64,000 bases of DNA from the IMG/VR virus record IMGVR_UViG_2767802354_000003, positions 4,685 to 68,684 of that record. The stretch is one strand, 5' to 3'. The DNA is from a virus. Taxonomy: Duplodnaviria > Caudoviricetes. How positions within the stretch are numbered: position 1 is the stretch's first letter; each line of letters begins with the position of its first letter. The translations under genes were made by a program, and so were the position numbers. This document shows, in pieces, positions 1 to 64,000 of this stretch. The notes below the pieces were generated by a model. The model saw nothing but the letters and a program-made list of their open reading frames with translations. It searched no databases and was not told where the DNA came from.

Positions 1-1
1 T

Positions 2-544
2 GCTCCCCTCAAACTGCACGCCCTCAACAAATAGCGGCAGCGGCGCCGGCACGCCTACGTACTGAAACCGTGCCTTGGGCGAGGCAATGCATGCAGCAAC
101 CCCAGCCGGCACGGCCTGAATCACATCACCACGCATGCTGGTCGTCTCAGGATCTGCAGGCGTGGTCACGATGCTCTTGATGCGCATCTCGCTGGCGTTG
201 CTGTTGTAAGCCAAGCGACCAGAAGCGTCATAGACACTAATGCCCGGGCCGACATCCAAGGTGGGCCGGCCAGCATCGAACACGAACCAGTCCACCGTCG
301 CCGGGCCATCGCTGCGCAGCGTCCACTGCGTCGTGCCGCCCTTGGCAAAGCTCATGCGGTCGATGACCACCTTGTTTCCCGTGGGGCGGATGCAAAGCAC
401 CGGCGCCAGTGAATTGGTGGTGCTGACCGTCACCCCCGCACTGCCAACTGCAGATTGCCCGCGATTGACCAGGAGATAGTTGAAGTAATCCTGGTCGATC
501 TGTAGCGTCCCGAAATCATTGACCGAAGAAAACCCAGCCGGCAT
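2..544 (-). CDS. Phage tail-tip-associated protein, partial (runs off left edge; not in ORF track)
   Basis: AAGGAGG RBS before ATG at 544; open frame MPAGFSSVNDFGTLQIDQDYFNY...VEGVQFEGS to window edge; follows the J-like gene and its small downstream gene. Confidence 0.75.
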   Translation of the reverse strand, partial: MPAGFSSVNDFGTLQIDQDYFNYLLVNRGQSAVGSAGVTVSTTNSLAPVLCIRPTGNKVVIDRMSFAKGGTTQWTLRSDGPATVDWFVFDAGRPTLDVGPGISVYDASGRLAYNSNASEMRIKSIVTTPADPETTSMRGDVIQAVPAGVAACIASPKARFQYVGVPAPLPLFVEGVQFEGS

Positions 545-632
545 GAACCCCTCCTTGTATTGATTGGTGGATGCAGCTGGCTGCTCGACCTGCGGCGCCT
601 CGCTCTCACCACCGCCACCGCACGCGGCCAAG

Positions 633-911
633 CTAATAGACGCCAATAACGAAATAGCCATCAGTCGGATACTGCGTTTGCCATTTCCACCAGTTGAACG
701 TCGCCCCTGAAAAATTGAACCGAACATGGTGTCCTCCCTGCGTCGGAATAAAGATTGCGAATGGCGTGCCGCTTAAAAGCAGCTCGCTGTAGAAAGAGCC
801 GTTGACGGCCGTGCCCACATAGACCGAGGTGATCACCCGCGACAAGCGCGCTGTGCCATCGACCTTGATGGCCGTGTTTGGATAGAAGACTTGGAAGCCG
901 CCCTGCATCAC
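633..911 (-). CDS. Small phage tail-tip accessory protein (92 aa)
   Basis: Start overlaps the J-like stop; beta-rich aromatic sequence typical of small genes after J. Confidence 0.7.
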   Translation of the reverse strand: MMQGGFQVFYPNTAIKVDGTARLSRVITSVYVGTAVNGSFYSELLLSGTPFAIFIPTQGGHHVRFNFSGATFNWWKWQTQYPTDGYFVIGVY

Positions 912-3900
912 CAGATCCCCAAGCGCACGCGCAGCACGTTGTTGGCATCGAAGACCTGAATCAGGTTGTTGGTCAGCGTCATGCGCCCGCCGCCCGAGAC
1001 AGGCGCATTGAGCTGGATCTCCCCTGTGCGGAAATTCAGTCGCAGCACCGGCACCCCGCCCGGCCCCTTCGCGTCCGACTCCAGCCAGTCCGCAAACTTG
1101 GCGCTGCCGATGGATGCCGTCTTGATGAAGGCCGAGTTGATGTAGGTCACCCCGTCCTGAATCACGAATGGCACGCTGGTGGAGCCGTTGGCCTCGTTGA
1201 GCACCGCAACCCGCTGGGCGGCCAGCAGGATCTGGCTGGTGATCACGCCCTGGTTGTTTTCCACCCCGACACCGATGCCGGCCATGTACGGCTTGCCATC
1301 CACGGTCAGCTGGGTCTTGATGGTGTACATGGCCGCGAGAGCGCTCTTGAGCGCCTCCACCTCGACCAGGGAGCCGTCATCACTCTCGATCTTGTCCAGC
1401 AGCGCCTGAGAGAGCTGGGTCTCCGTGATCTGGTCCCGGAGATAGTCCAGGATCAGCGATGCATCCGAGCTGGCCTTGCCCTGCACGCCCGATACCGTGG
1501 GATACCACGGCCCGGCCAGGCCGTTCTTGTCCACCAGCCGCGCCCAGAAGAAGAACGCGGCGCCGGCGGCCAGGCCCATCATCGTGTGCGTGTTCTGCGG
1601 GTAGGAGAAGTCGCCCAGCTTGATGGCCTGCGCCAGGTTGTTGGTCTGGCTGTACCAAAGCTCGGTGCGCTGGATGATGTTGGCGCCTTCCGGGAAGCCC
1701 CAGGACAGACCGATACCGAACACTTGGCTGACGGCCGTCAAGTTGGTGACCGCTGGCGGCGCCGACAGAATGCCGGCCAGCACCGTGGGCGCCGATTGCG
1801 TCCAGGCGCTGGGCACCTCGATGGCGTTGACGGCACGCACGCGGGCCACATAGGTGCCCGCATAAGCGCCGTCGATCTCCAGGCCCGTGGTCGTGGTACG
1901 ACCAGCGCGCACCCAGTCGCTGTCATTGCGGCGCCACTCCACCTCATAGAGCACTGCGGACTCGGCCGCCTCCCAGCGGATGGCGGCTGTCTGCGAGCTG
2001 ATGCCCTGGCGCACCACATTGAAGCTGCTGAGCGTGACGCTGCCAGGCGCGGGCTGCACCTTGGGCGGCACCACCGTGATGGGGCGCGGGTCCAGGCGGG
2101 TGCCGTGGTCGATGGCAGAAAACTTGCCTGGCTCGTGCTGCACGGCCGTCACGTCAAACGTGATGCCCTCGCCTTCGGTCACGCTCATGACCGTGTAGAC
2201 CTGGGTCTTGAGCGTGGGCGCCTCCAATGCCCAGACCGACTGCGCACGCGGCGCGGCCGAGAACTGAGTCTCTACCTCCACGGTCATGGTCGTGCCTGGC
2301 AGCGAGATCATGTCGGCCGTCAGCTCCGAGCTGTCCACGGTATAGCTCGTCATGTCACTCGTGAGCAGCACGCCGTAGGCCTTGCTGACCTTGCGCGTCT
2401 CGGCCACGCCCGAGGGCAGGATCACGGTGAGCTCGTCACCGTACTGGATGCCCAGCTCGGCATCGATCTCGATGGTCGACTTGGTGGCGGAGCGGATGCG
2501 GCCGCCGATCCGGCGACCGGCGCGCATGTTGTCGGCAATGCGAATGATCTGGCCAGGGGCGCACAAGGTGCCGTCAAGCCCGACCGAGAACGAGACCGAT
2601 TGCGTCTCGCGCTTGGCCGTGAGCAAGGCCCACTGGCCCACGCGGTAGGCCTGAGACTCGCTGGTGCAGCCAAAGGCCGAGATCTCGACCTGGCGCACGC
2701 CATAGCGGGCCACACCTTCATCGTCCTGCACATAGACCAGCTTCTGGCGCGCCATGTCGTCCATGTCGTTGTACGACACCAGGGCCACGGTGTTGCGGTC
2801 CTTGCGACGGCTGCCTGAGTAGACAAAACGGCCGTCGATCACATTGGCCTGTGTATACGTGTACACAGGATCGCGCGGCATGTCGGCCACGGGCACGGCC
2901 GTGCCGGCAGCCCAGTACACCATGCCCCGGAACACCGAGCACAGATCCTGCAGCACGCGGGTGGCATCGCCGCGCTGCTGCAGGTAGACATTGCAGGTAA
3001 AGCGCGGCTCCGTACCGCCACGGCCATCGGGCACCAGCTCATCGCAGTAGGCGGCGATCTGGTACAGCGCCCACTTGTTCAGCCAGGCTGCGGGGATGCG
3101 CTTGCCCAGGCCGTAGCGCTCGTTCAGCACCAGGTCATAAAACACCCAGGCCGGATTGTTGCTGTAGGCCGTCTTGAAAGTGCCATCCCACACGCCCGTG
3201 TAGATGCGCGTGGCGGGATCATAGTTAGCGGGCACTTTGATGATGCGACCGCGCACATGGTAGGCACGCGCCGGTACAGCATTGAACTGGCTGGCATCGA
3301 TCTGCAGACCGATCAGGGCCGACATGGGGTAACGCAACCTGGCATCAATCACCTCGGCCAGGCTGTCGATCACCGTGGTGTCGCTGATCTTGTCAGATGT
3401 GGCATTGGCCGTGAGCCGGCGCACGCGCACCACCCAGCCGCTGGCAGCCACAGGCAGATCAATACGGTGCGTGCGGCGATACTGGGCCGTGGTCTTGCCG
3501 CTGAAGGAAGTGTTGATCACCTCCACCCAGGCGCCGCCATCGGTTTGCAGGTCGATGGCGTACTGCACCGAATAGCCATTGATATCGCCCGTACTGGTGT
3601 CCACCGAGCGCAGGCCGTTGACTCCCAGAGTCACGCGCACGGCCGACAGGTTGCGGTTGTTGACCGCACGCACCCAGGGCACGCCGAACTTGAGCTCCAC
3701 ATTCACGCTGGCCGTGGACTCCGAGGCCGGAAAGCCAGGGACAGGATCCTGCCACTGCGTTCCTGCCCGGAAATCAACCTGCACCCCTTCAAAATTCATG
3801 CTGCCATCGGCGTTCTGCAGCGGCGTCTCGTTCAGGTAGATGCTTTGCAGGCCGTTGACCAGGCCGGAGATCTCGCCCTCGCTGAGCAGATCGAGCACGC

Positions 3901-4042
3901 GGGCATAGCTGGTGCTGTGCAGGCTGTCGGCCGCTTCCACGGGCTGGCGAGCGCTGCCGCCGCCCTTGCCTTTGTAGCCGCGCAGGCTCCAGCCGCCCTG
4001 CACAGGCCGAGGCCCGGAGCGCACCACATCGAGAACGGTCAT
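908..4042 (-). CDS. Tail tip/host-specificity protein J-like (1044 aa)
   Basis: KGKGGGS N-terminal motif, SNNPAWVFYDL motif, fibronectin-III-like segments; position after I-like gene. Confidence 0.95.
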   Translation of the reverse strand: MTVLDVVRSGPRPVQGGWSLRGYKGKGGGSARQPVEAADSLHSTSYARVLDLLSEGEISGLVNGLQSIYLNETPLQNADGSMNFEGVQVDFRAGTQWQDPVPGFPASESTASVNVELKFGVPWVRAVNNRNLSAVRVTLGVNGLRSVDTSTGDINGYSVQYAIDLQTDGGAWVEVINTSFSGKTTAQYRRTHRIDLPVAASGWVVRVRRLTANATSDKISDTTVIDSLAEVIDARLRYPMSALIGLQIDASQFNAVPARAYHVRGRIIKVPANYDPATRIYTGVWDGTFKTAYSNNPAWVFYDLVLNERYGLGKRIPAAWLNKWALYQIAAYCDELVPDGRGGTEPRFTCNVYLQQRGDATRVLQDLCSVFRGMVYWAAGTAVPVADMPRDPVYTYTQANVIDGRFVYSGSRRKDRNTVALVSYNDMDDMARQKLVYVQDDEGVARYGVRQVEISAFGCTSESQAYRVGQWALLTAKRETQSVSFSVGLDGTLCAPGQIIRIADNMRAGRRIGGRIRSATKSTIEIDAELGIQYGDELTVILPSGVAETRKVSKAYGVLLTSDMTSYTVDSSELTADMISLPGTTMTVEVETQFSAAPRAQSVWALEAPTLKTQVYTVMSVTEGEGITFDVTAVQHEPGKFSAIDHGTRLDPRPITVVPPKVQPAPGSVTLSSFNVVRQGISSQTAAIRWEAAESAVLYEVEWRRNDSDWVRAGRTTTTGLEIDGAYAGTYVARVRAVNAIEVPSAWTQSAPTVLAGILSAPPAVTNLTAVSQVFGIGLSWGFPEGANIIQRTELWYSQTNNLAQAIKLGDFSYPQNTHTMMGLAAGAAFFFWARLVDKNGLAGPWYPTVSGVQGKASSDASLILDYLRDQITETQLSQALLDKIESDDGSLVEVEALKSALAAMYTIKTQLTVDGKPYMAGIGVGVENNQGVITSQILLAAQRVAVLNEANGSTSVPFVIQDGVTYINSAFIKTASIGSAKFADWLESDAKGPGGVPVLRLNFRTGEIQLNAPVSGGGRMTLTNNLIQVFDANNVLRVRLGIW

Positions 4043-4656
4043 TGCTGGTCTTCCGCAAAGATGCCCGCGCTGATGGCGGCCGAGCCAATGATCAGCTCGC
4101 CATACAGCAGCGGGACGGGGTTGCCTTGGGCCGAGGTGTTGACCGGCCCGTTGAAGTTGTAAGAGGCCCCGTTGTCGGGGCCATCGGCCGTGGACAGGCC
4201 TTTTTGCTGAGGAGAGAGCAGCTGGGTGACGCCCGAGAGCATCAGCAGCTTGCCCATGCTGCCAACCCCTGCGCCGAACACCATGGCCCCGCCCTCACCC
4301 AGCAATCCCGCCGTGGCGGGGTTGACCAGATACGGCGCCGCAAAGAACAGCGCAGCCCCGAGCACCAAAGTGAACAGGCCACCACGCTTGGCGCCCTGCA
4401 CCATGGGCGCAATGCGAATGTCTTCCTGGCCGGCGAGATCAAAAAGCTGATCGTCCGCAAGATTGCGCCGCCCCAGAAAGCAGGCATAGCCCACGCCGCG
4501 ATCCTTGCTGGTCATCAGTTCCCGCTCGAAGCCCGGCAGCAGCACGCACAGCGCCTGCACGGCCTCGGCGCAGCTGGCAACAGCCAGGCGATGCACCCGG
4601 CCGAACTGAGCACCCAGGTAGCCATAGAGGCGAATGGTTCGCAGCTGGTCACTCAT
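4039..4656 (-). CDS. Tail assembly protein I-like
   Basis: LRTIRLYGYLG N-terminus and GNPVPLLYG C-terminal motif; start reassigned to MSDQ at 4656. Confidence 0.92.
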   Translation of the reverse strand: MSDQLRTIRLYGYLGAQFGRVHRLAVASCAEAVQALCVLLPGFERELMTSKDRGVGYACFLGRRNLADDQLFDLAGQEDIRIAPMVQGAKRGGLFTLVLGAALFFAAPYLVNPATAGLLGEGGAMVFGAGVGSMGKLLMLSGVTQLLSPQQKGLSTADGPDNGASYNFNGPVNTSAQGNPVPLLYGELIIGSAAISAGIFAEDQQ

Positions 4657-5431
4657 GGGAGAAATCCTTATGAGCCATGTCCTTGTGACGGACCACGGCC
4701 CGCGTGCATTCCTGCCAGTAGCCGCCATAAACCACGCGCTCAGACAAGCGCCCATAAAGGTGCTGCAGCATGGCGTTGGGAACGGGGTGCAGACCAGGGG
4801 CCTCGGCCAGCGGCCGGCTGCCCAGGTAAATGCCGGCGTGATTGGCTACCGGCGAGCGCACGGCCATCAGGATCACGTCACCAGGCTGGATCTGCGCTGC
4901 ATCGGGAATGCGAGAGAAGCCGGCCTGAGCGAACTGCTGCATATAGAGGTCTTGGCACTGGTTCCACCAGTCGTCAGCACGCTCAAAATCCGGCAGCTCG
5001 ATCCCTGCCTCCCGGCGATACCAGTCCCGCACCAGCGTGTAGCAGTCCAGAACCCCATGGAAGAACTGCCTCCCCAGCAGCGGTGCCTGCCAGCCCGTGG
5101 GCGCGAACTGGTGCAGCTCCTCGAACTGACCCTCGCGCACGCTCACAATCACCCAAGGCAGGCCCGTGGCCTCGCAGGATGCGCGGTCGGCCTCGCTGGG
5201 CTGGGCGGGCGCGTCTGGATGGCTATGCACCACGGCCAGGATGCGGCCGGCGTCCTCGGCATCAGCCCAGTCGTCGGGCGCCATGCGGAATTGCTCGGTG
5301 CCCTGCGCCAGATTGACGCAGGGGCGGTAAATCTCTTTACGACCCTGAGCGATCAGCAGGCCGCAGCACTCGCGCGGATACTCAGCCAGGGCGTGCGCCT
5401 TGATGGCGTCTACCGTCTTTTTATGCAGCAT
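4649..5431 (-). CDS. Tail assembly protein K-like (JAB + NlpC/P60)
   Basis: YPRECCGL, VVHSHPD, GVLDCYTL and NHAGIYLG motifs; TGATG coupling to the L-like gene. Confidence 0.93.
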   Translation of the reverse strand: MLHKKTVDAIKAHALAEYPRECCGLLIAQGRKEIYRPCVNLAQGTEQFRMAPDDWADAEDAGRILAVVHSHPDAPAQPSEADRASCEATGLPWVIVSVREGQFEELHQFAPTGWQAPLLGRQFFHGVLDCYTLVRDWYRREAGIELPDFERADDWWNQCQDLYMQQFAQAGFSRIPDAAQIQPGDVILMAVRSPVANHAGIYLGSRPLAEAPGLHPVPNAMLQHLYGRLSERVVYGGYWQECTRAVVRHKDMAHKDFSHE

Positions 5432-6159
5432 CAGTAGCCTCGCAAGGTATCGGCGCTGGGGAAGCCGCCGAAGTTGATGGGTTCCCACTCGCCAAAGCGC
5501 TTTTTGCACGCGCTCACTAGGCCGGGACAGCGGTCCTTGGTGGGGTCGGTGACGGGATTGCCGTCACGGTCAAACATGGCTGCGCCGGTGTAGCCGCAGT
5601 ACGGCCCGCGATAGCCGCCATTGCTCAGCCAGCCGCAGAGGTTGGCTACGATCTGGCGGCCCGGCAGTTGCTGACCATCGAAGTCCAGAGCACTGGCCAG
5701 CTCAAACTCGACCGTTTCCTTGTCCTCATGGGTCTTGCACTCCACCAGCCAGATCTCGGGAGCCAATTCCTCATTGGGGTTAGCCGATGGATTGCCCTCG
5801 GCAAAGTTGCGGGCGTCCAGGTACTGCGCAAAGGTGCGTCGGCGCACCACGCGGGCACCGACCAGGTCATCGAGTGCAATGCACAGCGCCGAGATCACGC
5901 CGGAGACCATGCCGCCCTTGCCGTCGGGGCCGATGTTGCCCACGCGTAGGGTCGGCGTGGGCTGCTGGCCAGTGCCGTTGCGGGCAAAGCCCTCGGTCTC
6001 GATGGCCCAGGGCTTGTATTCCTGGCCCTGCCACCAGATAGACCCTGCCTGCGAGTAGCCGTGACAGCGCCAGATCTCGTCGCCCAGCTCGCTCAGGTCC
6101 AGCTCAAAGAGCTGCACCAGCTTGCCCGGCTCCAGGCCTTGGATGTCTGCTGTGATCAT
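5431..6159 (-). CDS. Minor tail protein L-like
   Basis: LFELDL N-terminus and Cys cluster (C...C.YTG...D.C...SAC..RF). Confidence 0.93.
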   Translation of the reverse strand: MITADIQGLEPGKLVQLFELDLSELGDEIWRCHGYSQAGSIWWQGQEYKPWAIETEGFARNGTGQQPTPTLRVGNIGPDGKGGMVSGVISALCIALDDLVGARVVRRRTFAQYLDARNFAEGNPSANPNEELAPEIWLVECKTHEDKETVEFELASALDFDGQQLPGRQIVANLCGWLSNGGYRGPYCGYTGAAMFDRDGNPVTDPTKDRCPGLVSACKKRFGEWEPINFGGFPSADTLRGY

Positions 6160-6506
6160 GGTCGAGGGGCCTCCTTAAACGTCACCGAAAGCGTGTAGCT
6201 CTTCATCAACCGATGACCACCGTGGGGCTGCAGGCGATAACCTTCCTTCGCCACGTAGTGGCCCTGCACGCCCATGGGCGGCGTCCACAGGAAGGCCCTG
6301 GCGCCGGCATGCTTGTCGAGAAATGCCTTGATCGGCTTGATCTGCGATTCGCGGCCGCGAAACACCAATGGCCACGACTGCTGCAGGTTGTTGATGCCAT
6401 CCTCAGCAATCTGGGCATAGCCATCCCCAAACTGAGCGCTCAAGATGGCATGCGTAAAAACGCCCTCGGGCTCAGCCAGAGGGCGCCAATGGAACAACTC
6501 AGGCAT
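6156..6506 (-). CDS. Minor tail protein M-like
   Basis: FGDGYAQ and AFLWTPP motifs. Confidence 0.9.
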   Translation of the reverse strand: MPELFHWRPLAEPEGVFTHAILSAQFGDGYAQIAEDGINNLQQSWPLVFRGRESQIKPIKAFLDKHAGARAFLWTPPMGVQGHYVAKEGYRLQPHGGHRLMKSYTLSVTFKEAPRP

Positions 6507-9373
6507 TACGCCCTCCCGTTTTGTCTTGCCCAGATCAAGCCGCCAGGGCGCATTTCTTTTGCGATGGCCTCTTTGACCGCATTCCCGGCCAACTTGCCCA
6601 GCTGGGTCATAAAGCCTTCGGTGCCGGTCGCATTGACTTGCCCCGAGCCGCTTTGCTGCAAATGGACATCCACATCGACCAGCATCGAGGCCGCAGCAGG
6701 AGCGACCAGGCCAGTGCCTGCAGCCGGCCCACCCACCAGCCCGCCCTCGGCGTAACCATTGAGGCGATTGAGCAAGCCGAGGCCGACACGCTTGGTGCTT
6801 TCAGCATTGATGACGTACTCGCCACGGTGCACCACACCAGCCGGCTCATACTTGCCACCGTCGCCCGTGTAGCCACCCGTGGCAAAGCCCAGAAGGCCGC
6901 GCGCGCCCGTAGCCAGTCCCGCGAGCATCTGCCGAGCTTGAATCCGCACCAGGTCAGCAATGATCGAATTCGCCAAGGACTTGAAATCCAGCTTGCCGGT
7001 CATCACAAAGTTGACCAGCGCATCCTCCATGCCCTTGAACGCATTGGTAAATGCATCAGCCGTCTGCTGCGCCACGTTCGCAGCTTGGTCGACATAGTTC
7101 TGCAAGGCGAAGCTGGCACCCAACTCCCACCTTGTCTGCAGTTGGTCCAGTTCTGCATAGGTGGCCTCAGCGATGCGGATGCGCTCTTCCTTCTCCACCT
7201 TTAGGTCAGCTAAGCGCTGGTCAATCTGTGCCTGCTGCTCCTTGGAGAGGTTCGGTGTGTACATGCGCCGGTCCCGCAAATTGCGCTCTTCGGCAAGGTA
7301 GCTGTCCTTGATGCTCCATATGCCTTCAGCACGCTGGCGATCCTTGGTGCCCATCCATGCCGAGCTGATAGTGCGCTGCTGCTGCTCCCGCATCTGCTCC
7401 ATGGCACGCTTGTGCGACTCCGCCAAAGCCTCCATTGCCATGCGCTGGCGATCAGTTGCCAGGGTTTCCTCATGGGCCAAAGCCTTGAGCCTCTCGCCCG
7501 TCTCCAGGCGCTTGGCGGCCAGCTTGGACTCGGTATCCGCAATCTGCTTCTTGACGGCCAGGGCATCGACTCCCTTGACCTTCTCCTGTTGCAGGCGGGT
7601 GATCTGCTCCTGCAGGGCGGACTCCTCGACCTTGCTGGACTCCTCGATCAGGGATCGTCTCTGGCTGTAGTAGCCCTGGTCATCAATCAGCCCTGACTGG
7701 CGCAGGCGCTCCAGATCCTTTTGCTTGCCGTCGATGATGCGGACTTCTTCACGGGCGGCATTCTGGATCTCGGAGAGGTCAAGGCGACGGGAAGCGGGTG
7801 CCGTGCTGCCCCCCTTCTTCTCCTTCTCCTCGTACTTCTTATTGATGCCAACAATGACAGTGTCATATTGCTTCTGCGCCTCTGCGCTGGTCTTGGCCGC
7901 CTCTCCGTATTTCTTCTCGGCAGCAGCAAGCTCCAGGCGCTTCTGAGTCTGCTTGTCATAGTGCTTGCTGGCTTCAGCACTCAGATTGATCAATGCCTGC
8001 TCACGATCACGAGAGCCTTGCACATAGGTGTTGGCCGACTCGGAGAGGCCCAACATCTCGCGCGCTTTGTCGAGCCTGTTCTGCCGGGTCTTGAGGCCCT
8101 TGGCATAGCTGCCTGTACTCTCGGTCACAGAGTTGGTCGGGCCACGGTCCTGGTAGTCGTTGACCTCTTTCCGCAGCCGTTCCACCACAGCATGCATGCC
8201 CTCCTGACGGCCGAGAGACTTGATCATGTCGATCACCTCGGCGCCCACATTGCGAATGGCAATCCAGCCCTTCTCAACTAGGCCCAAGTTGGCAGTGATC
8301 GTGCTGGTAGCGCCGGCAATGGCCGAATCGTAGGCATCCTGGGCCACGCGGGCGGCATCCGTCTCGCGCCCCACTTCCTGCAGTGACTTGATCTGCTCGA
8401 AGGTTGCCGACGTCAGGAAGTCCATTTGCTTGTTCAGCTCGAGCACCGCCTTGACGGGGTCTTCGCCCAACTTCTTGAAGTCCTTGGCCACCTCCTCCAC
8501 GGATTGTCCGGTGGCACGCTCCCACTCAATCGCTGTCGTGGTGTAGCGCTGCAGGCGTTCAGCACCAACGCCAGCATTCGCTGCAAATATGACCAGGGCC
8601 TCAGCCGCTTTGGCCTGGGTAATGCCTGCCACGTCATCCATGGCAGCCGACATGTCCACCAGTTGCTGGACACTGGTGCCAGCCTGGTTGCCAGTCTTTT
8701 GCAGCACGACCAGGAATGCATGGGCCTCCTTGGCGCCTGAGTACAGGCCGTAAGCCAGTACGCCAGCTGCTGCGGCAGCAAGCGTGAACGGGTTCACCAT
8801 CCCCAGCACATAACCGCCCAGCGCCTTGGCGGCCTCCCCTGCACCACCAAACATGGACATCAGCTGAGAGCCCTGCTGCAGGAATACCGTCATGGCATTC
8901 TGCCCGCCCTGCAGCGACACGATGATGTCTTGGAACTGTGCAGGCACTCCACGCATCGCTGCAGAGTGAGCGCGGTCACTCATGACGTACTGTCCAGACT
9001 GGCTCAGGCGCTTTTGCGCTGCCTCGGCCTGACGCAACTGGTCGATATAGGGCTTGAGCACATCACCCGAGATACCGCGCTGCTTGGCCAGAATCTCGTA
9101 GTACTCCGAGCCGGCCTTGCCGCCCGACTGCAGAGCCACGGTGGCGCGCTGGATGCTGCCCACCATGTTCTTCTCGGCCCGAGACATGGCAGCAGCAGAC
9201 TGCTGCGACTGAGTCTCCAGAGGCTTGAGGCCAGACGCAGCCTTGCGTCCAGCCTCCTCCACGCCAGCAGCCATGCCCTTGGCTGCCGCCACGGCATCGG
9301 TGGCGCCTTCGCGCACGCCGGTGGCGTCCAGCGAGGCCTCAATCTGGACTTTACGGCGGTCGGTATCGCTCAT
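6506..9373 (-). CDS. Tail tape measure protein (955 aa)
   Basis: Long Ala/Gln-rich helical protein with PAQFQDIIVSLQGGQ..FLQQGSQL and C-terminal FATGGYTG..GVVHRGEYV motifs. Confidence 0.95.
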   Translation of the reverse strand: MSDTDRRKVQIEASLDATGVREGATDAVAAAKGMAAGVEEAGRKAASGLKPLETQSQQSAAAMSRAEKNMVGSIQRATVALQSGGKAGSEYYEILAKQRGISGDVLKPYIDQLRQAEAAQKRLSQSGQYVMSDRAHSAAMRGVPAQFQDIIVSLQGGQNAMTVFLQQGSQLMSMFGGAGEAAKALGGYVLGMVNPFTLAAAAAGVLAYGLYSGAKEAHAFLVVLQKTGNQAGTSVQQLVDMSAAMDDVAGITQAKAAEALVIFAANAGVGAERLQRYTTTAIEWERATGQSVEEVAKDFKKLGEDPVKAVLELNKQMDFLTSATFEQIKSLQEVGRETDAARVAQDAYDSAIAGATSTITANLGLVEKGWIAIRNVGAEVIDMIKSLGRQEGMHAVVERLRKEVNDYQDRGPTNSVTESTGSYAKGLKTRQNRLDKAREMLGLSESANTYVQGSRDREQALINLSAEASKHYDKQTQKRLELAAAEKKYGEAAKTSAEAQKQYDTVIVGINKKYEEKEKKGGSTAPASRRLDLSEIQNAAREEVRIIDGKQKDLERLRQSGLIDDQGYYSQRRSLIEESSKVEESALQEQITRLQQEKVKGVDALAVKKQIADTESKLAAKRLETGERLKALAHEETLATDRQRMAMEALAESHKRAMEQMREQQQRTISSAWMGTKDRQRAEGIWSIKDSYLAEERNLRDRRMYTPNLSKEQQAQIDQRLADLKVEKEERIRIAEATYAELDQLQTRWELGASFALQNYVDQAANVAQQTADAFTNAFKGMEDALVNFVMTGKLDFKSLANSIIADLVRIQARQMLAGLATGARGLLGFATGGYTGDGGKYEPAGVVHRGEYVINAESTKRVGLGLLNRLNGYAEGGLVGGPAAGTGLVAPAAASMLVDVDVHLQQSGSGQVNATGTEGFMTQLGKLAGNAVKEAIAKEMRPGGLIWARQNGRA

Positions 9374-9692
9374 TTTTCAGCCTCAGCATAGATTTCTTGA
9401 AGTGCGGCAGCCTCCATGACGCGAACCTCGGCGCGCAGCCGGTCGTGGTCTTCATGGGGGATTTCGCGGGCGCGAAGTTCATCGGCCAGCACGCCGTAGT
9501 CCAGCCCCACCACGCCGCCGGCGCCGACGCGCCACTGCGTCTGCAGGGCATCGAAAAGGCACCAGGCAGTCCAGTTTTCGGGCCAGACCTGGACACTGAA
9601 CATGTCGGCGTACTGGCTCACCGGCAGCCCCCATTCCTTGAGGTACTGGGCATCCGGGAGCTGCATGTATCGCGCACGCGCTGCCGCAATCA
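9370..9692 (-). CDS. Tail assembly chaperone, T-like segment (C-terminal part of G-T frameshift product)
   Basis: Frame entered by -1 shift at GGGAAAC; QWRVG..G..GLDY motif. Confidence 0.8.
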
Positions 9693-10085
9693 GTTTCCCA
9701 AGCGGCCCTCCATGCACAGCTGCTTGTAGGTGTTCATCACGGCCTGGGTCGCTGCTGGCAGTTCGCTTGCCAGCTGGATGCAGTTGTCCAGGGTGAACGG
9801 TGCATCCAGCCCCCATTCAAGTAAGCACCCATGGATGTACTGCCCGTTGATCTGCACCACGCCGCGCTGCTGCTGAGTGGACGGCTGGCCTGCGGTGGGA
9901 TCAAAAGCCGGAGGCTCCACTGAAAAGAGACCGTCAAGGAATGCACCGAATTCCACGCGGTCTCGGTATCGAAAGGTCACGGGAAGCAGACCATCGGTGC
10001 CATCCGGCATGGCGACCTTGAGGGAATGGACGATGCCCTTGGGCCGCTGGCCCAGCACGATCTGGCGTGCAATCTGCTCGCTCAT
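9690..10085 (-). CDS. Tail assembly chaperone G-like
   Basis: Position between major tail protein and tape measure; slippery site at 3' end. Confidence 0.85.
   Translation of the reverse strand: MSEQIARQIVLGQRPKGIVHSLKVAMPDGTDGLLPVTFRYRDRVEFGAFLDGLFSVEPPAFDPTAGQPSTQQQRGVVQINGQYIHGCLLEWGLDAPFTLDNCIQLASELPAATQAVMNTYKQLCMEGRLGN
9693..9699 (-). other. Programmed -1 ribosomal frameshift slippery heptamer G GGA AAC
   Basis: XXXYYYZ heptamer immediately before the G-like stop (TTG GGA AAC TGA); -1 frame continues GKLIAAARARY. Confidence 0.8.
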
Positions 10086-10087
10086 AA

Positions 10088-10741
10088 TCAAGCAGCCTTA
10101 GCCAGAGTGGTCGGAGCGCCACGCAACAGCACCGTGGACTTGGTAGTCATCTCGGCACCCTTCTCGGTGCTCGGTGTGTCGTCATAGGCCAGCTCGCCCA
10201 CGTAGTAGCTGGCGGAGCCGTCCTTGAAGTCCAGACGATGCACAGACTCCATGCCGTCAGACGCCTTCAAAGCAGCACGAGCCGCACCATCCTGTTTCCA
10301 GCTGTTGGTGTATTCCAGGCGGCGCGCCGAGCGACCCTGACTGAATTCCTGCTCGTCTTCAACATCCAGATAGCTGCTGCTGCCAGTCTTGAGTTCACCA
10401 CCGCTCAGCGCGAAACTGGGGACATAAGGCAGGCGCTGCCAATCGTTGGCAACCAGAGGGATCAGCGATACCTCTCCACCCATCGGAAATTTTGTGAGAT
10501 CGCTGGTATCAACACCGTCCAGAGTCACGCTGTCAGCCGTCGCGGCCTTGACGCGGGCCACGCGCCCCTCCAGCTCCGGGTAGTCCTCGCTGGTGATGAC
10601 GACTACAGCCTTAGCCTGCAAAGTATTGGCCACTGTCACCATCGCATGTGCTGCATTGGACATTGCACCAGCGGCCAAGGCGGTAAGAGCCGCGGTGTAA
10701 AGATTGAGTTTTGCCCCATCGGGCAGAGGAACTTTGCGCAT
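10088..10741 (-). CDS. Major tail tube protein
   Basis: VPLPDG N-terminus, synteny, preceded by a terminator-like hairpin. Confidence 0.85.
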   Translation of the reverse strand: MRKVPLPDGAKLNLYTAALTALAAGAMSNAAHAMVTVANTLQAKAVVVITSEDYPELEGRVARVKAATADSVTLDGVDTSDLTKFPMGGEVSLIPLVANDWQRLPYVPSFALSGGELKTGSSSYLDVEDEQEFSQGRSARRLEYTNSWKQDGAARAALKASDGMESVHRLDFKDGSASYYVGELAYDDTPSTEKGAEMTTKSTVLLRGAPTTLAKAA

Positions 10742-10818
10742 GGTTGTGCCCCTTTCAGGCAAAGAAAAACCCGCCTGGTTTCCCATGGCGGGTTGTTTGG
10801 CCCTTGCGGGCGTTGAAG

Positions 10819-11160
10819 TCAGTAGCTGACGCGGATGTCCTGGTCAGCTGTGTAAAGATCCATGTCGTGGTCGTAGTCGTCGCTGAAGTTGCCTATCGGC
10901 CGGACAACGAGATCTCGGTGGGCGCGCAATGCGCTGACAAGCAGCTGCATTAGCCGCTTCGGCTCCAGAATATCTGGGCTGAAAATCCGGATCTGCACAT
11001 CGGCAGCATCAACCTGAGAATCCTCGTTGTCCAGGTATTCGCTGGTATCTCCACCAAAGCGCTGCCAGATCACATAAGGCGTTTGCGCGTTAGCCGGGGC
11101 CACAGTGCCGTAGCAGCTCGGGATTACGGCCGCAATGGCTGCGTGTAGAGCTTCGTCCAT
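10819..11160 (-). CDS. Tail terminator/completion protein (DUF3168-like)
   Basis: APANAQTPYVIW motif; synteny. Confidence 0.8.
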   Translation of the reverse strand: MDEALHAAIAAVIPSCYGTVAPANAQTPYVIWQRFGGDTSEYLDNEDSQVDAADVQIRIFSPDILEPKRLMQLLVSALRAHRDLVVRPIGNFSDDYDHDMDLYTADQDIRVSY

Positions 11161-11708
11161 CACTTCACCTTTTCCAAGGCTTGCCAAAGCACATCAGCCG
11201 AGGCCAGCACAGCAGCCGGCTCCGCGCGCTGCGACCCGCGCATGAAGGCCTTGCCCGGTATGTAGACCGGCCCACCCGGGCGGGGCAGATAGTACGCATC
11301 CTTCTCGGCCTGACTGGCTCTGCGCCGCGGCTTCTTCTTGCCGGCGCTCTCCGGCCGCGCCAGCGTCACCCAGCCCTTTCGGGTCATCACCACCTGATAG
11401 CGCTGCCAATGGCCGTTCTCCAGCAGCTGACCATGCGGCGCAGTCTTGGCGTTCCAGCTGATGTGATACTCGGCAACACCCTGCCCGCTGTTCTCTGGCG
11501 AGAAAGCCTGATAGATGGCCTTGTCCAGGTTGCCCGAGAGCTTCTTGATCCTGGCGACGTTGGCCTTCGCTGTGTCGTAGAACACCTGGGCGGCGGCCTG
11601 TGCCGCCGGCCTGGCCGCCTCCTCTGCCGCGTCACCCAGATCATCAAACAGCGACTCAACCCCCGAAAGATCGATAGAGGCAATGAGTGAATTGCTCCCC
11701 CTAGCCAT
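11160..11708 (-). CDS. HK97 gp10-like neck protein
   Basis: SGNLDKAI, LLENGH and PGKAFMR motifs. Confidence 0.8.
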   Translation of the reverse strand: MARGSNSLIASIDLSGVESLFDDLGDAAEEAARPAAQAAAQVFYDTAKANVARIKKLSGNLDKAIYQAFSPENSGQGVAEYHISWNAKTAPHGQLLENGHWQRYQVVMTRKGWVTLARPESAGKKKPRRRASQAEKDAYYLPRPGGPVYIPGKAFMRGSQRAEPAAVLASADVLWQALEKVK

Positions 11709-12024
11709 TGGTCACCTCACACACCAGATCCACATACTCGCGGCGCTGCCGCTCTGGCAAAACGGCCTTGATGCTGTATTCCACGCCTGCACAGACAGCA
11801 CGCATGTCAGCCTTGATGTCCGTGCGCCATCGAATTCGGATACTGGCCTGAGCTTTGCTGGCCACCTGCCCCGCGCGCACGGTTTCGCTGCCCGAGGCAA
11901 AGCGAATGTTTGCCCAGACCTTTGCAACCTCTTCCCAGTTGTTCGATAGCTGGCCAAGCCCGCCACCAGTCAAGCGGCGCTGGATGTGTATGCGGTCTCG
12001 AAGACTTCCTGCGTCCATGGTCAA
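11701..12024 (-). CDS. Head-closure/head-tail adaptor
   Basis: AGSLRDRIHIQ, VWANIR, IRIRWR motifs. Confidence 0.88.
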   Translation of the reverse strand: MTMDAGSLRDRIHIQRRLTGGGLGQLSNNWEEVAKVWANIRFASGSETVRAGQVASKAQASIRIRWRTDIKADMRAVCAGVEYSIKAVLPERQRREYVDLVCEVTNG

Positions 12025-12530
12025 AACCCCGGTTGCACGTTGATACTGGACAAGAGAGCGGCGCTGATGTGAGGAGGAGCCTTCGCCCCTTCGCGCTGTC
12101 CCATCAGCTCACGATTGGCATACAGCCAGGCGACAACCAGCAGCATCCAGGCGCGCACGCCGGCGTGCACCGCGATGTCGATACCCGCTGTGTATGTGAT
12201 TTGCGCTGCCTTGCCGACAAATCCCGATGCCTGAACCAAGGTGCGCCGGCCACTCTGCGCAACGACAAAAGGCACAGCGTCGCCATTGACCGTGACAGCC
12301 TCCACCTCAATCACGCGGCCGCGGGCAAGCACCGAATAACCTGCATCAATGGCCTGCTCGATGTAGCGCGCCTTGCGGATGGCCGCGCCGCTGACCTCTT
12401 CTGCCAACGCGCGTGCGGCCGGGATAAGGATGCCTTCAAAGTAAGCATCCTCTTCATCACCATCCACTCGGCATTGCAGCTTCACCTCGGCAAGTGTCAA
12501 AGGCTCATCGCCAAGGTACTGGGAAATCAT
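12021..12530 (-). CDS. Head-tail connector (gp6-like)
   Basis: EPLTLAEVKLQCRVD and VAWLYANRE motifs. Confidence 0.88.
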   Translation of the reverse strand: MISQYLGDEPLTLAEVKLQCRVDGDEEDAYFEGILIPAARALAEEVSGAAIRKARYIEQAIDAGYSVLARGRVIEVEAVTVNGDAVPFVVAQSGRRTLVQASGFVGKAAQITYTAGIDIAVHAGVRAWMLLVVAWLYANRELMGQREGAKAPPHISAALLSSINVQPGF

Positions 12531-12841
12531 GCCTTGGCGCTCTTGGGTGCTTTGCCTGCTGGCTTGGACTGCGGCTCGGAAGCCAGGAGCGCTTGCTGCG
12601 CTTCCGCTGCAGGGTCCTGCTCGGGCGCCGGCTCCTGCAATTGCTGCTCAGCAGCAGCGCCAACGTGGGCAGGCTGGAGACCATCCAGCTCTTGCTCAAC
12701 TTGGTCTGCATCGGGTTCAGCATCAGGCCTGGCCACACCCAGATTCCTCAGGTGCTGGGCGGCGTCCGCATCAAAGCCCGCACGATCGCCTTTGGCGTAA
12801 GCCCCGAAGGGCTTGGTGAATAGCACGACTACTTTTTTCAT
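12527..12841 (-). CDS. Hypothetical head-region protein (104 aa)
   Basis: Directly after capsid gene; GDRAGF motif, low-complexity tail; RBS present. Confidence 0.65.
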   Translation of the reverse strand: MKKVVVLFTKPFGAYAKGDRAGFDADAAQHLRNLGVARPDAEPDADQVEQELDGLQPAHVGAAAEQQLQEPAPEQDPAAEAQQALLASEPQSKPAGKAPKSAKA

Positions 12842-12897
12842 TACACACTCCTTGAACGCCCCGGCCAGCGGCCAGAGCAGATCAACACAAGGCGGGC

Positions 12898-14217
12898 TTA
12901 GCCGAAGCTGGAGCCCCACTGAACGTCCTTGAGCACCACGATGGATTCGACGTGGCGGGGGCCAAAGTCGTGCTTGGCGATCACGCGAATCAGCGTCTGG
13001 TCGCGCTGGAAGGCGGAGATCACATTGCCCTGGCCGTCCTTGTAGGTGGCCTCCTTGGAGTAGTCGATCACCAGACCTTCGTCTTCGCCGATAAAGCAGT
13101 CACCGAAGTCGGCTAGGTACAGTTCCGAGCCGTTGGAATCCGCGCCCACGGTCAGGTTCGCCGGAATCTGCGTGGTGAACGCCACGGCATAGCCCTTGAG
13201 GAAGCCGTTATCCAGCTCCGGGTAGGCCTTGTTGCCATTGCCATCACGGATGGAAGCCAGGAAGCGGAAGGTGCGAGGGTTCATGACCCAACCGACGCTG
13301 GTCATGTTGGCATTGGCGTTTTCCAGGCGGAACAGAGCCTTGTTCAGGTCAGAATCCACCTCTGCCAATGTCGGCGTGGCCGAGGTCGGTGCAAACACAT
13401 TGGCTGGCAAGGCCCAGTGGCGCAGGCCCTTGGGCGTGTTGGAGGTGCCGTCGTCGCGCAGAAAGGCCTTGTCTTCACGGGCCGCCAGCGCGCTGGTCAG
13501 GTCGCCCACCACGATGGCGTCCACATTCGGGTTGGCCGAAGAGTTGGCCAACAGGTCATTGCTGATGGGCACCAGTGCCGCCAGCTTCTTGCCCGACAGT
13601 TTCAGGTCGTCGAATTCGCCCTGGGTTGCAGGCACGTCGGAATCAGAGCCGATATAGCCAACCACCGCACCACCCTTGAGGCGCGGGATGGTCATATTGC
13701 CGTTGTTCAGAGGCAAGGGCCGCGTCCCCATCTTGCGCACGGTGGACTTGGGACGCAAAAGCTCAATCACCTCGCTCGAGAGATTGGTGGGCACCAGCAC
13801 ACCGCCGGCGGCCGAGGTCAGCGTATTCAGCGAAGCAGCGATTTGCTCGCCGTAGCCGCGCTCAATGGCCAACTGCGCTGCAGCCTGGCGATTGCCTTGG
13901 GCTGCGGCCAAGGCAACTACCATCTTGGCCATGCCGGCGCCAGGCGCTTCAGCCTGCTTGGGTTGGGCGGGTACGGTCTTGGTTGCAGTCACATCCACAG
14001 CAGCAGAGACAGGCACTGCGGCCGCCGCATTCATGCGTTCGGCAGACTCCAGGCGTGCGATCTGACCGGACATGCTCTCGAACTGCGCCTGCAGCTCGCC
14101 AAACTCGGCCTGCTGCTCGGAGGTCAGAGAGCCGTTTTCGGCCTCCTGCTTGGCCAAGGCTTGCACGCGGTCGTTGATCTTGGCGCGCTCGCTACGGATT
14201 TCATGGATTTTGGACAT
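12898..14217 (-). CDS. Major capsid protein, HK97 fold
   Basis: N-terminal coiled-coil delta domain, AGGVLVP motif, RVIAKHDF C-terminus. Confidence 0.95.
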   Translation of the reverse strand: MSKIHEIRSERAKINDRVQALAKQEAENGSLTSEQQAEFGELQAQFESMSGQIARLESAERMNAAAAVPVSAAVDVTATKTVPAQPKQAEAPGAGMAKMVVALAAAQGNRQAAAQLAIERGYGEQIAASLNTLTSAAGGVLVPTNLSSEVIELLRPKSTVRKMGTRPLPLNNGNMTIPRLKGGAVVGYIGSDSDVPATQGEFDDLKLSGKKLAALVPISNDLLANSSANPNVDAIVVGDLTSALAAREDKAFLRDDGTSNTPKGLRHWALPANVFAPTSATPTLAEVDSDLNKALFRLENANANMTSVGWVMNPRTFRFLASIRDGNGNKAYPELDNGFLKGYAVAFTTQIPANLTVGADSNGSELYLADFGDCFIGEDEGLVIDYSKEATYKDGQGNVISAFQRDQTLIRVIAKHDFGPRHVESIVVLKDVQWGSSFG

Positions 14218-14353
14218 AACGTCTCTTTCAATAAGAAAACCCGCTCCAGGCGGGTTCAGTGATGCCCATGGCGGGCGCAAGTAAAACTGCCAGGGCAGTA
14301 AAAAGGAGGAAACGACTGCGACGTACAGCCTCTTGTGAAGCGGATGCCGAGAA

Positions 14354-15298
14354 TTAAGACTGCATCTGACAGTTCATAGCGGCCGCACGCGCGCTAAAAC
14401 TACGTACAGGCTGTGGCTTACGGCTGGAGTGAACGCTTGCAGCAATACGATTGATGGCTGCTTGCGGTGGTTCGATGTGGTCAGCAAGGCCCATCTCGAT
14501 GCCCTTGGCACCAAAGTACACACCAGCCTCGGTGCTGCGCACCGCAGCCACGCTTAGCCCACGATTACGCGCTACCAGCTCTGTGAACTCCACATAGTTC
14601 TGCTGCACCAGTTCATTGAGCCACTGCGCCGCCTCCGTACTCAGCGGGGCATCACTGGCCAGATCCGCCTTGCGCGCGCCGGCAAAGATGGTGGTGACCT
14701 TGATGCCCTGCTCTTCATAGCGCTTGCTCATGTCCACATGGCGCGCGATGACGCCGATGGAGCCCACCCCCGAGGAGTTGCTGAGCACGATCTCGTTGGC
14801 CGCGCTGGCAAGGCCGTAGGCCGCTGAGTAGCAGGAGAAGTTGACGATGGCCGTGATGGGTTTGATGGAGCGGGCCGCAAAGATCTCTTCGGCCAGGTCA
14901 GTCATGCCGGTGGCTGAGCCGCCGGGGCTGTCCACATCCAGCGCAACATGTTCCACCGCATCATCAGCCAGCGCGGCCTGCAGCTGGGTACGAATGCCTT
15001 CGTAGCTGGTCATGGTGGTGCACATGTCCATGTGCGCGGAGCGCGAGACCAGGGCGCCATGAATGGGCAGGACGTAGACACCGCTCTCTCGGGCTGCGTT
15101 GAGGCGGCGCTCTGCCGGCGAGATGGCGTTAACTGGCTCGTCATCCTCCATGGCCATGATCTGACCGCCGGGGTTGAGGTTGACGATGTTCAGGTTCATC
15201 GCCTGGTTGGCCCAGTTCACAGCCATGTCCAGCCAGTCTTCGCGCACCATCTGCGGGGTGTTGAAGATCATGCTGGCGATGCGAGGGAAGTTTTTCAT
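14354..15298 (-). CDS. Prohead protease, S49/SppA family
   Basis: LDVDSPGGSA, SAAYGLASAA and GVGSIGV motifs. Confidence 0.92.
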   Translation of the reverse strand: MKNFPRIASMIFNTPQMVREDWLDMAVNWANQAMNLNIVNLNPGGQIMAMEDDEPVNAISPAERRLNAARESGVYVLPIHGALVSRSAHMDMCTTMTSYEGIRTQLQAALADDAVEHVALDVDSPGGSATGMTDLAEEIFAARSIKPITAIVNFSCYSAAYGLASAANEIVLSNSSGVGSIGVIARHVDMSKRYEEQGIKVTTIFAGARKADLASDAPLSTEAAQWLNELVQQNYVEFTELVARNRGLSVAAVRSTEAGVYFGAKGIEMGLADHIEPPQAAINRIAASVHSSRKPQPVRSFSARAAAMNCQMQS

Positions 15299-16545
15299 GT
15301 CAGGGCCTTCTGGATATCGCGGACTTGCTCGTCCGATGCATCAGTGAATTTTTCCGGCATCTGCGTGCCGGCCCCGACCATATTCAGGGGCTGCAGGTAC
15401 ACATCGCCGCCGGTGACTGGCGGCAGGTTTTCCAGGCGGCGGATGTCGTTGACCGACAGCCAACCCCACTGGCGGGCCACGGCGTACGCCTTGAAGCGCG
15501 CTTCCTGGTTACCGCGCAGCAGGCCGCCGATGTTGAACTCGATGTAGTAGCGGCTTCGCTCGGAGGGCAGCAGCAAATCGCGCTGCAGCGCCTGCTCATG
15601 GCGGCGAAGCCATGGCATCAGGGTGTAGATCACGAACTGGATCTGGAGGTTTTCCACGTTGTTGTACGTGGCTGCCTCCATCATCCCGACCATGGGCGGC
15701 GGCATCTTGTAGATGCGGGTGATATCCACCGCGGCCAGCTTCAGCGCGCCGATCAGCTCTGCGTCCACGTTGTTCATGGACAGGGCTTTGAAGGTCATGC
15801 CCTCCTGCAGCAGGGCCACCTTGCCCGCATTGGGCGCGCCACCGAACTTGGCCTGCCAGTTGTTGGTCAGCGCATCAATGGCACTTTGCTCCTTGATGGC
15901 AGCAGCTTCCTTAGGACGCTCCAGTACCCCGGACAGCGCCGTGCCATGCAGAAAGGACTTGCTGCCGTACTCTTCCAGCGCCAGCGCATAGCCAATGCTG
16001 TTGGCGTGCAGGGCGATGGGCGACAGGCCGGTGTACTTGTCCAGCGATACCCAGCGCACGTGGTGAACAAAGCGGGCAGGCACTGGCTCCTTGCCGTCAA
16101 TGGAGTAATACGGCTTGAGGTCAGGCCCCTTGAACACCTGAACATCACCCGGGTTGAGCGGGATCAGCGCCGTGGGGTTGCCGCGGCCGTCGCGCTCAAT
16201 GAAGCTGTAGGCGTTGCCGCGCAGCCCCAACGCTGTTTGCGCGTACTCACGTGACTCGAACGGCGTCTGCCAATCATTGGGGGCGAACTTGAGCAGCGCA
16301 TAGGCCGGGTGGGCATCTGCAGGCTTGCGGGAGCCGTCCTCCAGGCGCTCAAACACCTCCAATGGCAGTTGCGCCACAGACTCAGCCAGCAGCGACACAC
16401 AGTTCTGCAGCACAGGCAAAGCCAAGGCCGTCTGCGGCGTAACCAGCTGGCCGGCGGCCGACTGCTTCGCTCCACCAATGATGGACGACAGCCAGCCAAC
16501 GCGGGTGCCCGCCTGCTCGGCGGTTTCTCGTTTGTTGAACAGCAT
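15295..16545 (-). CDS. Portal protein, HK97 family
   Basis: LGLRGNAY, GLSPI, IYKMPPPMVG and WLSVNDIRRLENLPP motifs. Confidence 0.95.
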   Translation of the reverse strand: MLFNKRETAEQAGTRVGWLSSIIGGAKQSAAGQLVTPQTALALPVLQNCVSLLAESVAQLPLEVFERLEDGSRKPADAHPAYALLKFAPNDWQTPFESREYAQTALGLRGNAYSFIERDGRGNPTALIPLNPGDVQVFKGPDLKPYYSIDGKEPVPARFVHHVRWVSLDKYTGLSPIALHANSIGYALALEEYGSKSFLHGTALSGVLERPKEAAAIKEQSAIDALTNNWQAKFGGAPNAGKVALLQEGMTFKALSMNNVDAELIGALKLAAVDITRIYKMPPPMVGMMEAATYNNVENLQIQFVIYTLMPWLRRHEQALQRDLLLPSERSRYYIEFNIGGLLRGNQEARFKAYAVARQWGWLSVNDIRRLENLPPVTGGDVYLQPLNMVGAGTQMPEKFTDASDEQVRDIQKALT

Positions 16546-16718
16546 CAGCTCATCCGATCAATGGCAATGCCGGCAGCCAGCAGCAGGCCACCGCCCACCA
16601 TGGCCGCGACCGATATAGAGAAGTGCGCTGCGATACCGCCCATCAGGCACGCAAAGCCCACCGCCATGAAGGCCAGGCCCACGTGCTCGCGGGTTATGAG
16701 GTTGAGGAGGTTTTTCAT
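16545..16718 (-). CDS. Small two-TM protein (57 aa) preceding portal; not in ORF track
   Basis: MKNLLNLITREHVGLAFMAVGFACLMGG...DRMS, hydrophobic, TGATG-coupled to portal. Confidence 0.7.
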   Translation of the reverse strand: MKNLLNLITREHVGLAFMAVGFACLMGGIAAHFSISVAAMVGGGLLLAAGIAIDRMS

Positions 16719-16765
16719 GGCGACGAGGGAGAAGCTGCCGAGGAGCTAGCGCGGGCGGCGGGAAT

Positions 16766-16787
16766 AAAAAAGCCACCCGAAGGTGGC
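16766..16787 (-). terminator. Intrinsic terminator after BRO gene
   Basis: GCCACC-TTCG-GGTGGC followed by a T run on the - strand. Confidence 0.75.
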
Positions 16788-17290
16788 TACTGGAACTGAA
16801 GCGAAGGCTGGATTCGCGACATCAGTACATCTGCCGCTCGCTGTAGCGGCGGCTTCCTAGTTTTGTGCTCGCTGAGTCCACGCCCGCACAAGCTTGCGAA
16901 TTTATCTTGGGCATCCAGGGCTGCCCTTGCCTCGTACCATTCCTGGATGAGCGATGGCGCGGCCCGCTGACCATCAAGGATATCCAGAACCCAGCGACGG
17001 AAATCTTGAGCCTTTGCAGTGCGAGCAAACATTCCGATGAGGTGGGCTCCGCGCAGACTAAAAACCCGCGTCTGGGTCAAGAGGTTACCCGACACCCCCG
17101 AAGTGGGGGTCTCGACAATTGCGGTCATTGACGCAGTGAACTCCACGCGGTGACGATCAAAAATACGCGTCACCTTGTCCGCGCGCGAATACCCGAGCGC
17201 CCGAGCTATATCGGCAGCACTTGCCCACTTCTTCCCATCCTTTTCGATGAGTCGGATCGGCTGGTTTTGGAACATCAGTTCTTTCATCAT
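16787..17290 (-). CDS. BRO-N domain antirepressor-like protein (moron)
   Basis: W.SAADIARALGY and FSLRGAHLIGMFART..A..FRRWVLD motifs of BRO-N proteins. Confidence 0.85.
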   Translation of the reverse strand: MMKELMFQNQPIRLIEKDGKKWASAADIARALGYSRADKVTRIFDRHRVEFTASMTAIVETPTSGVSGNLLTQTRVFSLRGAHLIGMFARTAKAQDFRRWVLDILDGQRAAPSLIQEWYEARAALDAQDKFASLCGRGLSEHKTRKPPLQRAADVLMSRIQPSLQFQ

Positions 17291-17498
17291 TTGCCTTTCG
17301 GAAATATAAAAACCGCCTCGGCGGGCGGTTTGATGTGAGGCTGCTGAGCAGCTCTTTGGATGCGAAAATGAAAAAGCCCGCAATGCGCGGGCTTGGGCTA
17401 CGGCCAATTGGCACCAGCTTGCCTGAAAACTACCACAAGTCTCTATGGTGTAAAACTCATTTCACCAACTTCGCCATCATGAATTTCAGCAGCATCGG

Positions 17499-19211
17499 CT
17501 AGATGCCGACTCCACTGTCATAGATGCTGGCCTCCTGCTCGGCCTGCTTGCCAGGCATTGCGCGGCCGATGGCCATGATCAGTGCTACGGCTCCGTCAAT
17601 CTTGTTGTCGTTGCCTTGCTTGATGGGGCGCACGATGTCGTCGTTGCCGACCAGGTGTTTGCCGATCACATTGCCCATGCACCAGGTCATCAGCGGGTTG
17701 CCGTCGTGATGAAAGCGCCCGGACATGATGGCCGCCTCGAGCTCCTTCATCGGGTCGCTCATGTTGGTGTAGTTCTGCACGATGGTGATCGGAAGCAAGC
17801 CTTCATCGTCGAGCTGGTGGGCCAGGTTGGTGGCGCCGTGCGGATCCATGGGCGATGCTTCAACAGGATTTAACCTTGCGGCTTCCTTGGCTTCTTCCAG
17901 AATCTCGCGGTAGTCAATCTCGGCACCGTCGGTGGTCAGCAGATGACCTGTGTTGACCCACTTCTGCAAGCGCTCGGCCATCCGCCGGTTGTCGCTGTTG
18001 TTGACCGTGTCCTCTGGCACCCAGAAGCGCGGAGCGATGCTGTAGTAGTGCCGCTTTCCATCGATGTCGCGCCAGAACAGCCGGGCCATGCTGTTCATGT
18101 CCAGCTTGCGAGCCAGGTCGAACGACAAGACCACCGACTGGCCTTCGAAATCAGCCAGATTCAGTGTGTCGTCTTCACAAGACTCCCACTGAGTCATGTT
18201 GAAGTAACCAGTTTTGGCGGTTACCCAGAGACCCAGGTGCTTGGTTTTGAAGGTATTCGTGAAGCGCGCCTGCTGGATGGCTCTTCGCTGCTGACTCTCC
18301 AAGTACTCTTGATAGACTGACACACCGATATTGGGGTTGGCCTTGGCTAGCACCTTTGGATCCGTCCAGTCATCCTCTGGATCAACCGTCCAGATCCAGC
18401 CAAACAGCTCGTCGTTAGGCACCGTACCGTCGAGCATTTCCACAACTTCGCGCCGCTTGTCGTAGCACGGACCTTCGATGTTGTAGCCAGCCGTGGTGAT
18501 GATGAACATCAGAGGCTGTTTGCGCGCGCCCATGCCAGTGAGCATGGTGGTGTAGAGCGCATCGCTGTCGTGCTCGTGGTACTCGTCAACGATGGAGCAC
18601 GAAGGACTGGCACCGTCACCGGGGTTGCCGATGATGGGCTCAAAGCGGCTGCCATCGCCTGGCTTGTTCAAATTGGAGGCATTGACCTCGATGCCGGCAG
18701 CTTCCAGCAGCATGGGAGAGCGCATCGCCATGAGACGCGCTGGCCGAAACACCTCCCATGCCTGCTTTTCTGTAGTGGCCCCGGAGTAAATCTCGGCGCC
18801 AAACTCGTTGTCGGCGGCAAACATGGCCAGACCCACGCCGGCTGCAATGACGCTCTTGCCGTTCTTGCGATTAACCTCCCAGTAGCTTTCACGAAAGCGG
18901 CGAAGACCATCCTTCTTGCGCTTCCATCCAAAGGTGCACGCCAGACCGAACTTCTGCCACGGCTCAAGGGTGATCAACTGGCGCTTGAAGCCCCATTCGC
19001 CCTTGGTGTGCGGCAGCAGCTCAATCAGAGCAATCTTCTTCTGCGCCTCCTTCGCATCAAACTCATAGGGGTACGCTTTGCTTTTGCTGGCCAGCAGATC
19101 ATCCAGATGACGCTGGCAGGCCTGCCGGACATATCGACACGCCGGAATCTTGCCGGCAACAATGGCCTTAGCGAACTTGTTGGCTGCATCCACCGCCGGA
19201 TATTTAGCCAT
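17499..19211 (-). CDS. terL: Terminase large subunit
   Basis: VNRKNGKS Walker [10 protein letters not shown] Walker [12 protein letters not shown] nuclease motif. Confidence 0.96.
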
Positions 19212-19686
19212 TGATGACCCCTGCAAACGGGTTGTCGCTCTGCTTCTGTTTACCTGTGCCCATCATTCGCTGTCGACTGGACGGGTCCAGCCCCAGCATT
19301 CCGCCATAGCTGGCCATCATGGCCGTCGCCTCTTTGAGGGCCGTCGCGGCGGGGTTCTTGATCACGCCTCCCATGGCCCCAGAGACCGTCACTCCGTTCT
19401 GGGCGATATCCGCCTGGGCCATCCGAAACTGGTCATAAGCGGAGCAGTACACCTCAAGGTTCTGAATATCTGTCGCCGCCAAAATGCGCTCTTTGCACAA
19501 CTGCGGCGCCACGGTTTCCCAGAGCATCCGGCCGTTATCCCCCATCCAATCCGGGCAATCGATATTCAGAACCAGCTCGAAGTCTGGTTCAGATTTATTG
19601 AGAGCTCGCTTGCCTGGATTACCAGCCAATAGCTTCTTTGCCGTAGGTTTGGGGCGACGGCCAGAGCGCCCAGCAGCACCTGCCAT
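19204..19686 (-). CDS. terS: Terminase small subunit, P27 family
   Basis: GRRPKPT...[14 protein letters not shown] and LGLDPSSR motifs. Confidence 0.93.
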
Positions 19687-19689
19687 CGG

Positions 19690-19830
19690 GCCTCCAGTTA
19701 AATTTCATATTTCGCGGGCGTAAAAATGTGACGAACCGGTCGGTCTAGAGCGCGAGGGCACCCTGGTTTCGACCCTCCCCCCTCCCCGCCCAGAGCCACC
19801 CAAGCTGCACGATGCGTGCCCACATGCGAA
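19690..19830 (-). other. Probable cos (packaging) region
   Basis: Intergenic G-rich GGGGAGGGGGGAGGG tract between HNH and terS, where HK97-like phages carry cos; cut site not determinable. Confidence 0.45.
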
Positions 19831-19834
19831 GCGA

Positions 19835-20233
19835 TCAGGTCAAGAGGGAGGTGAACAGACCCTGCGACTCCCGCGCCGTTTTGACGGCGTGACAAGCCTT
19901 GCAGATCGCCTGCAGATTTTCTCTTGCGTCCATCTGTTCTCGCGTCCAACCCAGCCGCTTGGCCTGGGCCTTCGGGACAATGTGATCGACCTCTTGCGCG
20001 CCCGACACCGCACCGAGCTTGAGGCATGGCTGGCACAAGCACGCATCGCGTTGCATGACCCACTCTCGAATCTTCTGCCACGCATAGTCATAGCCACGCG
20101 ACTTGGCCGAGCCTCGCCCCGGATGATTCCAGCCGCTGGCTTCGGACTGGTGTTCATCGCAAAAACCCGAGGACGAGCGCGACAGAGTATTGCAGCCTCG
20201 ATGGCGACAAGGCTTGTTAGGGCGCTGAGGCAT
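19835..20233 (-). CDS. Terminase-associated HNH endonuclease
   Basis: CLCQPC, EVDHIVP, NLQAICKACHAVKT motifs. Confidence 0.93.
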   Translation of the reverse strand: MPQRPNKPCRHRGCNTLSRSSSGFCDEHQSEASGWNHPGRGSAKSRGYDYAWQKIREWVMQRDACLCQPCLKLGAVSGAQEVDHIVPKAQAKRLGWTREQMDARENLQAICKACHAVKTARESQGLFTSLLT

Positions 20234-20699
20234 TACCAACCCGTCCCTGATGCTGCACCGCCTTTTCGATGCGCATCCCAGCAAAAACCCAAGGGTTAAC
20301 ACCTAGCAACCTCCTACACCAGAAGATCAGAATGGAATCACTCACCAGAAGCTCCATCCAGAGAGAGATCACGACTGAAGTTCATTTACACCCTCGTCTA
20401 TCGGCAAGTTTCAGTGAGTGAAGGGCCTACCTAGTAGGCCCTTTCTGTTTATGTCACAGACATAGGTGCCGCCACCGAGTGATCCGCCCCTACTGCAATG
20501 TGCGTGATCGTCGGGCGTGCTCGGTGGCAGCGAACCGTGAATAAAAAGCTGTCGAGGTGATCGAAGAAAAGTCCCTGCAGCACAGCAATAGGGAACACAA
20601 ATCGTCTTGGACGGAATGTAGGCACATCCACCTACACCAACACACTGCTAGCAAGCACCAAATCGATAGTGAGCTTTCACACACATTCAGGAGAAGTCA

Positions 20700-21032
20700 A
20701 TGAACTCAACCTATCAATACTTAGGGTGCATCGATGCTTGCAACGCCTGCATCACTGCATGTAACGCTTGTATTGCCGAGTGCCTTAAAGAGCAGGACGT
20801 AAGCCCCATGGCTGGTTGCATTGCAATGAACATGGATTGCGCGGCCGTATGCGCACTTGCTTCAGGCGCTATGGCTCGCAACAGTGAGATGGCCAAGCAC
20901 TTTTGCAAGCTGTGTGGCGAGATCTGCCTAGCATGTGCCAACGAATGTGAGCAGCACCTTCGCGAACACACTAGGAGGTGCGCAATTGATTGCCACGCTT
21001 GTGCCAAGGAATGTCATGCACTGATCAATTGA
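20700..21032 (+). CDS. Four-helix-bundle copper-binding/storage protein (Csp3/DUF326-like), moron
   Basis: 110 aa with 18 Cys in CxxxC/CxxC repeats, no signal peptide, opposite strand to late genes, own RBS. Confidence 0.85.
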   Translation: MNSTYQYLGCIDACNACITACNACIAECLKEQDVSPMAGCIAMNMDCAAVCALASGAMARNSEMAKHFCKLCGEICLACANECEQHLREHTRRCAIDCHACAKECHALIN

Positions 21033-21193
21033 CCAATGCAGATTGCAAAAAGCCCCAGCGATTAGGCTGAGGCTTTGGAAATTTTGGACGCGACTATCCA
21101 TCAATTACCTAAAGTCATAAGGCTCCACGCCTCAAGACCGTTTAGCGATGATGGCAAGGCGGTTTAATTGCGCCTGCGCTATTCCTGCGCATT

Positions 21194-21889
21194 CTAGGCC
21201 AACTTTTGGCCAGCGGCAAACTCCTTGTATCGCTTCATGCACCGCAGGTTGCTTTTTGTGAGCTGGCGGGATCGATCTACGTGCCGAGCGATGTGCTCCG
21301 AGATCTTCAGCCCGTCGGCTCCATGAGGCACATCGCGGGTACCGAAGCCGTGGCACGCCTTGCAGGTCTTCCCTCGGGCAAGGTTCGTGCCGCCGCACTC
21401 ATGGCAACGGCGATCGCACCACCAGAGCAGCACATCCGACAGCTTGGCCAGCCCTTCCTCTATGCCCTGCGCAAGAACCCATGGAGTGAAGCCAGCATGC
21501 TGGTCTGTCAGCTTGATGAAGCTGGGCAGCTTTGCCAGGATCTCGCGCCGCGTCTGCGCCTGCCATTGGGCCGCTGCCGCCTGGGCACCCGCAATGTCCA
21601 GCACCTCCGTCACCCGCTCGCCGCGCTTGTCCTTGGTCTTCTTGGCCAAGCGGGGCATGCCTTCCGCAACGCGCTCAATGTCAGCCGCAGTCAGCATGCG
21701 CGGCTTGAGGCGAGAGTCCCACTCAGCCATGAGCTGGTACACCAGCCGCCCCAGCTTGGCGGGCTGCATGCCAGAGGCAATCAGGAAATCGGCATCACCT
21801 CGAAAATCAAGGCTTACGGAGAGGTCGGAGCTGTTGCTGGCGCTGGTCATGCGTTCAATTAAGGTTGGTTTGGTGGGGTCGCTACTCAT
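21194..21889 (-). CDS. Late antitermination protein Q-like
   Basis: Last gene of pR operon; C-terminal CHECGG...CKACHGFG zinc finger. Confidence 0.7.
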   Translation of the reverse strand: MSSDPTKPTLIERMTSASNSSDLSVSLDFRGDADFLIASGMQPAKLGRLVYQLMAEWDSRLKPRMLTAADIERVAEGMPRLAKKTKDKRGERVTEVLDIAGAQAAAAQWQAQTRREILAKLPSFIKLTDQHAGFTPWVLAQGIEEGLAKLSDVLLWWCDRRCHECGGTNLARGKTCKACHGFGTRDVPHGADGLKISEHIARHVDRSRQLTKSNLRCMKRYKEFAAGQKLA

Positions 21890-21902
21890 CGTGTCCTCTT
21901 TC

Positions 21903-22163
21903 TCAATTTCCCATCAGGCGCCGCACAGTCACGTTCAGCGCGTCTAGTTCGCTCATCTTTTTGATTGCCCACATGCGGCGCTGGCCGTGCAGCCCCATCA
22001 ACGGGCCGCGGTGGCAGCTCTCGCACAAGGCAACGACCGTGTATTGCTGGCGCTGCTCGATGTGGTGAGCCTCACTGGGCCCGGACTGGTCGCAGACGCT
22101 ACAGGGCAGCTCCTTGACCGCAGCCAGGTGAGCGCGTTCTTTGTCGTTCAGTCGATTCAGCAT
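21903..22163 (-). CDS. Small HNH-like/Zn-binding phage protein (86 aa)
   Basis: LPCSVC...EAHH...ALCESCH motif. Confidence 0.7.
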   Translation of the reverse strand: MLNRLNDKERAHLAAVKELPCSVCDQSGPSEAHHIEQRQQYTVVALCESCHRGPLMGLHGQRRMWAIKKMSELDALNVTVRRLMGN

Positions 22164-22468
22164 CCAGCGCGCTCCCCAAAGTCCTGCACCTCCAGACCCA
22201 AATCCAGCGCCAGCCCATGCTCGATGCGGGCGCCACGGGATGCGCGCCAGCCAGGCAGCATGTAAAGACAGTCGCTGGCCGCGATCTGGCACAGGGACAT
22301 GCGCATGTAGCCCTGCCAGCTTCCACAGGCAGGCGGCGGGTTCTCTGCAGGGTTCTCAACGTGGTGACCCTGGGCGCGCAGCACAGCAGCTGCTGCATGA
22401 AAAGCTGGGTAGTTGAACTCGGGCAGGCCACTCATGGGGCCGGCGAGATAGATGCGCTTCACCACCAT
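22157..22468 (-). CDS. DUF4406 family protein (nucleoside deoxyribosyltransferase-like fold)
   Basis: RIYLAGPMSGLPEFNYPAF and LPGW..SRGARIE motifs. Confidence 0.85.
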   Translation of the reverse strand: MVVKRIYLAGPMSGLPEFNYPAFHAAAAVLRAQGHHVENPAENPPPACGSWQGYMRMSLCQIAASDCLYMLPGWRASRGARIEHGLALDLGLEVQDFGERAGC

Positions 22469-22716
22469 GCACGCCCCCTGTCCTCTACCGCCACCAAACT
22501 GCCGTAGTCGTCGACCACGCAAACCATGCTGCTGCCCACCTGCACCCGGTTGCAGCAGCGGTTCTCCATCCAGTGCTCGATCAGGTAGCGGCCGTCGCTC
22601 AGGCGCTTATAGGTCGGCCACACCAGCCGCGTGATGCGCGAGGTGCTCGGCGGCTTGCGCTGGCCAGCCAGCGGCACGACCTTGCCAAAGAATGCGGGGT
22701 TCAATGCCTGCGTCAC
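22459..22716 (-). CDS. Hypothetical phage protein (85 aa)
   Basis: Overlap-coupled to both neighbours in the pR operon. Confidence 0.55.
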   Translation of the reverse strand: MTQALNPAFFGKVVPLAGQRKPPSTSRITRLVWPTYKRLSDGRYLIEHWMENRCCNRVQVGSSMVCVVDDYGSLVAVEDRGRAWW

Positions 22717-23069
22717 TTGACCACCCGTACTTCCCGACCCAGCAGTGCCTTCATCAGATGGCGCTTGATCTTGAATTCAGGGGTCTCCACGCCCTTCACA
22801 TCCTCGATTACTTCGATGCCCTTCTCCAGATACACGAAGTCTGCGATGTAGCGAATGGCGGGCCGAGCGCGCGCAGCGCCAACAAACTTGACCGATGGGA
22901 CCATCTCGAACACAACCTGCCGGCGCAAATCGCTGATGTGGCCGCCACGCTGCAGCATTTGCAAGTGACCCCAGCGGTTCAACTCGGCCAAGCTGTCGAA
23001 CTTGGTGCCGTCTGCCGTGATGACCTTCCTATTGCCGTACTTGTGGCCAGATCGCTTTGCAAACATCAA
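22713..23069 (-). CDS. DUF1064 family putative endonuclease
   Basis: KYGNRK...DGTKFDSLAE, YIADFVY, IEDVKG motifs. Confidence 0.88.
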   Translation of the reverse strand: MMFAKRSGHKYGNRKVITADGTKFDSLAELNRWGHLQMLQRGGHISDLRRQVVFEMVPSVKFVGAARARPAIRYIADFVYLEKGIEVIEDVKGVETPEFKIKRHLMKALLGREVRVVK

Positions 23070-23611
23070 TGCACGCCCTCCTGCTGCCTGCGTGTGCTCA
23101 GGCCCAAGGCTTCTTTGGCATCCTTCAACGCGCGATAGCTCACGGTCTTGTCGCCAGCCTCCGAGCGGGCCAGGATCTTCCGCGCCCAGTCCTTGCCATC
23201 ACCATGGGCCACGATGCGCACCTCCAGGCGTTGAAACTTGGGCGCGGGCAGCGCCAGCAGGCCGGCCTCTTCCGCATAGGTCTTGCGGGGCGTAGCCGCT
23301 TTGCACAGGGCCTCAAACTGCGGCAGGCTGGGCGGGAACTCGGGGTGGTGGTCGGCAATGCGATCGGCTGCAGCCTCAATCACCTCCGGCGCGTATTTGC
23401 GCAGCGAAGCCCCCCAGACCTTGAGCGCAGCCAGCATGCCGATGTCCTGCCCGTCATTGTCCAAAGCTCCAGAGCCGAACTTGCTCAGGAAAGCGGTACC
23501 GTAGGAGCCCTGCATCAGCAGGAACAGCTTTGCCACGCCGGCACTCACGGCCTGAGACTCTCCGCGACGGGGCGAAGCCGCCGCATGGGCCAGTTGTCCA
23601 ATGGATTTCAT
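23066..23611 (-). CDS. Replication protein P-like (helicase loader position)
   Basis: Follows initiator; FPPSLPQFEALC motif. Confidence 0.65.
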   Translation of the reverse strand: MKSIGQLAHAAASPRRGESQAVSAGVAKLFLLMQGSYGTAFLSKFGSGALDNDGQDIGMLAALKVWGASLRKYAPEVIEAAADRIADHHPEFPPSLPQFEALCKAATPRKTYAEEAGLLALPAPKFQRLEVRIVAHGDGKDWARKILARSEAGDKTVSYRALKDAKEALGLSTRRQQEGVH

Positions 23612-24462
23612 TGCAGACCTCCGAGAATGGCAGCCATGGCGCCAGCGTGCTTGCCACCTGCTGCGGCTGCAGGTGCCATGGATGGACGGCGGGCCGCGGG
23701 CATTTCGGTGGATCGACGGATCCAGTTGCGCCAGGTCGCCCCCCAGTCGGCCTTGCGCCCGTCCTTGCCAGCCTTGGCGCGCCAGTGATCGGCAAACATC
23801 GCGGCCTGGCGGCGCACCTCTTCCTCGGTCAGGCCGGCATGTTCGGCAATGGCCCAGTCACCCCAGCTCTTGGGCAGCTTCCAGTCTTCGGGCAGGCGTG
23901 TTCCTGTCGCTGTCGCAGTCTTGCCCCTTCCCTTGCTGGCTTCTGGCTGAGCCGAAGGCGAAGTGTCACGGTCAGCATCACCTACAGCCTTTGAATAGTT
24001 AACTGTCTCTTCTTTATCTGTATCTATATCTGTATCTGTACGCGTGACATCCGTACCCGTCACGCGTGACTCGCCAGTGACCTCATCGTGACCACCCTCT
24101 TCTCCCTCTGAAACAGCGTCTTTTTTGCGCTGGCGCTGGCGGCGTTTACGCTCTGCTGCGGTGTTGTCGGTGTCGCTGCGCATCTGCAAGGTGGCCCACT
24201 TGGAAGGCTGCAGGGTGGCCTGTTCGATCAGCCCAACTTCTGCCAGGCGGCGGGCCACCTCTTCCAGGCTGCGCACATCCAGACCCAGCTTCACGGCGAC
24301 CTTGCGCATCAGCAGCGCAGGTGCATCGCCCTTGTCCAGCAGCCCCTCGCCCTTGAGGCACAGCAAGGCCACAAAGTGCCAGCGATCCTCAAAGGCCAGC
24401 AGCTTCAGCTTGTCGTCGTCGACCATCCGCGTATAGGTACGGAACCATGGGAGCTTGCTCAT
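23608..24462 (-). CDS. Replication initiator O-like
   Basis: LPWFRTY N-terminus, AERKRRQRQR, C-terminal FADHW...DWGATWRNWIRR. Confidence 0.85.
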   Translation of the reverse strand: MSKLPWFRTYTRMVDDDKLKLLAFEDRWHFVALLCLKGEGLLDKGDAPALLMRKVAVKLGLDVRSLEEVARRLAEVGLIEQATLQPSKWATLQMRSDTDNTAAERKRRQRQRKKDAVSEGEEGGHDEVTGESRVTGTDVTRTDTDIDTDKEETVNYSKAVGDADRDTSPSAQPEASKGRGKTATATGTRLPEDWKLPKSWGDWAIAEHAGLTEEEVRRQAAMFADHWRAKAGKDGRKADWGATWRNWIRRSTEMPAARRPSMAPAAAAGGKHAGAMAAILGGLQ

Positions 24463-24935
24463 CGTCCAAACCTCGCGTTATCTGCGGCGTGCTCTGCATC
24501 CAGGGATTGCTGAACAGCAAGCAACGCAGCCACGGCCTCGGCGATTTCACGCTGCACCACGCGCTTGTCGTTGTCGCTGACGTTGTTGTCTGCCTTCGCC
24601 ATCGTGGTGGCCATCAGAACGTCGGCGCATTCACGCACCGCGATGGCTGCAGACTTGGAAAGGCATTTTTCAGCGCCTGGCTGCGCTTCGGGCAGCGCCA
24701 GCATGCCGGCGTTGAATGAGAAGACCGTGCCCAAGGCATGCGCTTCTGCGCTACCAGCCTCACGGCACATAGACGCAATCTCATCAGCGTCAGCGAGACC
24801 CATCTTGTGGCTTGGGGACACGCCGCTCAGCTCCTTGCGCAGAACTTCGTCGGATTTGTTCAGGCGGGCTGCAAGAGCAGCGCGGCCGCCTGGGTAGTTG
24901 GCGACCATGCGTCGCAGTGCATCAAGAGCATTCAT
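24459..24935 (-). CDS. Phage regulatory CII-like protein
   Basis: YPGGRAALAARLNKS..VLRKEL HTH; position after cro. Confidence 0.75.
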   Translation of the reverse strand: MNALDALRRMVANYPGGRAALAARLNKSDEVLRKELSGVSPSHKMGLADADEIASMCREAGSAEAHALGTVFSFNAGMLALPEAQPGAEKCLSKSAAIAVRECADVLMATTMAKADNNVSDNDKRVVQREIAEAVAALLAVQQSLDAEHAADNARFGR

Positions 24936-25100
24936 GTCGTCCGGACTCCGAGAAAAAGGACGTTGCGGGCTTGGCCGCCGAGAAAGACACTGCCTGCATG
25001 CAAACGAAAACAGGCCAGAAGAGAAGAAAAGGTGCCCGCCGCACCCTGGGCTATGCTGGTGGCGTCCAAACCATTACCAACAGCCACAGGGAGGGCAGAC

Positions 25101-25472
25101 ATGAAGCGAGATATGGACTTGATCCGGCGTATTGCGCTTGCAGCGGAAGAGTTACCAATGGACGAGACACTGGATGGACTGGACGGTGTAGAGCAAGACG
25201 TCTTCTCTCTCCACGTCATTTGGATGAAAGAAGCTGGACTAGTCCATGCCGCAATCAATGAATACATGGACGAAAGCGCCGTAGCTTTTGTGTTCAGGCT
25301 GACTTGGAGTGGATGCGAGTTCGCAGATGCAGTGAGAAGCGATACCTTGTGGAAAAAGGCCAAGGACAACGTGATGAAGCCATCCATGTCATTCACTTTC
25401 GACGTGCTGAAAGACTGGCTCAAAACCGAAATCACGCAAGGCCTGCCGACCATCAGGGCACTGAGTCAGTAG
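25101..25472 (+). CDS. DUF2513 family protein (moron)
   Basis: MKRDMDLIRRI...LTWSGCEFADAVRSDTLWKK family signature. Confidence 0.85.
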   Translation: MKRDMDLIRRIALAAEELPMDETLDGLDGVEQDVFSLHVIWMKEAGLVHAAINEYMDESAVAFVFRLTWSGCEFADAVRSDTLWKKAKDNVMKPSMSFTFDVLKDWLKTEITQGLPTIRALSQ

Positions 25473-25682
25473 CGCGCGCAAATCCATCGCAGCGGCTAGA
25501 AGCCCGGCTTTGGCGGTTCCCTCTTCACGAGCGACGTGCGATGCATGGTGCTGAAATGAAATATGAGAATCAGCCATGCTGAACCAGCGCGCAGCAGTTG
25601 CTGTAACGGCGGTCAGCAGGGCCGAATGGTCTCCGTCTCGCACGGCAACAAAATCCACGCGGGGCAACTTCGCACTATTCAT
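25389..25682 (-). CDS. Hypothetical phage protein
   Basis: Strong AAGGAGG RBS before ATG at 25682; 3' end overlaps DUF2513 gene convergently. Confidence 0.45.
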   Translation of the reverse strand: MNSAKLPRVDFVAVRDGDHSALLTAVTATAARWFSMADSHISFQHHASHVAREEGTAKAGLLAAAMDLRALLTQCPDGRQALRDFGFEPVFQHVESE

Positions 25683-25780
25683 TGCCCACCTCCTTGGTAC
25701 AGGTGGATGGCCGCACCGCAGCCCCAAAGCCAGCGATGGCTATGGCGATGGACAAATTAATGATGTGATTCATGGAGAGC

Positions 25781-26257
25781 ATGCAAATGGACTGGACAGC
25801 AATCGGTGGCATCGCAGGATCAATCTCCGCTGCCCGCGACATCGCCAAGGGAATGAGCGCGATGCGCGACACCGCTCTCATCAACGAGAAAACCGCTGCC
25901 CTTCTGGAGCAGTTGCTCAAGGCGCAGGAGGGACTCCTCGCTCACAACACCGCTCTTTTGCAGCTCCAATCGGATCTGGCCAAGGTGCAGAAGGAAAATC
26001 TGGAACTGAAGGCAACCATCGATGAGCGCGGCAAATACACGCTGGTCACGCTCGCTAGCGGTGCGGTTGCGCTGCGCAGTAATCCCACCAACGCATTGGC
26101 CGGAGCAGACGAGCCAGGAATCGATGAGGCGCCCCACTATGTCTGCCAGCCCTGCTTCTCCATCGGCAGGTCTGTTGTGCTCCAGCGCACTTGGGTCATG
26201 GGTACCGACAACGGACTTGCCTGTCCCGCCTGTAAAGCCCAAGTCTTCGATAAGTGA
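25781..26257 (+). CDS. Coiled-coil plus CxxC...CxxC hypothetical protein (moron)
   Basis: Heptad-rich middle, CQPC and CPAC motifs; flanked by a 26-bp direct repeat. Confidence 0.7.
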   Translation: MQMDWTAIGGIAGSISAARDIAKGMSAMRDTALINEKTAALLEQLLKAQEGLLAHNTALLQLQSDLAKVQKENLELKATIDERGKYTLVTLASGAVALRSNPTNALAGADEPGIDEAPHYVCQPCFSIGRSVVLQRTWVMGTDNGLACPACKAQVFDK

Positions 26258-26259
26258 CA

Positions 26260-26511
26260 TCACTCCACCTCCTTGGTTGAGGTGGATGGCTGCGCCAGCT
26301 CAGGCCAAATCTGGGTGTACTGGTCGGGGAACAGATCCCGCCTAGTCACAGTAGTGAGCTTTTCAAGGCTTGCAGCGCAAGCAGCAGGGATCGGGCGCCG
26401 TCCGCTGATCCACTGGGATATCTCGGAAGGGGATTTGCCTAGGGCTCGCGCCAGAGCAGTCGGGCCACCTGCCTCGGTGCTGGCTCGCTTTGCGAATGCT
26501 GCATGTTTCAT
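26260..26511 (-). CDS. cro: Cro-like HTH repressor
   Basis: GGPTALARALGKSPSEISQWISGRRPIP HTH, divergent from cI. Confidence 0.88.
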   Translation of the reverse strand: MKHAAFAKRASTEAGGPTALARALGKSPSEISQWISGRRPIPAACAASLEKLTTVTRRDLFPDQYTQIWPELAQPSTSTKEVE

Positions 26512-26520
26512 TCATAAAAT

Positions 26521-26581
26521 TTAGCATAGCTAATCATAAAAATCAAGCCACGCTAAATTCATTAATTATTAGCATCGCTAA
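26521..26581. promoter_or_regulatory. OR operators and pR
   Basis: TTAGCATAGCTAA (26521-26533), CAAGCCACGCTAA (26544-26556), TTAGCATCGCTAA (26569-26581); - strand TTGATT-N17-TAAATT just upstream of cro. Confidence 0.75.
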
Positions 26582-26582
26582 C

Positions 26583-27341
26583 ATGAAAGAATGGACTACT
26601 GAGGAAGAGGCTGCAAACCTGCGTCGCCTTCTTACCGGCGTTAAGAACAAGGCTCAGTTCGCCAAGGACAATGGAGTTCCAGGCGGTGCGTCCATGCTTT
26701 CCCAACACCAAAGTGGGCATCGCCCCATCAGCTTGGATGCGGCCAAAGCGTATGCAAAAGGGCTGGGTATCGGAATCGGAGAGATTGCACCTCGCTTTGC
26801 AAAGCTGGTGTCTGACGTCTCGGAGCTTGCTCAGCCAGCGCCTTACCCAAGGGGTCACGAGATAGACATGTCAGCGTACAGTGCTGTTCCGATGTATCAC
26901 GCACCTGACGCTGTAATTGTTCCTCTGCTCTCTAACTGCGGCAGCATGGGCCCCGGTTCTGAGTTGCTGGAGTCAGATGTCATTGTGGGTGACTTGGCCC
27001 TATCCCCACACTGGATCAATCAGCAGATCAGGCCCCAGAACCCGCAAGAGCTGCGCTTCATACACGCATATGGCGACAGCATGGCCCCAACATTCACAGA
27101 TGGCGATGTCCTGCTCGTTGACACAGGGCTTAGTGCACGTGACCCCAGTTCACGCGAAGGCGTCTACGTTTTGCGGGCGAATGATCGAACTTTCATCAAG
27201 CGTGTCACCCCCACCTTTGACGGCAAGCTGCAGGTGACCAGCGACAACCCCAGCGCCAAGACTGTACAAACACTGAATGGCGATCATCAAGTGGATGTGG
27301 TTGGTCGGGTGGTGTGGGCCTGGAATGGGAAAAGGCTGTAA
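26583..27341 (+). CDS. cI: CI-like repressor (HTH + S24 peptidase)
   Basis: N-terminal HTH; GDSMAPT..DGDVLLVD, FIKRV and VVGRVV S24 motifs. Confidence 0.93.
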   Translation: MKEWTTEEEAANLRRLLTGVKNKAQFAKDNGVPGGASMLSQHQSGHRPISLDAAKAYAKGLGIGIGEIAPRFAKLVSDVSELAQPAPYPRGHEIDMSAYSAVPMYHAPDAVIVPLLSNCGSMGPGSELLESDVIVGDLALSPHWINQQIRPQNPQELRFIHAYGDSMAPTFTDGDVLLVDTGLSARDPSSREGVYVLRANDRTFIKRVTPTFDGKLQVTSDNPSAKTVQTLNGDHQVDVVGRVVWAWNGKRL

Positions 27342-27379
27342 TCGGTGCGACTGATTCAGATCTTCCTAAGAGGTGCCTC

Positions 27380-27889
27380 ATGAAAAATAACTGTGCAGCA
27401 TTGCTTCCGGTTATTTTCTACTTCTGCGCCGCCCCCGCCCTGGGCCAGCAAACATGGCAGGCCGACCTCAGCAGCTACGTGGGCCCGGTCGCAAGAGTCG
27501 GGCTTCCTTCAGAAGGCGCCACGAGTCGCTTGGTTTTGATTGCATTTGAATACGCGACACAGTGCAACCCGCTATTTACCTACGTAGAACTGCAAGGCCC
27601 AAAGTTCGGAGTAGCTGAAAAGCAGTCTTCACTGCCTCCATCAAGCATCGGCGGAGCCATCAATGACAAGCGCTACTCAGGCAACTCCGCAGCAATGACG
27701 CTTTATAGCAATGGGATTGAGGTGGGTTTTGCCATGCCTGATGAGATGGCGATGACACTTGCATCCGATCCAATCACCTCGATCTCATTTACAACACCCA
27801 CTGGCAAGGAAATACCGCTTCCAACAGCTGGTCTAAGCAACGCCGCTGCAAAGGCACTAGACGCCTGCACGAAAAAGGTTTTTTTCTAG
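27380..27889 (+). CDS. Exported hypothetical protein (169 aa) in immunity region
   Basis: Signal peptide ending APALG; GAGG RBS; directly downstream of cI. Confidence 0.7.
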   Translation: MKNNCAALLPVIFYFCAAPALGQQTWQADLSSYVGPVARVGLPSEGATSRLVLIAFEYATQCNPLFTYVELQGPKFGVAEKQSSLPPSSIGGAINDKRYSGNSAAMTLYSNGIEVGFAMPDEMAMTLASDPITSISFTTPTGKEIPLPTAGLSNAAAKALDACTKKVFF

Positions 27890-28036
27890 GACTACTGGTT
27901 CTCGCTGTTTCACGGAAGCAATGGGTGCAGGCAGACTTGCGGGCGCTGGCCTGCATTGACCATCATTCCGAGACCCGATGACCGGCCTGCTTGTACTAAT
28001 CACAGACAGCAAACGACCCAAAGCAGACAGCCAAAT

Positions 28037-28094
28037 TACTAACGAATGAGTTCAGCGGTCGCCGCAGGCGGTCCGCTTGGACGATGGGTTAGGC
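28037..28094 (-). other. Integron attC site (58 bp)
   Basis: - strand: R'' GCCTAAC, CCATC, L'' GTCCAAGC, central hairpin, L' GCTGAAC, TCATTC, R' GTTAGTA; TAA stop of upstream gene lies in R''. Confidence 0.88.
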
Positions 28095-28442
28095 ACGGAG
28101 CTGCTTCCTTGAGAGCAGCCGAACGATTGGCAGAAGTACCCAAACCAGAACTCCAACTAAAAGAAGCTGGGCGAAGCCAATCCATGTTCTACCAGCTGAG
28201 TAGCCTCCACTGAAACCGGCAAAAATGGCTAAAAGCATGAACGCAAACCACCCGATGCCACCAATGATGAGCCGCCCGAGAGCTTGAAGGACAGCATCCG
28301 GCCCCGTGATTTTGGGCTTCAAGACACTAGGTACAGACGTTGGCTTCCACCCCTCGGCGTTCGAAAAGTTTGCGCCACAGTACTCGCACTCCTGCGCCTG
28401 TGCGGCGATCTCCTTTTCACAGTGGGGGCAGTACGCACTCAT
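28089..28442 (-). CDS. Integron cassette gene: zinc-ribbon plus two-TM membrane protein (117 aa)
   Basis: CPHC...CEYC N-terminus, two hydrophobic helices; GTTAGGC core site at 28449-28455 upstream of ATG. Confidence 0.8.
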   Translation of the reverse strand: MSAYCPHCEKEIAAQAQECEYCGANFSNAEGWKPTSVPSVLKPKITGPDAVLQALGRLIIGGIGWFAFMLLAIFAGFSGGYSAGRTWIGFAQLLLVGVLVWVLLPIVRLLSRKQLRA

Positions 28443-28857
28443 GTAGTGGCCTAACTAGATTTAGGAGACATGCGATGTACATGTTTAACTCGCCTAGTAG
28501 TGTATGAGTGCACAACCCGACAGGCAAATTCGCTGTGATTGTGTTTAGAAAAGCCTAAAAATTTTGATCTCAGTCTTTGGTGGATACTGAAGATCAATGT
28601 CCGAAAGACTGCTTCTGGCCGAACTCAGTCGGTCATGAACAGCAGCCTGGTCAGCCACAGCCGGCACAGGCGGTCAGCTCGACCGGAATACGCGCAGACC
28701 TTCCGTGAGCATTCTGCACAGCGCTGCTTTGCCATCACTTGTCGAGGACACAACGTAGAAGCGCTCATTGCTATCTGTAGCCGGCCCGAACTGGCTGTCT
28801 CAAAGCCCGCATCAGCGGGCTTTTTTGCATCTTTGTGATGTGCGCGCATGATCAATA

Positions 28858-28920
28858 GTAGCAGCGCTTCATTTTATATTTAGCAAAGCTATTGCTTATT
28901 TAGTTTAGCAAAGCTACATT
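28858..28920 (+). promoter_or_regulatory. OL operators and pL promoter
   Basis: TTAGCAAAGCTA at 28880 and 28905 plus a degenerate copy at 28858; TTGCTT(28892)-N17-TACATT(28915). Confidence 0.75.
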
Positions 28921-29224
28921 ACATCCATCGCAGCAAAGCGATGGGTGCCAAGTGATCGAGCCAGCACCTCAGGTCCTTAAAAAGCCAGAGATTCAATGCA
29001 CGTCGTGAGACACGCTGCGCCCCGATGACTTACCGGAACGCGCCGCGACTCTGCCGCCCCGAAGCGGTGGATGGTGCTAACCGGCGCAGATAGTGATCTG
29101 CATAAAGCTGCCAGAGCGAAGCGCAAGCCAGTGACAGTGGGAGATATGCGCCGCCACCCGGAGCGCATCCGGGGTTCAAACGAAAGCCTTGCTAGCAGCG
29201 CGTTCGTTTGAGTACAGTGAATCC

Positions 29225-29404
29225 ATGACACGCATAAACACCACCGAAATTTGGGAGCGACACGGCTACAGAGTCGAGCGCATCGAGCAAGTCATGGGCG
29301 CTCCACAGCGCAATATCTATGGCCCTGATGGCGTGCTGCTGATCGAGGACGCTGAGTACACCCAGGAGACAGAAGCGCTGCGCGACCTCGGCTTCATCGA
29401 CTGA
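29225..29404 (+). CDS. First pL gene, hypothetical (59 aa)
   Basis: MTRINTTEIWERHG...LRDLGFID; homologous fragment at 63918-64000. Confidence 0.7.
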   Translation: MTRINTTEIWERHGYRVERIEQVMGAPQRNIYGPDGVLLIEDAEYTQETEALRDLGFID

Positions 29405-29532
29405 CTGCGGCTTCAGCTGCGACAACATGGTGGGGCGTCTATTTTTTCAAGAGCACCGTTTAAGGTCATTTAAAAGCGTACTGTGGGACAAGGCAGTCAA
29501 TCTTGACCAGCCACCTTAGACCGGAGGTCTAT

Positions 29533-29694
29533 TTGTCAGGTAACCCCATTCCCATCTCTACCCCATCTTTTTGGAACACCTTGAAGCTGATGTTTTTTAT
29601 CACTGATGGGCTACCAGCTCCACAGCAACAAGGCAAGCCTCGTGTCCCTAAAGAAAAGAATGAGGAAGAGCAGCAGCAGCAACGCAAACAGTAG
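29533..29694 (+). CDS. Microprotein A1 (53 aa, TTG start)
   Basis: Start 1 nt after the SD hairpin; ungapped similarity to A2. Confidence 0.6.
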   Translation: MSGNPIPISTPSFWNTLKLMFFITDGLPAPQQQGKPRVPKEKNEEEQQQQRKQ

Positions 29695-29749
29695 CGAAAG
29701 AGAGCTACTTTTTAACTCAGGGTTGCGCTACCGCCCTAGCAAGCACACC

Positions 29750-29770
29750 AGCCACCTCCGGGTGGCTTTT
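29750..29770 (+). terminator. GCCACC/GGTGGC-family intrinsic terminator (also 30080, 30954, 31531, 32426)
   Basis: Same 6-7 bp stem with variable loop and T tract, five times in 2.7 kb. Confidence 0.8.
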
Positions 29771-29855
29771 GCTTGCGCCGTTTAAGGTCATTTAAAAGCG
29801 TAATGTGGACGCATGCGAGTCACTTTTGCTTCGCAGCTTTAGACCGGAGGTCTAT

Positions 29856-30035
29856 ATGTTTCCACTCCTTGTGTACCAAAGATATGTCGCGTTTTGGCAT
29901 GACATGTGGTCGATCATCCTTGAGCCCATCTCTGAGCTCCCGCCAAGCCCTTCAAGCTTCGATCAAGAGCCTTCAGCAAAGCCAGAAACGCCACCATCCA
30001 CGCTCGGCCCAGATGCAGCCAACGACAAGCCCTGA
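29856..30035 (+). CDS. Microprotein B1 (59 aa)
   Basis: ATG after SD hairpin; 25/59 identical to B2. Confidence 0.7.
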   Translation: MFPLLVYQRYVAFWHDMWSIILEPISELPPSPSSFDQEPSAKPETPPSTLGPDAANDKP

Positions 30036-30242
30036 TTGACACGTTCACGCCCCAGACTAAGCAGAAAGCCATGATCCTCAGCCACCTTTTCAGGTGGCTT
30101 TTCTTTGAGGAAACTGCTGCGGTTTAAGGCCTATTCGAGCATTGCTGACATGGACTTTGAGACCGCCGTTTAAGGTCATTAAAAAGAGTACCGTGGACTC
30201 ATGTGGCCTATCTTGGACCGCTGCCATAGACCGGAGGTCTAT

Positions 30243-30461
30243 ATGTCTTTCATCGACAAAACTATCTTCAACATCCGCTCCCGGCTTCCCGCCGTGAAAC
30301 AGGAAGTCGATTCCCGGAGCGTGGCGGATGACGACCGAATCTTTCACACGCCATTTCAAACGGATGCACAGCTGCAGGAGGAATCACCTGAGCAGATGCT
30401 GCGCAAAAAAACGAACCGCCTTTTGCTGCAAGCGGTCCTCAACAAAATCTCTGCCGCTTGA
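30243..30461 (+). CDS. Microprotein C (72 aa)
   Basis: ATG after SD hairpin. Confidence 0.65.
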   Translation: MSFIDKTIFNIRSRLPAVKQEVDSRSVADDDRIFHTPFQTDAQLQEESPEQMLRKKTNRLLLQAVLNKISAA

Positions 30462-30485
30462 GCAAGCTTCTGACCGGAGGTCTAT

Positions 30486-30665
30486 ATGTTTTCACTACTT
30501 GGCTACAAACGTCAGTCCGAGTTCTGGCGTGATATGTGGGTGATGCTCCTCGAGCCGATTTCAAAGATTCAACCCATCGAACCCAGTCTCGATTCACCAC
30601 TCGCACCGACGCCAAAAGCCCCACAGCCCAGCTCCGAAACACCTGCTGTCAACGACAAGGCGTGA
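30486..30665 (+). CDS. Microprotein B2 (59 aa; not in ORF track)
   Basis: MFSLLGYKRQSEFWRDMWVMLLEPIS...NDKA; paralog of B1. Confidence 0.7.
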   Translation: MFSLLGYKRQSEFWRDMWVMLLEPISKIQPIEPSLDSPLAPTPKAPQPSSETPAVNDKA

Positions 30666-30724
30666 CAGCACCATACGGAGACGCAGCGAGCCCGTAGCTC
30701 GCGCGTGTCAGTCTGGAGGTCTAT

Positions 30725-30907
30725 ATGTCAGTAAGCCGCATCCCATCTTCATTCCTGAGGGTTTGGAGAACAGTCAGACGAGTCTTCGCCAGAGGCGAGC
30801 CACTCCCCAGTCCACCCAACATCGAACAGTGCGGACCTCCTGAAAAAGACAAGAGGAGGCAAGAGGAGAGGCAATCGCGCATGCGCCATAGCTATCGATA
30901 CTGGTAG
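30725..30907 (+). CDS. Microprotein A2 (60 aa)
   Basis: GGAGGTCTATATG start context; paralog of A1. Confidence 0.6.
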   Translation: MSVSRIPSSFLRVWRTVRRVFARGEPLPSPPNIEQCGPPEKDKRRQEERQSRMRHSYRYW

Positions 30908-31258
30908 CAAGAGTGTTCGACAGCTCCCACGATTACGTGGCTTCATTTTCAACAGCCACCTTCTAAGGTGGCTTTTTTGTGCCCGGAGATCTTGAGATGT
31001 GAGCATTCAGCCAACATGTGCCATACATGCGCCCTCTCCCGCAGGGCTATAGCGGGGCCATCAAGAAAGAGCGCGGCAATGAAAAACTGCAACGTGGGTG
31101 GAGTTGGGTAATCCGCTCTTTTTCTTGATGGTGCCGGGGGTCGGCTCCCCGGCTCTTACAAAGCAAGCCTGAAAGGGCCTGGCTGGAAAACTGCAAGAGG
31201 GTAATCGCACTGGCCACAGGTGCCCATCATGACCACCCCGGGAAAGTAGCGGGGGCTA

Positions 31259-31364
31259 TCTGGCGTGACTGCTCGAGCAAGTACGGCAACTCAGGAATGG
31301 GCCTGGGTTGGCGGCAGTCACGAGCACGGCGCATCCGCGTCGTGGCGACAGTGGTCACGCCAGA
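31259..31364 (+). ncRNA. Putative structured RNA, family X copy 1
   Basis: 15-bp closing stem with G-U pairs plus two internal hairpins; homologous to copies 2 and 3; strand inferred from G-U pairs and operon direction. Confidence 0.6.
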
Positions 31365-31570
31365 GGGTTTAACAACTTTTCTTAACGTAAATAAGCTTCA
31401 GATGTGGTTCGTCGCGGCGAGCGAATGCGACAAAAGCACTCATTGCGCAGCATCAGACGATAGGCTGTGAATTTATTTCAGTAACATCCGCCTTAGGCCC
31501 AGCTATTAGGACGTAGGTGGAGCCTCTTACGCCACCCACAAGGTGGCTTTTTTTGTCCTGAATTCAGGGC

Positions 31571-31682
31571 CATCCGGCGTTACTGCTTGAACAGGCATGC
31601 CCCCAAGAATTTGCCTGGGTCGCCGTCTATTGGGAGCGCGGCGCGGCTTCCGCGTCGTGAGCGACAGCGGTCACGCCAGATG
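31571..31682 (+). ncRNA. Putative structured RNA, family X copy 2
   Basis: CATCCGGCGTTACTGCT/AGCGGTCACGCCAGATG closing stem; 10-bp inner hairpin. Confidence 0.55.
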
Positions 31683-31763
31683 ACGTAGAGCCCGTTTATG
31701 AGCCCACACACATCTTGATTCCGTCACTCTCTTTGGGCAAAATTTGCGTCACGTACCTGTTTT

Positions 31764-31876
31764 GCCGGGCCTGGGGTCACAGACTCCTTTCACTTCCGCA
31801 ACTTGCCCAGGCATGACCAAATAGGTCGCCGGCTTTTTATTCGTGCCCGCAGCAACTGCTTGCGGGCTTTTCTTTT
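31764..31876 (+). ncRNA. Putative sRNA, family Z copy 1
   Basis: GCCGG/CCGGC, GCCTGGG/CCCAGGC, GACC/GGTC three-stem junction plus terminator. Confidence 0.6.
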
Positions 31877-32050
31877 GCCGCCGGCAGTTCAAGCTAAAAA
31901 ACAGGATACACATAGTGGAAAACAGGCCCCCTAGATGCGCACCACCACAGCCGCATGAGTAGACATGGGGCTATCCAGTTTGGTGTAAGACGAGCTCCTA
32001 TTGATCACCCAAAAAGCATCGTGCAGAATTCGACGCCATCTACCTGTTAC

Positions 32051-32163
32051 GCCGGGCCTGGGGTTAACTCCTCCCTCCCTTTCTGACCTCTTCCCCAGGC
32101 ATGGCCCGAAAGGGTCACCGGCTCTTTACTCAAGCCCGCAGCTACCGCTCGCGGGCTTTTTTT
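32051..32163 (+). ncRNA. Putative sRNA, family Z copy 2 (CU-rich anti-SD loop)
   Basis: Same junction; loop CTCCTCCCTCCCTTTCTGACCTCTT; GAAA tetraloop; terminator. Confidence 0.65.
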
Positions 32164-32179
32164 GCCCACAGGAGACCAC

Positions 32180-32236
32180 ATGCACTCAAGTCCAATCACC
32201 ACCCGCACGACAAAACTGCTACTTGCCAAGCAATAG
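32180..32236 (+). pseudogene. Truncated paralog of the 45-aa TM peptide (TGG to TAG)
   Basis: MHSSPITTRTTKLLLAKQ* then ALTGLGL, aligning to MHSTQTTAYNTKLLLAAQWALTGLGL. Confidence 0.6.
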
Positions 32237-32467
32237 GCGCTCACAGGCTTAGGCCTCGCATGTACCTTCCCCCGCAGGGCTATAGCTAGACCACATCAAA
32301 TAGTAAATATGAATTAATTCTTGAACACCAATAGAAAATGTTGACAACATCAGATGTTAGTGAAAGTATTCACCCTAAGTAAGTCTTTGAATGAGCGCTG
32401 CTCGTGTGTGAGTGAAGCCTCTTTAAGCCACCCTCCGCAGGGTGGCTTTTTTTGCACCAAAGTCAGT

Positions 32468-32580
32468 GCCATCCGGTGTGACCACTCGAGCAGGTACGGC
32501 AGTTCAGGAATAGGCCTGGGCGGGCGGCAATTAGGAACGCGGCACTTTGCGTCGTGGCGACAGTGGTCACACCAGATGGC
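32468..32580 (+). ncRNA. Putative structured RNA, family X copy 3
   Basis: 18/19-bp closing stem with compensatory changes relative to copy 1. Confidence 0.6.
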
Positions 32581-32589
32581 AAGTCAGGT

Positions 32590-32850
32590 TTACTTCTTCC
32601 CACCACCGACAAGGTAGACGTTGCCCTCGGCCACGTTATTGAGAAGCTCGCGATACGCATTCACCAAGTGATCGCGGCCAAGCCTGAACTCGGGATCCGT
32701 TCTATCAGGTCCGTCCTGATGCTTAGCATCCAGCTGTGCAGCGCGCAGCTCTCTCGCCGCTTGATGGGCAGTCTCGCGCGGTAGCGCCTTGACGACTGCC
32801 GTCAAGATCATCGACAGCGCAGCAAATGCGCCAGATTCCTCCTGGGTCAT
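32590..32850 (-). CDS. Hypothetical protein (86 aa), antisense insert
   Basis: AGACTGGAGGT RBS context; helical protein. Confidence 0.6.
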   Translation of the reverse strand: MTQEESGAFAALSMILTAVVKALPRETAHQAARELRAAQLDAKHQDGPDRTDPEFRLGRDHLVNAYRELLNNVAEGNVYLVGGGKK

Positions 32851-32887
32851 GAGGCACCTCCAGTCTGATGACCCATTCTAGTTTCCA

Positions 32888-32997
32888 GCCGGGCCTGGGG
32901 TTTATCTCCTCCCTCCCTCTCTGACCCATTCCCCAGGCAGACCCGAAAGGTCACCGGCTCTTTATTCAAGCCCGCAGCAAACGCTCGCGGGCTTTTT
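32888..32997 (+). ncRNA. Putative sRNA, family Z copy 3
   Basis: Same junction; loop ATCTCCTCCCTCCCTCTCTGACC; terminator. Confidence 0.65.
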
Positions 32998-33019
32998 CGT
33001 TACCCACACAGGAGATTCC

Positions 33020-33157
33020 ATGCATTCGACTCAAACCACCGCCTACAACACAAAGCTGCTGCTCGCGGCGCAATGGGCTCTTACCGGCCTCGGCCTGTTC
33101 TGCCTGGTCGGCGCAGCCGTGGTGATCGCACTCACGCCAGAACCCTGGCCCCTCTGA
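33020..33157 (+). CDS. Small single-TM peptide (45 aa; not in ORF track)
   Basis: CAGGAG RBS; WALTGLGLFCLVGAAVVIAL hydrophobic segment. Confidence 0.65.
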   Translation: MHSTQTTAYNTKLLLAAQWALTGLGLFCLVGAAVVIALTPEPWPL

Positions 33158-33190
33158 GCATTCAACCTTGAAAACTGACAGGAGAGACTC

Positions 33191-33388
33191 ATGCTGAAGA
33201 CGATTGTCGACTCCCTGCTGGTCATCGTTGGCGCAATGCTTCTCGCAGCCTGGCTGTCCGCGCCTGATGCCCAAGCCGATGAACCCAAAACCTTCACCCA
33301 AAGCCTGCGCGATGAGTTCGCCTGCCCGGGCATGCATGCCGAGTGGCTGGACGAGAAGACCGTGCAATGCCTGAAAGAGCAACCGTAG
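33191..33388 (+). CDS. Small membrane-anchored/exported protein (CPGM motif)
   Basis: N-terminal hydrophobic helix; CPGM..W.....V.C.KE shared with 33614-33883. Confidence 0.7.
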   Translation: MLKTIVDSLLVIVGAMLLAAWLSAPDAQADEPKTFTQSLRDEFACPGMHAEWLDEKTVQCLKEQP

Positions 33389-33613
33389 ATTGGCCATGAC
33401 ATGACCTTTTTGCAGGAAGTCTTTTCGCTCTTCTTGCACATAAGGATAGAGAATAGGCATTGCAAAATTCATTGCAATAGTTTGTCTTCAGACAGAGCTT
33501 TTGCCTTTCGCTGCGCAGACGTCCATTGGAGGTCATCAACATGCGAGCTCTAAGGCGCCAAAGGGTGCAATAGCGGCCGTTGCGTTCGCATCCATCAACA
33601 TAGACTGAAGCGT

Positions 33614-33883
33614 ATGGCAAAGCCACCAATCCAGCTTGAGTACCTACCCAAGAGGCGAAGCAGCAGGAACCACCTCCTCTGGAGGGCAGGATTCTTCTTG
33701 AGCGCCTCGGCGGTTCTGCTGACTTGCCTGGTCATGGAAGGCTGTAAGCCCGAATCGGGAAAGAAGTTTGAGGAAACAACTGCTGCATTCAAAAATTCAG
33801 CGCTTAGCGCCTGGCATTGCCCAGGAATGACAGCCATTTGGGTCAGCGAAAATATTGTGAAGTGCGTCAAAGAAGAGCGTTGA
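33614..33883 (+). CDS. Paralogous small membrane protein (CPGM motif)
   Basis: Hydrophobic segment; HCPGMTAIWVSENIVKCVKE. Confidence 0.65.
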   Translation: MAKPPIQLEYLPKRRSSRNHLLWRAGFFLSASAVLLTCLVMEGCKPESGKKFEETTAAFKNSALSAWHCPGMTAIWVSENIVKCVKEER

Positions 33884-33952
33884 GCTCGAAAATTTAAAAA
33901 TGCAAAAAGCCCACACCTTTACAGATGTGGGCTTTTTTACGCCAAGTAAAAA

Positions 33953-34204
33953 TTACTTGCGTGTGTTGGCTAGAGATACAGAGATAACTCGACCACCCAA
34001 TGACTGATCATTCAGGGAGTCGATCGCTGTCTTTGCTTGGGCAGCAGTGCCCATTTCAACAAAGCCGAAGCCGCGCGATTGACCTGTATTGCGATCCATT
34101 ATGACTTCAGAGGAAATAACATCCCCACAGCTTGAAAAATGTGATTTCAGTGTTTCGCGATCGATGCCATAGCCAAGATTGGAGACGTAGAGATTGCTTT
34201 GCAT
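33953..34204 (-). CDS. RRM (RNP-1) RNA-binding protein, copy 1
   Basis: RNP2 LYVSNL and RNP1 RGFGFVEM. Confidence 0.95.
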   Translation of the reverse strand: MQSNLYVSNLGYGIDRETLKSHFSSCGDVISSEVIMDRNTGQSRGFGFVEMGTAAQAKTAIDSLNDQSLGGRVISVSLANTRK

Positions 34205-34337
34205 ACAGTACCTTCTAAATGAATTTCGCTACTTATTTTTCAGAGCGAAAGATGATTCCCAAGAGAACCACGAGAGTGCTTTGGTGAAGATTAGTCAGTA
34301 GCCAAAGCTTCTACTGAGGGTTGAAAAATGATCCAGC

Positions 34338-34556
34338 TCAATTCAGCTGGTGGCCAAGCACCATGCTCCGGCCTTCAGCCAAAGCATATTTAGAGGCAAG
34401 CGACTCATCAGAAAAATTCGGAATGAACCGAAAAATTCGGTCATAAGTTCCGCGACGAATAGAGACAGCAGCAGTGAATTGACCACTTGCGTCAGTCTGG
34501 GTGAGAGGTGTGACCACGTAGCGGCCAATCTGCTCTGTAGTGTTTTTGTGCAGCAT
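34338..34556 (-). CDS. Conserved small hypothetical protein, copy 1
   Basis: 55/72 identical to 38869-39087. Confidence 0.8.
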   Translation of the reverse strand: MLHKNTTEQIGRYVVTPLTQTDASGQFTAAVSIRRGTYDRIFRFIPNFSDESLASKYALAEGRSMVLGHQLN

Positions 34557-34947
34557 GAAAGCGAACGATCACACGCACGATTGCGCAGACCGTCAAATGA
34601 GATAGGGAAGGCCCGTGCTAAGTGCAGGGGGCAACGCAGATCCGCGAGGATGTTCAGGATCTGGTGGAGTTCGCCTAGAGGGGTGTGACCACCGCGTGCT
34701 TTGCTAGAAGAGCGGCTACCTGCGGCCAAGGGGCGGCATTGGTGTCAGACAGGCGCTGTTGGGGCGAACGGCCTTAACAGCGAGTGAAACCAGTATAGGT
34801 GAACTGAAAGACCTTTGGTTGGAAATCTTCCGTTACCCCGACCTGACGCCCCTCACATCAAAGACTTCAAAAATAAATTGATAGACCACTAAGGATTAAC
34901 CATGTACTGTGGGCCTAGCGTTCGCATATTTATAGAGAGCCTCACCA

Positions 34948-35130
34948 ATGACCAAAACTAAAAAATCAACAGTTCACCATGTCGTGGAGGCCAAGCGATG
35001 GGAGCTCAGTCGCGAAAAAGAGCGCATCACCTACCCTCCTGAACATGCCGGCCCCGTGCAAATGGAATGGCGCAAGCGAGAAAACTACTCCGCCACCGAC
35101 CTCGACTACCGAGGCCGCAGCAAGATTTAG
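34948..35130 (+). CDS. Small basic hypothetical protein, copy 1 (60 aa)
   Basis: 49/60 identical to 39491-39673. Confidence 0.75.
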   Translation: MTKTKKSTVHHVVEAKRWELSREKERITYPPEHAGPVQMEWRKRENYSATDLDYRGRSKI

Positions 35131-35359
35131 AGAGCCTCCACAGAATTGCCTTTGCCCGCCATTGAGCGGGCTTTTTTATGAGTATCACCAGCATGACAAA
35201 CACCACCACTGACAAGCGTTGCGGAAGCTGCGGCGCCCCTCTTCCTAAAGACTTCAAAGAAGAGCAGGGTCAACCACTTCCTTGCGGCCACTAACAGCCA
35301 CAACTTCCCCAACATCAGAGCCCGCCAATCAGCGGGCTTTTTCTATTTCTGGAGTCTCA

Positions 35360-36550
35360 ATGTTCAAGAGCATGACCATTTACCGCCTTGCCAAGAGCTG
35401 GCAAAGCGATCTGCAGGCGCTGAAAAATTCCCTGCAAAAGACGGTGTTTGAAGAGTGCGGCGCGACCCAAGAGCGCTCCGTGGGCTGGGTTCCGCCGCGC
35501 GGCGAGCAGCACGGCCCGCTGGTCGAGTCCGTGGCCGGCCAGTGGGTCATGCGCTTCATGACCGAGGCCAAGGTGCTGCCGGCCAGCGTGCTCAACCGTA
35601 AGGTCAACGAAAAGGCCGAGCACATCGAAAAGACCGAAGGCCGCAAGCCCGGCAAGAAGGAAAAGCGCGAGCTCAAGGACGAGGCCAAGCTGGACCTGTT
35701 ACCCATGGCCTTCACCAAGCAGGGCAGCATGTGGGTCTGGATCGATCCGCAGGCGCGCACCCTGGTGCTCGATACCAGCGCCCAGGGCCGCGCCGACGAG
35801 ATGGTGACGCTGCTGGTCGAAGGCCTGCCCGGCTTTGCCCTGGCCCTGCTGGATACCCAGACCAGCCCACAGGCCGCCATGGCGCACTGGCTGATGACAC
35901 AAGAGCCGCCCGCAGGCTTCACTGCCGACCGCGAGACAGAGCTGAAAGCCGCCGACGAGTCCAAGGCCGTGGTGCGCTACGCACGCCACCCGCTGGATAT
36001 TGATGAAGTCCGCCAGCACATCGAGCACGGCAAGCTACCCACCAAACTGGCCATGACCTGGGACGACCGAGTGAGCTTTGTACTGACCGAAGGCCTGCAG
36101 ATCAAGAACATCACGCTGCTGGATGCTGTCATGGATGGCAACAGCAAGGACGATGGCGGCTTCGATACCGATGTGGCCATTGCCACCGGCGAGCTGTCGC
36201 GCCTGATTCCCGACCTGATCGAAGCATTGGGCGGCGAAGGCCGCACCCGCCTGGGCGACCTGCCCGCCTCGCTTCAGAACGCGCCTGCTGCGAAAACTCT
36301 GCCAGCAAGCACTGCCAGGACCGCGCCCGCCCCGCACTGCGAAGCTGCTGGCGACGGTCGGGACCCGCTCTATGCCGAGGCCGTTGAACTGGTGCGCAAG
36401 GACCAGAAGCCAAGCGTCTCCTATGTGCAGCGCAAGCTGTTGATTGGCTACAACCGGGCCGCCGCCTTGCTGGAGCGCATGCAGGCCGAGGGACTGGTGT
36501 CGCGCATGGATGGCAGCGGCAAGCGCACGCTTTTGACGCCGCCCGCCTAG
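35360..36550 (+). CDS. rdgC: RdgC recombination-associated protein with C-terminal FtsK-gamma-like winged helix
   Basis: SVGWVPPRG, KVLPASV, GKLPTKLAMTW RdgC motifs; C-terminal DPLYAEAV...SVSYVQRKLLIGYNRAAALLERMQAEGLVS. Confidence 0.9.
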   Translation: MFKSMTIYRLAKSWQSDLQALKNSLQKTVFEECGATQERSVGWVPPRGEQHGPLVESVAGQWVMRFMTEAKVLPASVLNRKVNEKAEHIEKTEGRKPGKKEKRELKDEAKLDLLPMAFTKQGSMWVWIDPQARTLVLDTSAQGRADEMVTLLVEGLPGFALALLDTQTSPQAAMAHWLMTQEPPAGFTADRETELKAADESKAVVRYARHPLDIDEVRQHIEHGKLPTKLAMTWDDRVSFVLTEGLQIKNITLLDAVMDGNSKDDGGFDTDVAIATGELSRLIPDLIEALGGEGRTRLGDLPASLQNAPAAKTLPASTARTAPAPHCEAAGDGRDPLYAEAVELVRKDQKPSVSYVQRKLLIGYNRAAALLERMQAEGLVSRMDGSGKRTLLTPPA

Positions 36551-37065
36551 GAGTCCAGCGCCAACAAATGACTAGGCTCTATCGACTCACTTAGCTGCTC
36601 AGCAGTGCAAAGAGTAGGCAGTGAAGGCTTGCTGGCCAGATCCAGGAAATCAAGAAGGTAGTCGCTTGAGCGTACGGATGATCCTGCCTATTGCTAGCTC
36701 TAAATGCCATAGTTGCACACGTATCAATGCTCAAAATTTCTATGTAAGTGTTTGCGTTAAGACGGTTTTTTCCATGAAATGGGCGTACCGTAGGGACAAG
36801 GCAATTGGTCAAATAACCTGCCTGTATAGATCCGAAACCTGCAGCTCTCAAATTGATAGAGCGGCTTGATCTCTCCAGATTTCAAGCGTGCCCGAAATCG
36901 AGCTAAATCAAAGATGGGCAAGACGTGGCGCAGTCAGTTGACCATCTAAGTGAGCGTCTGCCTCTTGTGCTTGCTCAAGCCTAGTCCCCTTTCGGAACTG
37001 CTTTCTTTTCCACTGAAGCAAAGCGAATCCTTGAGGATTGCTCAACTGACAAGACCGGAGACTTA

Positions 37066-37296
37066 ATGCAACGTGAAGATCTAGCAATCACTATTGCTAC
37101 AGCGCCACAGGCGCTGCAACCAGAAATCATCAGTCACTCGATTTCTCACGATGACCATGCACGGTCGCCGAATGTGCCTATGAAAAATAGCGATGTGGAC
37201 ATCGACAATCCGGATGCAAGGTCAGCGCAACCCTCCAATGCTATGCAGCTGGAGGCTGAGCATGGTTGGGATGTATATCCAGATCGGATGGCGTAA
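37066..37296 (+). CDS. Hypothetical protein (76 aa)
   Basis: AGACCGGAG RBS context resembling the repeated module. Confidence 0.5.
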   Translation: MQREDLAITIATAPQALQPEIISHSISHDDHARSPNVPMKNSDVDIDNPDARSAQPSNAMQLEAEHGWDVYPDRMA

Positions 37297-37305
37297 GGAG
37301 TTTTT

Positions 37306-37536
37306 ATGCATGAACTTTCTCAACGCAAAGTTCACGGCTTCTGGGAAAACCTGAAGTGCATGTGTTTCCCGTGGTCAAAAGCAGAAGCGCCGGAAACGAG
37401 CGCATCCCCAAAAACAGAAGGCAATAAGCTAGCCGGCTTTCAACCAGGAAACACTATTGCAGGAATCATGCTGACGCTTGCTATCTTTGGCATGATTGCT
37501 GCAGGCTACTTTGCTTACAGGTATGGGGCTTTCTGA
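37306..37536 (+). CDS. Small protein with C-terminal TM helix (76 aa)
   Basis: TAAGGAG RBS; FWENLKCMCF resembles microprotein A1 FWNTLKLMFF. Confidence 0.65.
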   Translation: MHELSQRKVHGFWENLKCMCFPWSKAEAPETSASPKTEGNKLAGFQPGNTIAGIMLTLAIFGMIAAGYFAYRYGAF

Positions 37537-37649
37537 AAAGCCTTCTTTCTGTTTCCAGGGATATTTGCCATAAATAAGATAGCAAATATCTCCAATCTAG
37601 AGAGGCCCGCCATCGAGCGGGCTTCTTTATTGGAGCATGGATGAGAAGC

Positions 37650-37958
37650 CTAAATTAGTGACAAGAGCAAGCGCTCAATGCCCATCCTTATTCTTTCAAG
37701 CCTGTCCCTGAAGCTCTTTCCCTCTTCCACAAGCCGCGCTAAATCGGACTGCTGCCTGGCCTCTTTAAGAGCCGCAAGATGCAGATCCAGCTTCTCCCGC
37801 TGCTTAGTCGCCTGCTCTAGCAATCGCTCTATCTCCGCCTGATCAGACGCCTTTGCGCTCGCTTTCTGTGCATGCTTCATAAGCAGGTCAATATGATTCA
37901 GGCTAGCTTCGGATTCGCGGATGTGTCTGTCAGCCATCTGCTCTATCGTTTCCATCAC
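37650..37958 (-). CDS. Helical hypothetical protein (102 aa)
   Basis: AAGGAG RBS; coiled-coil-like composition. Confidence 0.65.
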   Translation of the reverse strand: MMETIEQMADRHIRESEASLNHIDLLMKHAQKASAKASDQAEIERLLEQATKQREKLDLHLAALKEARQQSDLARLVEEGKSFRDRLERIRMGIERLLLSLI

Positions 37959-38265
37959 GAGCTCCTTGCAGTGAACCCACTGCCTTGCGAATCCAGCTGG
38001 CGTGCCTAAGAGAGCTGACTCCTTAAGAAGGAGCAGGTCAAAACTACCAGCAAACCTTTCCCATAAGGTACTACAACGGACCTACTGATGCCAAGAGATC
38101 CGTTGCCATCCTTCAAGCAGCTGCCCAGCAATGCAAAGAGCTGGCTGGAGGTTCAGCGTCAGGAAGTCAAGAAGCTTGTCTCTTGAGTTGCACTCGCTGA
38201 AAGAGCACAAGACAAAGAAAAAGCCCACGCTTTCCGCGTGGGCCCTTCTTACAGATCGAAGAAGA

Positions 38266-38517
38266 TTACTTGCGTGGACGGGCCAGGGCCACTCCCACAG
38301 CGCGACCGCCCAGCGGTTGGTCGTTCAGCGACTGGATAGCTTTCTGGGCCTGCTCAGGAGTGGCCATTTCAACAAAGCCGAAGCCGCGTGAGCGGCCGGT
38401 TTCGCGGTCGGAAATGACGTCTGCGGAGATCACTTCACCGCAACCGCTGAAATGTGCGCGCAGGGCTTCGCCGTCGATGGAATAGCCGAGATTGGTGACA
38501 TAGAGATTGTTTTGCAT
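38266..38517 (-). CDS. RRM (RNP-1) RNA-binding protein, copy 2
   Basis: LYVTNL and RGFGFVEM; 56/83 identical to copy 1. Confidence 0.95.
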   Translation of the reverse strand: MQNNLYVTNLGYSIDGEALRAHFSGCGEVISADVISDRETGRSRGFGFVEMATPEQAQKAIQSLNDQPLGGRAVGVALARPRK

Positions 38518-38576
38518 TGTGTTCTTTCAAGTGAGCTCATGCATTTCAGCGATGAGCGAATAAGAGGTAGAGCGGG

Positions 38577-38837
38577 TTAGCGACGGCGCTTGAAGGCTGG
38601 TGCCGCGCCAGTGCGAGGAGCAAGATGACGGAAGGTCACTCGCCCCTTGTTCAAATCGTAGGGAGACATTTCAACAGTCACTTTGTCGCCTGCCAGTACG
38701 CGAATACGGTGCTTGCGCATCTTTCCGCCGCTGTAAGCAATGAGCTGATGACCGTTTTCCAGAGTGACACGAAAGCGGGCATCCGGCAGTACTTCATCAA
38801 CGCGACCGGGCATCTCGATTAGTTCTTCTTTAGCCAA
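38577..38837 (-). CDS. infA: Translation initiation factor IF-1
   Basis: [29 protein letters not shown]...[35 protein letters not shown]; TTG start after AGGAG. Confidence 0.95.
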
Positions 38838-38868
38838 AGTGTCTCCTATGAGTAAAAGCAATAAGAAC

Positions 38869-39087
38869 TCAGTTCAGGCGTTGGCTCATCACCATGCTCC
38901 GGCCTTCAGCCAAGGCGTAGTTGGAGGCGAGCGACTCGTTAGAAAACTGAGGGACAAATCGAATGACGCGGTCATAAGCGCCGCGGCGAATGGAAACGGC
39001 AGCCAGGAACTTGCCGCTGGTGCTCGGCTGTGTCAGAGGTGTGACCACGTAGCGGCCAATCTGCTCTGTAATGTTTTTGTGCAGCAT
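38869..39087 (-). CDS. Conserved small hypothetical protein, copy 2
   Basis: Paralog of 34338-34556. Confidence 0.8.
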
Positions 39088-39490
39088 GAAAACGGACGGC
39101 CGCACGCACGATTGCGCAGACCATCAAGTGAGATAGGGAAGGCCCGCTGTGAATTCAGGGGCAACGCAGATCCATAAGGATGTTCAGGATCTGGGGAGTT
39201 CGCCTAGAGGGGAGTGACCACCGCGTGCTTTGCTAGCAGAGCGGCTACCTGCGGCCAAGGGGCGGCAATGGTGTCAGACAGGCACTGTTGGGGCGAACGG
39301 CCTAAACAGCGAGTGGGACCAGTATAGGTGAAGTGAAAGACCTTTGGTTTACAACACGCAGCGCCGACAAGGGAGTGGTGCTTGAGCCAGATCTCCCCCC
39401 TGCTCTTTCTAACAAGAAATCGATAGACCTGCCTGTGGTAACCCTGTACCGTGGGATCAACTGTTCTGCAATCTACTGAGAGTCTTAGCC

Positions 39491-39673
39491 ATGAGTACAA
39501 CTAAAAAACCCGCCGTTCACCATATCGTGGAGGCCAAGCGATGGGAGCTCAGCCGAGAGAAGGAACGCATCACCTATCCCGCCGACCATGCCGGCCCCGT
39601 ACAGATGGACTGGCGCAAGCGCGAGAACTACTCTGCCACCGACCTCAACTATCGAGGCCGAAACAAGGCCTAG
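39491..39673 (+). CDS. Small basic hypothetical protein, copy 2
   Basis: Paralog of 34948-35130. Confidence 0.75.
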   Translation: MSTTKKPAVHHIVEAKRWELSREKERITYPADHAGPVQMDWRKRENYSATDLNYRGRNKA

Positions 39674-39909
39674 AAGCCCTCTAACCAATTGCCATTGCCC
39701 GCCCTTGCGCGGGCTTTTTTATGAACAGCATGGACATGACAGAATCAATACCGCCAAGTGCTGCTGAAGCTGCGGCTCGCCCTTTTTGAAGCCTCAAAGA
39801 GGAGCAAGGTCACCCACCTCCTTGCCGCCACTAACAGGCACATATTTACAAGATCACAGCCCGCCACTGAGCGGGCTTTTCTCATTCTCTGGAGCTGAAA
39901 ATTGTCTCG

Positions 39910-40455
39910 CTACTGTGGGACAACCTGGACTTGGCTCAGGTCCACACCGAGCGATTGGGCCTTCTCCAGCAATCGCCTAAAGTGTTGCTCCGGGATGCTC
40001 TTGCTTCGGGAAAGCAGCCAGAAGTAGTCGAGGCTGTTGCCAATCACCAAAGACGTCTGGTACTGGTCATCCAGACTCACCACGTTGTAGCCGCCGTAGA
40101 ACGGACCGAAGAAAGACACTTTGAGCGCCGCGATGCTGGGATCGCCCAGGAATCGCGCCTTGCCGTTGGCTTGACGCCATTCCTTCTTCGATGCGTCATA
40201 GCCTCGATTGACCACGGCCACAGTGCCATCGTCGTTGAGACTGTACTGCGCAGAGACCTGAGTCAGACCTTTTTCAAAACTGTGCTCTATGCGGGCCAGT
40301 TCGTACCAAGTTCCCATGTAGCGCTTGGCATCAAAGCCAGCCACAGGCTGTATGCCCTTAGGCACAGAGACAGCGCAGCCATACAGCGCAGCAACTCCCG
40401 CTGCAACCACGGTCAACGCAGCAGTACGAATTAGAGAGCTTCTCGAAAAACGCAT
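39910..40455 (-). CDS. blc: Bacterial lipocalin lipoprotein (Blc-like), moron
   Basis: Lipobox LYGC; RYMGTWYELAR, LKVSFFGPFYGGY and WLLSR lipocalin motifs. Confidence 0.92.
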   Translation of the reverse strand: MRFSRSSLIRTAALTVVAAGVAALYGCAVSVPKGIQPVAGFDAKRYMGTWYELARIEHSFEKGLTQVSAQYSLNDDGTVAVVNRGYDASKKEWRQANGKARFLGDPSIAALKVSFFGPFYGGYNVVSLDDQYQTSLVIGNSLDYFWLLSRSKSIPEQHFRRLLEKAQSLGVDLSQVQVVPQ

Positions 40456-40541
40456 TGTTGTTTCCTGAGGTTGAAAGCCTCATTCAACCATCTACCAACC
40501 AGCCCGTCCTGAAGAGCGGGCTTTTTACTTTCTGGAGCCCT

Positions 40542-40898
40542 ATGCGACTCAACATCGACAGCGATCAGGATGCCAAGCTCGCCAAGCTGCTGGAGAAGAC
40601 CTCTCTCAGAATGCACTCGACGCCCGATATGCTCCGCCACCTGCCTGACGGAACTATTCAGCTGAGCTGCCCGCTTCCTGAAAAGTACAAGCCAGAAATG
40701 AATCCGTGGGCCAAAGAGTTACGAGCTCGCATCGATGCAGGTTGGCGGATTTTTGAAATCAGCGAATGCTCCCAAAGCGTCAGTGGCGGCTGGATGGCCT
40801 CATGCATACCGCCACCCCTCTTCCGAATTTTTTTCACTGCCTGGCTGAATCAACCCGAGCCGCTCCCCCTCGGGCAGCTTGAGCTGTTTCCCGCTTGA
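40542..40898 (+). CDS. Hypothetical phage protein (118 aa)
   Basis: GGAG RBS after terminator hairpin. Confidence 0.6.
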   Translation: MRLNIDSDQDAKLAKLLEKTSLRMHSTPDMLRHLPDGTIQLSCPLPEKYKPEMNPWAKELRARIDAGWRIFEISECSQSVSGGWMASCIPPPLFRIFFTAWLNQPEPLPLGQLELFPA

Positions 40899-40953
40899 CC
40901 ACCAACACCCCAGCCCGCAGCCGCGGGCTTTTCTCATTCTGGGAGCCACCAAG

Positions 40954-41877
40954 ATGACAGATAAGAACCCACTCGCGCACTACAGCGGCGTATTGTCAGA
41001 GGCCGTGCAAGAGATCGCGGCAGAGCCTGATCAGGCACAAATCAAAGCGCTGATGCGTAAGCATCGCATTTGGATAGAGCATTCCACGCTGTTCGAGGAT
41101 GATGAGCCGCCGCGTGAGCTTCGTGCAGTCCAAGCCGAGCAGCATCAGTTCGAAGCCTTCGTTAAGGACTTGGTCGCACTTGGTACCGCTCCAGCAGCTC
41201 AGGTGGCTGATTTTCAGCAGCGCGTGCAGCCCTGGATGATGGCCTGCTTTGGTCCTGAAATCTCCGCTGACCGCATCGAGCGCAACCACCGCTTTCTGGA
41301 AGAGTCCTTGGAGTTGGTGCAGTCGCTTGGCTGCACGGCCAGCGAGGCGCATCAACTGGTGGACTATGTATTCGGGCGGCCTGCTGGCGAACCCGTGCAG
41401 GAGGCAGGCGGCGTGATGGTCACACTCGCGGCTCTGAGCCTGGCTAGTGGCCTTGACATGCACGCATGCGGCGAAACGGAGCTGGCCCGCATCTGGACAA
41501 AGGTCGAAGCCATCCGGGCCAAACAGGCAGCAAAGCCGAAGCACTCGCCTCTGCCCATGCATACACCCCAGGCGCAGGATGTGGACGGCATTTACTACCT
41601 GCAGGACGCGCGCTGGAGCGCCATGGTTGGAAATTGCCCGAGCTTCTGGCGCTTAGGTGGCGGCTACACGACGAGCCTTGATGATGCAGAGCGCTTCACC
41701 TTGGAAGCCGCAATGAAGCAGCACAAGTGCCGCGAAACCGATTTGCCTTGGCTTTGCTCGGAGCTGGATAAGTTGCGCCGCCCAACAATTGATTGCCAGT
41801 ACATGCCGCGAAGCTGGGACGATCAGCGCGCCGCCATCGCCGCCCAGGCAGCTCAGCAGGGAGATGACAAGCAATGA
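40954..41877 (+). CDS. Multi-domain phage protein with central MazG-like NTP pyrophosphohydrolase-type domain
   Basis: RFLEESLELVQ and QEAGGVMVTL acidic helical motifs. Confidence 0.6.
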   Translation: MTDKNPLAHYSGVLSEAVQEIAAEPDQAQIKALMRKHRIWIEHSTLFEDDEPPRELRAVQAEQHQFEAFVKDLVALGTAPAAQVADFQQRVQPWMMACFGPEISADRIERNHRFLEESLELVQSLGCTASEAHQLVDYVFGRPAGEPVQEAGGVMVTLAALSLASGLDMHACGETELARIWTKVEAIRAKQAAKPKHSPLPMHTPQAQDVDGIYYLQDARWSAMVGNCPSFWRLGGGYTTSLDDAERFTLEAAMKQHKCRETDLPWLCSELDKLRRPTIDCQYMPRSWDDQRAAIAAQAAQQGDDKQ

Positions 41878-42278
41878 GCAAGGCAGAACGACTGGGACAT
41901 GCGAATGCCCTCATAAAAGTCATCAGCAGTCATGGCCGCCGCTTCTTCTACAACGCCAAGGCTGGGACCATTGGCAGCCTGGAGCTTGATACGCGCGGTC
42001 GGGTCTGGTGGATTGACGACTATCGCGGCGCTCGCATCTATACGGCGTACCAAGGGCGCTGGCGAGGTTTCAGCCATGGCGGCACGATGCGCGACCTAAT
42101 ACGCGCCCTGCGCGAATACATCCAGCACGGTAAGCCGCTTCACCCCGAATACATAGCCCCGGCCATGAGCTACGGCGATATGTGGGGGTACGGCACTGAT
42201 GCAGCGAAGGCTGTTCGCACCGAGGCACACAAGCTGCCCATGTTCGCGGCAGCCCAGCAGACACAAGGGGGCGAGTGA
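41874..42278 (+). CDS. Hypothetical phage protein (134 aa)
   Basis: ATGA-coupled; WRGFSHGGTMRDLI motif. Confidence 0.7.
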   Translation: MSKAERLGHANALIKVISSHGRRFFYNAKAGTIGSLELDTRGRVWWIDDYRGARIYTAYQGRWRGFSHGGTMRDLIRALREYIQHGKPLHPEYIAPAMSYGDMWGYGTDAAKAVRTEAHKLPMFAAAQQTQGGE

Positions 42279-42314
42279 ACGGCAGCACCAACTATTCCAG
42301 ACAGCCCGGTCGCA

Positions 42315-42506
42315 ATGCGCCGGGAATATCTCAACACCGCCCGCGAGGTGGCAACCAGGCGGCCAACAGAGGAAAACACGGCCTACCTGATTGCTCTGAC
42401 TCAGGCGCTGTTGCGCGACGTGTGCGGTGAGCCATATTTGGAGATCCGCATCGGCGTGCCACGGTCTGCAGTGAAACGCGCCCAGGCTCAGAAAGGCCAA
42501 GCATGA
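42315..42506 (+). CDS. Hypothetical phage protein (63 aa)
   Basis: Within coupled early operon. Confidence 0.45.
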   Translation: MRREYLNTAREVATRRPTEENTAYLIALTQALLRDVCGEPYLEIRIGVPRSAVKRAQAQKGQA

Positions 42507-42811
42507 GCTATCGACGTGAAGACTACTGCCCCACCTCAGGGGAGCCATGCCAGTCGATGTGCGAAACGCCTTGCGGATCGCATGAAAAAACAGTGGCCGA
42601 GCTGGCGATGCTTGTGCGCAAGCTAGTCCAGCAGCTCCGCAAAGCCGCGCCGGGTAACGATTCTGCTGAAAAGGCGCTGGACTACCTGAAGCGCAAAGGC
42701 TTGGCAGGAACATTTCTTCGTGGAAATTCCGCACCTCATTCAAGAGGCTGCCAACGCCCCGAGTGCATGTCGAACGGCTGCTTTGGCCATTGCATGAAGG
42801 ACAGCACATGA
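42503..42811 (+). CDS. Cys-rich hypothetical phage protein (102 aa)
   Basis: ATGA coupling; Cys clusters at both ends. Confidence 0.6.
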   Translation: MSYRREDYCPTSGEPCQSMCETPCGSHEKTVAELAMLVRKLVQQLRKAAPGNDSAEKALDYLKRKGLAGTFLRGNSAPHSRGCQRPECMSNGCFGHCMKDST

Positions 42812-42913
42812 GCCGCCGAGCCCGCAAACGCGGCGACAAGCGCGACAGATGGCGCGAACCAATCAACCACCCCGAGCCCCGCTGATGCGGGGTTCTGCAT
42901 TTTGGGTGACCTC

Positions 42914-43129
42914 ATGGCGACCAGCGCCAGCACTGCAGGCCTGCCAGAAGACAAGGCCTACATAACCCACCACTTCAACTGCCCTACCTGCTGCGCTGCC
43001 GGTCTATCTGGCGGCAAGCAGGCGCGCTGCGCCGATGGAGTTCAGCTCTGGGATGCATACAACCAGGCTGCAATCGCTTCGCAGTCTCAGAACAACAAGA
43101 AGACCCCAGCCGGGCTTCACTTTGAATGA
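42914..43129 (+). CDS. Small Cys/His-rich phage protein (71 aa)
   Basis: HHFNCPTCC...RC motif. Confidence 0.55.
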   Translation: MATSASTAGLPEDKAYITHHFNCPTCCAAGLSGGKQARCADGVQLWDAYNQAAIASQSQNNKKTPAGLHFE

Positions 43130-43139
43130 GGAACCTGAA

Positions 43140-43424
43140 ATGACTCAACAAGACACCGCCATAGCCATCAAAGAACTGACGTCAGTCAATGAGGACCTAA
43201 AGGCCCAGGTGGACACGCTGGTCTATGCGGTAAAGGCACTTTGCGTTCAAAACGGGGGCCGGCTCAATCGGCAGCAGTTTGCAGATCGGCTGGGGATCCA
43301 TCGCAACACCCTTGTCAAATTCTTGGCCAGAGACAGATCCATGCCTCGCCCTGGCGATGACGGGAAATGGATGCTGACAGAGATCATTGACTGGGAGCTA
43401 CGCACCCGCCGCAAGCGCATCTAA
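43140..43424 (+). CDS. Excisionase-like HTH protein
   Basis: LNRQQFADRLGIHRNTL HTH, PRPG..GKW..TEIIDWE; adjacent to integrase. Confidence 0.75.
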   Translation: MTQQDTAIAIKELTSVNEDLKAQVDTLVYAVKALCVQNGGRLNRQQFADRLGIHRNTLVKFLARDRSMPRPGDDGKWMLTEIIDWELRTRRKRI

Positions 43425-44450
43425 CTATGCAATGCCGTCCAGCCGCTCCGCAATTTGGTCGGCGGTCGGGTTGTAATAAGTCATCGCCCGCTTTGGGTCT
43501 GTCCAACCAAAGACCTTGCACAGGTCGAGCACGTGCAGCTTTTGCGCCATCCGCGTTGCGGCGGTGTGGCGAGAATCGTGAAAAGTAAAACCGTCCAGCC
43601 CGGCACGCTGGCGGTTTCTCCTAAAGATCGCATCCAGCACAGATGCATCTATATTGAACACGAATTCATCGTCGTTCCCTCGCAAGGATTCCAAGTTGCG
43701 CAATGCAGCTCTGGTCAAGGGCACATTGCGGCCCATGCCTGTTTTTGTCTGTCCTTTGTGCAGGACGCAAAAATTCTTGCGTACATCCTTCCAACGCAAC
43801 TTAGTCACCTCCCCTGCTCTCATGCCGGTTTGCAGAGCAGCAATGAAGCATCGAGCAGCAATCTGCTTTGCCTTCGTGATGCCACCTGAGCGCGACCACT
43901 CCATCTCCCTAAGCATCTTGCGAATCTCAACCCCTTCAATAATCCTCTCTCGGCTATGGGGTGTAGAGGGCCTGCTCACATCCGTCATTGGATTGCGAGT
44001 AATCCAGTGCCATTCCTTGCGTGCGTACTCCAGAACATTGTTCACCAGCGCCATTTCGCGCAGCACGGTTGAGTCCTTTACGGACTTCCTTCGTGCGTTC
44101 TTCCACTGGATAAGGTCTTGCTCGTCCAGTTCGGCAATGGTTCGCTCACCTGGCCATTTAGGGTGTTTCGTAGTGATTGCCTCAATCCGAATCTGCTCCC
44201 AGCGCCAGCCACGCTTATCAGGCGAGACCTCTTCCTTGTACTTGTTCATGGCGTCATTGAGGGTCTTCGACTCCCCGTGCAACTTGGCGCCAGCCTTGCC
44301 GCCTTTGGCTGCAGCCCTCAGCTCTATAAGCCTGATGCGTCCCCATTCCTGCGCCTCTCGCTGGGTATTGAACGTGGAACTATCTCGCGCTCCGTCAAAC
44401 TCAACCTGTTGACGCCATTTTCCAGATACAGTTTTAGTGGGTTTTCTCAT
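43425..44450 (-). CDS. int: Phage tyrosine integrase
   Basis: TGMRAGE (R), FHDSRH (HxxR) and MTYY catalytic motifs. Confidence 0.95.
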   Translation of the reverse strand: MRKPTKTVSGKWRQQVEFDGARDSSTFNTQREAQEWGRIRLIELRAAAKGGKAGAKLHGESKTLNDAMNKYKEEVSPDKRGWRWEQIRIEAITTKHPKWPGERTIAELDEQDLIQWKNARRKSVKDSTVLREMALVNNVLEYARKEWHWITRNPMTDVSRPSTPHSRERIIEGVEIRKMLREMEWSRSGGITKAKQIAARCFIAALQTGMRAGEVTKLRWKDVRKNFCVLHKGQTKTGMGRNVPLTRAALRNLESLRGNDDEFVFNIDASVLDAIFRRNRQRAGLDGFTFHDSRHTAATRMAQKLHVLDLCKVFGWTDPKRAMTYYNPTADQIAERLDGIA

Positions 44451-44541
44451 TGCTGCGGGGTGCAAAAATTGGGCGAAATTGGGCGCTGAGTGTGTGCAAA
44501 AGGTGTTTTTTGCTGCAACCCTGCGCCTACCCCGGATAGCA

Positions 44542-44554
44542 TAAGTCTTTGATT
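44542..44554 (-). promoter_or_regulatory. IHF consensus site in att arm
   Basis: AATCAA-AGAC-TTA matches WATCAANNNNTTR. Confidence 0.6.
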
Positions 44555-44595
44555 TATTTAAAAAAGTGCAGCTATTGCACAATCTTGAAACCCTG

Positions 44596-44617
44596 TCGAT
44601 TCATCTCTCCGGCACCA
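44596..44617 (+). other. attR: tRNA(Leu)-like 3' fragment
   Basis: TCGATT-CATCT-CTCCGGC-A-CCA fits T-loop/T-stem/acceptor/discriminator/CCA spacing; next to integrase; followed by terminator. Confidence 0.6.
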
Positions 44618-44625
44618 AGTCAGTA

Positions 44626-44668
44626 AAGAAAAGCCCGCTATCCAAACGATAGCGGGCTTTCTTCTTTT
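44626..44668 (+). terminator. Strong bidirectional terminator (likely the native tRNA terminator)
   Basis: AAGAAAAGCCCGCTAT / ATAGCGGGCTTTTCTT 16-bp inverted repeat. Confidence 0.8.
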
Positions 44669-44979
44669 TTGCTCCGTGTAGCCACCAGTACATAGTTTTC
44701 GCGCTTTGAGCACCGGCTGATTCTGTCCCCACCCTGCTTTCGCTTTCAGCTCCTGCTGCTTTTGGATGCCACATTCAAGAGAGTAACTTCTGACATCTAC
44801 GACCTTCGCTTTTTGTAGCAATCGGCAGACAAAAAACCCACTGGATTAGCAGTGGGCTATATGAGGTTTTATTATGTTGCGACGTGAGGTTTTGTGAAGT
44901 CGCAATATTGGGTTTTGCTGCGCAGTTCCCCTCCAGAGGGGGCGCCGGTCGTGTGCTCAAAAACCGGCGCAACTCCTCT

Positions 44980-45327
44980 TTATTTCTTCTTCAACGGAAT
45001 CACATAAAACCTCAGCCATAAATCCAGCATCAGTATCGTTGGCAGCGCGATGAACGTTGGAAAGTCAACGATCCGCGAATCGACCTTAGTCAGGCTGGTC
45101 ATGATCACAAAACCAATGGACAGCGCGGTGACCAAAGTCAACGGCAGAAACCAATACGATGCTTTGTGCTTGCGCTGGCACTGGGAGCAGCGAAAGCTCC
45201 ATGCTGGGCCAAAATGCAAAATCTTGCTGGCACTCACCCCGCATTCATGACAGTGTGGGCATTTGAGCTTGCGCTTGCGTACAAAAAATACCTGAAACAC
45301 CAGCATCCAAAAAATCAGACCACCCAC
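44980..45327 (-). CDS. Zinc-ribbon membrane protein (115 aa)
   Basis: CPHC...CSQC with hydrophobic helices; start uncertain. Confidence 0.55.
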   Translation of the reverse strand: MGGLIFWMLVFQVFFVRKRKLKCPHCHECGVSASKILHFGPAWSFRCSQCQRKHKASYWFLPLTLVTALSIGFVIMTSLTKVDSRIVDFPTFIALPTILMLDLWLRFYVIPLKKK

Positions 45328-45436
45328 TTTGACACCTCATTCTTTTGTGCATGCAGTCACGGCACCCATAAATTAGTGACATGAAGCAGCGCCAGCCAGC
45401 CAGCCAGCACTGAACTGACGCCACGAGCGAGGGTGA

Positions 45437-46111
45437 TCAAAATTCACGGACCATCAAAATACGGCTTTTGTGCATATAGCCCTGTGTGTTGGCATTCACC
45501 CGTACCTGCCACCAATCGCCCGCCTGTGGGTGGGTGTAGAAAGACTCTTCTTTATCGACGCGAGCAATGATCGCGCTCTTGCCATCGGGGGCCTTGCGCA
45601 GGTTGGTGTAGCCATCAGGGTCGTTGATCACAGCCGTCACCGAGAATGGCCTGCTGGAATACACATCCGCCACGACCTTGCCGTTGTCTGTCAGCACGCC
45701 ATCGGCAAACACATATTTGTGCTGACCTTGCCGCCCCTCCATCTCAACCACCAGCGACTTATTCAACAGCTGGATCTTGTGAGGCTCATCACAGGTACCA
45801 AATGTGGGCGATGAAACCGCCTTGCCTGCGTCCAGCGTGATGACGTTGAACAGCTCCGGGCAAGCTGTGCCACCGATATTGGTGGTAAGCACCAGAACCT
45901 TGCCGCCGACATCGTAGGCTTTCCCGATAGAGAGACTGCTATTACCCATCACCCCCGGAATGACGGGCTTGCCATTGAAATGCAGCAGCCGGTTCTCATC
46001 CACCGACAAAGTTCCAAACTTGGTTTTCAGATAAGTCTCATAGGCCTGCACCTGCGATGCGGCCAAACCCAACAACACCAGAGCGCCCAGTTTCCAATTC
46101 ATTTTTTTCAT
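45437..46111 (-). CDS. Exported protein with C-terminal SH3b-like domain
   Basis: Signal peptide (SQVQA); DPDGYTNLRKAP...GDWWQV...GYMH motif. Confidence 0.75.
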   Translation of the reverse strand: MKKMNWKLGALVLLGLAASQVQAYETYLKTKFGTLSVDENRLLHFNGKPVIPGVMGNSSLSIGKAYDVGGKVLVLTTNIGGTACPELFNVITLDAGKAVSSPTFGTCDEPHKIQLLNKSLVVEMEGRQGQHKYVFADGVLTDNGKVVADVYSSRPFSVTAVINDPDGYTNLRKAPDGKSAIIARVDKEESFYTHPQAGDWWQVRVNANTQGYMHKSRILMVREF

Positions 46112-46308
46112 CACATCCTCTCCTTCCTTATTGGTTAACCAATTCACGCAATCAATTCATCGCAAGCGAATGAGTGCCCCAAACTACTGTCGACATACCA
46201 GACAGTCTCATTGAACCGAAGTCAAACCAGGCCTTGATTTGGGGCATCAGCCGACTCAGCGCAGCCACGCGCCCCTAGCAGTCTCGCAATGAATCAACCG
46301 CCAAAAAC

Positions 46309-47271
46309 TCAGGCCGCCAGTCGCTCAATCGCGATATTGGCGGGCTGCCTGAACAGCAGCAGCTGATTGACGGGAGACTGCATCAGCTCCAGCAGCTTGG
46401 GCTTGTACTCGGCAAAGACGCGCTCACCCTGCTGGCCCAGCTTGCCTGCCACCACTTCACGGTTGAGTTGGTTCATCAGCCCCCGATAACTGCCCAGCAC
46501 CTGCTCATACTTGCGCGAACCGCTCCACAAAATGGACTGCGCCAGTGAAGGCTTGCCAATACGCGCTGCCAGCAAATGCTCGGCATGCAATGCACCCGGC
46601 AAGATATCCACCAATAGATGGATAAAGTCCAGCATCAGCTTGAAGTGCTTGCTCTCGCTACGCTCTGCAGCGCTGGCCTTGACATAACCAGCGATGTTGT
46701 CCACCAGCGATGTGATGTGATTGCGCTTGCTGCCCAGTTGCGCCAGCAAGGGGGCAGCAACATCGTGAATCTCGGCAGCCAAGGCGCGCTCTTGCAGCAA
46801 GTCGCGGGTGTACTCCACACTGCCCATGTAGTCGCTAATCTTGTCCATATAAAAGACCAGATTTTGCTCATGCTGAGTTAGTGCAATTTCATCGACCGTG
46901 TCTTGAATCGCATCCAGCTTGCGGCCCAGGTACTGCGTCTGCACCACGATGGCACCCACAATCACCACACTGCTGAGCACCTGCGTCGCCATCAGCACGT
47001 TTTGCATGCTTTGCACGGCTTGCGCAACATTCTGGGTCGCCGTGGCCACCGATTGCAGTTGCTCGATCACTTCCTTCACCGACTCTACCGAGCGCTCCGT
47101 GAACTTCAGGTGCTGGATGATGCCCGTTTTACCGCTACCTTTTGCCCAGTAAGCGACGCCATCGACCACGACCGCATGGCCTTTTTGCAGAGCCTCCAGC
47201 AGCACAGGGCGAATCTCGCTCTCGTCAAGTACCCAAATCTTGCTGGCCAAATCACCAAAGGTATTGATCAA
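46309..47271 (-). CDS. Hypothetical helical protein with central hydrophobic segment (320 aa)
   Basis: ATGA-type coupling to upstream YaaW-like gene; VLSSVVIVGAIVV segment. Confidence 0.8.
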   Translation of the reverse strand: MINTFGDLASKIWVLDESEIRPVLLEALQKGHAVVVDGVAYWAKGSGKTGIIQHLKFTERSVESVKEVIEQLQSVATATQNVAQAVQSMQNVLMATQVLSSVVIVGAIVVQTQYLGRKLDAIQDTVDEIALTQHEQNLVFYMDKISDYMGSVEYTRDLLQERALAAEIHDVAAPLLAQLGSKRNHITSLVDNIAGYVKASAAERSESKHFKLMLDFIHLLVDILPGALHAEHLLAARIGKPSLAQSILWSGSRKYEQVLGSYRGLMNQLNREVVAGKLGQQGERVFAEYKPKLLELMQSPVNQLLLFRQPANIAIERLAA

Positions 47272-48032
47272 AACACATCCCTCTCTAAATACTTCTTGCG
47301 CATATAAGCAATCTGAATCACCGCCGGCATGGTCACGCGATAGGCCGTGCCAGAGAGCATGGGCACAGTCAGCGCCACACCCAGCACCACGGCAAATGGC
47401 CCTGCAAAAGCCGCAGCACCCAAACGCGTACCAATGAACTGCGCAGCCATGGGGCCTGCAAAACGCGCAGCCAGCCCGGCCCCCAGCGAAGCCAGCATGG
47501 CACCCGCCACATATTCATAGAGAAGCATGGCTGCCGCACCACCCGTCGCGAGCGCCAGGCGCACGGGCGACAGACCCGCTGCATCCTTGAAGCGATCCAG
47601 CAGGTTGATCTTCTGCAAGAAGTCTGTGCGCTGCGCCTCGTCCATCTTCTCCCAGGCCTTGTCCGCCAGAAACTCGATCAGCTTGGCCTCTTTCTGAACA
47701 ATCTCCTTGTCCTCTGCCCCCAGCTTCACGCCGACGCGCTCGCACACATCGGACAAAATTTCCTCGTACAGCACGCCCGTACCCCGGAACAGATTGACCA
47801 CCGAGTCACCGCCATACAGCTGCAACTCGCCCGCCACCACCTGCCAGCTCTTGAGCCATTTCTGGGGCAGATCCAGATGCGCGGTAAAGCCCGGGTCCGT
47901 CAAGATGCTGCTGGTGCGGCGCTTCTCGCCATCAGTGTCGTAAATCAGAATCTGCGCCAAGTTGGACACATCGTCGTTGTCACACATGGACAAAAACTTC
48001 AGGCCCGGGTCTTCACGGTACTTAATTGCCAT
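47268..48032 (-). CDS. DUF3944/YaaW-family protein (254 aa)
   Basis: MAIKYREDPGLKFL, ELQLYGGDSVVNLFRG.GVLYEEIL.DVC and AYRVTMPAVIQIAYMR motifs. Confidence 0.8.
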   Translation of the reverse strand: MAIKYREDPGLKFLSMCDNDDVSNLAQILIYDTDGEKRRTSSILTDPGFTAHLDLPQKWLKSWQVVAGELQLYGGDSVVNLFRGTGVLYEEILSDVCERVGVKLGAEDKEIVQKEAKLIEFLADKAWEKMDEAQRTDFLQKINLLDRFKDAAGLSPVRLALATGGAAAMLLYEYVAGAMLASLGAGLAARFAGPMAAQFIGTRLGAAAFAGPFAVVLGVALTVPMLSGTAYRVTMPAVIQIAYMRKKYLERDVF

Positions 48033-48147
48033 AACGGCTCGCCTCTCTCTCTTAAAAATTTTTCATTCATGGCCGCCCGCACTGAGTGCTTTTCCGGTGC
48101 GGGATCCGGTGCACCAGGTGCTAGCGGCAGGTATTGCTTGGCAAACG

Positions 48148-49524
48148 TCAGGCTGTCGCCGCCTTGCGGCCACGCGTTTTTTTGACCGGGGCTTCGGCTG
48201 CACGCGCCTCGCGCAAGCGGCGCAGCAGCTCGGTGGCCGGTTCGTCGTTCGGGTCTTGCGGCACCAGCTCGCCGCGAAAGGCCTTGGCCAGCAGAGCGGG
48301 CGTGAGGCGGTCGGCGGCGGAGCGGGCGGTTTGCAGCCGGGCTTCAAGCCGGTCGGCATAGGCGAAGAGGATTTCTACGCGGCGGACGATTTCGGTTTGT
48401 TCTCCAGCTGAAGCAACTGGCACAGGGATTTTTCCCAATTCCTTAGTGTTTATCTTTGGCAGAACTGTTCGACTTTCTGCATTAGAAGCCCAACTTGTGA
48501 AACGCTCGCCCAACATCCATAACAGCAAATAATCATCGTTAAGCTTCGTTGATATTGGATACATATCAGCACTGCATAAACCTGAAAAATCAGGTATTGC
48601 AACCTTGCATAAATTCGGACGAATTTTTGAGTAAACAATTTGCCCGGCATTAAACCAATTCTTAGGGCTCTTTACAGCATCATCCGCGATTGTTTGACAG
48701 CCAGATATTCTCCCAGACCAAGGTTCAATGTGATTAGGCGCAAGGTGGACTTCGTTTTGATATTTACTTGGATCACGCAAATCACTTTTTACACCCGCAA
48801 TTTCAGAGAACTCTACCCATTTCCAAGAATTGGGTAGATCAAGCAGTGTTTGCTCTCTAAACTCTGTTATCGATTTCCAAGACAAAGCAGGTAGATCATT
48901 TTCTTGACGCCAATCCTCCGTCAGTCGCCCCGAAGTGGCGGCGGCCAAGACCGACTGGCGAAAGCGTTTGAGCAAGGGGGTGATGCGGGCGAGACGGTCG
49001 TTCAGGGCATCGACACGGGTCAGGACGGTGTCGAGTTTGTCGGCGATGCGGCGTTGTTCCTCGTATGGAGCTACAGGAATTTCTGCCGCTCTAATCTGCT
49101 TCAGGACAAGCCTTTTAATCGCTGTCCCAGTCATGCCATTAGTCATAGTCTTTTTCGTGAGAGGACTATTCAACCAATGCTTTAGATACGCTGAATTTAA
49201 ATAATTCTTTTCAGGCTTAAGCAATGCCACACTTGAAAGCAGAGAAAATTCTTCTCTCAATGTATTTATTGCTGCGATTCCCGTTGTGACGCCATCTTTA
49301 ATGTATAAAACATCCCCATATTCAACAGGACATCTTGTATATATTTCTCTATGAACACTCTCGTTAACATAATAAATATCACTTAAATCCAATCCCCAAG
49401 GCCTGATATTTTTTGCAGTTACATAACGAAAATCGCCTGTTGGGGTATTGACTGGAGAGTGGTGTGTTCCATCTGTGACCAGTGAGCAGATTTCATCCAA
49501 GCGAATCGAAGCCCAATTACTCAT
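48148..49524 (-). CDS. hsdS: Type I R-M specificity subunit
   Basis: Two AT-rich TRDs alternating with conserved EQRRIADKLD / EQTEIVRRVE helices; LLAKAFRGEL; start overlaps hsdM stop. Confidence 0.93.
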   Translation of the reverse strand: MSNWASIRLDEICSLVTDGTHHSPVNTPTGDFRYVTAKNIRPWGLDLSDIYYVNESVHREIYTRCPVEYGDVLYIKDGVTTGIAAINTLREEFSLLSSVALLKPEKNYLNSAYLKHWLNSPLTKKTMTNGMTGTAIKRLVLKQIRAAEIPVAPYEEQRRIADKLDTVLTRVDALNDRLARITPLLKRFRQSVLAAATSGRLTEDWRQENDLPALSWKSITEFREQTLLDLPNSWKWVEFSEIAGVKSDLRDPSKYQNEVHLAPNHIEPWSGRISGCQTIADDAVKSPKNWFNAGQIVYSKIRPNLCKVAIPDFSGLCSADMYPISTKLNDDYLLLWMLGERFTSWASNAESRTVLPKINTKELGKIPVPVASAGEQTEIVRRVEILFAYADRLEARLQTARSAADRLTPALLAKAFRGELVPQDPNDEPATELLRRLREARAAEAPVKKTRGRKAATA

Positions 49525-50974
49525 CAATTTCCCCCAATTCCGCCAATATCCCCTCCAACTCCTCCAGCGCCGCATCCAACTCGCCCTTAATCTCCCGCGC
49601 CAGCGCCGCAGGTTCGGGCAAGTCCGCTGCGTCTTCCACGCTGTCGTCCTTGAGCCAGGCAATGTCCAGGCTATCTTGCTTCTCCGTGCGAATCCATTCG
49701 CGCGAAAAGCAGCGCCAGCGGCTTTGGTCACCGCCGTCGGTGCGCGGACTGTTGCCGTTCACGTCTTCGCCATAGGCCGCGATGAATTCGGCAAAGTGCG
49801 CGTCGGTCAGCGGCGTGCGCTTGCCAAACTTGGGGGCGTTGGCGCGCATGTCGTACACCCACACATCCTTGGTGCTGCCCGTGGCGGCTTCGCCCACTTT
49901 TTCAAAGAACAGCACATTGGTCTTCACGCCCTGCGCATAGAAGATGCCGGTGGGCAGGCGCAGCACGGTGTGCAGGCGGCATTTGTCCATCAACGCGCGG
50001 CGAATGTCGGCGCCTACGCCTGCTTCAAACAGCACGTTATCGGGCAGCACCACGGCGGCACGGCCACCGTCTTTGAGGTGCTTGATGATGTGCTGCACAA
50101 AGGCCAGCTGCTTGTTGCTGGTGGCGTAGGTCAGGTCATCGCGCGTGGCACCGCCGCCGCCTTTGGCCGTGCCAAAGGGCGGGTTGCTCAAGATGATGTC
50201 GCTCTTGGGCAGGCGCTGGCCGGCGGTGCCCAGCGTGTTGCCCAGGTGAATGGCGCCTTCGGCATCGCCTTCAATGCCGTGCAGCAGGCAGTTCATCAGC
50301 GCCAGGCGGCGCGTGTTGGGCACCAGCTCCATGCCGGTGTAGGCCTTGCGAATCTGAAAGGCGCGCTGGGGCTCGGTCAAATCCAGCAGGTCATCGGTTT
50401 GGGCGCGAATGGCGCGGTCGGCGGCAATCAAGAAGCCAGCGGTGCCGGCGGCCGGGTCTTGAATGGTTTCGCCCACCTGCGGACGCATGACGGCGATCAT
50501 GGCGTCGATCAGCGGGCGTGGAGTGAAGTACTGGCCGGCGCCGCTTTTGGTCTCGCTGGCATTCTTTTCCAGCAGGCCTTCGTACAAGTCGCCCAGGCCG
50601 TCTTTGTCGGTGTCGAACCAGTCGATGCGGTCGAGGTCATTGATGAGCTGCTCCAGGTGGCGCGGCTCGCTCAGGCTGGTTTGGGCATTGGCGTAGATGG
50701 CGGCAATGCGGGGGTTGGTGGACTCGGACAGCTGCTGCAGCGTGCGGCGATAGGTGTTGAGCAGGTTGATGCCCGAGAGGTCGCGCAGCTGGTTCCAGCG
50801 GGCGTAATCAGGCAGCAGCGGCTGCTGGAGGACGCCGGATTCGAGGTTTTCGTGCTCCATCTTGATAAAGAGCAGCAGCACCAGCTCGGTGACGTAGTCG
50901 CTGTAGTTGATGCCATCGTCGCGCAGGACGTCGCAAAGGTTCCAGAGTTTCTGGACGATGTCAGAGGTGGTCAT
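49517..50974 (-). CDS. hsdM: Type I R-M N6-adenine methyltransferase
   Basis: GQYFTPR, DPAAGTAGFL (motif I), SNPPF (motif IV). Confidence 0.96.
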   Translation of the reverse strand: MTTSDIVQKLWNLCDVLRDDGINYSDYVTELVLLLFIKMEHENLESGVLQQPLLPDYARWNQLRDLSGINLLNTYRRTLQQLSESTNPRIAAIYANAQTSLSEPRHLEQLINDLDRIDWFDTDKDGLGDLYEGLLEKNASETKSGAGQYFTPRPLIDAMIAVMRPQVGETIQDPAAGTAGFLIAADRAIRAQTDDLLDLTEPQRAFQIRKAYTGMELVPNTRRLALMNCLLHGIEGDAEGAIHLGNTLGTAGQRLPKSDIILSNPPFGTAKGGGGATRDDLTYATSNKQLAFVQHIIKHLKDGGRAAVVLPDNVLFEAGVGADIRRALMDKCRLHTVLRLPTGIFYAQGVKTNVLFFEKVGEAATGSTKDVWVYDMRANAPKFGKRTPLTDAHFAEFIAAYGEDVNGNSPRTDGGDQSRWRCFSREWIRTEKQDSLDIAWLKDDSVEDAADLPEPAALAREIKGELDAALEELEGILAELGEIDE

Positions 50975-50999
50975 ACCGAAATAAAGGTTCCGTTATTTT

Positions 51000-51081
51000 G
51001 ATAGCTTCTTGCGCTTTCTATTCATGCGTTTCAGCATGTTTTATGCATGAAATCTAATGAATACAAGCGCAGCAAGCTATT
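51000..51081. repeat. Imperfect palindromic intergenic element
   Basis: GATAGCTTCTTGCGCTTTCTATTCAT ... ATGAATACAAGCGCAGCAAGCTATT. Confidence 0.65.
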
Positions 51082-51231
51082 GTTTTAGATAGCTGCGCTG
51101 CAGCTGGCAGCGGTGATGGAATGAGATTGATGCATTGCATGCGATGGGGCGTGAGCATAGTCGCTGCCAGAGGGCTTGCGCCGTAAGTCTGGCCGCGCAA
51201 GCCGCTGGTGGTGGCGGTGGGCATGGGTCGT

Positions 51232-54200
51232 TCAGGCCACTTTTTGCCATAGCGCTTCGGCCAGTTGGGTGACAACGGTATCGAGCTCACCGCCCAGCAC
51301 CTTGTCCACCTGCTTGGTGCCGCCTTGCTGGCGGAAGGCTTCGTTGAGAAAACGGCTGTCCACCACGGTCTCATGCTTGAGTTGCTTGGCAATGCGGTCC
51401 AGCCAGCTGCGCTGTGCGGTGCTCCAGCTGCGCAGGCTGTAGATGCGCTGCATGGCGCGGTTGACGCGGTCTTCAAAAGGCAGCAAGGCCTCTCCCAGCG
51501 CGGCTTTGCGGATATGGGCCACGATGCCGGCGGCAATGTCCTGGTTGCTCTGGTTGCGCCAGGCGGCCTTGAGGGCCGCTTCTGAAAAACCTGCACCGTC
51601 GAGCAGCAGGCGCACTTCGCGCAGCAGCTCACGCGTGAGGTCTTTGGGGCGGTTGACCACTACCGACAACGCCACCGACTGGTTGAGCTGCTCTTTGATG
51701 AAGTGGGCAAAGCCGTCCAGATAGTCCTCGGGCATGGCGTAGCTGCCCCAACTTTGCTCGCGGGCGACAAGCTCGTCATGGTGGTCAGACAGCACGGGGC
51801 GGTAAGCCGTGCCCATGAGTTCTTGCACCTCACCCAGTTGCTGCAGCAGGCGCGTGTGATTACGCAGAAAGTGGGCGACGGCCTGGGTGCCCTGCTTTTT
51901 GGCCATGTCGTGCAGGTGCTTGTGCAATTGGGCCGGGGGTATGCCCCAGCTTTGCTCCAGCTCTTGGAGGCGTTCTTTGAGGGCCGGCTTTTTCTCGGCC
52001 TTGTGCGTGGCCTTGCGCAGCACGCGCATGAGCTTTTGGTTGAGCTGATCGAGCACATCATCGGCATGTTTGCGCTCAGCCGTGCTGCCGGGGGCTGTGT
52101 AAGAGGCCGGGTTGTGCAGCTCGTCGATCAACTGATCGATGGTGACGTTGGGGTCTTTGACCAGCGGCTGCATGGTGTTGACGCCCTGCAGCGTGGCGTA
52201 CAAATCCACCGGGTCGTAGATGCGAAACACGGTTTTGCCAATGTCATCGCAGCGGCGGGTGGCGCGGCCAATCATCTGCTCGTACAAGATGCGCGAGCGC
52301 ACGCGGCGCATGAAGACGAGGTTGCAAATGCGCGGCACATCAATGCCGGTGGTGAGCAAGTCCACCGTGACCGCCACTTTGGGGTATGTCTCGTTTTTAT
52401 AGTTGCGAATCATCTGGCTGACCTTGTCGGTCTTGCCGGTGATTTTGGCAACGATGGCCTGGTTGTAGGCGTCGCCATGCAGCTCCTTGAAGGCCTCGCC
52501 CAACATGCGCACCACGGTGTCGGCATGGGTGTCGGTGGCGCAGAAGATCATGGTCTTATCGTCGCTGAACGGGTCCAGCTCCTGCGCCAGCTGGTTGCAG
52601 ATGACTCGGTTGAAGTTGTCGTTGAGCACGGTTTTGTTGAAGCTGGCCACATCAAAGTGCAGCTCGTCCTCCAGCTCGGCCGTGTCGATTTCGCCGGTTT
52701 GCAGGTGGATGCTTTCAACGGCATCGCCTTTTTCAAAGTGAATGCCGTTTTGCGTGAGCAGCGTGGTGTAGCGAATGGGCGGCTCGTGGTCGATCAGCCA
52801 GTCATCGGCCACAGCTTCGCGATAGCTGTAGGTGTAGATGGGGTGGCCAAAGATGTCGCTGGTGTGCTTGGCCGGCGTGGCGGTGAGGCCTACCTTGAAG
52901 GCATCAAAGTAATCGAGCACACGGCGGTAGGTGGAGAGGTACTGGCTGGCGTCGCGCAGTTCCTGCTCACCTTCGGTCATTTCCTGGTCTAGCGTGTAGC
53001 CGCGGTGGGCCTCATCGACGATGACGCAATCGAACCTGTCCACGGGCGGCGGGCTGTCACTGTCAAAGATACGCTTGACCATGGCCTGCACGGTAGCGAC
53101 CTGCACGCGGTCTTCGGCCTCGGCCGCCATGTCGCCCAAATCTGCAATGTTGTAGAGCTTGGACAGGGGCATGTTCTGCTCGAGCAGCATGTCGTCAAAG
53201 GCCTCCAGCGCCTGGTCGCCCAGCGCGGTGCGGTCTACCAGAAACAGAATACGTTTGAAACGTTCGGCCTTTAGAAAACGGTAGATCAGGCCAATGATGG
53301 TACGGGTTTTGCCCGTGCCGGTGGCCATGGCCAGCAGGCTGCTGCGCTGACCTTGGGCCAGACATTGCTCCACCGCGCTGATGGCGTTGAGCTGGTAGCT
53401 ACGCAGGCCCAGATAGGCGGCGGTCTCTGTCTCTAGCTTGCCCTGCGCCTTGGCAATATCGCGCCGCAGCACATCAAGCAACCCCTCTGGCGAATGAAAG
53501 CTAGGCAAAGGTCTGGCCAGATTGGCCGTGTGGCGCAGGTCACGAAACCAGGTGCCGCTGGATTGCTCGTGCTGCCGGACAAATGGTCGGCCGTTGCAGG
53601 AGTAGGCAAACGGAATCTGGAACAGAGCGCCCTGCCCGTCTTGCCAGGGCTGGGGCGGCTGCTCATGCTTCCAGGCCGCCTCACAGTCAACAGAGAGCAA
53701 AAAACTGCGCGCATAGCGCTCAGCCTGACCGATCTTGCCGGCCACGTTCTGATTAAGGCGCTTTGCCTCCACCACAGCTACAGGCGTGAGGCCAGCAAAC
53801 AAAACGTAGTCTGCGCTCTGTTGCCCCTTCATCGGCCACTCGGCAATCGCCATGTTCTGGCCCCGCGCCGGTCGTGCGCCCTTGGCATAAGTCTGGGCTA
53901 CGGTGTCTGCACTCCAGCCTGCGTCGCGCAGCATCTGGTCGATGATGAGGCGCGTGGCTGGCTCATCCATTTGCACCAGACTGGCAGCTTTGCGGGAGCG
54001 GCTGCTCCAACTGCGCACGGTTTCTGGGCTGGGGGCTTTCTCAACGGCATCGCTCTTGGCAAGCTCGGCCTTGAGCTGCTCGATAGTGGCGCTTGCCTCC
54101 ATGGCCAACTGCTCATAAATATCGCGTTCTTGCAGGGCTTTGGCCGCCAGCGCTTTTTCCTGGTCAGCCTGTTGCTGCAGCAATTGCTGCATGGCCTCCT

Positions 54201-54705
54201 GGTCTGAGCTCAGGGCCTGCGCACTGCTCAGGCGCGCATGCAGTGCCTCCATCTGCTTTTGCAGGTCATAGAGCTTCTGGCTGGGATCATCCGGCAGCAA
54301 AAACGGGCCGGCCTTGTAATCTGCATTGCTGCCAAAAGTGCGGTGAAACCAGAGAGCTACTTCGCGGGCGACCTTGAGAGATTCAAGTGCCTCCCGATAG
54401 CCAATCGCAGCTCCAACCTCATGCACCGCTTCATTGCCTCGCATGCGCAGCAGGTGAAACATCTGCCGCAACTGCGGGTCCAGCCCCAACTTGGAATCAA
54501 TGCTGCGAATGAGGTCCGACTGTGTGGATGGCTGCAACTGCGGCTGCAAGCCAATGCGGCCGGCGACCTCTTTGGCAATGGCTTCGGCCAGTAACCTCAG
54601 TTTGGCAACACAGCTGGGCGGGTCGTGGGGAAAAATTTTCTCTGCGGCTAAGCCCAACGCTGCCAATGATTTGGAATAAGCGCCCAGAAAAGCGAAATTA
54701 CTCAC
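51232..54705 (-). CDS. hsdR: Type I restriction endonuclease subunit R (EcoKI-like architecture)
   Basis: ADYVLF..VVEAK nuclease motif, MATGTGKT Walker A, DEAHR, LTATP, QMIGRATR. Confidence 0.96.
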   Translation of the reverse strand: MSNFAFLGAYSKSLAALGLAAEKIFPHDPPSCVAKLRLLAEAIAKEVAGRIGLQPQLQPSTQSDLIRSIDSKLGLDPQLRQMFHLLRMRGNEAVHEVGAAIGYREALESLKVAREVALWFHRTFGSNADYKAGPFLLPDDPSQKLYDLQKQMEALHARLSSAQALSSDQEAMQQLLQQQADQEKALAAKALQERDIYEQLAMEASATIEQLKAELAKSDAVEKAPSPETVRSWSSRSRKAASLVQMDEPATRLIIDQMLRDAGWSADTVAQTYAKGARPARGQNMAIAEWPMKGQQSADYVLFAGLTPVAVVEAKRLNQNVAGKIGQAERYARSFLLSVDCEAAWKHEQPPQPWQDGQGALFQIPFAYSCNGRPFVRQHEQSSGTWFRDLRHTANLARPLPSFHSPEGLLDVLRRDIAKAQGKLETETAAYLGLRSYQLNAISAVEQCLAQGQRSSLLAMATGTGKTRTIIGLIYRFLKAERFKRILFLVDRTALGDQALEAFDDMLLEQNMPLSKLYNIADLGDMAAEAEDRVQVATVQAMVKRIFDSDSPPPVDRFDCVIVDEAHRGYTLDQEMTEGEQELRDASQYLSTYRRVLDYFDAFKVGLTATPAKHTSDIFGHPIYTYSYREAVADDWLIDHEPPIRYTTLLTQNGIHFEKGDAVESIHLQTGEIDTAELEDELHFDVASFNKTVLNDNFNRVICNQLAQELDPFSDDKTMIFCATDTHADTVVRMLGEAFKELHGDAYNQAIVAKITGKTDKVSQMIRNYKNETYPKVAVTVDLLTTGIDVPRICNLVFMRRVRSRILYEQMIGRATRRCDDIGKTVFRIYDPVDLYATLQGVNTMQPLVKDPNVTIDQLIDELHNPASYTAPGSTAERKHADDVLDQLNQKLMRVLRKATHKAEKKPALKERLQELEQSWGIPPAQLHKHLHDMAKKQGTQAVAHFLRNHTRLLQQLGEVQELMGTAYRPVLSDHHDELVAREQSWGSYAMPEDYLDGFAHFIKEQLNQSVALSVVVNRPKDLTRELLREVRLLLDGAGFSEAALKAAWRNQSNQDIAAGIVAHIRKAALGEALLPFEDRVNRAMQRIYSLRSWSTAQRSWLDRIAKQLKHETVVDSRFLNEAFRQQGGTKQVDKVLGGELDTVVTQLAEALWQKVA

Positions 54706-55005
54706 CCGCTGCCTCGATTGATATTGGTATAGCGCATATTATGTAACCATGCGTTGCAATATCAAAAATTAATCCCGGCCGGGACAGGAATTAAATTGGA
54801 ACGTCCTCGGCAGCTGGTCAACGATATTTTTGGATCAAGGAAATAGCGGGGCAGACGAAGGCCTGCCCCCTTACGCGCCACCAAATTGACAGTTTGAAAT
54901 TGGCTCCATCGACAGTGCAGGCCCATGGACTAAATACCCCGCGCATGTCTAAGACATTGCGGCACAGCACCCCAATAGACATGGCACATGCTTTTGCTTT
55001 TCACT

Positions 55006-56025
55006 GGCGTTGTTGCATAAATCGTTCTCTACCGTCGGGTAGCCTCGAGCGATGAGTCAGTCTCTGCATTCCAAGTCCCGCTATCGCACAAACAACTGGA
55101 AGCAGTACCACGCTGCGCTCAAAGCGCGAGGCGCCTTGACTTTCTGGTTGGACAAGGGTATGTCATGGTTTGCCGCTAGCAGCGGCAAACGCGGGCGTAG
55201 CCCGCAGTTCTCGGATGCAACTATCCAGTTCTGCCTGACCATCAAGAACCTGTTTGGCTTGGCCTTGCGACAGACACCGGCTTTGTGCAATTGCTGTTGG
55301 CTTTGTCTGGACTGCCATGGCCTGTTCCAGACTTCAGTACGCTATGTCGCAGACAACGCAGTCTGGATGTGCAAGTGGCAATCGCCCCAGTTCGTGTGGA
55401 CTGAATTTGCTGCACGCCTGCACGGGCATAAAGTTCCTGGGCGAAGGCGAATGGAAGTGCAAAAGCATGGCGCGGAACGTCGACGTCAACGGCGCAATCT
55501 GCACATCGGCATTGATGCCCAGACGCTGCAGGTGCGAGCCATCTGCGTGACCTCCAACAACGTCGGCGATGCGGTGGTAGTGCCACACTTGTTGGAACAA
55601 CTGCCGGCAGATGAGTCATTGCTGAGCGTTACCGGTTATGGTACCTATGACACACAGCCTGTGTATGCCGCAGTGATGAAGCGCAATGCCATGCCCATCA
55701 TCCCTCCGCGAAAGAATGCCCGGATGCGCAAAGGCGCTGCCTTTGCGCACCGCAATGCGGCGATTGCCGCATGCAGGCGCTTTGGGCGCAAGCTATGGAA
55801 GAGTTGGAGTGGGTATCACCAGCCCAGCCTAGTGGAGACCAAGATGCACTGCATTAAACGCTTGGGCGAGCGGGTCATGTCTAGAACCTTCGAGCGCCAG
55901 GTCAACGAACTACACATCCGAGCCGCCATTCTCAATCGGTTCACTGAACTGGGTTGTCCGCAAACAGTGGTTGTGGCATAGCCACGTGGGAAGCTTGACT
56001 TGGCATTGATTTGTGCAACAGCACC
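55006..56025 (+). mobile_element. IS5-family (IS903-like) element, degenerate
   Basis: Terminal IRs GGCGTTGTTGCATAAATC (55006) and GATTTGTGCAACAGCACC (56008); transposase with internal frameshifts. Confidence 0.85.
55052..55981 (+). pseudogene. IS5-family transposase with compensating frameshifts
   Basis: YRTNNWKQYHAALKARG N-terminus and ETKMHCIKRLG C-terminus; PDFSTLCRRQ and GIKFLGEGEWK motifs are in other frames. Confidence 0.8.
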
Positions 56026-56055
56026 TCTCTGAAGGGGTGTTGTAGCGGTTGCACA

Positions 56056-56646
56056 TCAACCGCCCTCTGCATCCCTGAACTCCGCATCGAGCTCGCGCCA
56101 ATACTTGGCCATGGTCAATCGTGCCTCCTCCATCGACTCTGGTTGCATTGCACGATGAATGCACTCGCTCGGGGACTCATCGACCGGCAGCGCTAGTCGC
56201 GCATACCAGGCACAGCGTTTGATAATCGCGCCCGCATATCGGCGCATCTCTTCCGTGATCCACTCACCTTGCTCTATGAGGCCAGCCTCCGCCGCGAGCG
56301 CATTCAGCACTGCAACCCTGGATCTCGAGCGGCTGCAGCTATCGGCCTGTCTGAACTCCTCCAAGGGCTCAGGCAACATCGCACGCTCGACGTATTCCCT
56401 CGGAGATTCCTCAAGCTCAACAGCCTTGTAGGCATTTCGACAGCAGCGATCAACGATCGCGCCGGCAAACTCGCGCATCTGCTCGGTGATCCACTCGCCT
56501 CGAGGGATGAGGCCGAACTCCGCGGCGAGTGCATTCAGCACCGCCACATTGGATTTCGGCTGCGGCATCAGCGAGGTGTAGAACTCTCGCTCCACATTTC
56601 CAAACTCCCCGTCGTCATCCTTGAAATCATCTTCAGAATCGGTCAT
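56056..56646 (-). CDS. Hypothetical protein with internal tandem domain duplication (196 aa)
   Basis: Two copies of VAVLNALAAE.GLI..GEWITE.MR..AGAI..RC. Confidence 0.7.
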   Translation of the reverse strand: MTDSEDDFKDDDGEFGNVEREFYTSLMPQPKSNVAVLNALAAEFGLIPRGEWITEQMREFAGAIVDRCCRNAYKAVELEESPREYVERAMLPEPLEEFRQADSCSRSRSRVAVLNALAAEAGLIEQGEWITEEMRRYAGAIIKRCAWYARLALPVDESPSECIHRAMQPESMEEARLTMAKYWRELDAEFRDAEGG

Positions 56647-56746
56647 GGGGGACCTCCTTTAACCTGGCCCTCTATTGGACTCCAGATCAGCCTCGCCTTC
56701 AAATTTACTGTGCGAATAAACAGTATTTTTGAAAAAAGGGCTCGAA

Positions 56747-57008
56747 ATGTCATCGACCAACGGATGCCTCCTGCATGTGACCGGACTGGAGCTGGGGGCG
56801 GCGCTTAAGACTCTGCCCATGGCTGGCCGTGAGTCGCCTGCATCGATCACCACCGACATTGACACAATGATGCCGGGGCGCGTGCGCCTGACCTACGCAC
56901 TACACAAATCCAATATGCACCGGTGGGCCACCCAGTACTTCTGGGGGACTGTCCACGCCGAAGTGCTCTCAACGCTCAGCCCTGACGAAGTGAAAGATGA
57001 AATGCTGG
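56747..57008 (+). pseudogene. Hypothetical gene truncated at an IS30 remnant
   Basis: Frame runs into IS30-derived sequence after ...DEMLAG. Confidence 0.4.
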
Positions 57009-57729
57009 CTGGGCGCTCGTTAATGGGCACTGCATCGACGATCCGGCCATGGATCGGCATCTTCTGGGTGTAATGGCGTGAGCGACGCATTCCTCTGGTG
57101 CGCCGCAAGTGCTCCAGAAGCTCCTTCTTCAAGGCCCCGCGTGTTTGGACGAAGAGCGTGCTGTAGATGGCTTCGTGAGACACCTGCATATCCTTTGCGC
57201 CCGGGTAAGTTCGTTTGAGCCATCCTGCTATTTGCTCAGGTGACCATTGACTCTGCAATTTACCCGCCACGATCTGCGCCAACGCAGGATTGCAGGCCAA
57301 CTTGCACGTCTTTGGGCGGTGCGCTCGCTGCCAGGCTGCCTCATCTGCTTTTGTAGCTCGGTAGCAGGTGTTGCCGCCATTGCGCATGAGTTCTCGACTG
57401 ATGGTGGATGCTGCTCGCTTCAAGCGCCTGGCAACGCAGCGGATGGATTCACCTGCGGCCAAGCTGCGCGATATTTCCTCGCGCTCAGCCAGAGCGGCCG
57501 ATGCCTTGCTGGCGGGCGGATGCCCCCTGTCGCACTCAGGGTGTTGTGAATCGAGGTGCGCGGTCGCTCAAACAGCTTGCCGATCTCGTGCAAGCTATCG
57601 CCGGCTTTCAAACGATCCCACATCAGGGCCTTCTGAGCTTCGGTGTAGTAAATCCGCGGTCTTTGCTTCATGCCAGCACTCCATCCGCCAGAGGCAGTCA
57701 TTGTGTTGCATTGACCAGTTGAATCCACA
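57008..57729 (-). mobile_element. IS30-family element remnant (frameshifted, truncated)
   Basis: KQRPRIYY...HTH, STISREL.RN, WSPEQIAG, SHEAIY motifs; ends at INERPA before the DDE core. Confidence 0.85.
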
Positions 57730-58198
57730 GTCGTGAGCAGCCCTCGGTGGCTGGCTGCTATCCGCCAACCTAGGACTGTCGCTGACCGCCACTAAGGCGA
57801 CCTTGCCTGTTTAAATCCAGCGCTTTGCTGCTACCTCTGATGGGCATCCATTGGGCACGCGAGCGCCAATGAGGTTGGCCGATACATAGCTTCCGATTAC
57901 AGCAATCACGAGCTGTACTGCTTGTCCTGCGTACGGAACAAAATGCCATGAAAGATTAAACAGAATAAGCGTAGCCAAGCCAGTAAAAATGCCAAGGACG
58001 AAGCCCTGCTTGTACAAGAAAAGTGTTTGCCCAAGGCAAGGCACTTTCTGCAAAACTTCACCTCGAAGACGTTGCAATAGAGACACGGTCACTCCAGTGA
58101 TATTTGGCATTCATTGTGAAATTCATCCGCAACCGAAGTCAACAACCCAATGACCGCTCATGGCTGGCAGCAGCCAGCCACCGAGGGCTGCTCACGAC
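57730..58198. repeat. Perfect 30-bp inverted repeat flanking one gene
   Basis: GTCGTGAGCAGCCCTCGGTGGCTGGCTGCT at 57730-57759 and its reverse complement at 58169-58198. Confidence 0.9.
57811..58110 (-). CDS. Small two-TM membrane protein (99 aa)
   Basis: Two hydrophobic helices, lower GC. Confidence 0.5.
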   Translation of the reverse strand: MPNITGVTVSLLQRLRGEVLQKVPCLGQTLFLYKQGFVLGIFTGLATLILFNLSWHFVPYAGQAVQLVIAVIGSYVSANLIGARVPNGCPSEVAAKRWI

Positions 58199-58233
58199 CC
58201 TAAGCAGGCAAAAGCAGCCCACTTCGTTAATAG

Positions 58234-58578
58234 TCAATCCAGTGGTCGAAGCATCGCTGCAACGGGAAGCACTCTAGGGGCGTCACCTTCAAATCCACAA
58301 ACCTCTATCCCGCTAAGCAGGCCTCCGCTTTCATATATGAATGCGCCAGCCAATTGATCTTGATCGTTAAAAAGAAAGTCTCCCAAGATATGCACGCCTG
58401 GAGGAGCCGGATTGTGGCCATCCAGCTGAAAGTCAATGCTGGCGCAACCGCATACACAACGCCAAGGCGTAACTTGCAAAGATTCAAGTTGCCCAAGAAA
58501 TGCCTTTGCTTCGGGGACTCCGTTCTCTAGCATCCAGCGAGCCAGCGACATTTCTGCAACCGTTAGAGAGCGATTCAT
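58234..58578 (-). CDS. Hypothetical protein, cassette-like
   Basis: CVCGCASIDF and GIEV motifs; GTTAGAC at 58611-58617 upstream. Confidence 0.65.
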   Translation of the reverse strand: MNRSLTVAEMSLARWMLENGVPEAKAFLGQLESLQVTPWRCVCGCASIDFQLDGHNPAPPGVHILGDFLFNDQDQLAGAFIYESGGLLSGIEVCGFEGDAPRVLPVAAMLRPLD

Positions 58579-58799
58579 TTCTAAGCCATATGGAGAGATC
58601 AACGCATCCAGTCTAACGTTCCCTCGGAACCGTTGTGAGGGAGCAGAGCGACTGCTACTGGCCGAAAGGAGCCTGCCAGGGAGTGACCTCGGTAGCCAGG
58701 GATGATTATCTTCTCAGTCAATCCTTGATCGGAGCTGTTGCCGCTCTGATAGCGCGCATTTGGCACAGATGATCAATGTTGCCGGCACATCCATTTCAA

Positions 58800-59000
58800 C
58801 CGCACCTACAAAAACGGAGGTGCTCGACTGCTATGTCTTTGAATCGTTGCAGAAAGAGCGCTCAATGACCGAGGGCTGGCTGCATCGCTACAACCACCAT
58901 CGCCCACATGAATCGCTAGACCGGACTCCTCCGGTCCCGTATCGTGTCAAACGTTTCCCCAACCTCGGCTTGCAGGTGGCGCGGGGAAACGAGGAGGCTT
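58800..59000 (+). pseudogene. IS3-family transposase C-terminal fragment
   Basis: EVLDCYVFESL...W...YNHHRPHESL integrase-core tail. Confidence 0.7.
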
Positions 59001-59007
59001 CACTGAC

Positions 59008-59874
59008 CTACCGGGGCGCCGCCTTGATCGCAGCATTCAGGGTAGTCCACAGCTCCTTGGTGACGGGCACCATGTCCTGCCTGAAGTACCACCAGAAGTG
59101 ACCGCCCACGTAATTCGGGGTGGTGATCTTCATCGTGTAATAACGGGTCAGGTACTCGGCCTTCTTGGTTTTGCGTGAGGTACCCACCTCCCCAAACCCG
59201 ATCTTGGAATTGGGGAACATCACGCGCAGCTTATCGAACACCTGCTGCCAGTTGGGCTTGAGTCCATTGCAGTCATCCTCGTAGTAGGAAATCCAGACGT
59301 AATCCAGACCCTGCTTCATGTAGGCAGGGACATTGGCCTCGGCCCACTTGAACATTTCATTGGCAGGTTTCGACCAGCAATCTTGGTTGTAGTAGAGCGT
59401 GACCGCAGCCGCCTTGTTCTGTGACTTCACGATGTTGTAGGCGTTGGTCATCTTCGCCACCACATCGGCATTGGCCCCCAGCCACTCGCCGTTGACCTCG
59501 TTGGCTACTTCCCAAATATCCACGACATCCGACAACGCATTGAGGTATTGATTAGTCCGTTGGATGTACGCATCCACGCTGTACTGCTTGACGTAGTACG
59601 AGTCCAATATCTCACCCATCACATAGGAAACTTTGGAGATTTCCACTGCTGGCTTGCGGTAATAGTCCGGGTTGACGAACTCATCGAAGACGATGCGCGT
59701 GGTGGGCCGGTAGGCCAGCGACGATAGGCTGCGCGTGATGTCATTAAGCCTGCTCACATCGTCCACGGTGACGCCGTAGATAGGGGTTGGGACTATGCGG
59801 CCCGAGGGCACGCTGGTCTGAGCAGATACGACGGAGCACAGCGAGGCAATGCACAATGGGATAAACGCTTTCAT
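59008..59874 (-). CDS. Secreted TIM-barrel glycoside-hydrolase-like protein
   Basis: Signal peptide; WEVANEVNGEW (clan GH-A-type NE acid/base) and FGEVGT nucleophile-like motif. Confidence 0.6.
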   Translation of the reverse strand: MKAFIPLCIASLCSVVSAQTSVPSGRIVPTPIYGVTVDDVSRLNDITRSLSSLAYRPTTRIVFDEFVNPDYYRKPAVEISKVSYVMGEILDSYYVKQYSVDAYIQRTNQYLNALSDVVDIWEVANEVNGEWLGANADVVAKMTNAYNIVKSQNKAAAVTLYYNQDCWSKPANEMFKWAEANVPAYMKQGLDYVWISYYEDDCNGLKPNWQQVFDKLRVMFPNSKIGFGEVGTSRKTKKAEYLTRYYTMKITTPNYVGGHFWWYFRQDMVPVTKELWTTLNAAIKAAPR

Positions 59875-60609
59875 GCGGTATCCCCCAATGAAGGGTTCAA
59901 TGAGTTTTTTCACTTGGATCAATATGAATCGAGGCATGACGAGGGTAGGATGTGACTGCTTCTAGCTGGCAGCACCGGCTTAGACCGCCCCTCAGTTGGC
60001 GCTCGATAATTAGCTAAACGGGCGACTTTAGTCCGTGAAGTTTGGCTAACAGTAGCCAAATGAAACGAACACGCTCCATGAGCCTGCACACATATCGAGC
60101 TCGCAGCTACTCGGCCCTTGTTGACGCGCTCAATGCTATGCGGCAGCTACCGGTCAATGAGTTGATTGCCAGAGTTGACTTGATGTTTGGGTAATGTGGG
60201 TGAGCCCTAAACATGAAGCGTTACGTTTGTTGCCTGCGGTATGAGCCGTTTTCAAAATGAGCGCATCGAGGAAAGCGTCATCGCGCGGTCGCCAGGCGCA
60301 TGAGATGAAAGGTGCTTTACGTGGCCGCTTGTCCTTCACTTCTCAGTCCGCTTTGGGCGTTTTCAGCCAAAGGCGTCAAGGTGCACGTGCCACTGGATTA
60401 CGCAGTCCGCTGCGGCCACTCAAGGCTCAATATCTAGCCTGCAGAGAAAAACCTGGATCTGGAGCACCCCAATTGAAATCGCCCTCAACGCCACGGGCGT
60501 GATGATTGCGGTCGATGAGACGGAAATGCCTCTGGTGGAAGGCCACTGACAGGGTGTCAAGCCGTAGCCGCTCCTCTGCTACATTCCCTTTCACAGGAGG
60601 AATGAGAGG

Positions 60610-60966
60610 ATGAAAGCTATTCAGGGCACTGCCGCGCTGCTGGTCGCATTACTCTGTGGACCACATTTGCACGCGCAGCAGATCACCGGGAATGAGCTGC
60701 ATCAATGGCTCTCTGAAACACAAAAATCTCAAGCGGGTATCGCGCTGGACCACCAACAGGTCAGTATTGCGCGCGGGTATGTATTGGGAGTTGCCGAAAC
60801 ACTGGTGTCGTCCAAAGCCATTTGCATACCAGACGGCATCACACGCGACCAAATCTTGGACATCATTCCTATGATGCTTTACGCCAAGCCGCAGCTTAGG
60901 CACATGAATGCCAACTCACTGGTCTCAAGGGCGTTGCAAGATGTCTTCCCTTGCAAGCCAAGATAG
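60610..60966 (+). CDS. Rap1a/Tai-family T6SS amidase immunity protein (orphan)
   Basis: Signal peptide; TGNEL, GYVLGV, ICIPDGIT..Q and ALQDVFPC motifs. Confidence 0.8.
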   Translation: MKAIQGTAALLVALLCGPHLHAQQITGNELHQWLSETQKSQAGIALDHQQVSIARGYVLGVAETLVSSKAICIPDGITRDQILDIIPMMLYAKPQLRHMNANSLVSRALQDVFPCKPR

Positions 60967-61124
60967 ATGGCAACTGCTCTGCTGCATTCCTTGACCAGTT
61001 TGCGTTCGACTGCGTCACGTACTGTAGCTAGATCGCTGCGATCTGGTTGCGGGTATTCGCGGCCCCGGCCAACCCAGCCTGGAGCGCCCGCGTCTCCCGA
61101 ACTCATACCTCCCTCAACACAAGC

Positions 61125-61412
61125 TTAGAAACGGGCGATACGCTTGCCCAGGATCACGGACAGCTCGCACATCACATCGAGTTGGCGACGCATGCGAGAC
61201 TGCTCTTCGGGGTCCAACTGGCGGAACAAGGCATTGCGCAGCATGAACTCATCCAGCTTGGTGATACGAATGTCCGTTTCCTGCTTTTCATCCAGCATGC
61301 GCTGCTGGTGGGGTGACGGCCCACTGGCTCTGGCAGTGCTGCCATTGATGCAGTGCTCCAGCATCGCCTTGGCCTGGCCGAAGTACAGCAGATTCGTGCC
61401 CGTGGGGCTCAT
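61125..61412 (-). CDS. Small helical phage-type protein
   Basis: PHQQRMLDEKQE...KLDEF...EQSRMRRQLDVM..LSVIL..RIARF, resembling crAss001_48-like phage proteins. Confidence 0.55.
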   Translation of the reverse strand: MSPTGTNLLYFGQAKAMLEHCINGSTARASGPSPHQQRMLDEKQETDIRITKLDEFMLRNALFRQLDPEEQSRMRRQLDVMCELSVILGKRIARF

Positions 61413-61966
61413 GCAAGCGTGTAGCGAGCGGGTGAATGTGATGCCACAGTCAGGCGCAAGTCAGCCGGCAGCGGCCAGGACAATAAGCGGCCGACCAATT
61501 GCTCCGTGATCGCAATTTTGCTCATCGGGTTTCCTTGGTTTGGGGGATCACTGGCCAGGCTGCGCGGCACCTTGCTGCATCAACTGCGTGGCCATCAGTT
61601 CGGATTGCCATCTCCGTGTACCGCTGGCAGCACTGTCCGAATATTTTTCCGAGGGCTCGGGCGTACTCGATGAGAGCGGCGGGGGGGGGGAGGCGTCAGC
61701 AAGTCGCTGCTCGGCACTCAGGTGCTGGTGAATGCCCAGCAGCGCCAGCATTGATACGAGAGCTTTTTTCATGCCCAGGAGTTTTCCGGAGCAGAGCTCA
61801 ACGATCGAACCCTGGCGGGGTGCAACGAATATCGATCTATGGCCAGAAGCAATCCTTATCGTTTCTAGACATACCGCAACAATGCGCGGCAAATCAGTTG
61901 GGAATGTAGAACGTCTATCAAGCACCGTGCTAGCCTTGCCTCGATAAGTCTTGAACAAGCCCGAAT

Positions 61967-63382
61967 GTGCTGGAGCCGCCTGCGGTGAACGAACCAGAGC
62001 TATTGCGTGCATCTGTTTCTGCACTCTGCTCTGGTTCTGCCGGCCATCGAGCCAACCGGAGTGCTGTCTTGCGCCGTTCCATTCTTCTTGTCCTTGCTTC
62101 TTTCTTTGTGATTTGGGCAGTGGAGGCTTTTTGGCTCTCACCGTCGCCACCTGGTGACCTGCTGTGGGTGATGCGGCAAGAAGGCATGCTGCTTACCGGC
62201 ATTCTGGCTTTGGGGGCCATGACGGCCATCATGGTTTTAGCCTTACGCCCTCGCTGGGTGGAGTCGCCTTTGGGCGGCATGGATAAGGCATACCGGTTGC
62301 ACAAATGGCTGGGCATCATTGCCATTACGTTGAGCTTGGCGCATTGGCTGGCCAAGCAGTCCAAGCCCCTCATCGCGACGGCTATTGGCAGCACTGGCAG
62401 GCTGGCCAAAGTACCCGTGCCCGAGTGGGTCAGCCTCCTAAAGCCCTATGCCAAAACCTTGGGCGAATGGACCTTTTATGCATTGATCCTGATGCTGGTC
62501 ATTACGCTTGCTCGTCGCTCAGTGCCATACAAGCGCTGGTACTGGTTTCATCGATTCATGCCTCTGGCGTATCTGATATTGGTGTTCCATGGCATTGTGC
62601 TGACTCCTCCTGGCTACTGGAGTGGTGTGGGCGGCTGGCTGCTGGCGTTGACAATGGCCCTCGGCGTCGTCGCCGCCGTGATGCAACTGGTGCGTGACCT
62701 GCGCTCGCGCTATCCCCATGCGGGCACCGTACTGTCATTCACGCAGCTTGGCGATGTGCTGGAGCTGCAGTGCCGTATGGATGATTCCTGGCCGGGCCAT
62801 GCTGCGGGGCAATTCGCCTTTTTGCGCTTGGCAGGGGAGCAAGAGGCGCACCCGTTCACGCTGTCCGATGCCGACCAGCAAGATCATGTCGTGCGCTTTC
62901 ACATCAAACAACTGGGCGACTGGACTCGCAGCCTGCCCAAGCGCCTGCAGCCCGGTATCGTTGTGGAGCTGGACGGTCCTTATGGTCGCTTTGTGCCTCC
63001 GGATCACGACGATGGTGCCGTGCACGTATGGGTTGGCGCCGGCGTTGGCGCGACTCCTTTTCTATCGTGGCTAGGCCAACTACACCATGACGGCCATGCT
63101 CCCCAGGCCTGGCTGCAATACGCATGCCAGCATGCGGTCGACCCCCTTGCTCAAGCGCTGAAAGAGGCTGCTGCGCTTCATCCGGATGTGCATCTGGATA
63201 TCTTTGCCGACGGCCATCGCTGGACGCCCAAAGAGGTGCTTCAACGTTATGGTGCCGACAAGCCACTACGGGTGTGGTTCTGTGGTCCTGCAGCCATGGG
63301 CGAGCAATTAGAGCTGACCCTCAAGCAATCGCTGCCAGCGGATTCCTGGCAACTTCACAGAGAACACTTTGAATTTCGGTGA
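61967..63382 (+). CDS. Ferric-reductase-like transmembrane oxidoreductase with FAD/NAD(P)-binding domains (start uncertain)
   Basis: Heme His motifs LHKWLG and FHRFM..FHG; HPFTL, GDWT, DGPYG, GVGATPF, FCGP, EHFEFR. Confidence 0.88.
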   Translation: MLEPPAVNEPELLRASVSALCSGSAGHRANRSAVLRRSILLVLASFFVIWAVEAFWLSPSPPGDLLWVMRQEGMLLTGILALGAMTAIMVLALRPRWVESPLGGMDKAYRLHKWLGIIAITLSLAHWLAKQSKPLIATAIGSTGRLAKVPVPEWVSLLKPYAKTLGEWTFYALILMLVITLARRSVPYKRWYWFHRFMPLAYLILVFHGIVLTPPGYWSGVGGWLLALTMALGVVAAVMQLVRDLRSRYPHAGTVLSFTQLGDVLELQCRMDDSWPGHAAGQFAFLRLAGEQEAHPFTLSDADQQDHVVRFHIKQLGDWTRSLPKRLQPGIVVELDGPYGRFVPPDHDDGAVHVWVGAGVGATPFLSWLGQLHHDGHAPQAWLQYACQHAVDPLAQALKEAAALHPDVHLDIFADGHRWTPKEVLQRYGADKPLRVWFCGPAAMGEQLELTLKQSLPADSWQLHREHFEFR

Positions 63383-63462
63383 GCACGGTATAAAACTATC
63401 GCGGAAGAAATTCACCAGACCTGCCAGAGCTTTGGCCTGGATTGAATCGTCACCATACGCTC

Positions 63463-63718
63463 CTCACTGATCAAGCGATCCGCTATAGCTCCAGCCAACT
63501 CCGCCAGTGATACCTGCCGAAGCGGACACCTTGCCCCAGGCGCTGGCCACGCACTGCGCCGATGTCGTGAGGCCAATCTTGGCTGCATCCAGGCGCACGG
63601 CATTGCTCTGGATCGCCACATCCGCATTGAGCTTGGCTGTCTGCAGGGCGTAGTTGCATAACTCCAGCTTCGCAGTGCAGCAGGCTTGCCAGATGAGTGA
63701 GTCGAGCTGGGGGCGCAA
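63463..63718 (-). pseudogene. Fragment resembling a phage structural protein C-terminus
   Basis: LQTAKLNADVAIQSNAVRLDAAKIG...ASAWGKVSASAG; no plausible start. Confidence 0.35.
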
Positions 63719-63749
63719 GCGTTAGCGCACCACAAACTGGAAGGTGTAC

Positions 63750-63912
63750 AACGCAGCATTGAAGGCCGAGGCGTGAAGGCCCGAGGCGACTTGACCATCT
63801 GGCTGGACCAGGGCATGCCGTGGTTCGCCCCTCCAAGCGACAAGCGTGGTCGCAATCGCACTTTCTCAGATGCTGCCATCCAGTTTTGTCTGACCATCAA
63901 ATGTCTGTTCGG
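63750..63912 (+). pseudogene. IS5-family transposase N-terminal fragment
   Basis: YNAALKARGDLTIWLD...FSDAAIQFCLTIKCLFG, matching the N-terminus of 55052. Confidence 0.8.
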
Positions 63913-63917
63913 CTATG

Positions 63918-64000
63918 AGCCCGATGACGCGCTCCTGATCGAGGACGCCGAGGACACCCAGGAAACAGAGGCGCTGCGTGACCTCGGTTTCATTGAGTGA
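63918..64000 (+). pseudogene. 3' fragment homologous to the first pL gene (29225-29404)
   Basis: PDDALLIEDAEDTQETEALRDLGFIE vs PDGVLLIEDAEYTQETEALRDLGFID. Confidence 0.8.

Follow-up and report, generated by a model that had tools for sequence, protein, structure and literature searches.

Three copies of a short repeated unit lie on the plus strand of the early region of a Comamonas prophage, and the question that this locus raises is whether these units are RNA genes and, if so, on what their products would act. The stretch of DNA that we analyzed (the window, 64,000 nucleotides) is part of an IMG/VR provirus of 68.7 kb that is rated complete. It encodes a large terminase (17499-19226, minus strand), a CI-like S24 repressor (26490-27341, plus strand), and an RdgC-type recombination protein (35282-36550, plus strand). 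The repeated units, which we named family Z and of which the provirus under study carries 3 copies, sit within the early, accessory region between 28.4 and 35.3 kb. The longest ORF in this region has at most 168 amino acids, and the region itself is a mosaic of repeat families. Terminator-like sites are frequent there (22 found versus 7 expected), and most of them are on the plus strand. Scans for tRNAs, tmRNA, and tandem repeats gave no matches, and a 2-kb query against the published phages in INPHARED gave no match at an E-value of 1e-5.

Each Z unit is approximately 115 to 128 nt long and consists of a Y-shaped core formed by 3 helices (P1, P2, and P3), an unpaired C/U loop of 29 to 30 nt, a U-rich linker, and an intrinsic terminator. 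A preliminary description of this DNA had placed copies at 31764, 32051, and 32888 and had drawn for them a P1/P2/P3 fold followed by a terminator; we recovered all 3 copies at these positions on the plus strand, and each of them folds in this way, with minimum free energy (MFE) z-scores of -3.1 (Z1), -5.7 (Z2), and -5.2 (Z3). In the 3 copies P1 has 5 bp, P2 has 7 to 8 bp and closes the loop, and P3 has 4 to 6 bp. The Z1 core spans positions 31764-31833, with P1 formed by 31764-31768 and 31829-31833, P2 by 31769-31775 and 31806-31812, and P3 by 31815-31818 and 31824-31827; its loop occupies 31777-31805, and the U-rich linker (31834-31844) precedes the terminator (31845-31875). The Z2 core (32051-32122) has P1 at 32051-32055 with 32118-32122, P2 at 32056-32063 with 32093-32100, P3 within 32102-32117, the loop at 32064-32092, and the terminator at 32134-32163. 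In the Z3 core (32888-32958), P1 pairs 32888-32892 with 32954-32958, P2 pairs 32893-32900 with 32931-32938, and P3 pairs 32940-32943 with 32949-32952; the loop is located at 32901-32930 and the terminator at 32970-32997. Behind each core the terminator hairpin ends in a U run and is preceded by a U-rich single strand, as occurs in all 3 copies and in most relatives. The 3' halves of Z1, Z2, and Z3 are 79% to 92% alike. Their loops are of two kinds, as the preliminary description had recognized: Z2 and Z3 carry a loop of the CUCC-UCCC-UCCC type, and Z1 carries a different CU-rich loop. With a covariance model built from Z relatives (R1), the 3 copies scored 82 to 90 bits (89.9 for Z1, 81.6 for Z2, and 86.9 for Z3; E-values of approximately 1e-19 to 1e-21), against a chance level of at most 23 bits determined on 80 GC-rich control genome loci.

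The structure of Z is under selection. Among 81 Z copies, 66 of them distinct, changes on both sides of a pair were found in 12 of the 17 pairs, distributed over P1, P2, and P3, and 92% of the cells in the alignment pair; this alignment was fitted to the model and thus favors the structure, but the compensatory types are still plain in its rows. None of 500 shuffles and no slid register reached the observed level. G-U wobbles and the terminators fit the plus strand as the RNA strand. The core of the loop is nearly constant across the genus while the stems vary, which is the pattern expected of a seed. The sequences of P1 and P2 are almost invariant, an unusual degree of conservation that could reflect a protein partner.

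To describe the distribution of the family we used DNA pattern searches and R1. The pattern search located Z-like units in 16 viral contigs, and the related proviruses carry 2 to 4 copies each. Most matches of the loose DNA pattern in genome contigs were rejected as chance matches in GC-rich genomes, since they scored at most 23 bits with R1; true copies were clearly separated from them (40 to 92 bits). In reference genomes, R1 detected Z in 44 of 77 Comamonas species genomes, with 1 to 10 copies each; C. thiooxydans DSM 17888, for example, has 9. Among 151 genomes drawn evenly from the large betaproteobacterial family to which the genus belongs, only 3 contained Z. A patchy, multicopy occurrence of this kind is that of a mobile element whose host range is at the genus level. 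The Z copies that we examined have phage genes next to them, such as those for a RecE-like exonuclease and for a PAPS reductase of phage type, or the small-peptide early region that is also present in the window. A terminase lies within 10 to 40 kb of some Z loci; this link to prophages was drawn with one terminase family, which succeeded for only some of the loci.

Promoter-like sites precede 2 of the copies on the plus strand. Upstream of Z1 we found a -35 hexamer TTGATT (31715-31720) and a -10 hexamer CAAAAT (31738-31743) separated by a 17-nt spacer (site 31715-31743), which predicts a transcript start at approximately position 31750. Upstream of Z2, hexamers at 32001-32006 and 32024-32029 are also separated by 17 nt (site 32001-32029), and they lie at the same distance from P1 as those of Z1; a Z2 transcript would start near position 32036. 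These hexamers match the consensus at only 8 of 12 positions, which is under the threshold of a generic promoter scan. In 7 copies from different genomes (Z1, Z2, and 5 relatives) the -35 and -10 hexamers are fixed in place and the spacers between them differ. Z1 and Z2 probably have their own σ70-type promoters. No convincing σ70 promoter was recognized upstream of Z3, which is separated by 38 nt from the start of a divergent ORF of 86 amino acids. This ORF (32590-32850, minus strand) has a strong ribosome-binding site (RBS) and no match in Pfam or PHROG, and the same ORF-Z layout occurs in 2 relatives (L012 and L159). When contigs assembled from RNA-seq libraries (3 studies of one organism and 1 run of unknown library type) were compared with positions 30900-34000, they covered the region including Z3, but whole genomes assemble from these libraries and the contigs end in repeats, so that this coverage is no evidence of transcription. 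Z is predicted to be transcribed.

To find sequences with which the loop shared by Z2 and Z3 could pair, we searched the host genomes for its complement. Only Z genes and one further locus, which we named H, were matched. On the strand opposite to the match, the predicted fold of H (for example L175:965-1060, minus strand, at G001:C37 near 389,400, with relatives in L178-L249) is a Y that has a CU loop of 25 nt and whose closing helix leads into a U run; its z-score is -3.7 versus -0.6 for the other strand, and the RNA would be approximately 95 nt long. H is single-copy in 74 of the 77 Comamonas genomes and, with a model of H built in this analysis (R2), present in one copy in 102 of 151 genomes across the family (101 of 150 without the unpublished genome G147). 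Of its 23 pairs, 19 covary, and the loop is invariant. H has no match in Rfam, either in Comamonas or in other genera. H is predicted to be an uncatalogued core sRNA, Y-shaped and single-copy, in Comamonas and the greater part of its family.

Over an 18-nt core (32905-32922), the Z3 loop is identical to the loop of Comamonas H, and the Z2 loop has 13 nt of this core. R2 detected Z3 at 26.3 bits (E-value 4e-5) and Z2 at 15.4 bits, and did not match Z1; the Z3 match is local (32894-32937), and no Z copy matched R2 over its full length, only the CU hairpin being covered. Conversely, the Z model does not detect H. Both RNAs have a Y shape with a closing helix, a CU loop of 25 to 30 nt with the identical 18-nt core, and a U-rich 3' end. 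They differ in that a short hairpin precedes the CU hairpin in H, the closing helix of H is itself the terminator, and H is single-copy and vertically conserved. In 2 non-Comamonas genomes, the loops of Z and H agree over 21 nt in one and show no such agreement in the other. Identity between low-complexity CU loops could be partly the result of convergence on an anti-Shine-Dalgarno (anti-SD) sequence. The preliminary description had noticed that the loops are CU-rich but had missed that those of Z2 and Z3 duplicate the invariant loop of a core host sRNA. This duplication points to a defined set of partners shared by the two RNAs.

We then compared Z with known RNA families. Rfam 15 gave no gathering-level matches in the whole window. 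The preliminary description had pointed to the Betaproteobacteria toxic sRNA family (RF02278), but membership of Z in it is not supported: with permissive filters the RF02278 model scored 15.9 to 18.1 bits on the Z copies (E-values 1.4 to 4.8; gathering cut-off 50 bits), and almost all of this score came from the terminator. RF02278 comprises the Burkholderia "double-hairpin" sRNAs ncS03/05/27/62 (PMC5688073, PMC4603805), which are 57 to 92 nt long and have CU-rich unpaired stretches (PMC5688073); overexpression of ncS27 slows growth (PMC5688073, PMC4603805). These sRNAs resemble Z in that they occur in betaproteobacteria, are present in several copies per genome, have CU-rich single strands with complementarity to RBSs, and carry a terminator at the end. 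However, Z is a three-way junction of approximately 70 nt with one long loop, a linker, and a separate terminator instead of a double hairpin, and it is carried by phages and found almost only in the genus Comamonas. The cuckoo RNAs of Alphaproteobacteria (RSs0680/CcsR1-4 and SmelC397/NfeR1) consist of 2 to 4 adjacent hairpins with the motif CCUCCUCCC in each loop, and are chromosomal, with a conserved genomic context reported for most members of the RSs0680 type (PMC4615179). The CU-rich loops of both the cuckoo RNAs and the Burkholderia RF02278 sRNAs are reported to cover RBSs (PMC5688073, PMC4615179). Z resembles the cuckoo RNAs in its constant loop motif, freely changing stems, tandem or multiple copies, and presumed RBS occlusion, and the Z2 and Z3 loops hold 8 of the 9 bases of CCUCCUCCC. 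Unlike the cuckoo RNAs, Z is carried by phages and places the motif in a single loop that the closed junction surrounds: each unit has one CU loop, and the P3 loop (4 to 5 nt) is without the motif.

Sibling CU-rich sRNAs have also been described in Neisseria as NmsR (PMC5688073). Like Z, they belong to a betaproteobacterium, lie in tandem as homologous copies, and have unpaired CU-rich stretches matching the regions of RBSs. NmsR, also called RcoF, differs from Z in being chromosomal and in its fold, and no link to phages has been described for it. Regulatory sRNAs encoded by prophages include DicF and IsrK/C4 (P1-like and Gifsy-type elements). As is the case for Z, these are small RNA genes in prophage early or immunity regions, and the known ones act on host or phage mRNAs. 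To our knowledge, no prophage sRNA of the DicF or IsrK/C4 type has been described as a multicopy copier of a core host sRNA seed. IsrK and C4 have been noted as phage-related RNAs (PMC4603805). The Rfam models of DicF and of the IsrK/C4-type prophage sRNAs had no match in the window, and neither did those of the alphaproteobacterial families. Several features of Z are those of Hfq-type sRNAs, namely a terminator with a U tail after a U-rich single strand, and a conserved single-stranded seed with covarying stems, and Z may depend on a chaperone. The nearest known kind are the CU-rich SD-blocking sRNAs (PMC5688073, PMC4615179), whose working features Z has, but Z falls outside every catalogued family.

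The reading that we favor, and to which we give slightly better than even prospects, is that the Z units are sibling sRNAs borne by the phage that would use the seed of a host sRNA to occlude purine-rich ribosome-binding regions in trans. The three-way junction would hold open the pyrimidine loop of 29 to 30 nt. Because Z2 and Z3 use the seed of H, their targets are probably those of H, and they would most likely pair in trans with the purine-rich, SD-like mRNA sites that H recognizes, blocking the initiation of translation there. The H regulon could in this way be imposed or amplified by the prophage, either in lysogens or once it is induced. We infer the occlusion itself from the sequence and from related families; action in trans, the identity of the targets, and any benefit to the phage would be part of the same proposal. 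What we retain of the preliminary description are structured RNA units that the phage carries in several copies, that expose an anti-SD-like loop, and that have terminators of their own; the specific pairing with a transmembrane (TM) peptide gene is not retained. Nor is a general "toxic" shut-off likely, because up to 10 copies of Z are tolerated in host genomes and the phage's own genes use ordinary SD sequences.

Z1 may extend this scheme with a second seed. Its divergent loop has 8 nt in common with the 3' tail of the host 16S rRNA, the sequence of which we confirmed in 2 host genomes, and a seed resembling the anti-SD tail could give Z1 a wider range of targets. The sequence of the Z1 loop was not found elsewhere in 5 host genomes. 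Searches for long sites complementary to the shared-loop seed and to the Z1 seed found none in the window or in 3 to 5 Comamonas genomes, and an 11-nt complement was also sought 2 to 12 nt before an ATG; in all these searches, only the RNA genes themselves and locus H were matched. We hold more tentatively, at somewhat less than even credence, the broader idea that temperate Comamonas phages reproduce, in several copies and on an independent scaffold, the seed of a family-wide core sRNA of the host to hijack or overdrive one of its post-transcriptional regulons, with a second, phage-specific seed that mimics the 16S anti-SD tail. If this were true, it would represent viral mimicry of a host sRNA seed in two previously uncatalogued RNA families. 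SD-blocking CU-rich sRNAs are known in several bacterial groups, and little is known about the use of this layer of control by phages. Z is a multicopy phage RNA family that is widespread in one genus and has a loop identical to that of a family-wide host sRNA, and neither of the two is in Rfam. If the targets of Z and H coincide, the phage would tap a host regulon by copying an sRNA seed, and the host sRNA, the phage mimics, and the natural seed variants would provide experimenters with ready-made mutants. If they differ, two well-supported structured RNA families are still added to the catalogue.

Among the alternatives, the one that survives best is that Z is a decoy or sponge, the pyrimidine tract of which would titrate a host factor with affinity for C/U-rich single strands or for the 3' tail of the 16S rRNA, without pairing with mRNAs. 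We consider this unlikely as a whole. The factor might be Rho, ribosomal protein S1, Hfq, Era, or another one, perhaps the same that H binds. The loop of 29 to 30 nt is G-poor and rich in YC dimers, the 8 nt of 16S tail in the Z1 loop and the near invariance of P1 and P2 agree with such a role, the searches for long RNA targets found none, and multiple copies suit titration. However, nothing points to a protein of this kind, a full Rho-binding site would be longer than the loop, and the related CU-loop sRNA classes for which experimental data exist act by base pairing (PMC5688073, PMC4615179).

Further readings, which are less likely, give a role to the genes downstream of Z. Directly 3' of Z3 there is an RBS followed by a gene for a 45-amino acid peptide with a single TM segment (33010-33157, plus strand), a neighbor that is a candidate target at most. 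This peptide matched no Pfam or PHROG family, and a homologue in another prophage early region does not adjoin a Z copy there. A decayed duplicate of the RBS and peptide gene lies 3' of Z2 (32172-32246, plus strand); it has a premature stop after 18 codons, and its homology fades approximately 70 nt beyond the stop. Z2 with its downstream sequence is thus a duplicate of Z3 with the peptide gene, in which the RNA part is approximately 90% identical and the ORF part approximately 70%. There is no gene behind Z1, and the genes downstream of Z differ among relatives, with a near-identical copy in L012 preceding a different RBS and gene. The RNA was kept while the peptide ORF decayed, Z1 lacks a gene, and the genes of relatives differ, which indicates that the RNA is selected independently of the peptide. 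This counts against a dedicated role of Z as a leader or as a toxin-antitoxin (TA)-like RNA.

In the first of these readings, Z would act in cis as a leader or attenuator, in the manner of a riboswitch, a put-like element, or an attenuator that depends on a protein, and would control read-through of the early operon into the small genes downstream. The order of structured RNA, terminator, RBS, and ORF at Z2 and Z3 is the one expected of such a leader, and the early operon, with its many terminators, runs on the strand of Z. We nevertheless regard it as improbable. In addition to the missing, variable, or decayed downstream genes, the junction and the terminator stay separate domains in both the MFE and the centroid folds, no alternative anti-terminator pairing was seen, promoter hexamers are conserved just upstream, and the same loop occurs in the stand-alone core sRNA H.

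The second reading is the narrower one of the two that the preliminary description had proposed, in which Z acts on the adjacent TM peptide as an antitoxin-like or immunity RNA dedicated to it, following type I TA or c4-icd logic. The location of Z3 directly upstream of a small hydrophobic peptide gene suggested it, as did the duplication of the Z unit and the peptide gene as one block and the 7-nt complementarity between the Z3 loop (32904-32910) and the RBS of the gene (33010-33016). This complementarity is real, but it amounts to little beyond any pair of anti-SD and SD sequences, and the Z2 loop has only approximately 5 nt of complementarity to its own RBS. Moreover, Z is not antisense to the peptide gene, the gene is often elsewhere or absent in relatives, as it is after Z1, and the Rfam models of C4 and isrK had no match. 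With plain SD pairing of 5 to 7 nt and a decayed gene after Z2, a dedicated pairing of this kind has little probability.

Finally, Z could be a selfish or neutral hairpin-plus-terminator cassette that travels with the repeat element Y and spreads among Comamonas phages by recombination without any regulatory role, a highly improbable reading that draws on the dispersed, multiple copies, the long inverted-repeat element Y upstream of many of them, and the mosaic of repeats in the region, and that is countered by the compensatory changes in all 3 helices together with the constant loop, which indicate selection on the RNA, and by the fact that Z itself is not flanked by terminal inverted repeats or target-site duplications.

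The surroundings of Z provided several additional observations. Candidate explanations of Z or Y as attC-like sites, MITE ends, put/nut antitermination sites, or σ54 promoters were rejected because the sequence lacks the motifs that define them. The early region opens (28880-28930) with repeated palindromes that resemble operators, and in related prophages 3 CTGT-N8-10-ACAG boxes of LexA or repressor type lie directly 3' of a Z copy (L138, minus strand, at about 1345-1420, and L144:1650-1720). A small hairpin motif at 29150-29190, in the leader of the ORF starting at 29226, resembles hairpins located directly 5' of Z in one group of genomic copies (L138, L155, L161, L170, and L173). Five small ORFs between 29441 and 30745 each start within a conserved hairpin that contains the RBS and the start codon, and 3 of them also have a common conserved upstream block of approximately 50 nt (repeat families D2-D5 and D7), so that this segment resembles a cassette of duplicated small genes that share an element for translational control. 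Another repeat, D13/I1, combines a C-rich block with an inverted repeat of 24 bp behind it (31026-31136 and 32259-32293 in the window) and is also found in the early regions of other Comamonas prophages (L138 and L144), where it adjoins Z copies. At the far end of the region, the 422-amino acid RdgC-type protein (35282-36550, plus strand) fuses an RdgC domain with an FtsK gamma (KOPS-binding) domain at its C-terminus, two domains that are not usually combined in a phage recombination gene.

The Y element is approximately 125 nt long and has terminal inverted arms of 18 to 20 bp and conserved internal hairpins. Its copies in the window are located at 31246-31370, 31562-31688, and 32460-32586, and in other genomes it sits 11 to 90 nt upstream of many Z copies. 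The patterns of mismatches and wobbles in Y favor neither strand as RNA. Two look-alike units that end in a terminator, which we named X (31465-31555 and 32341-32455), each lie directly 5' of a Y copy. The second one has a perfect -35 hexamer (32341-32346) approximately 80 nt 5' of its terminator, and the X units are candidates for further small RNAs.
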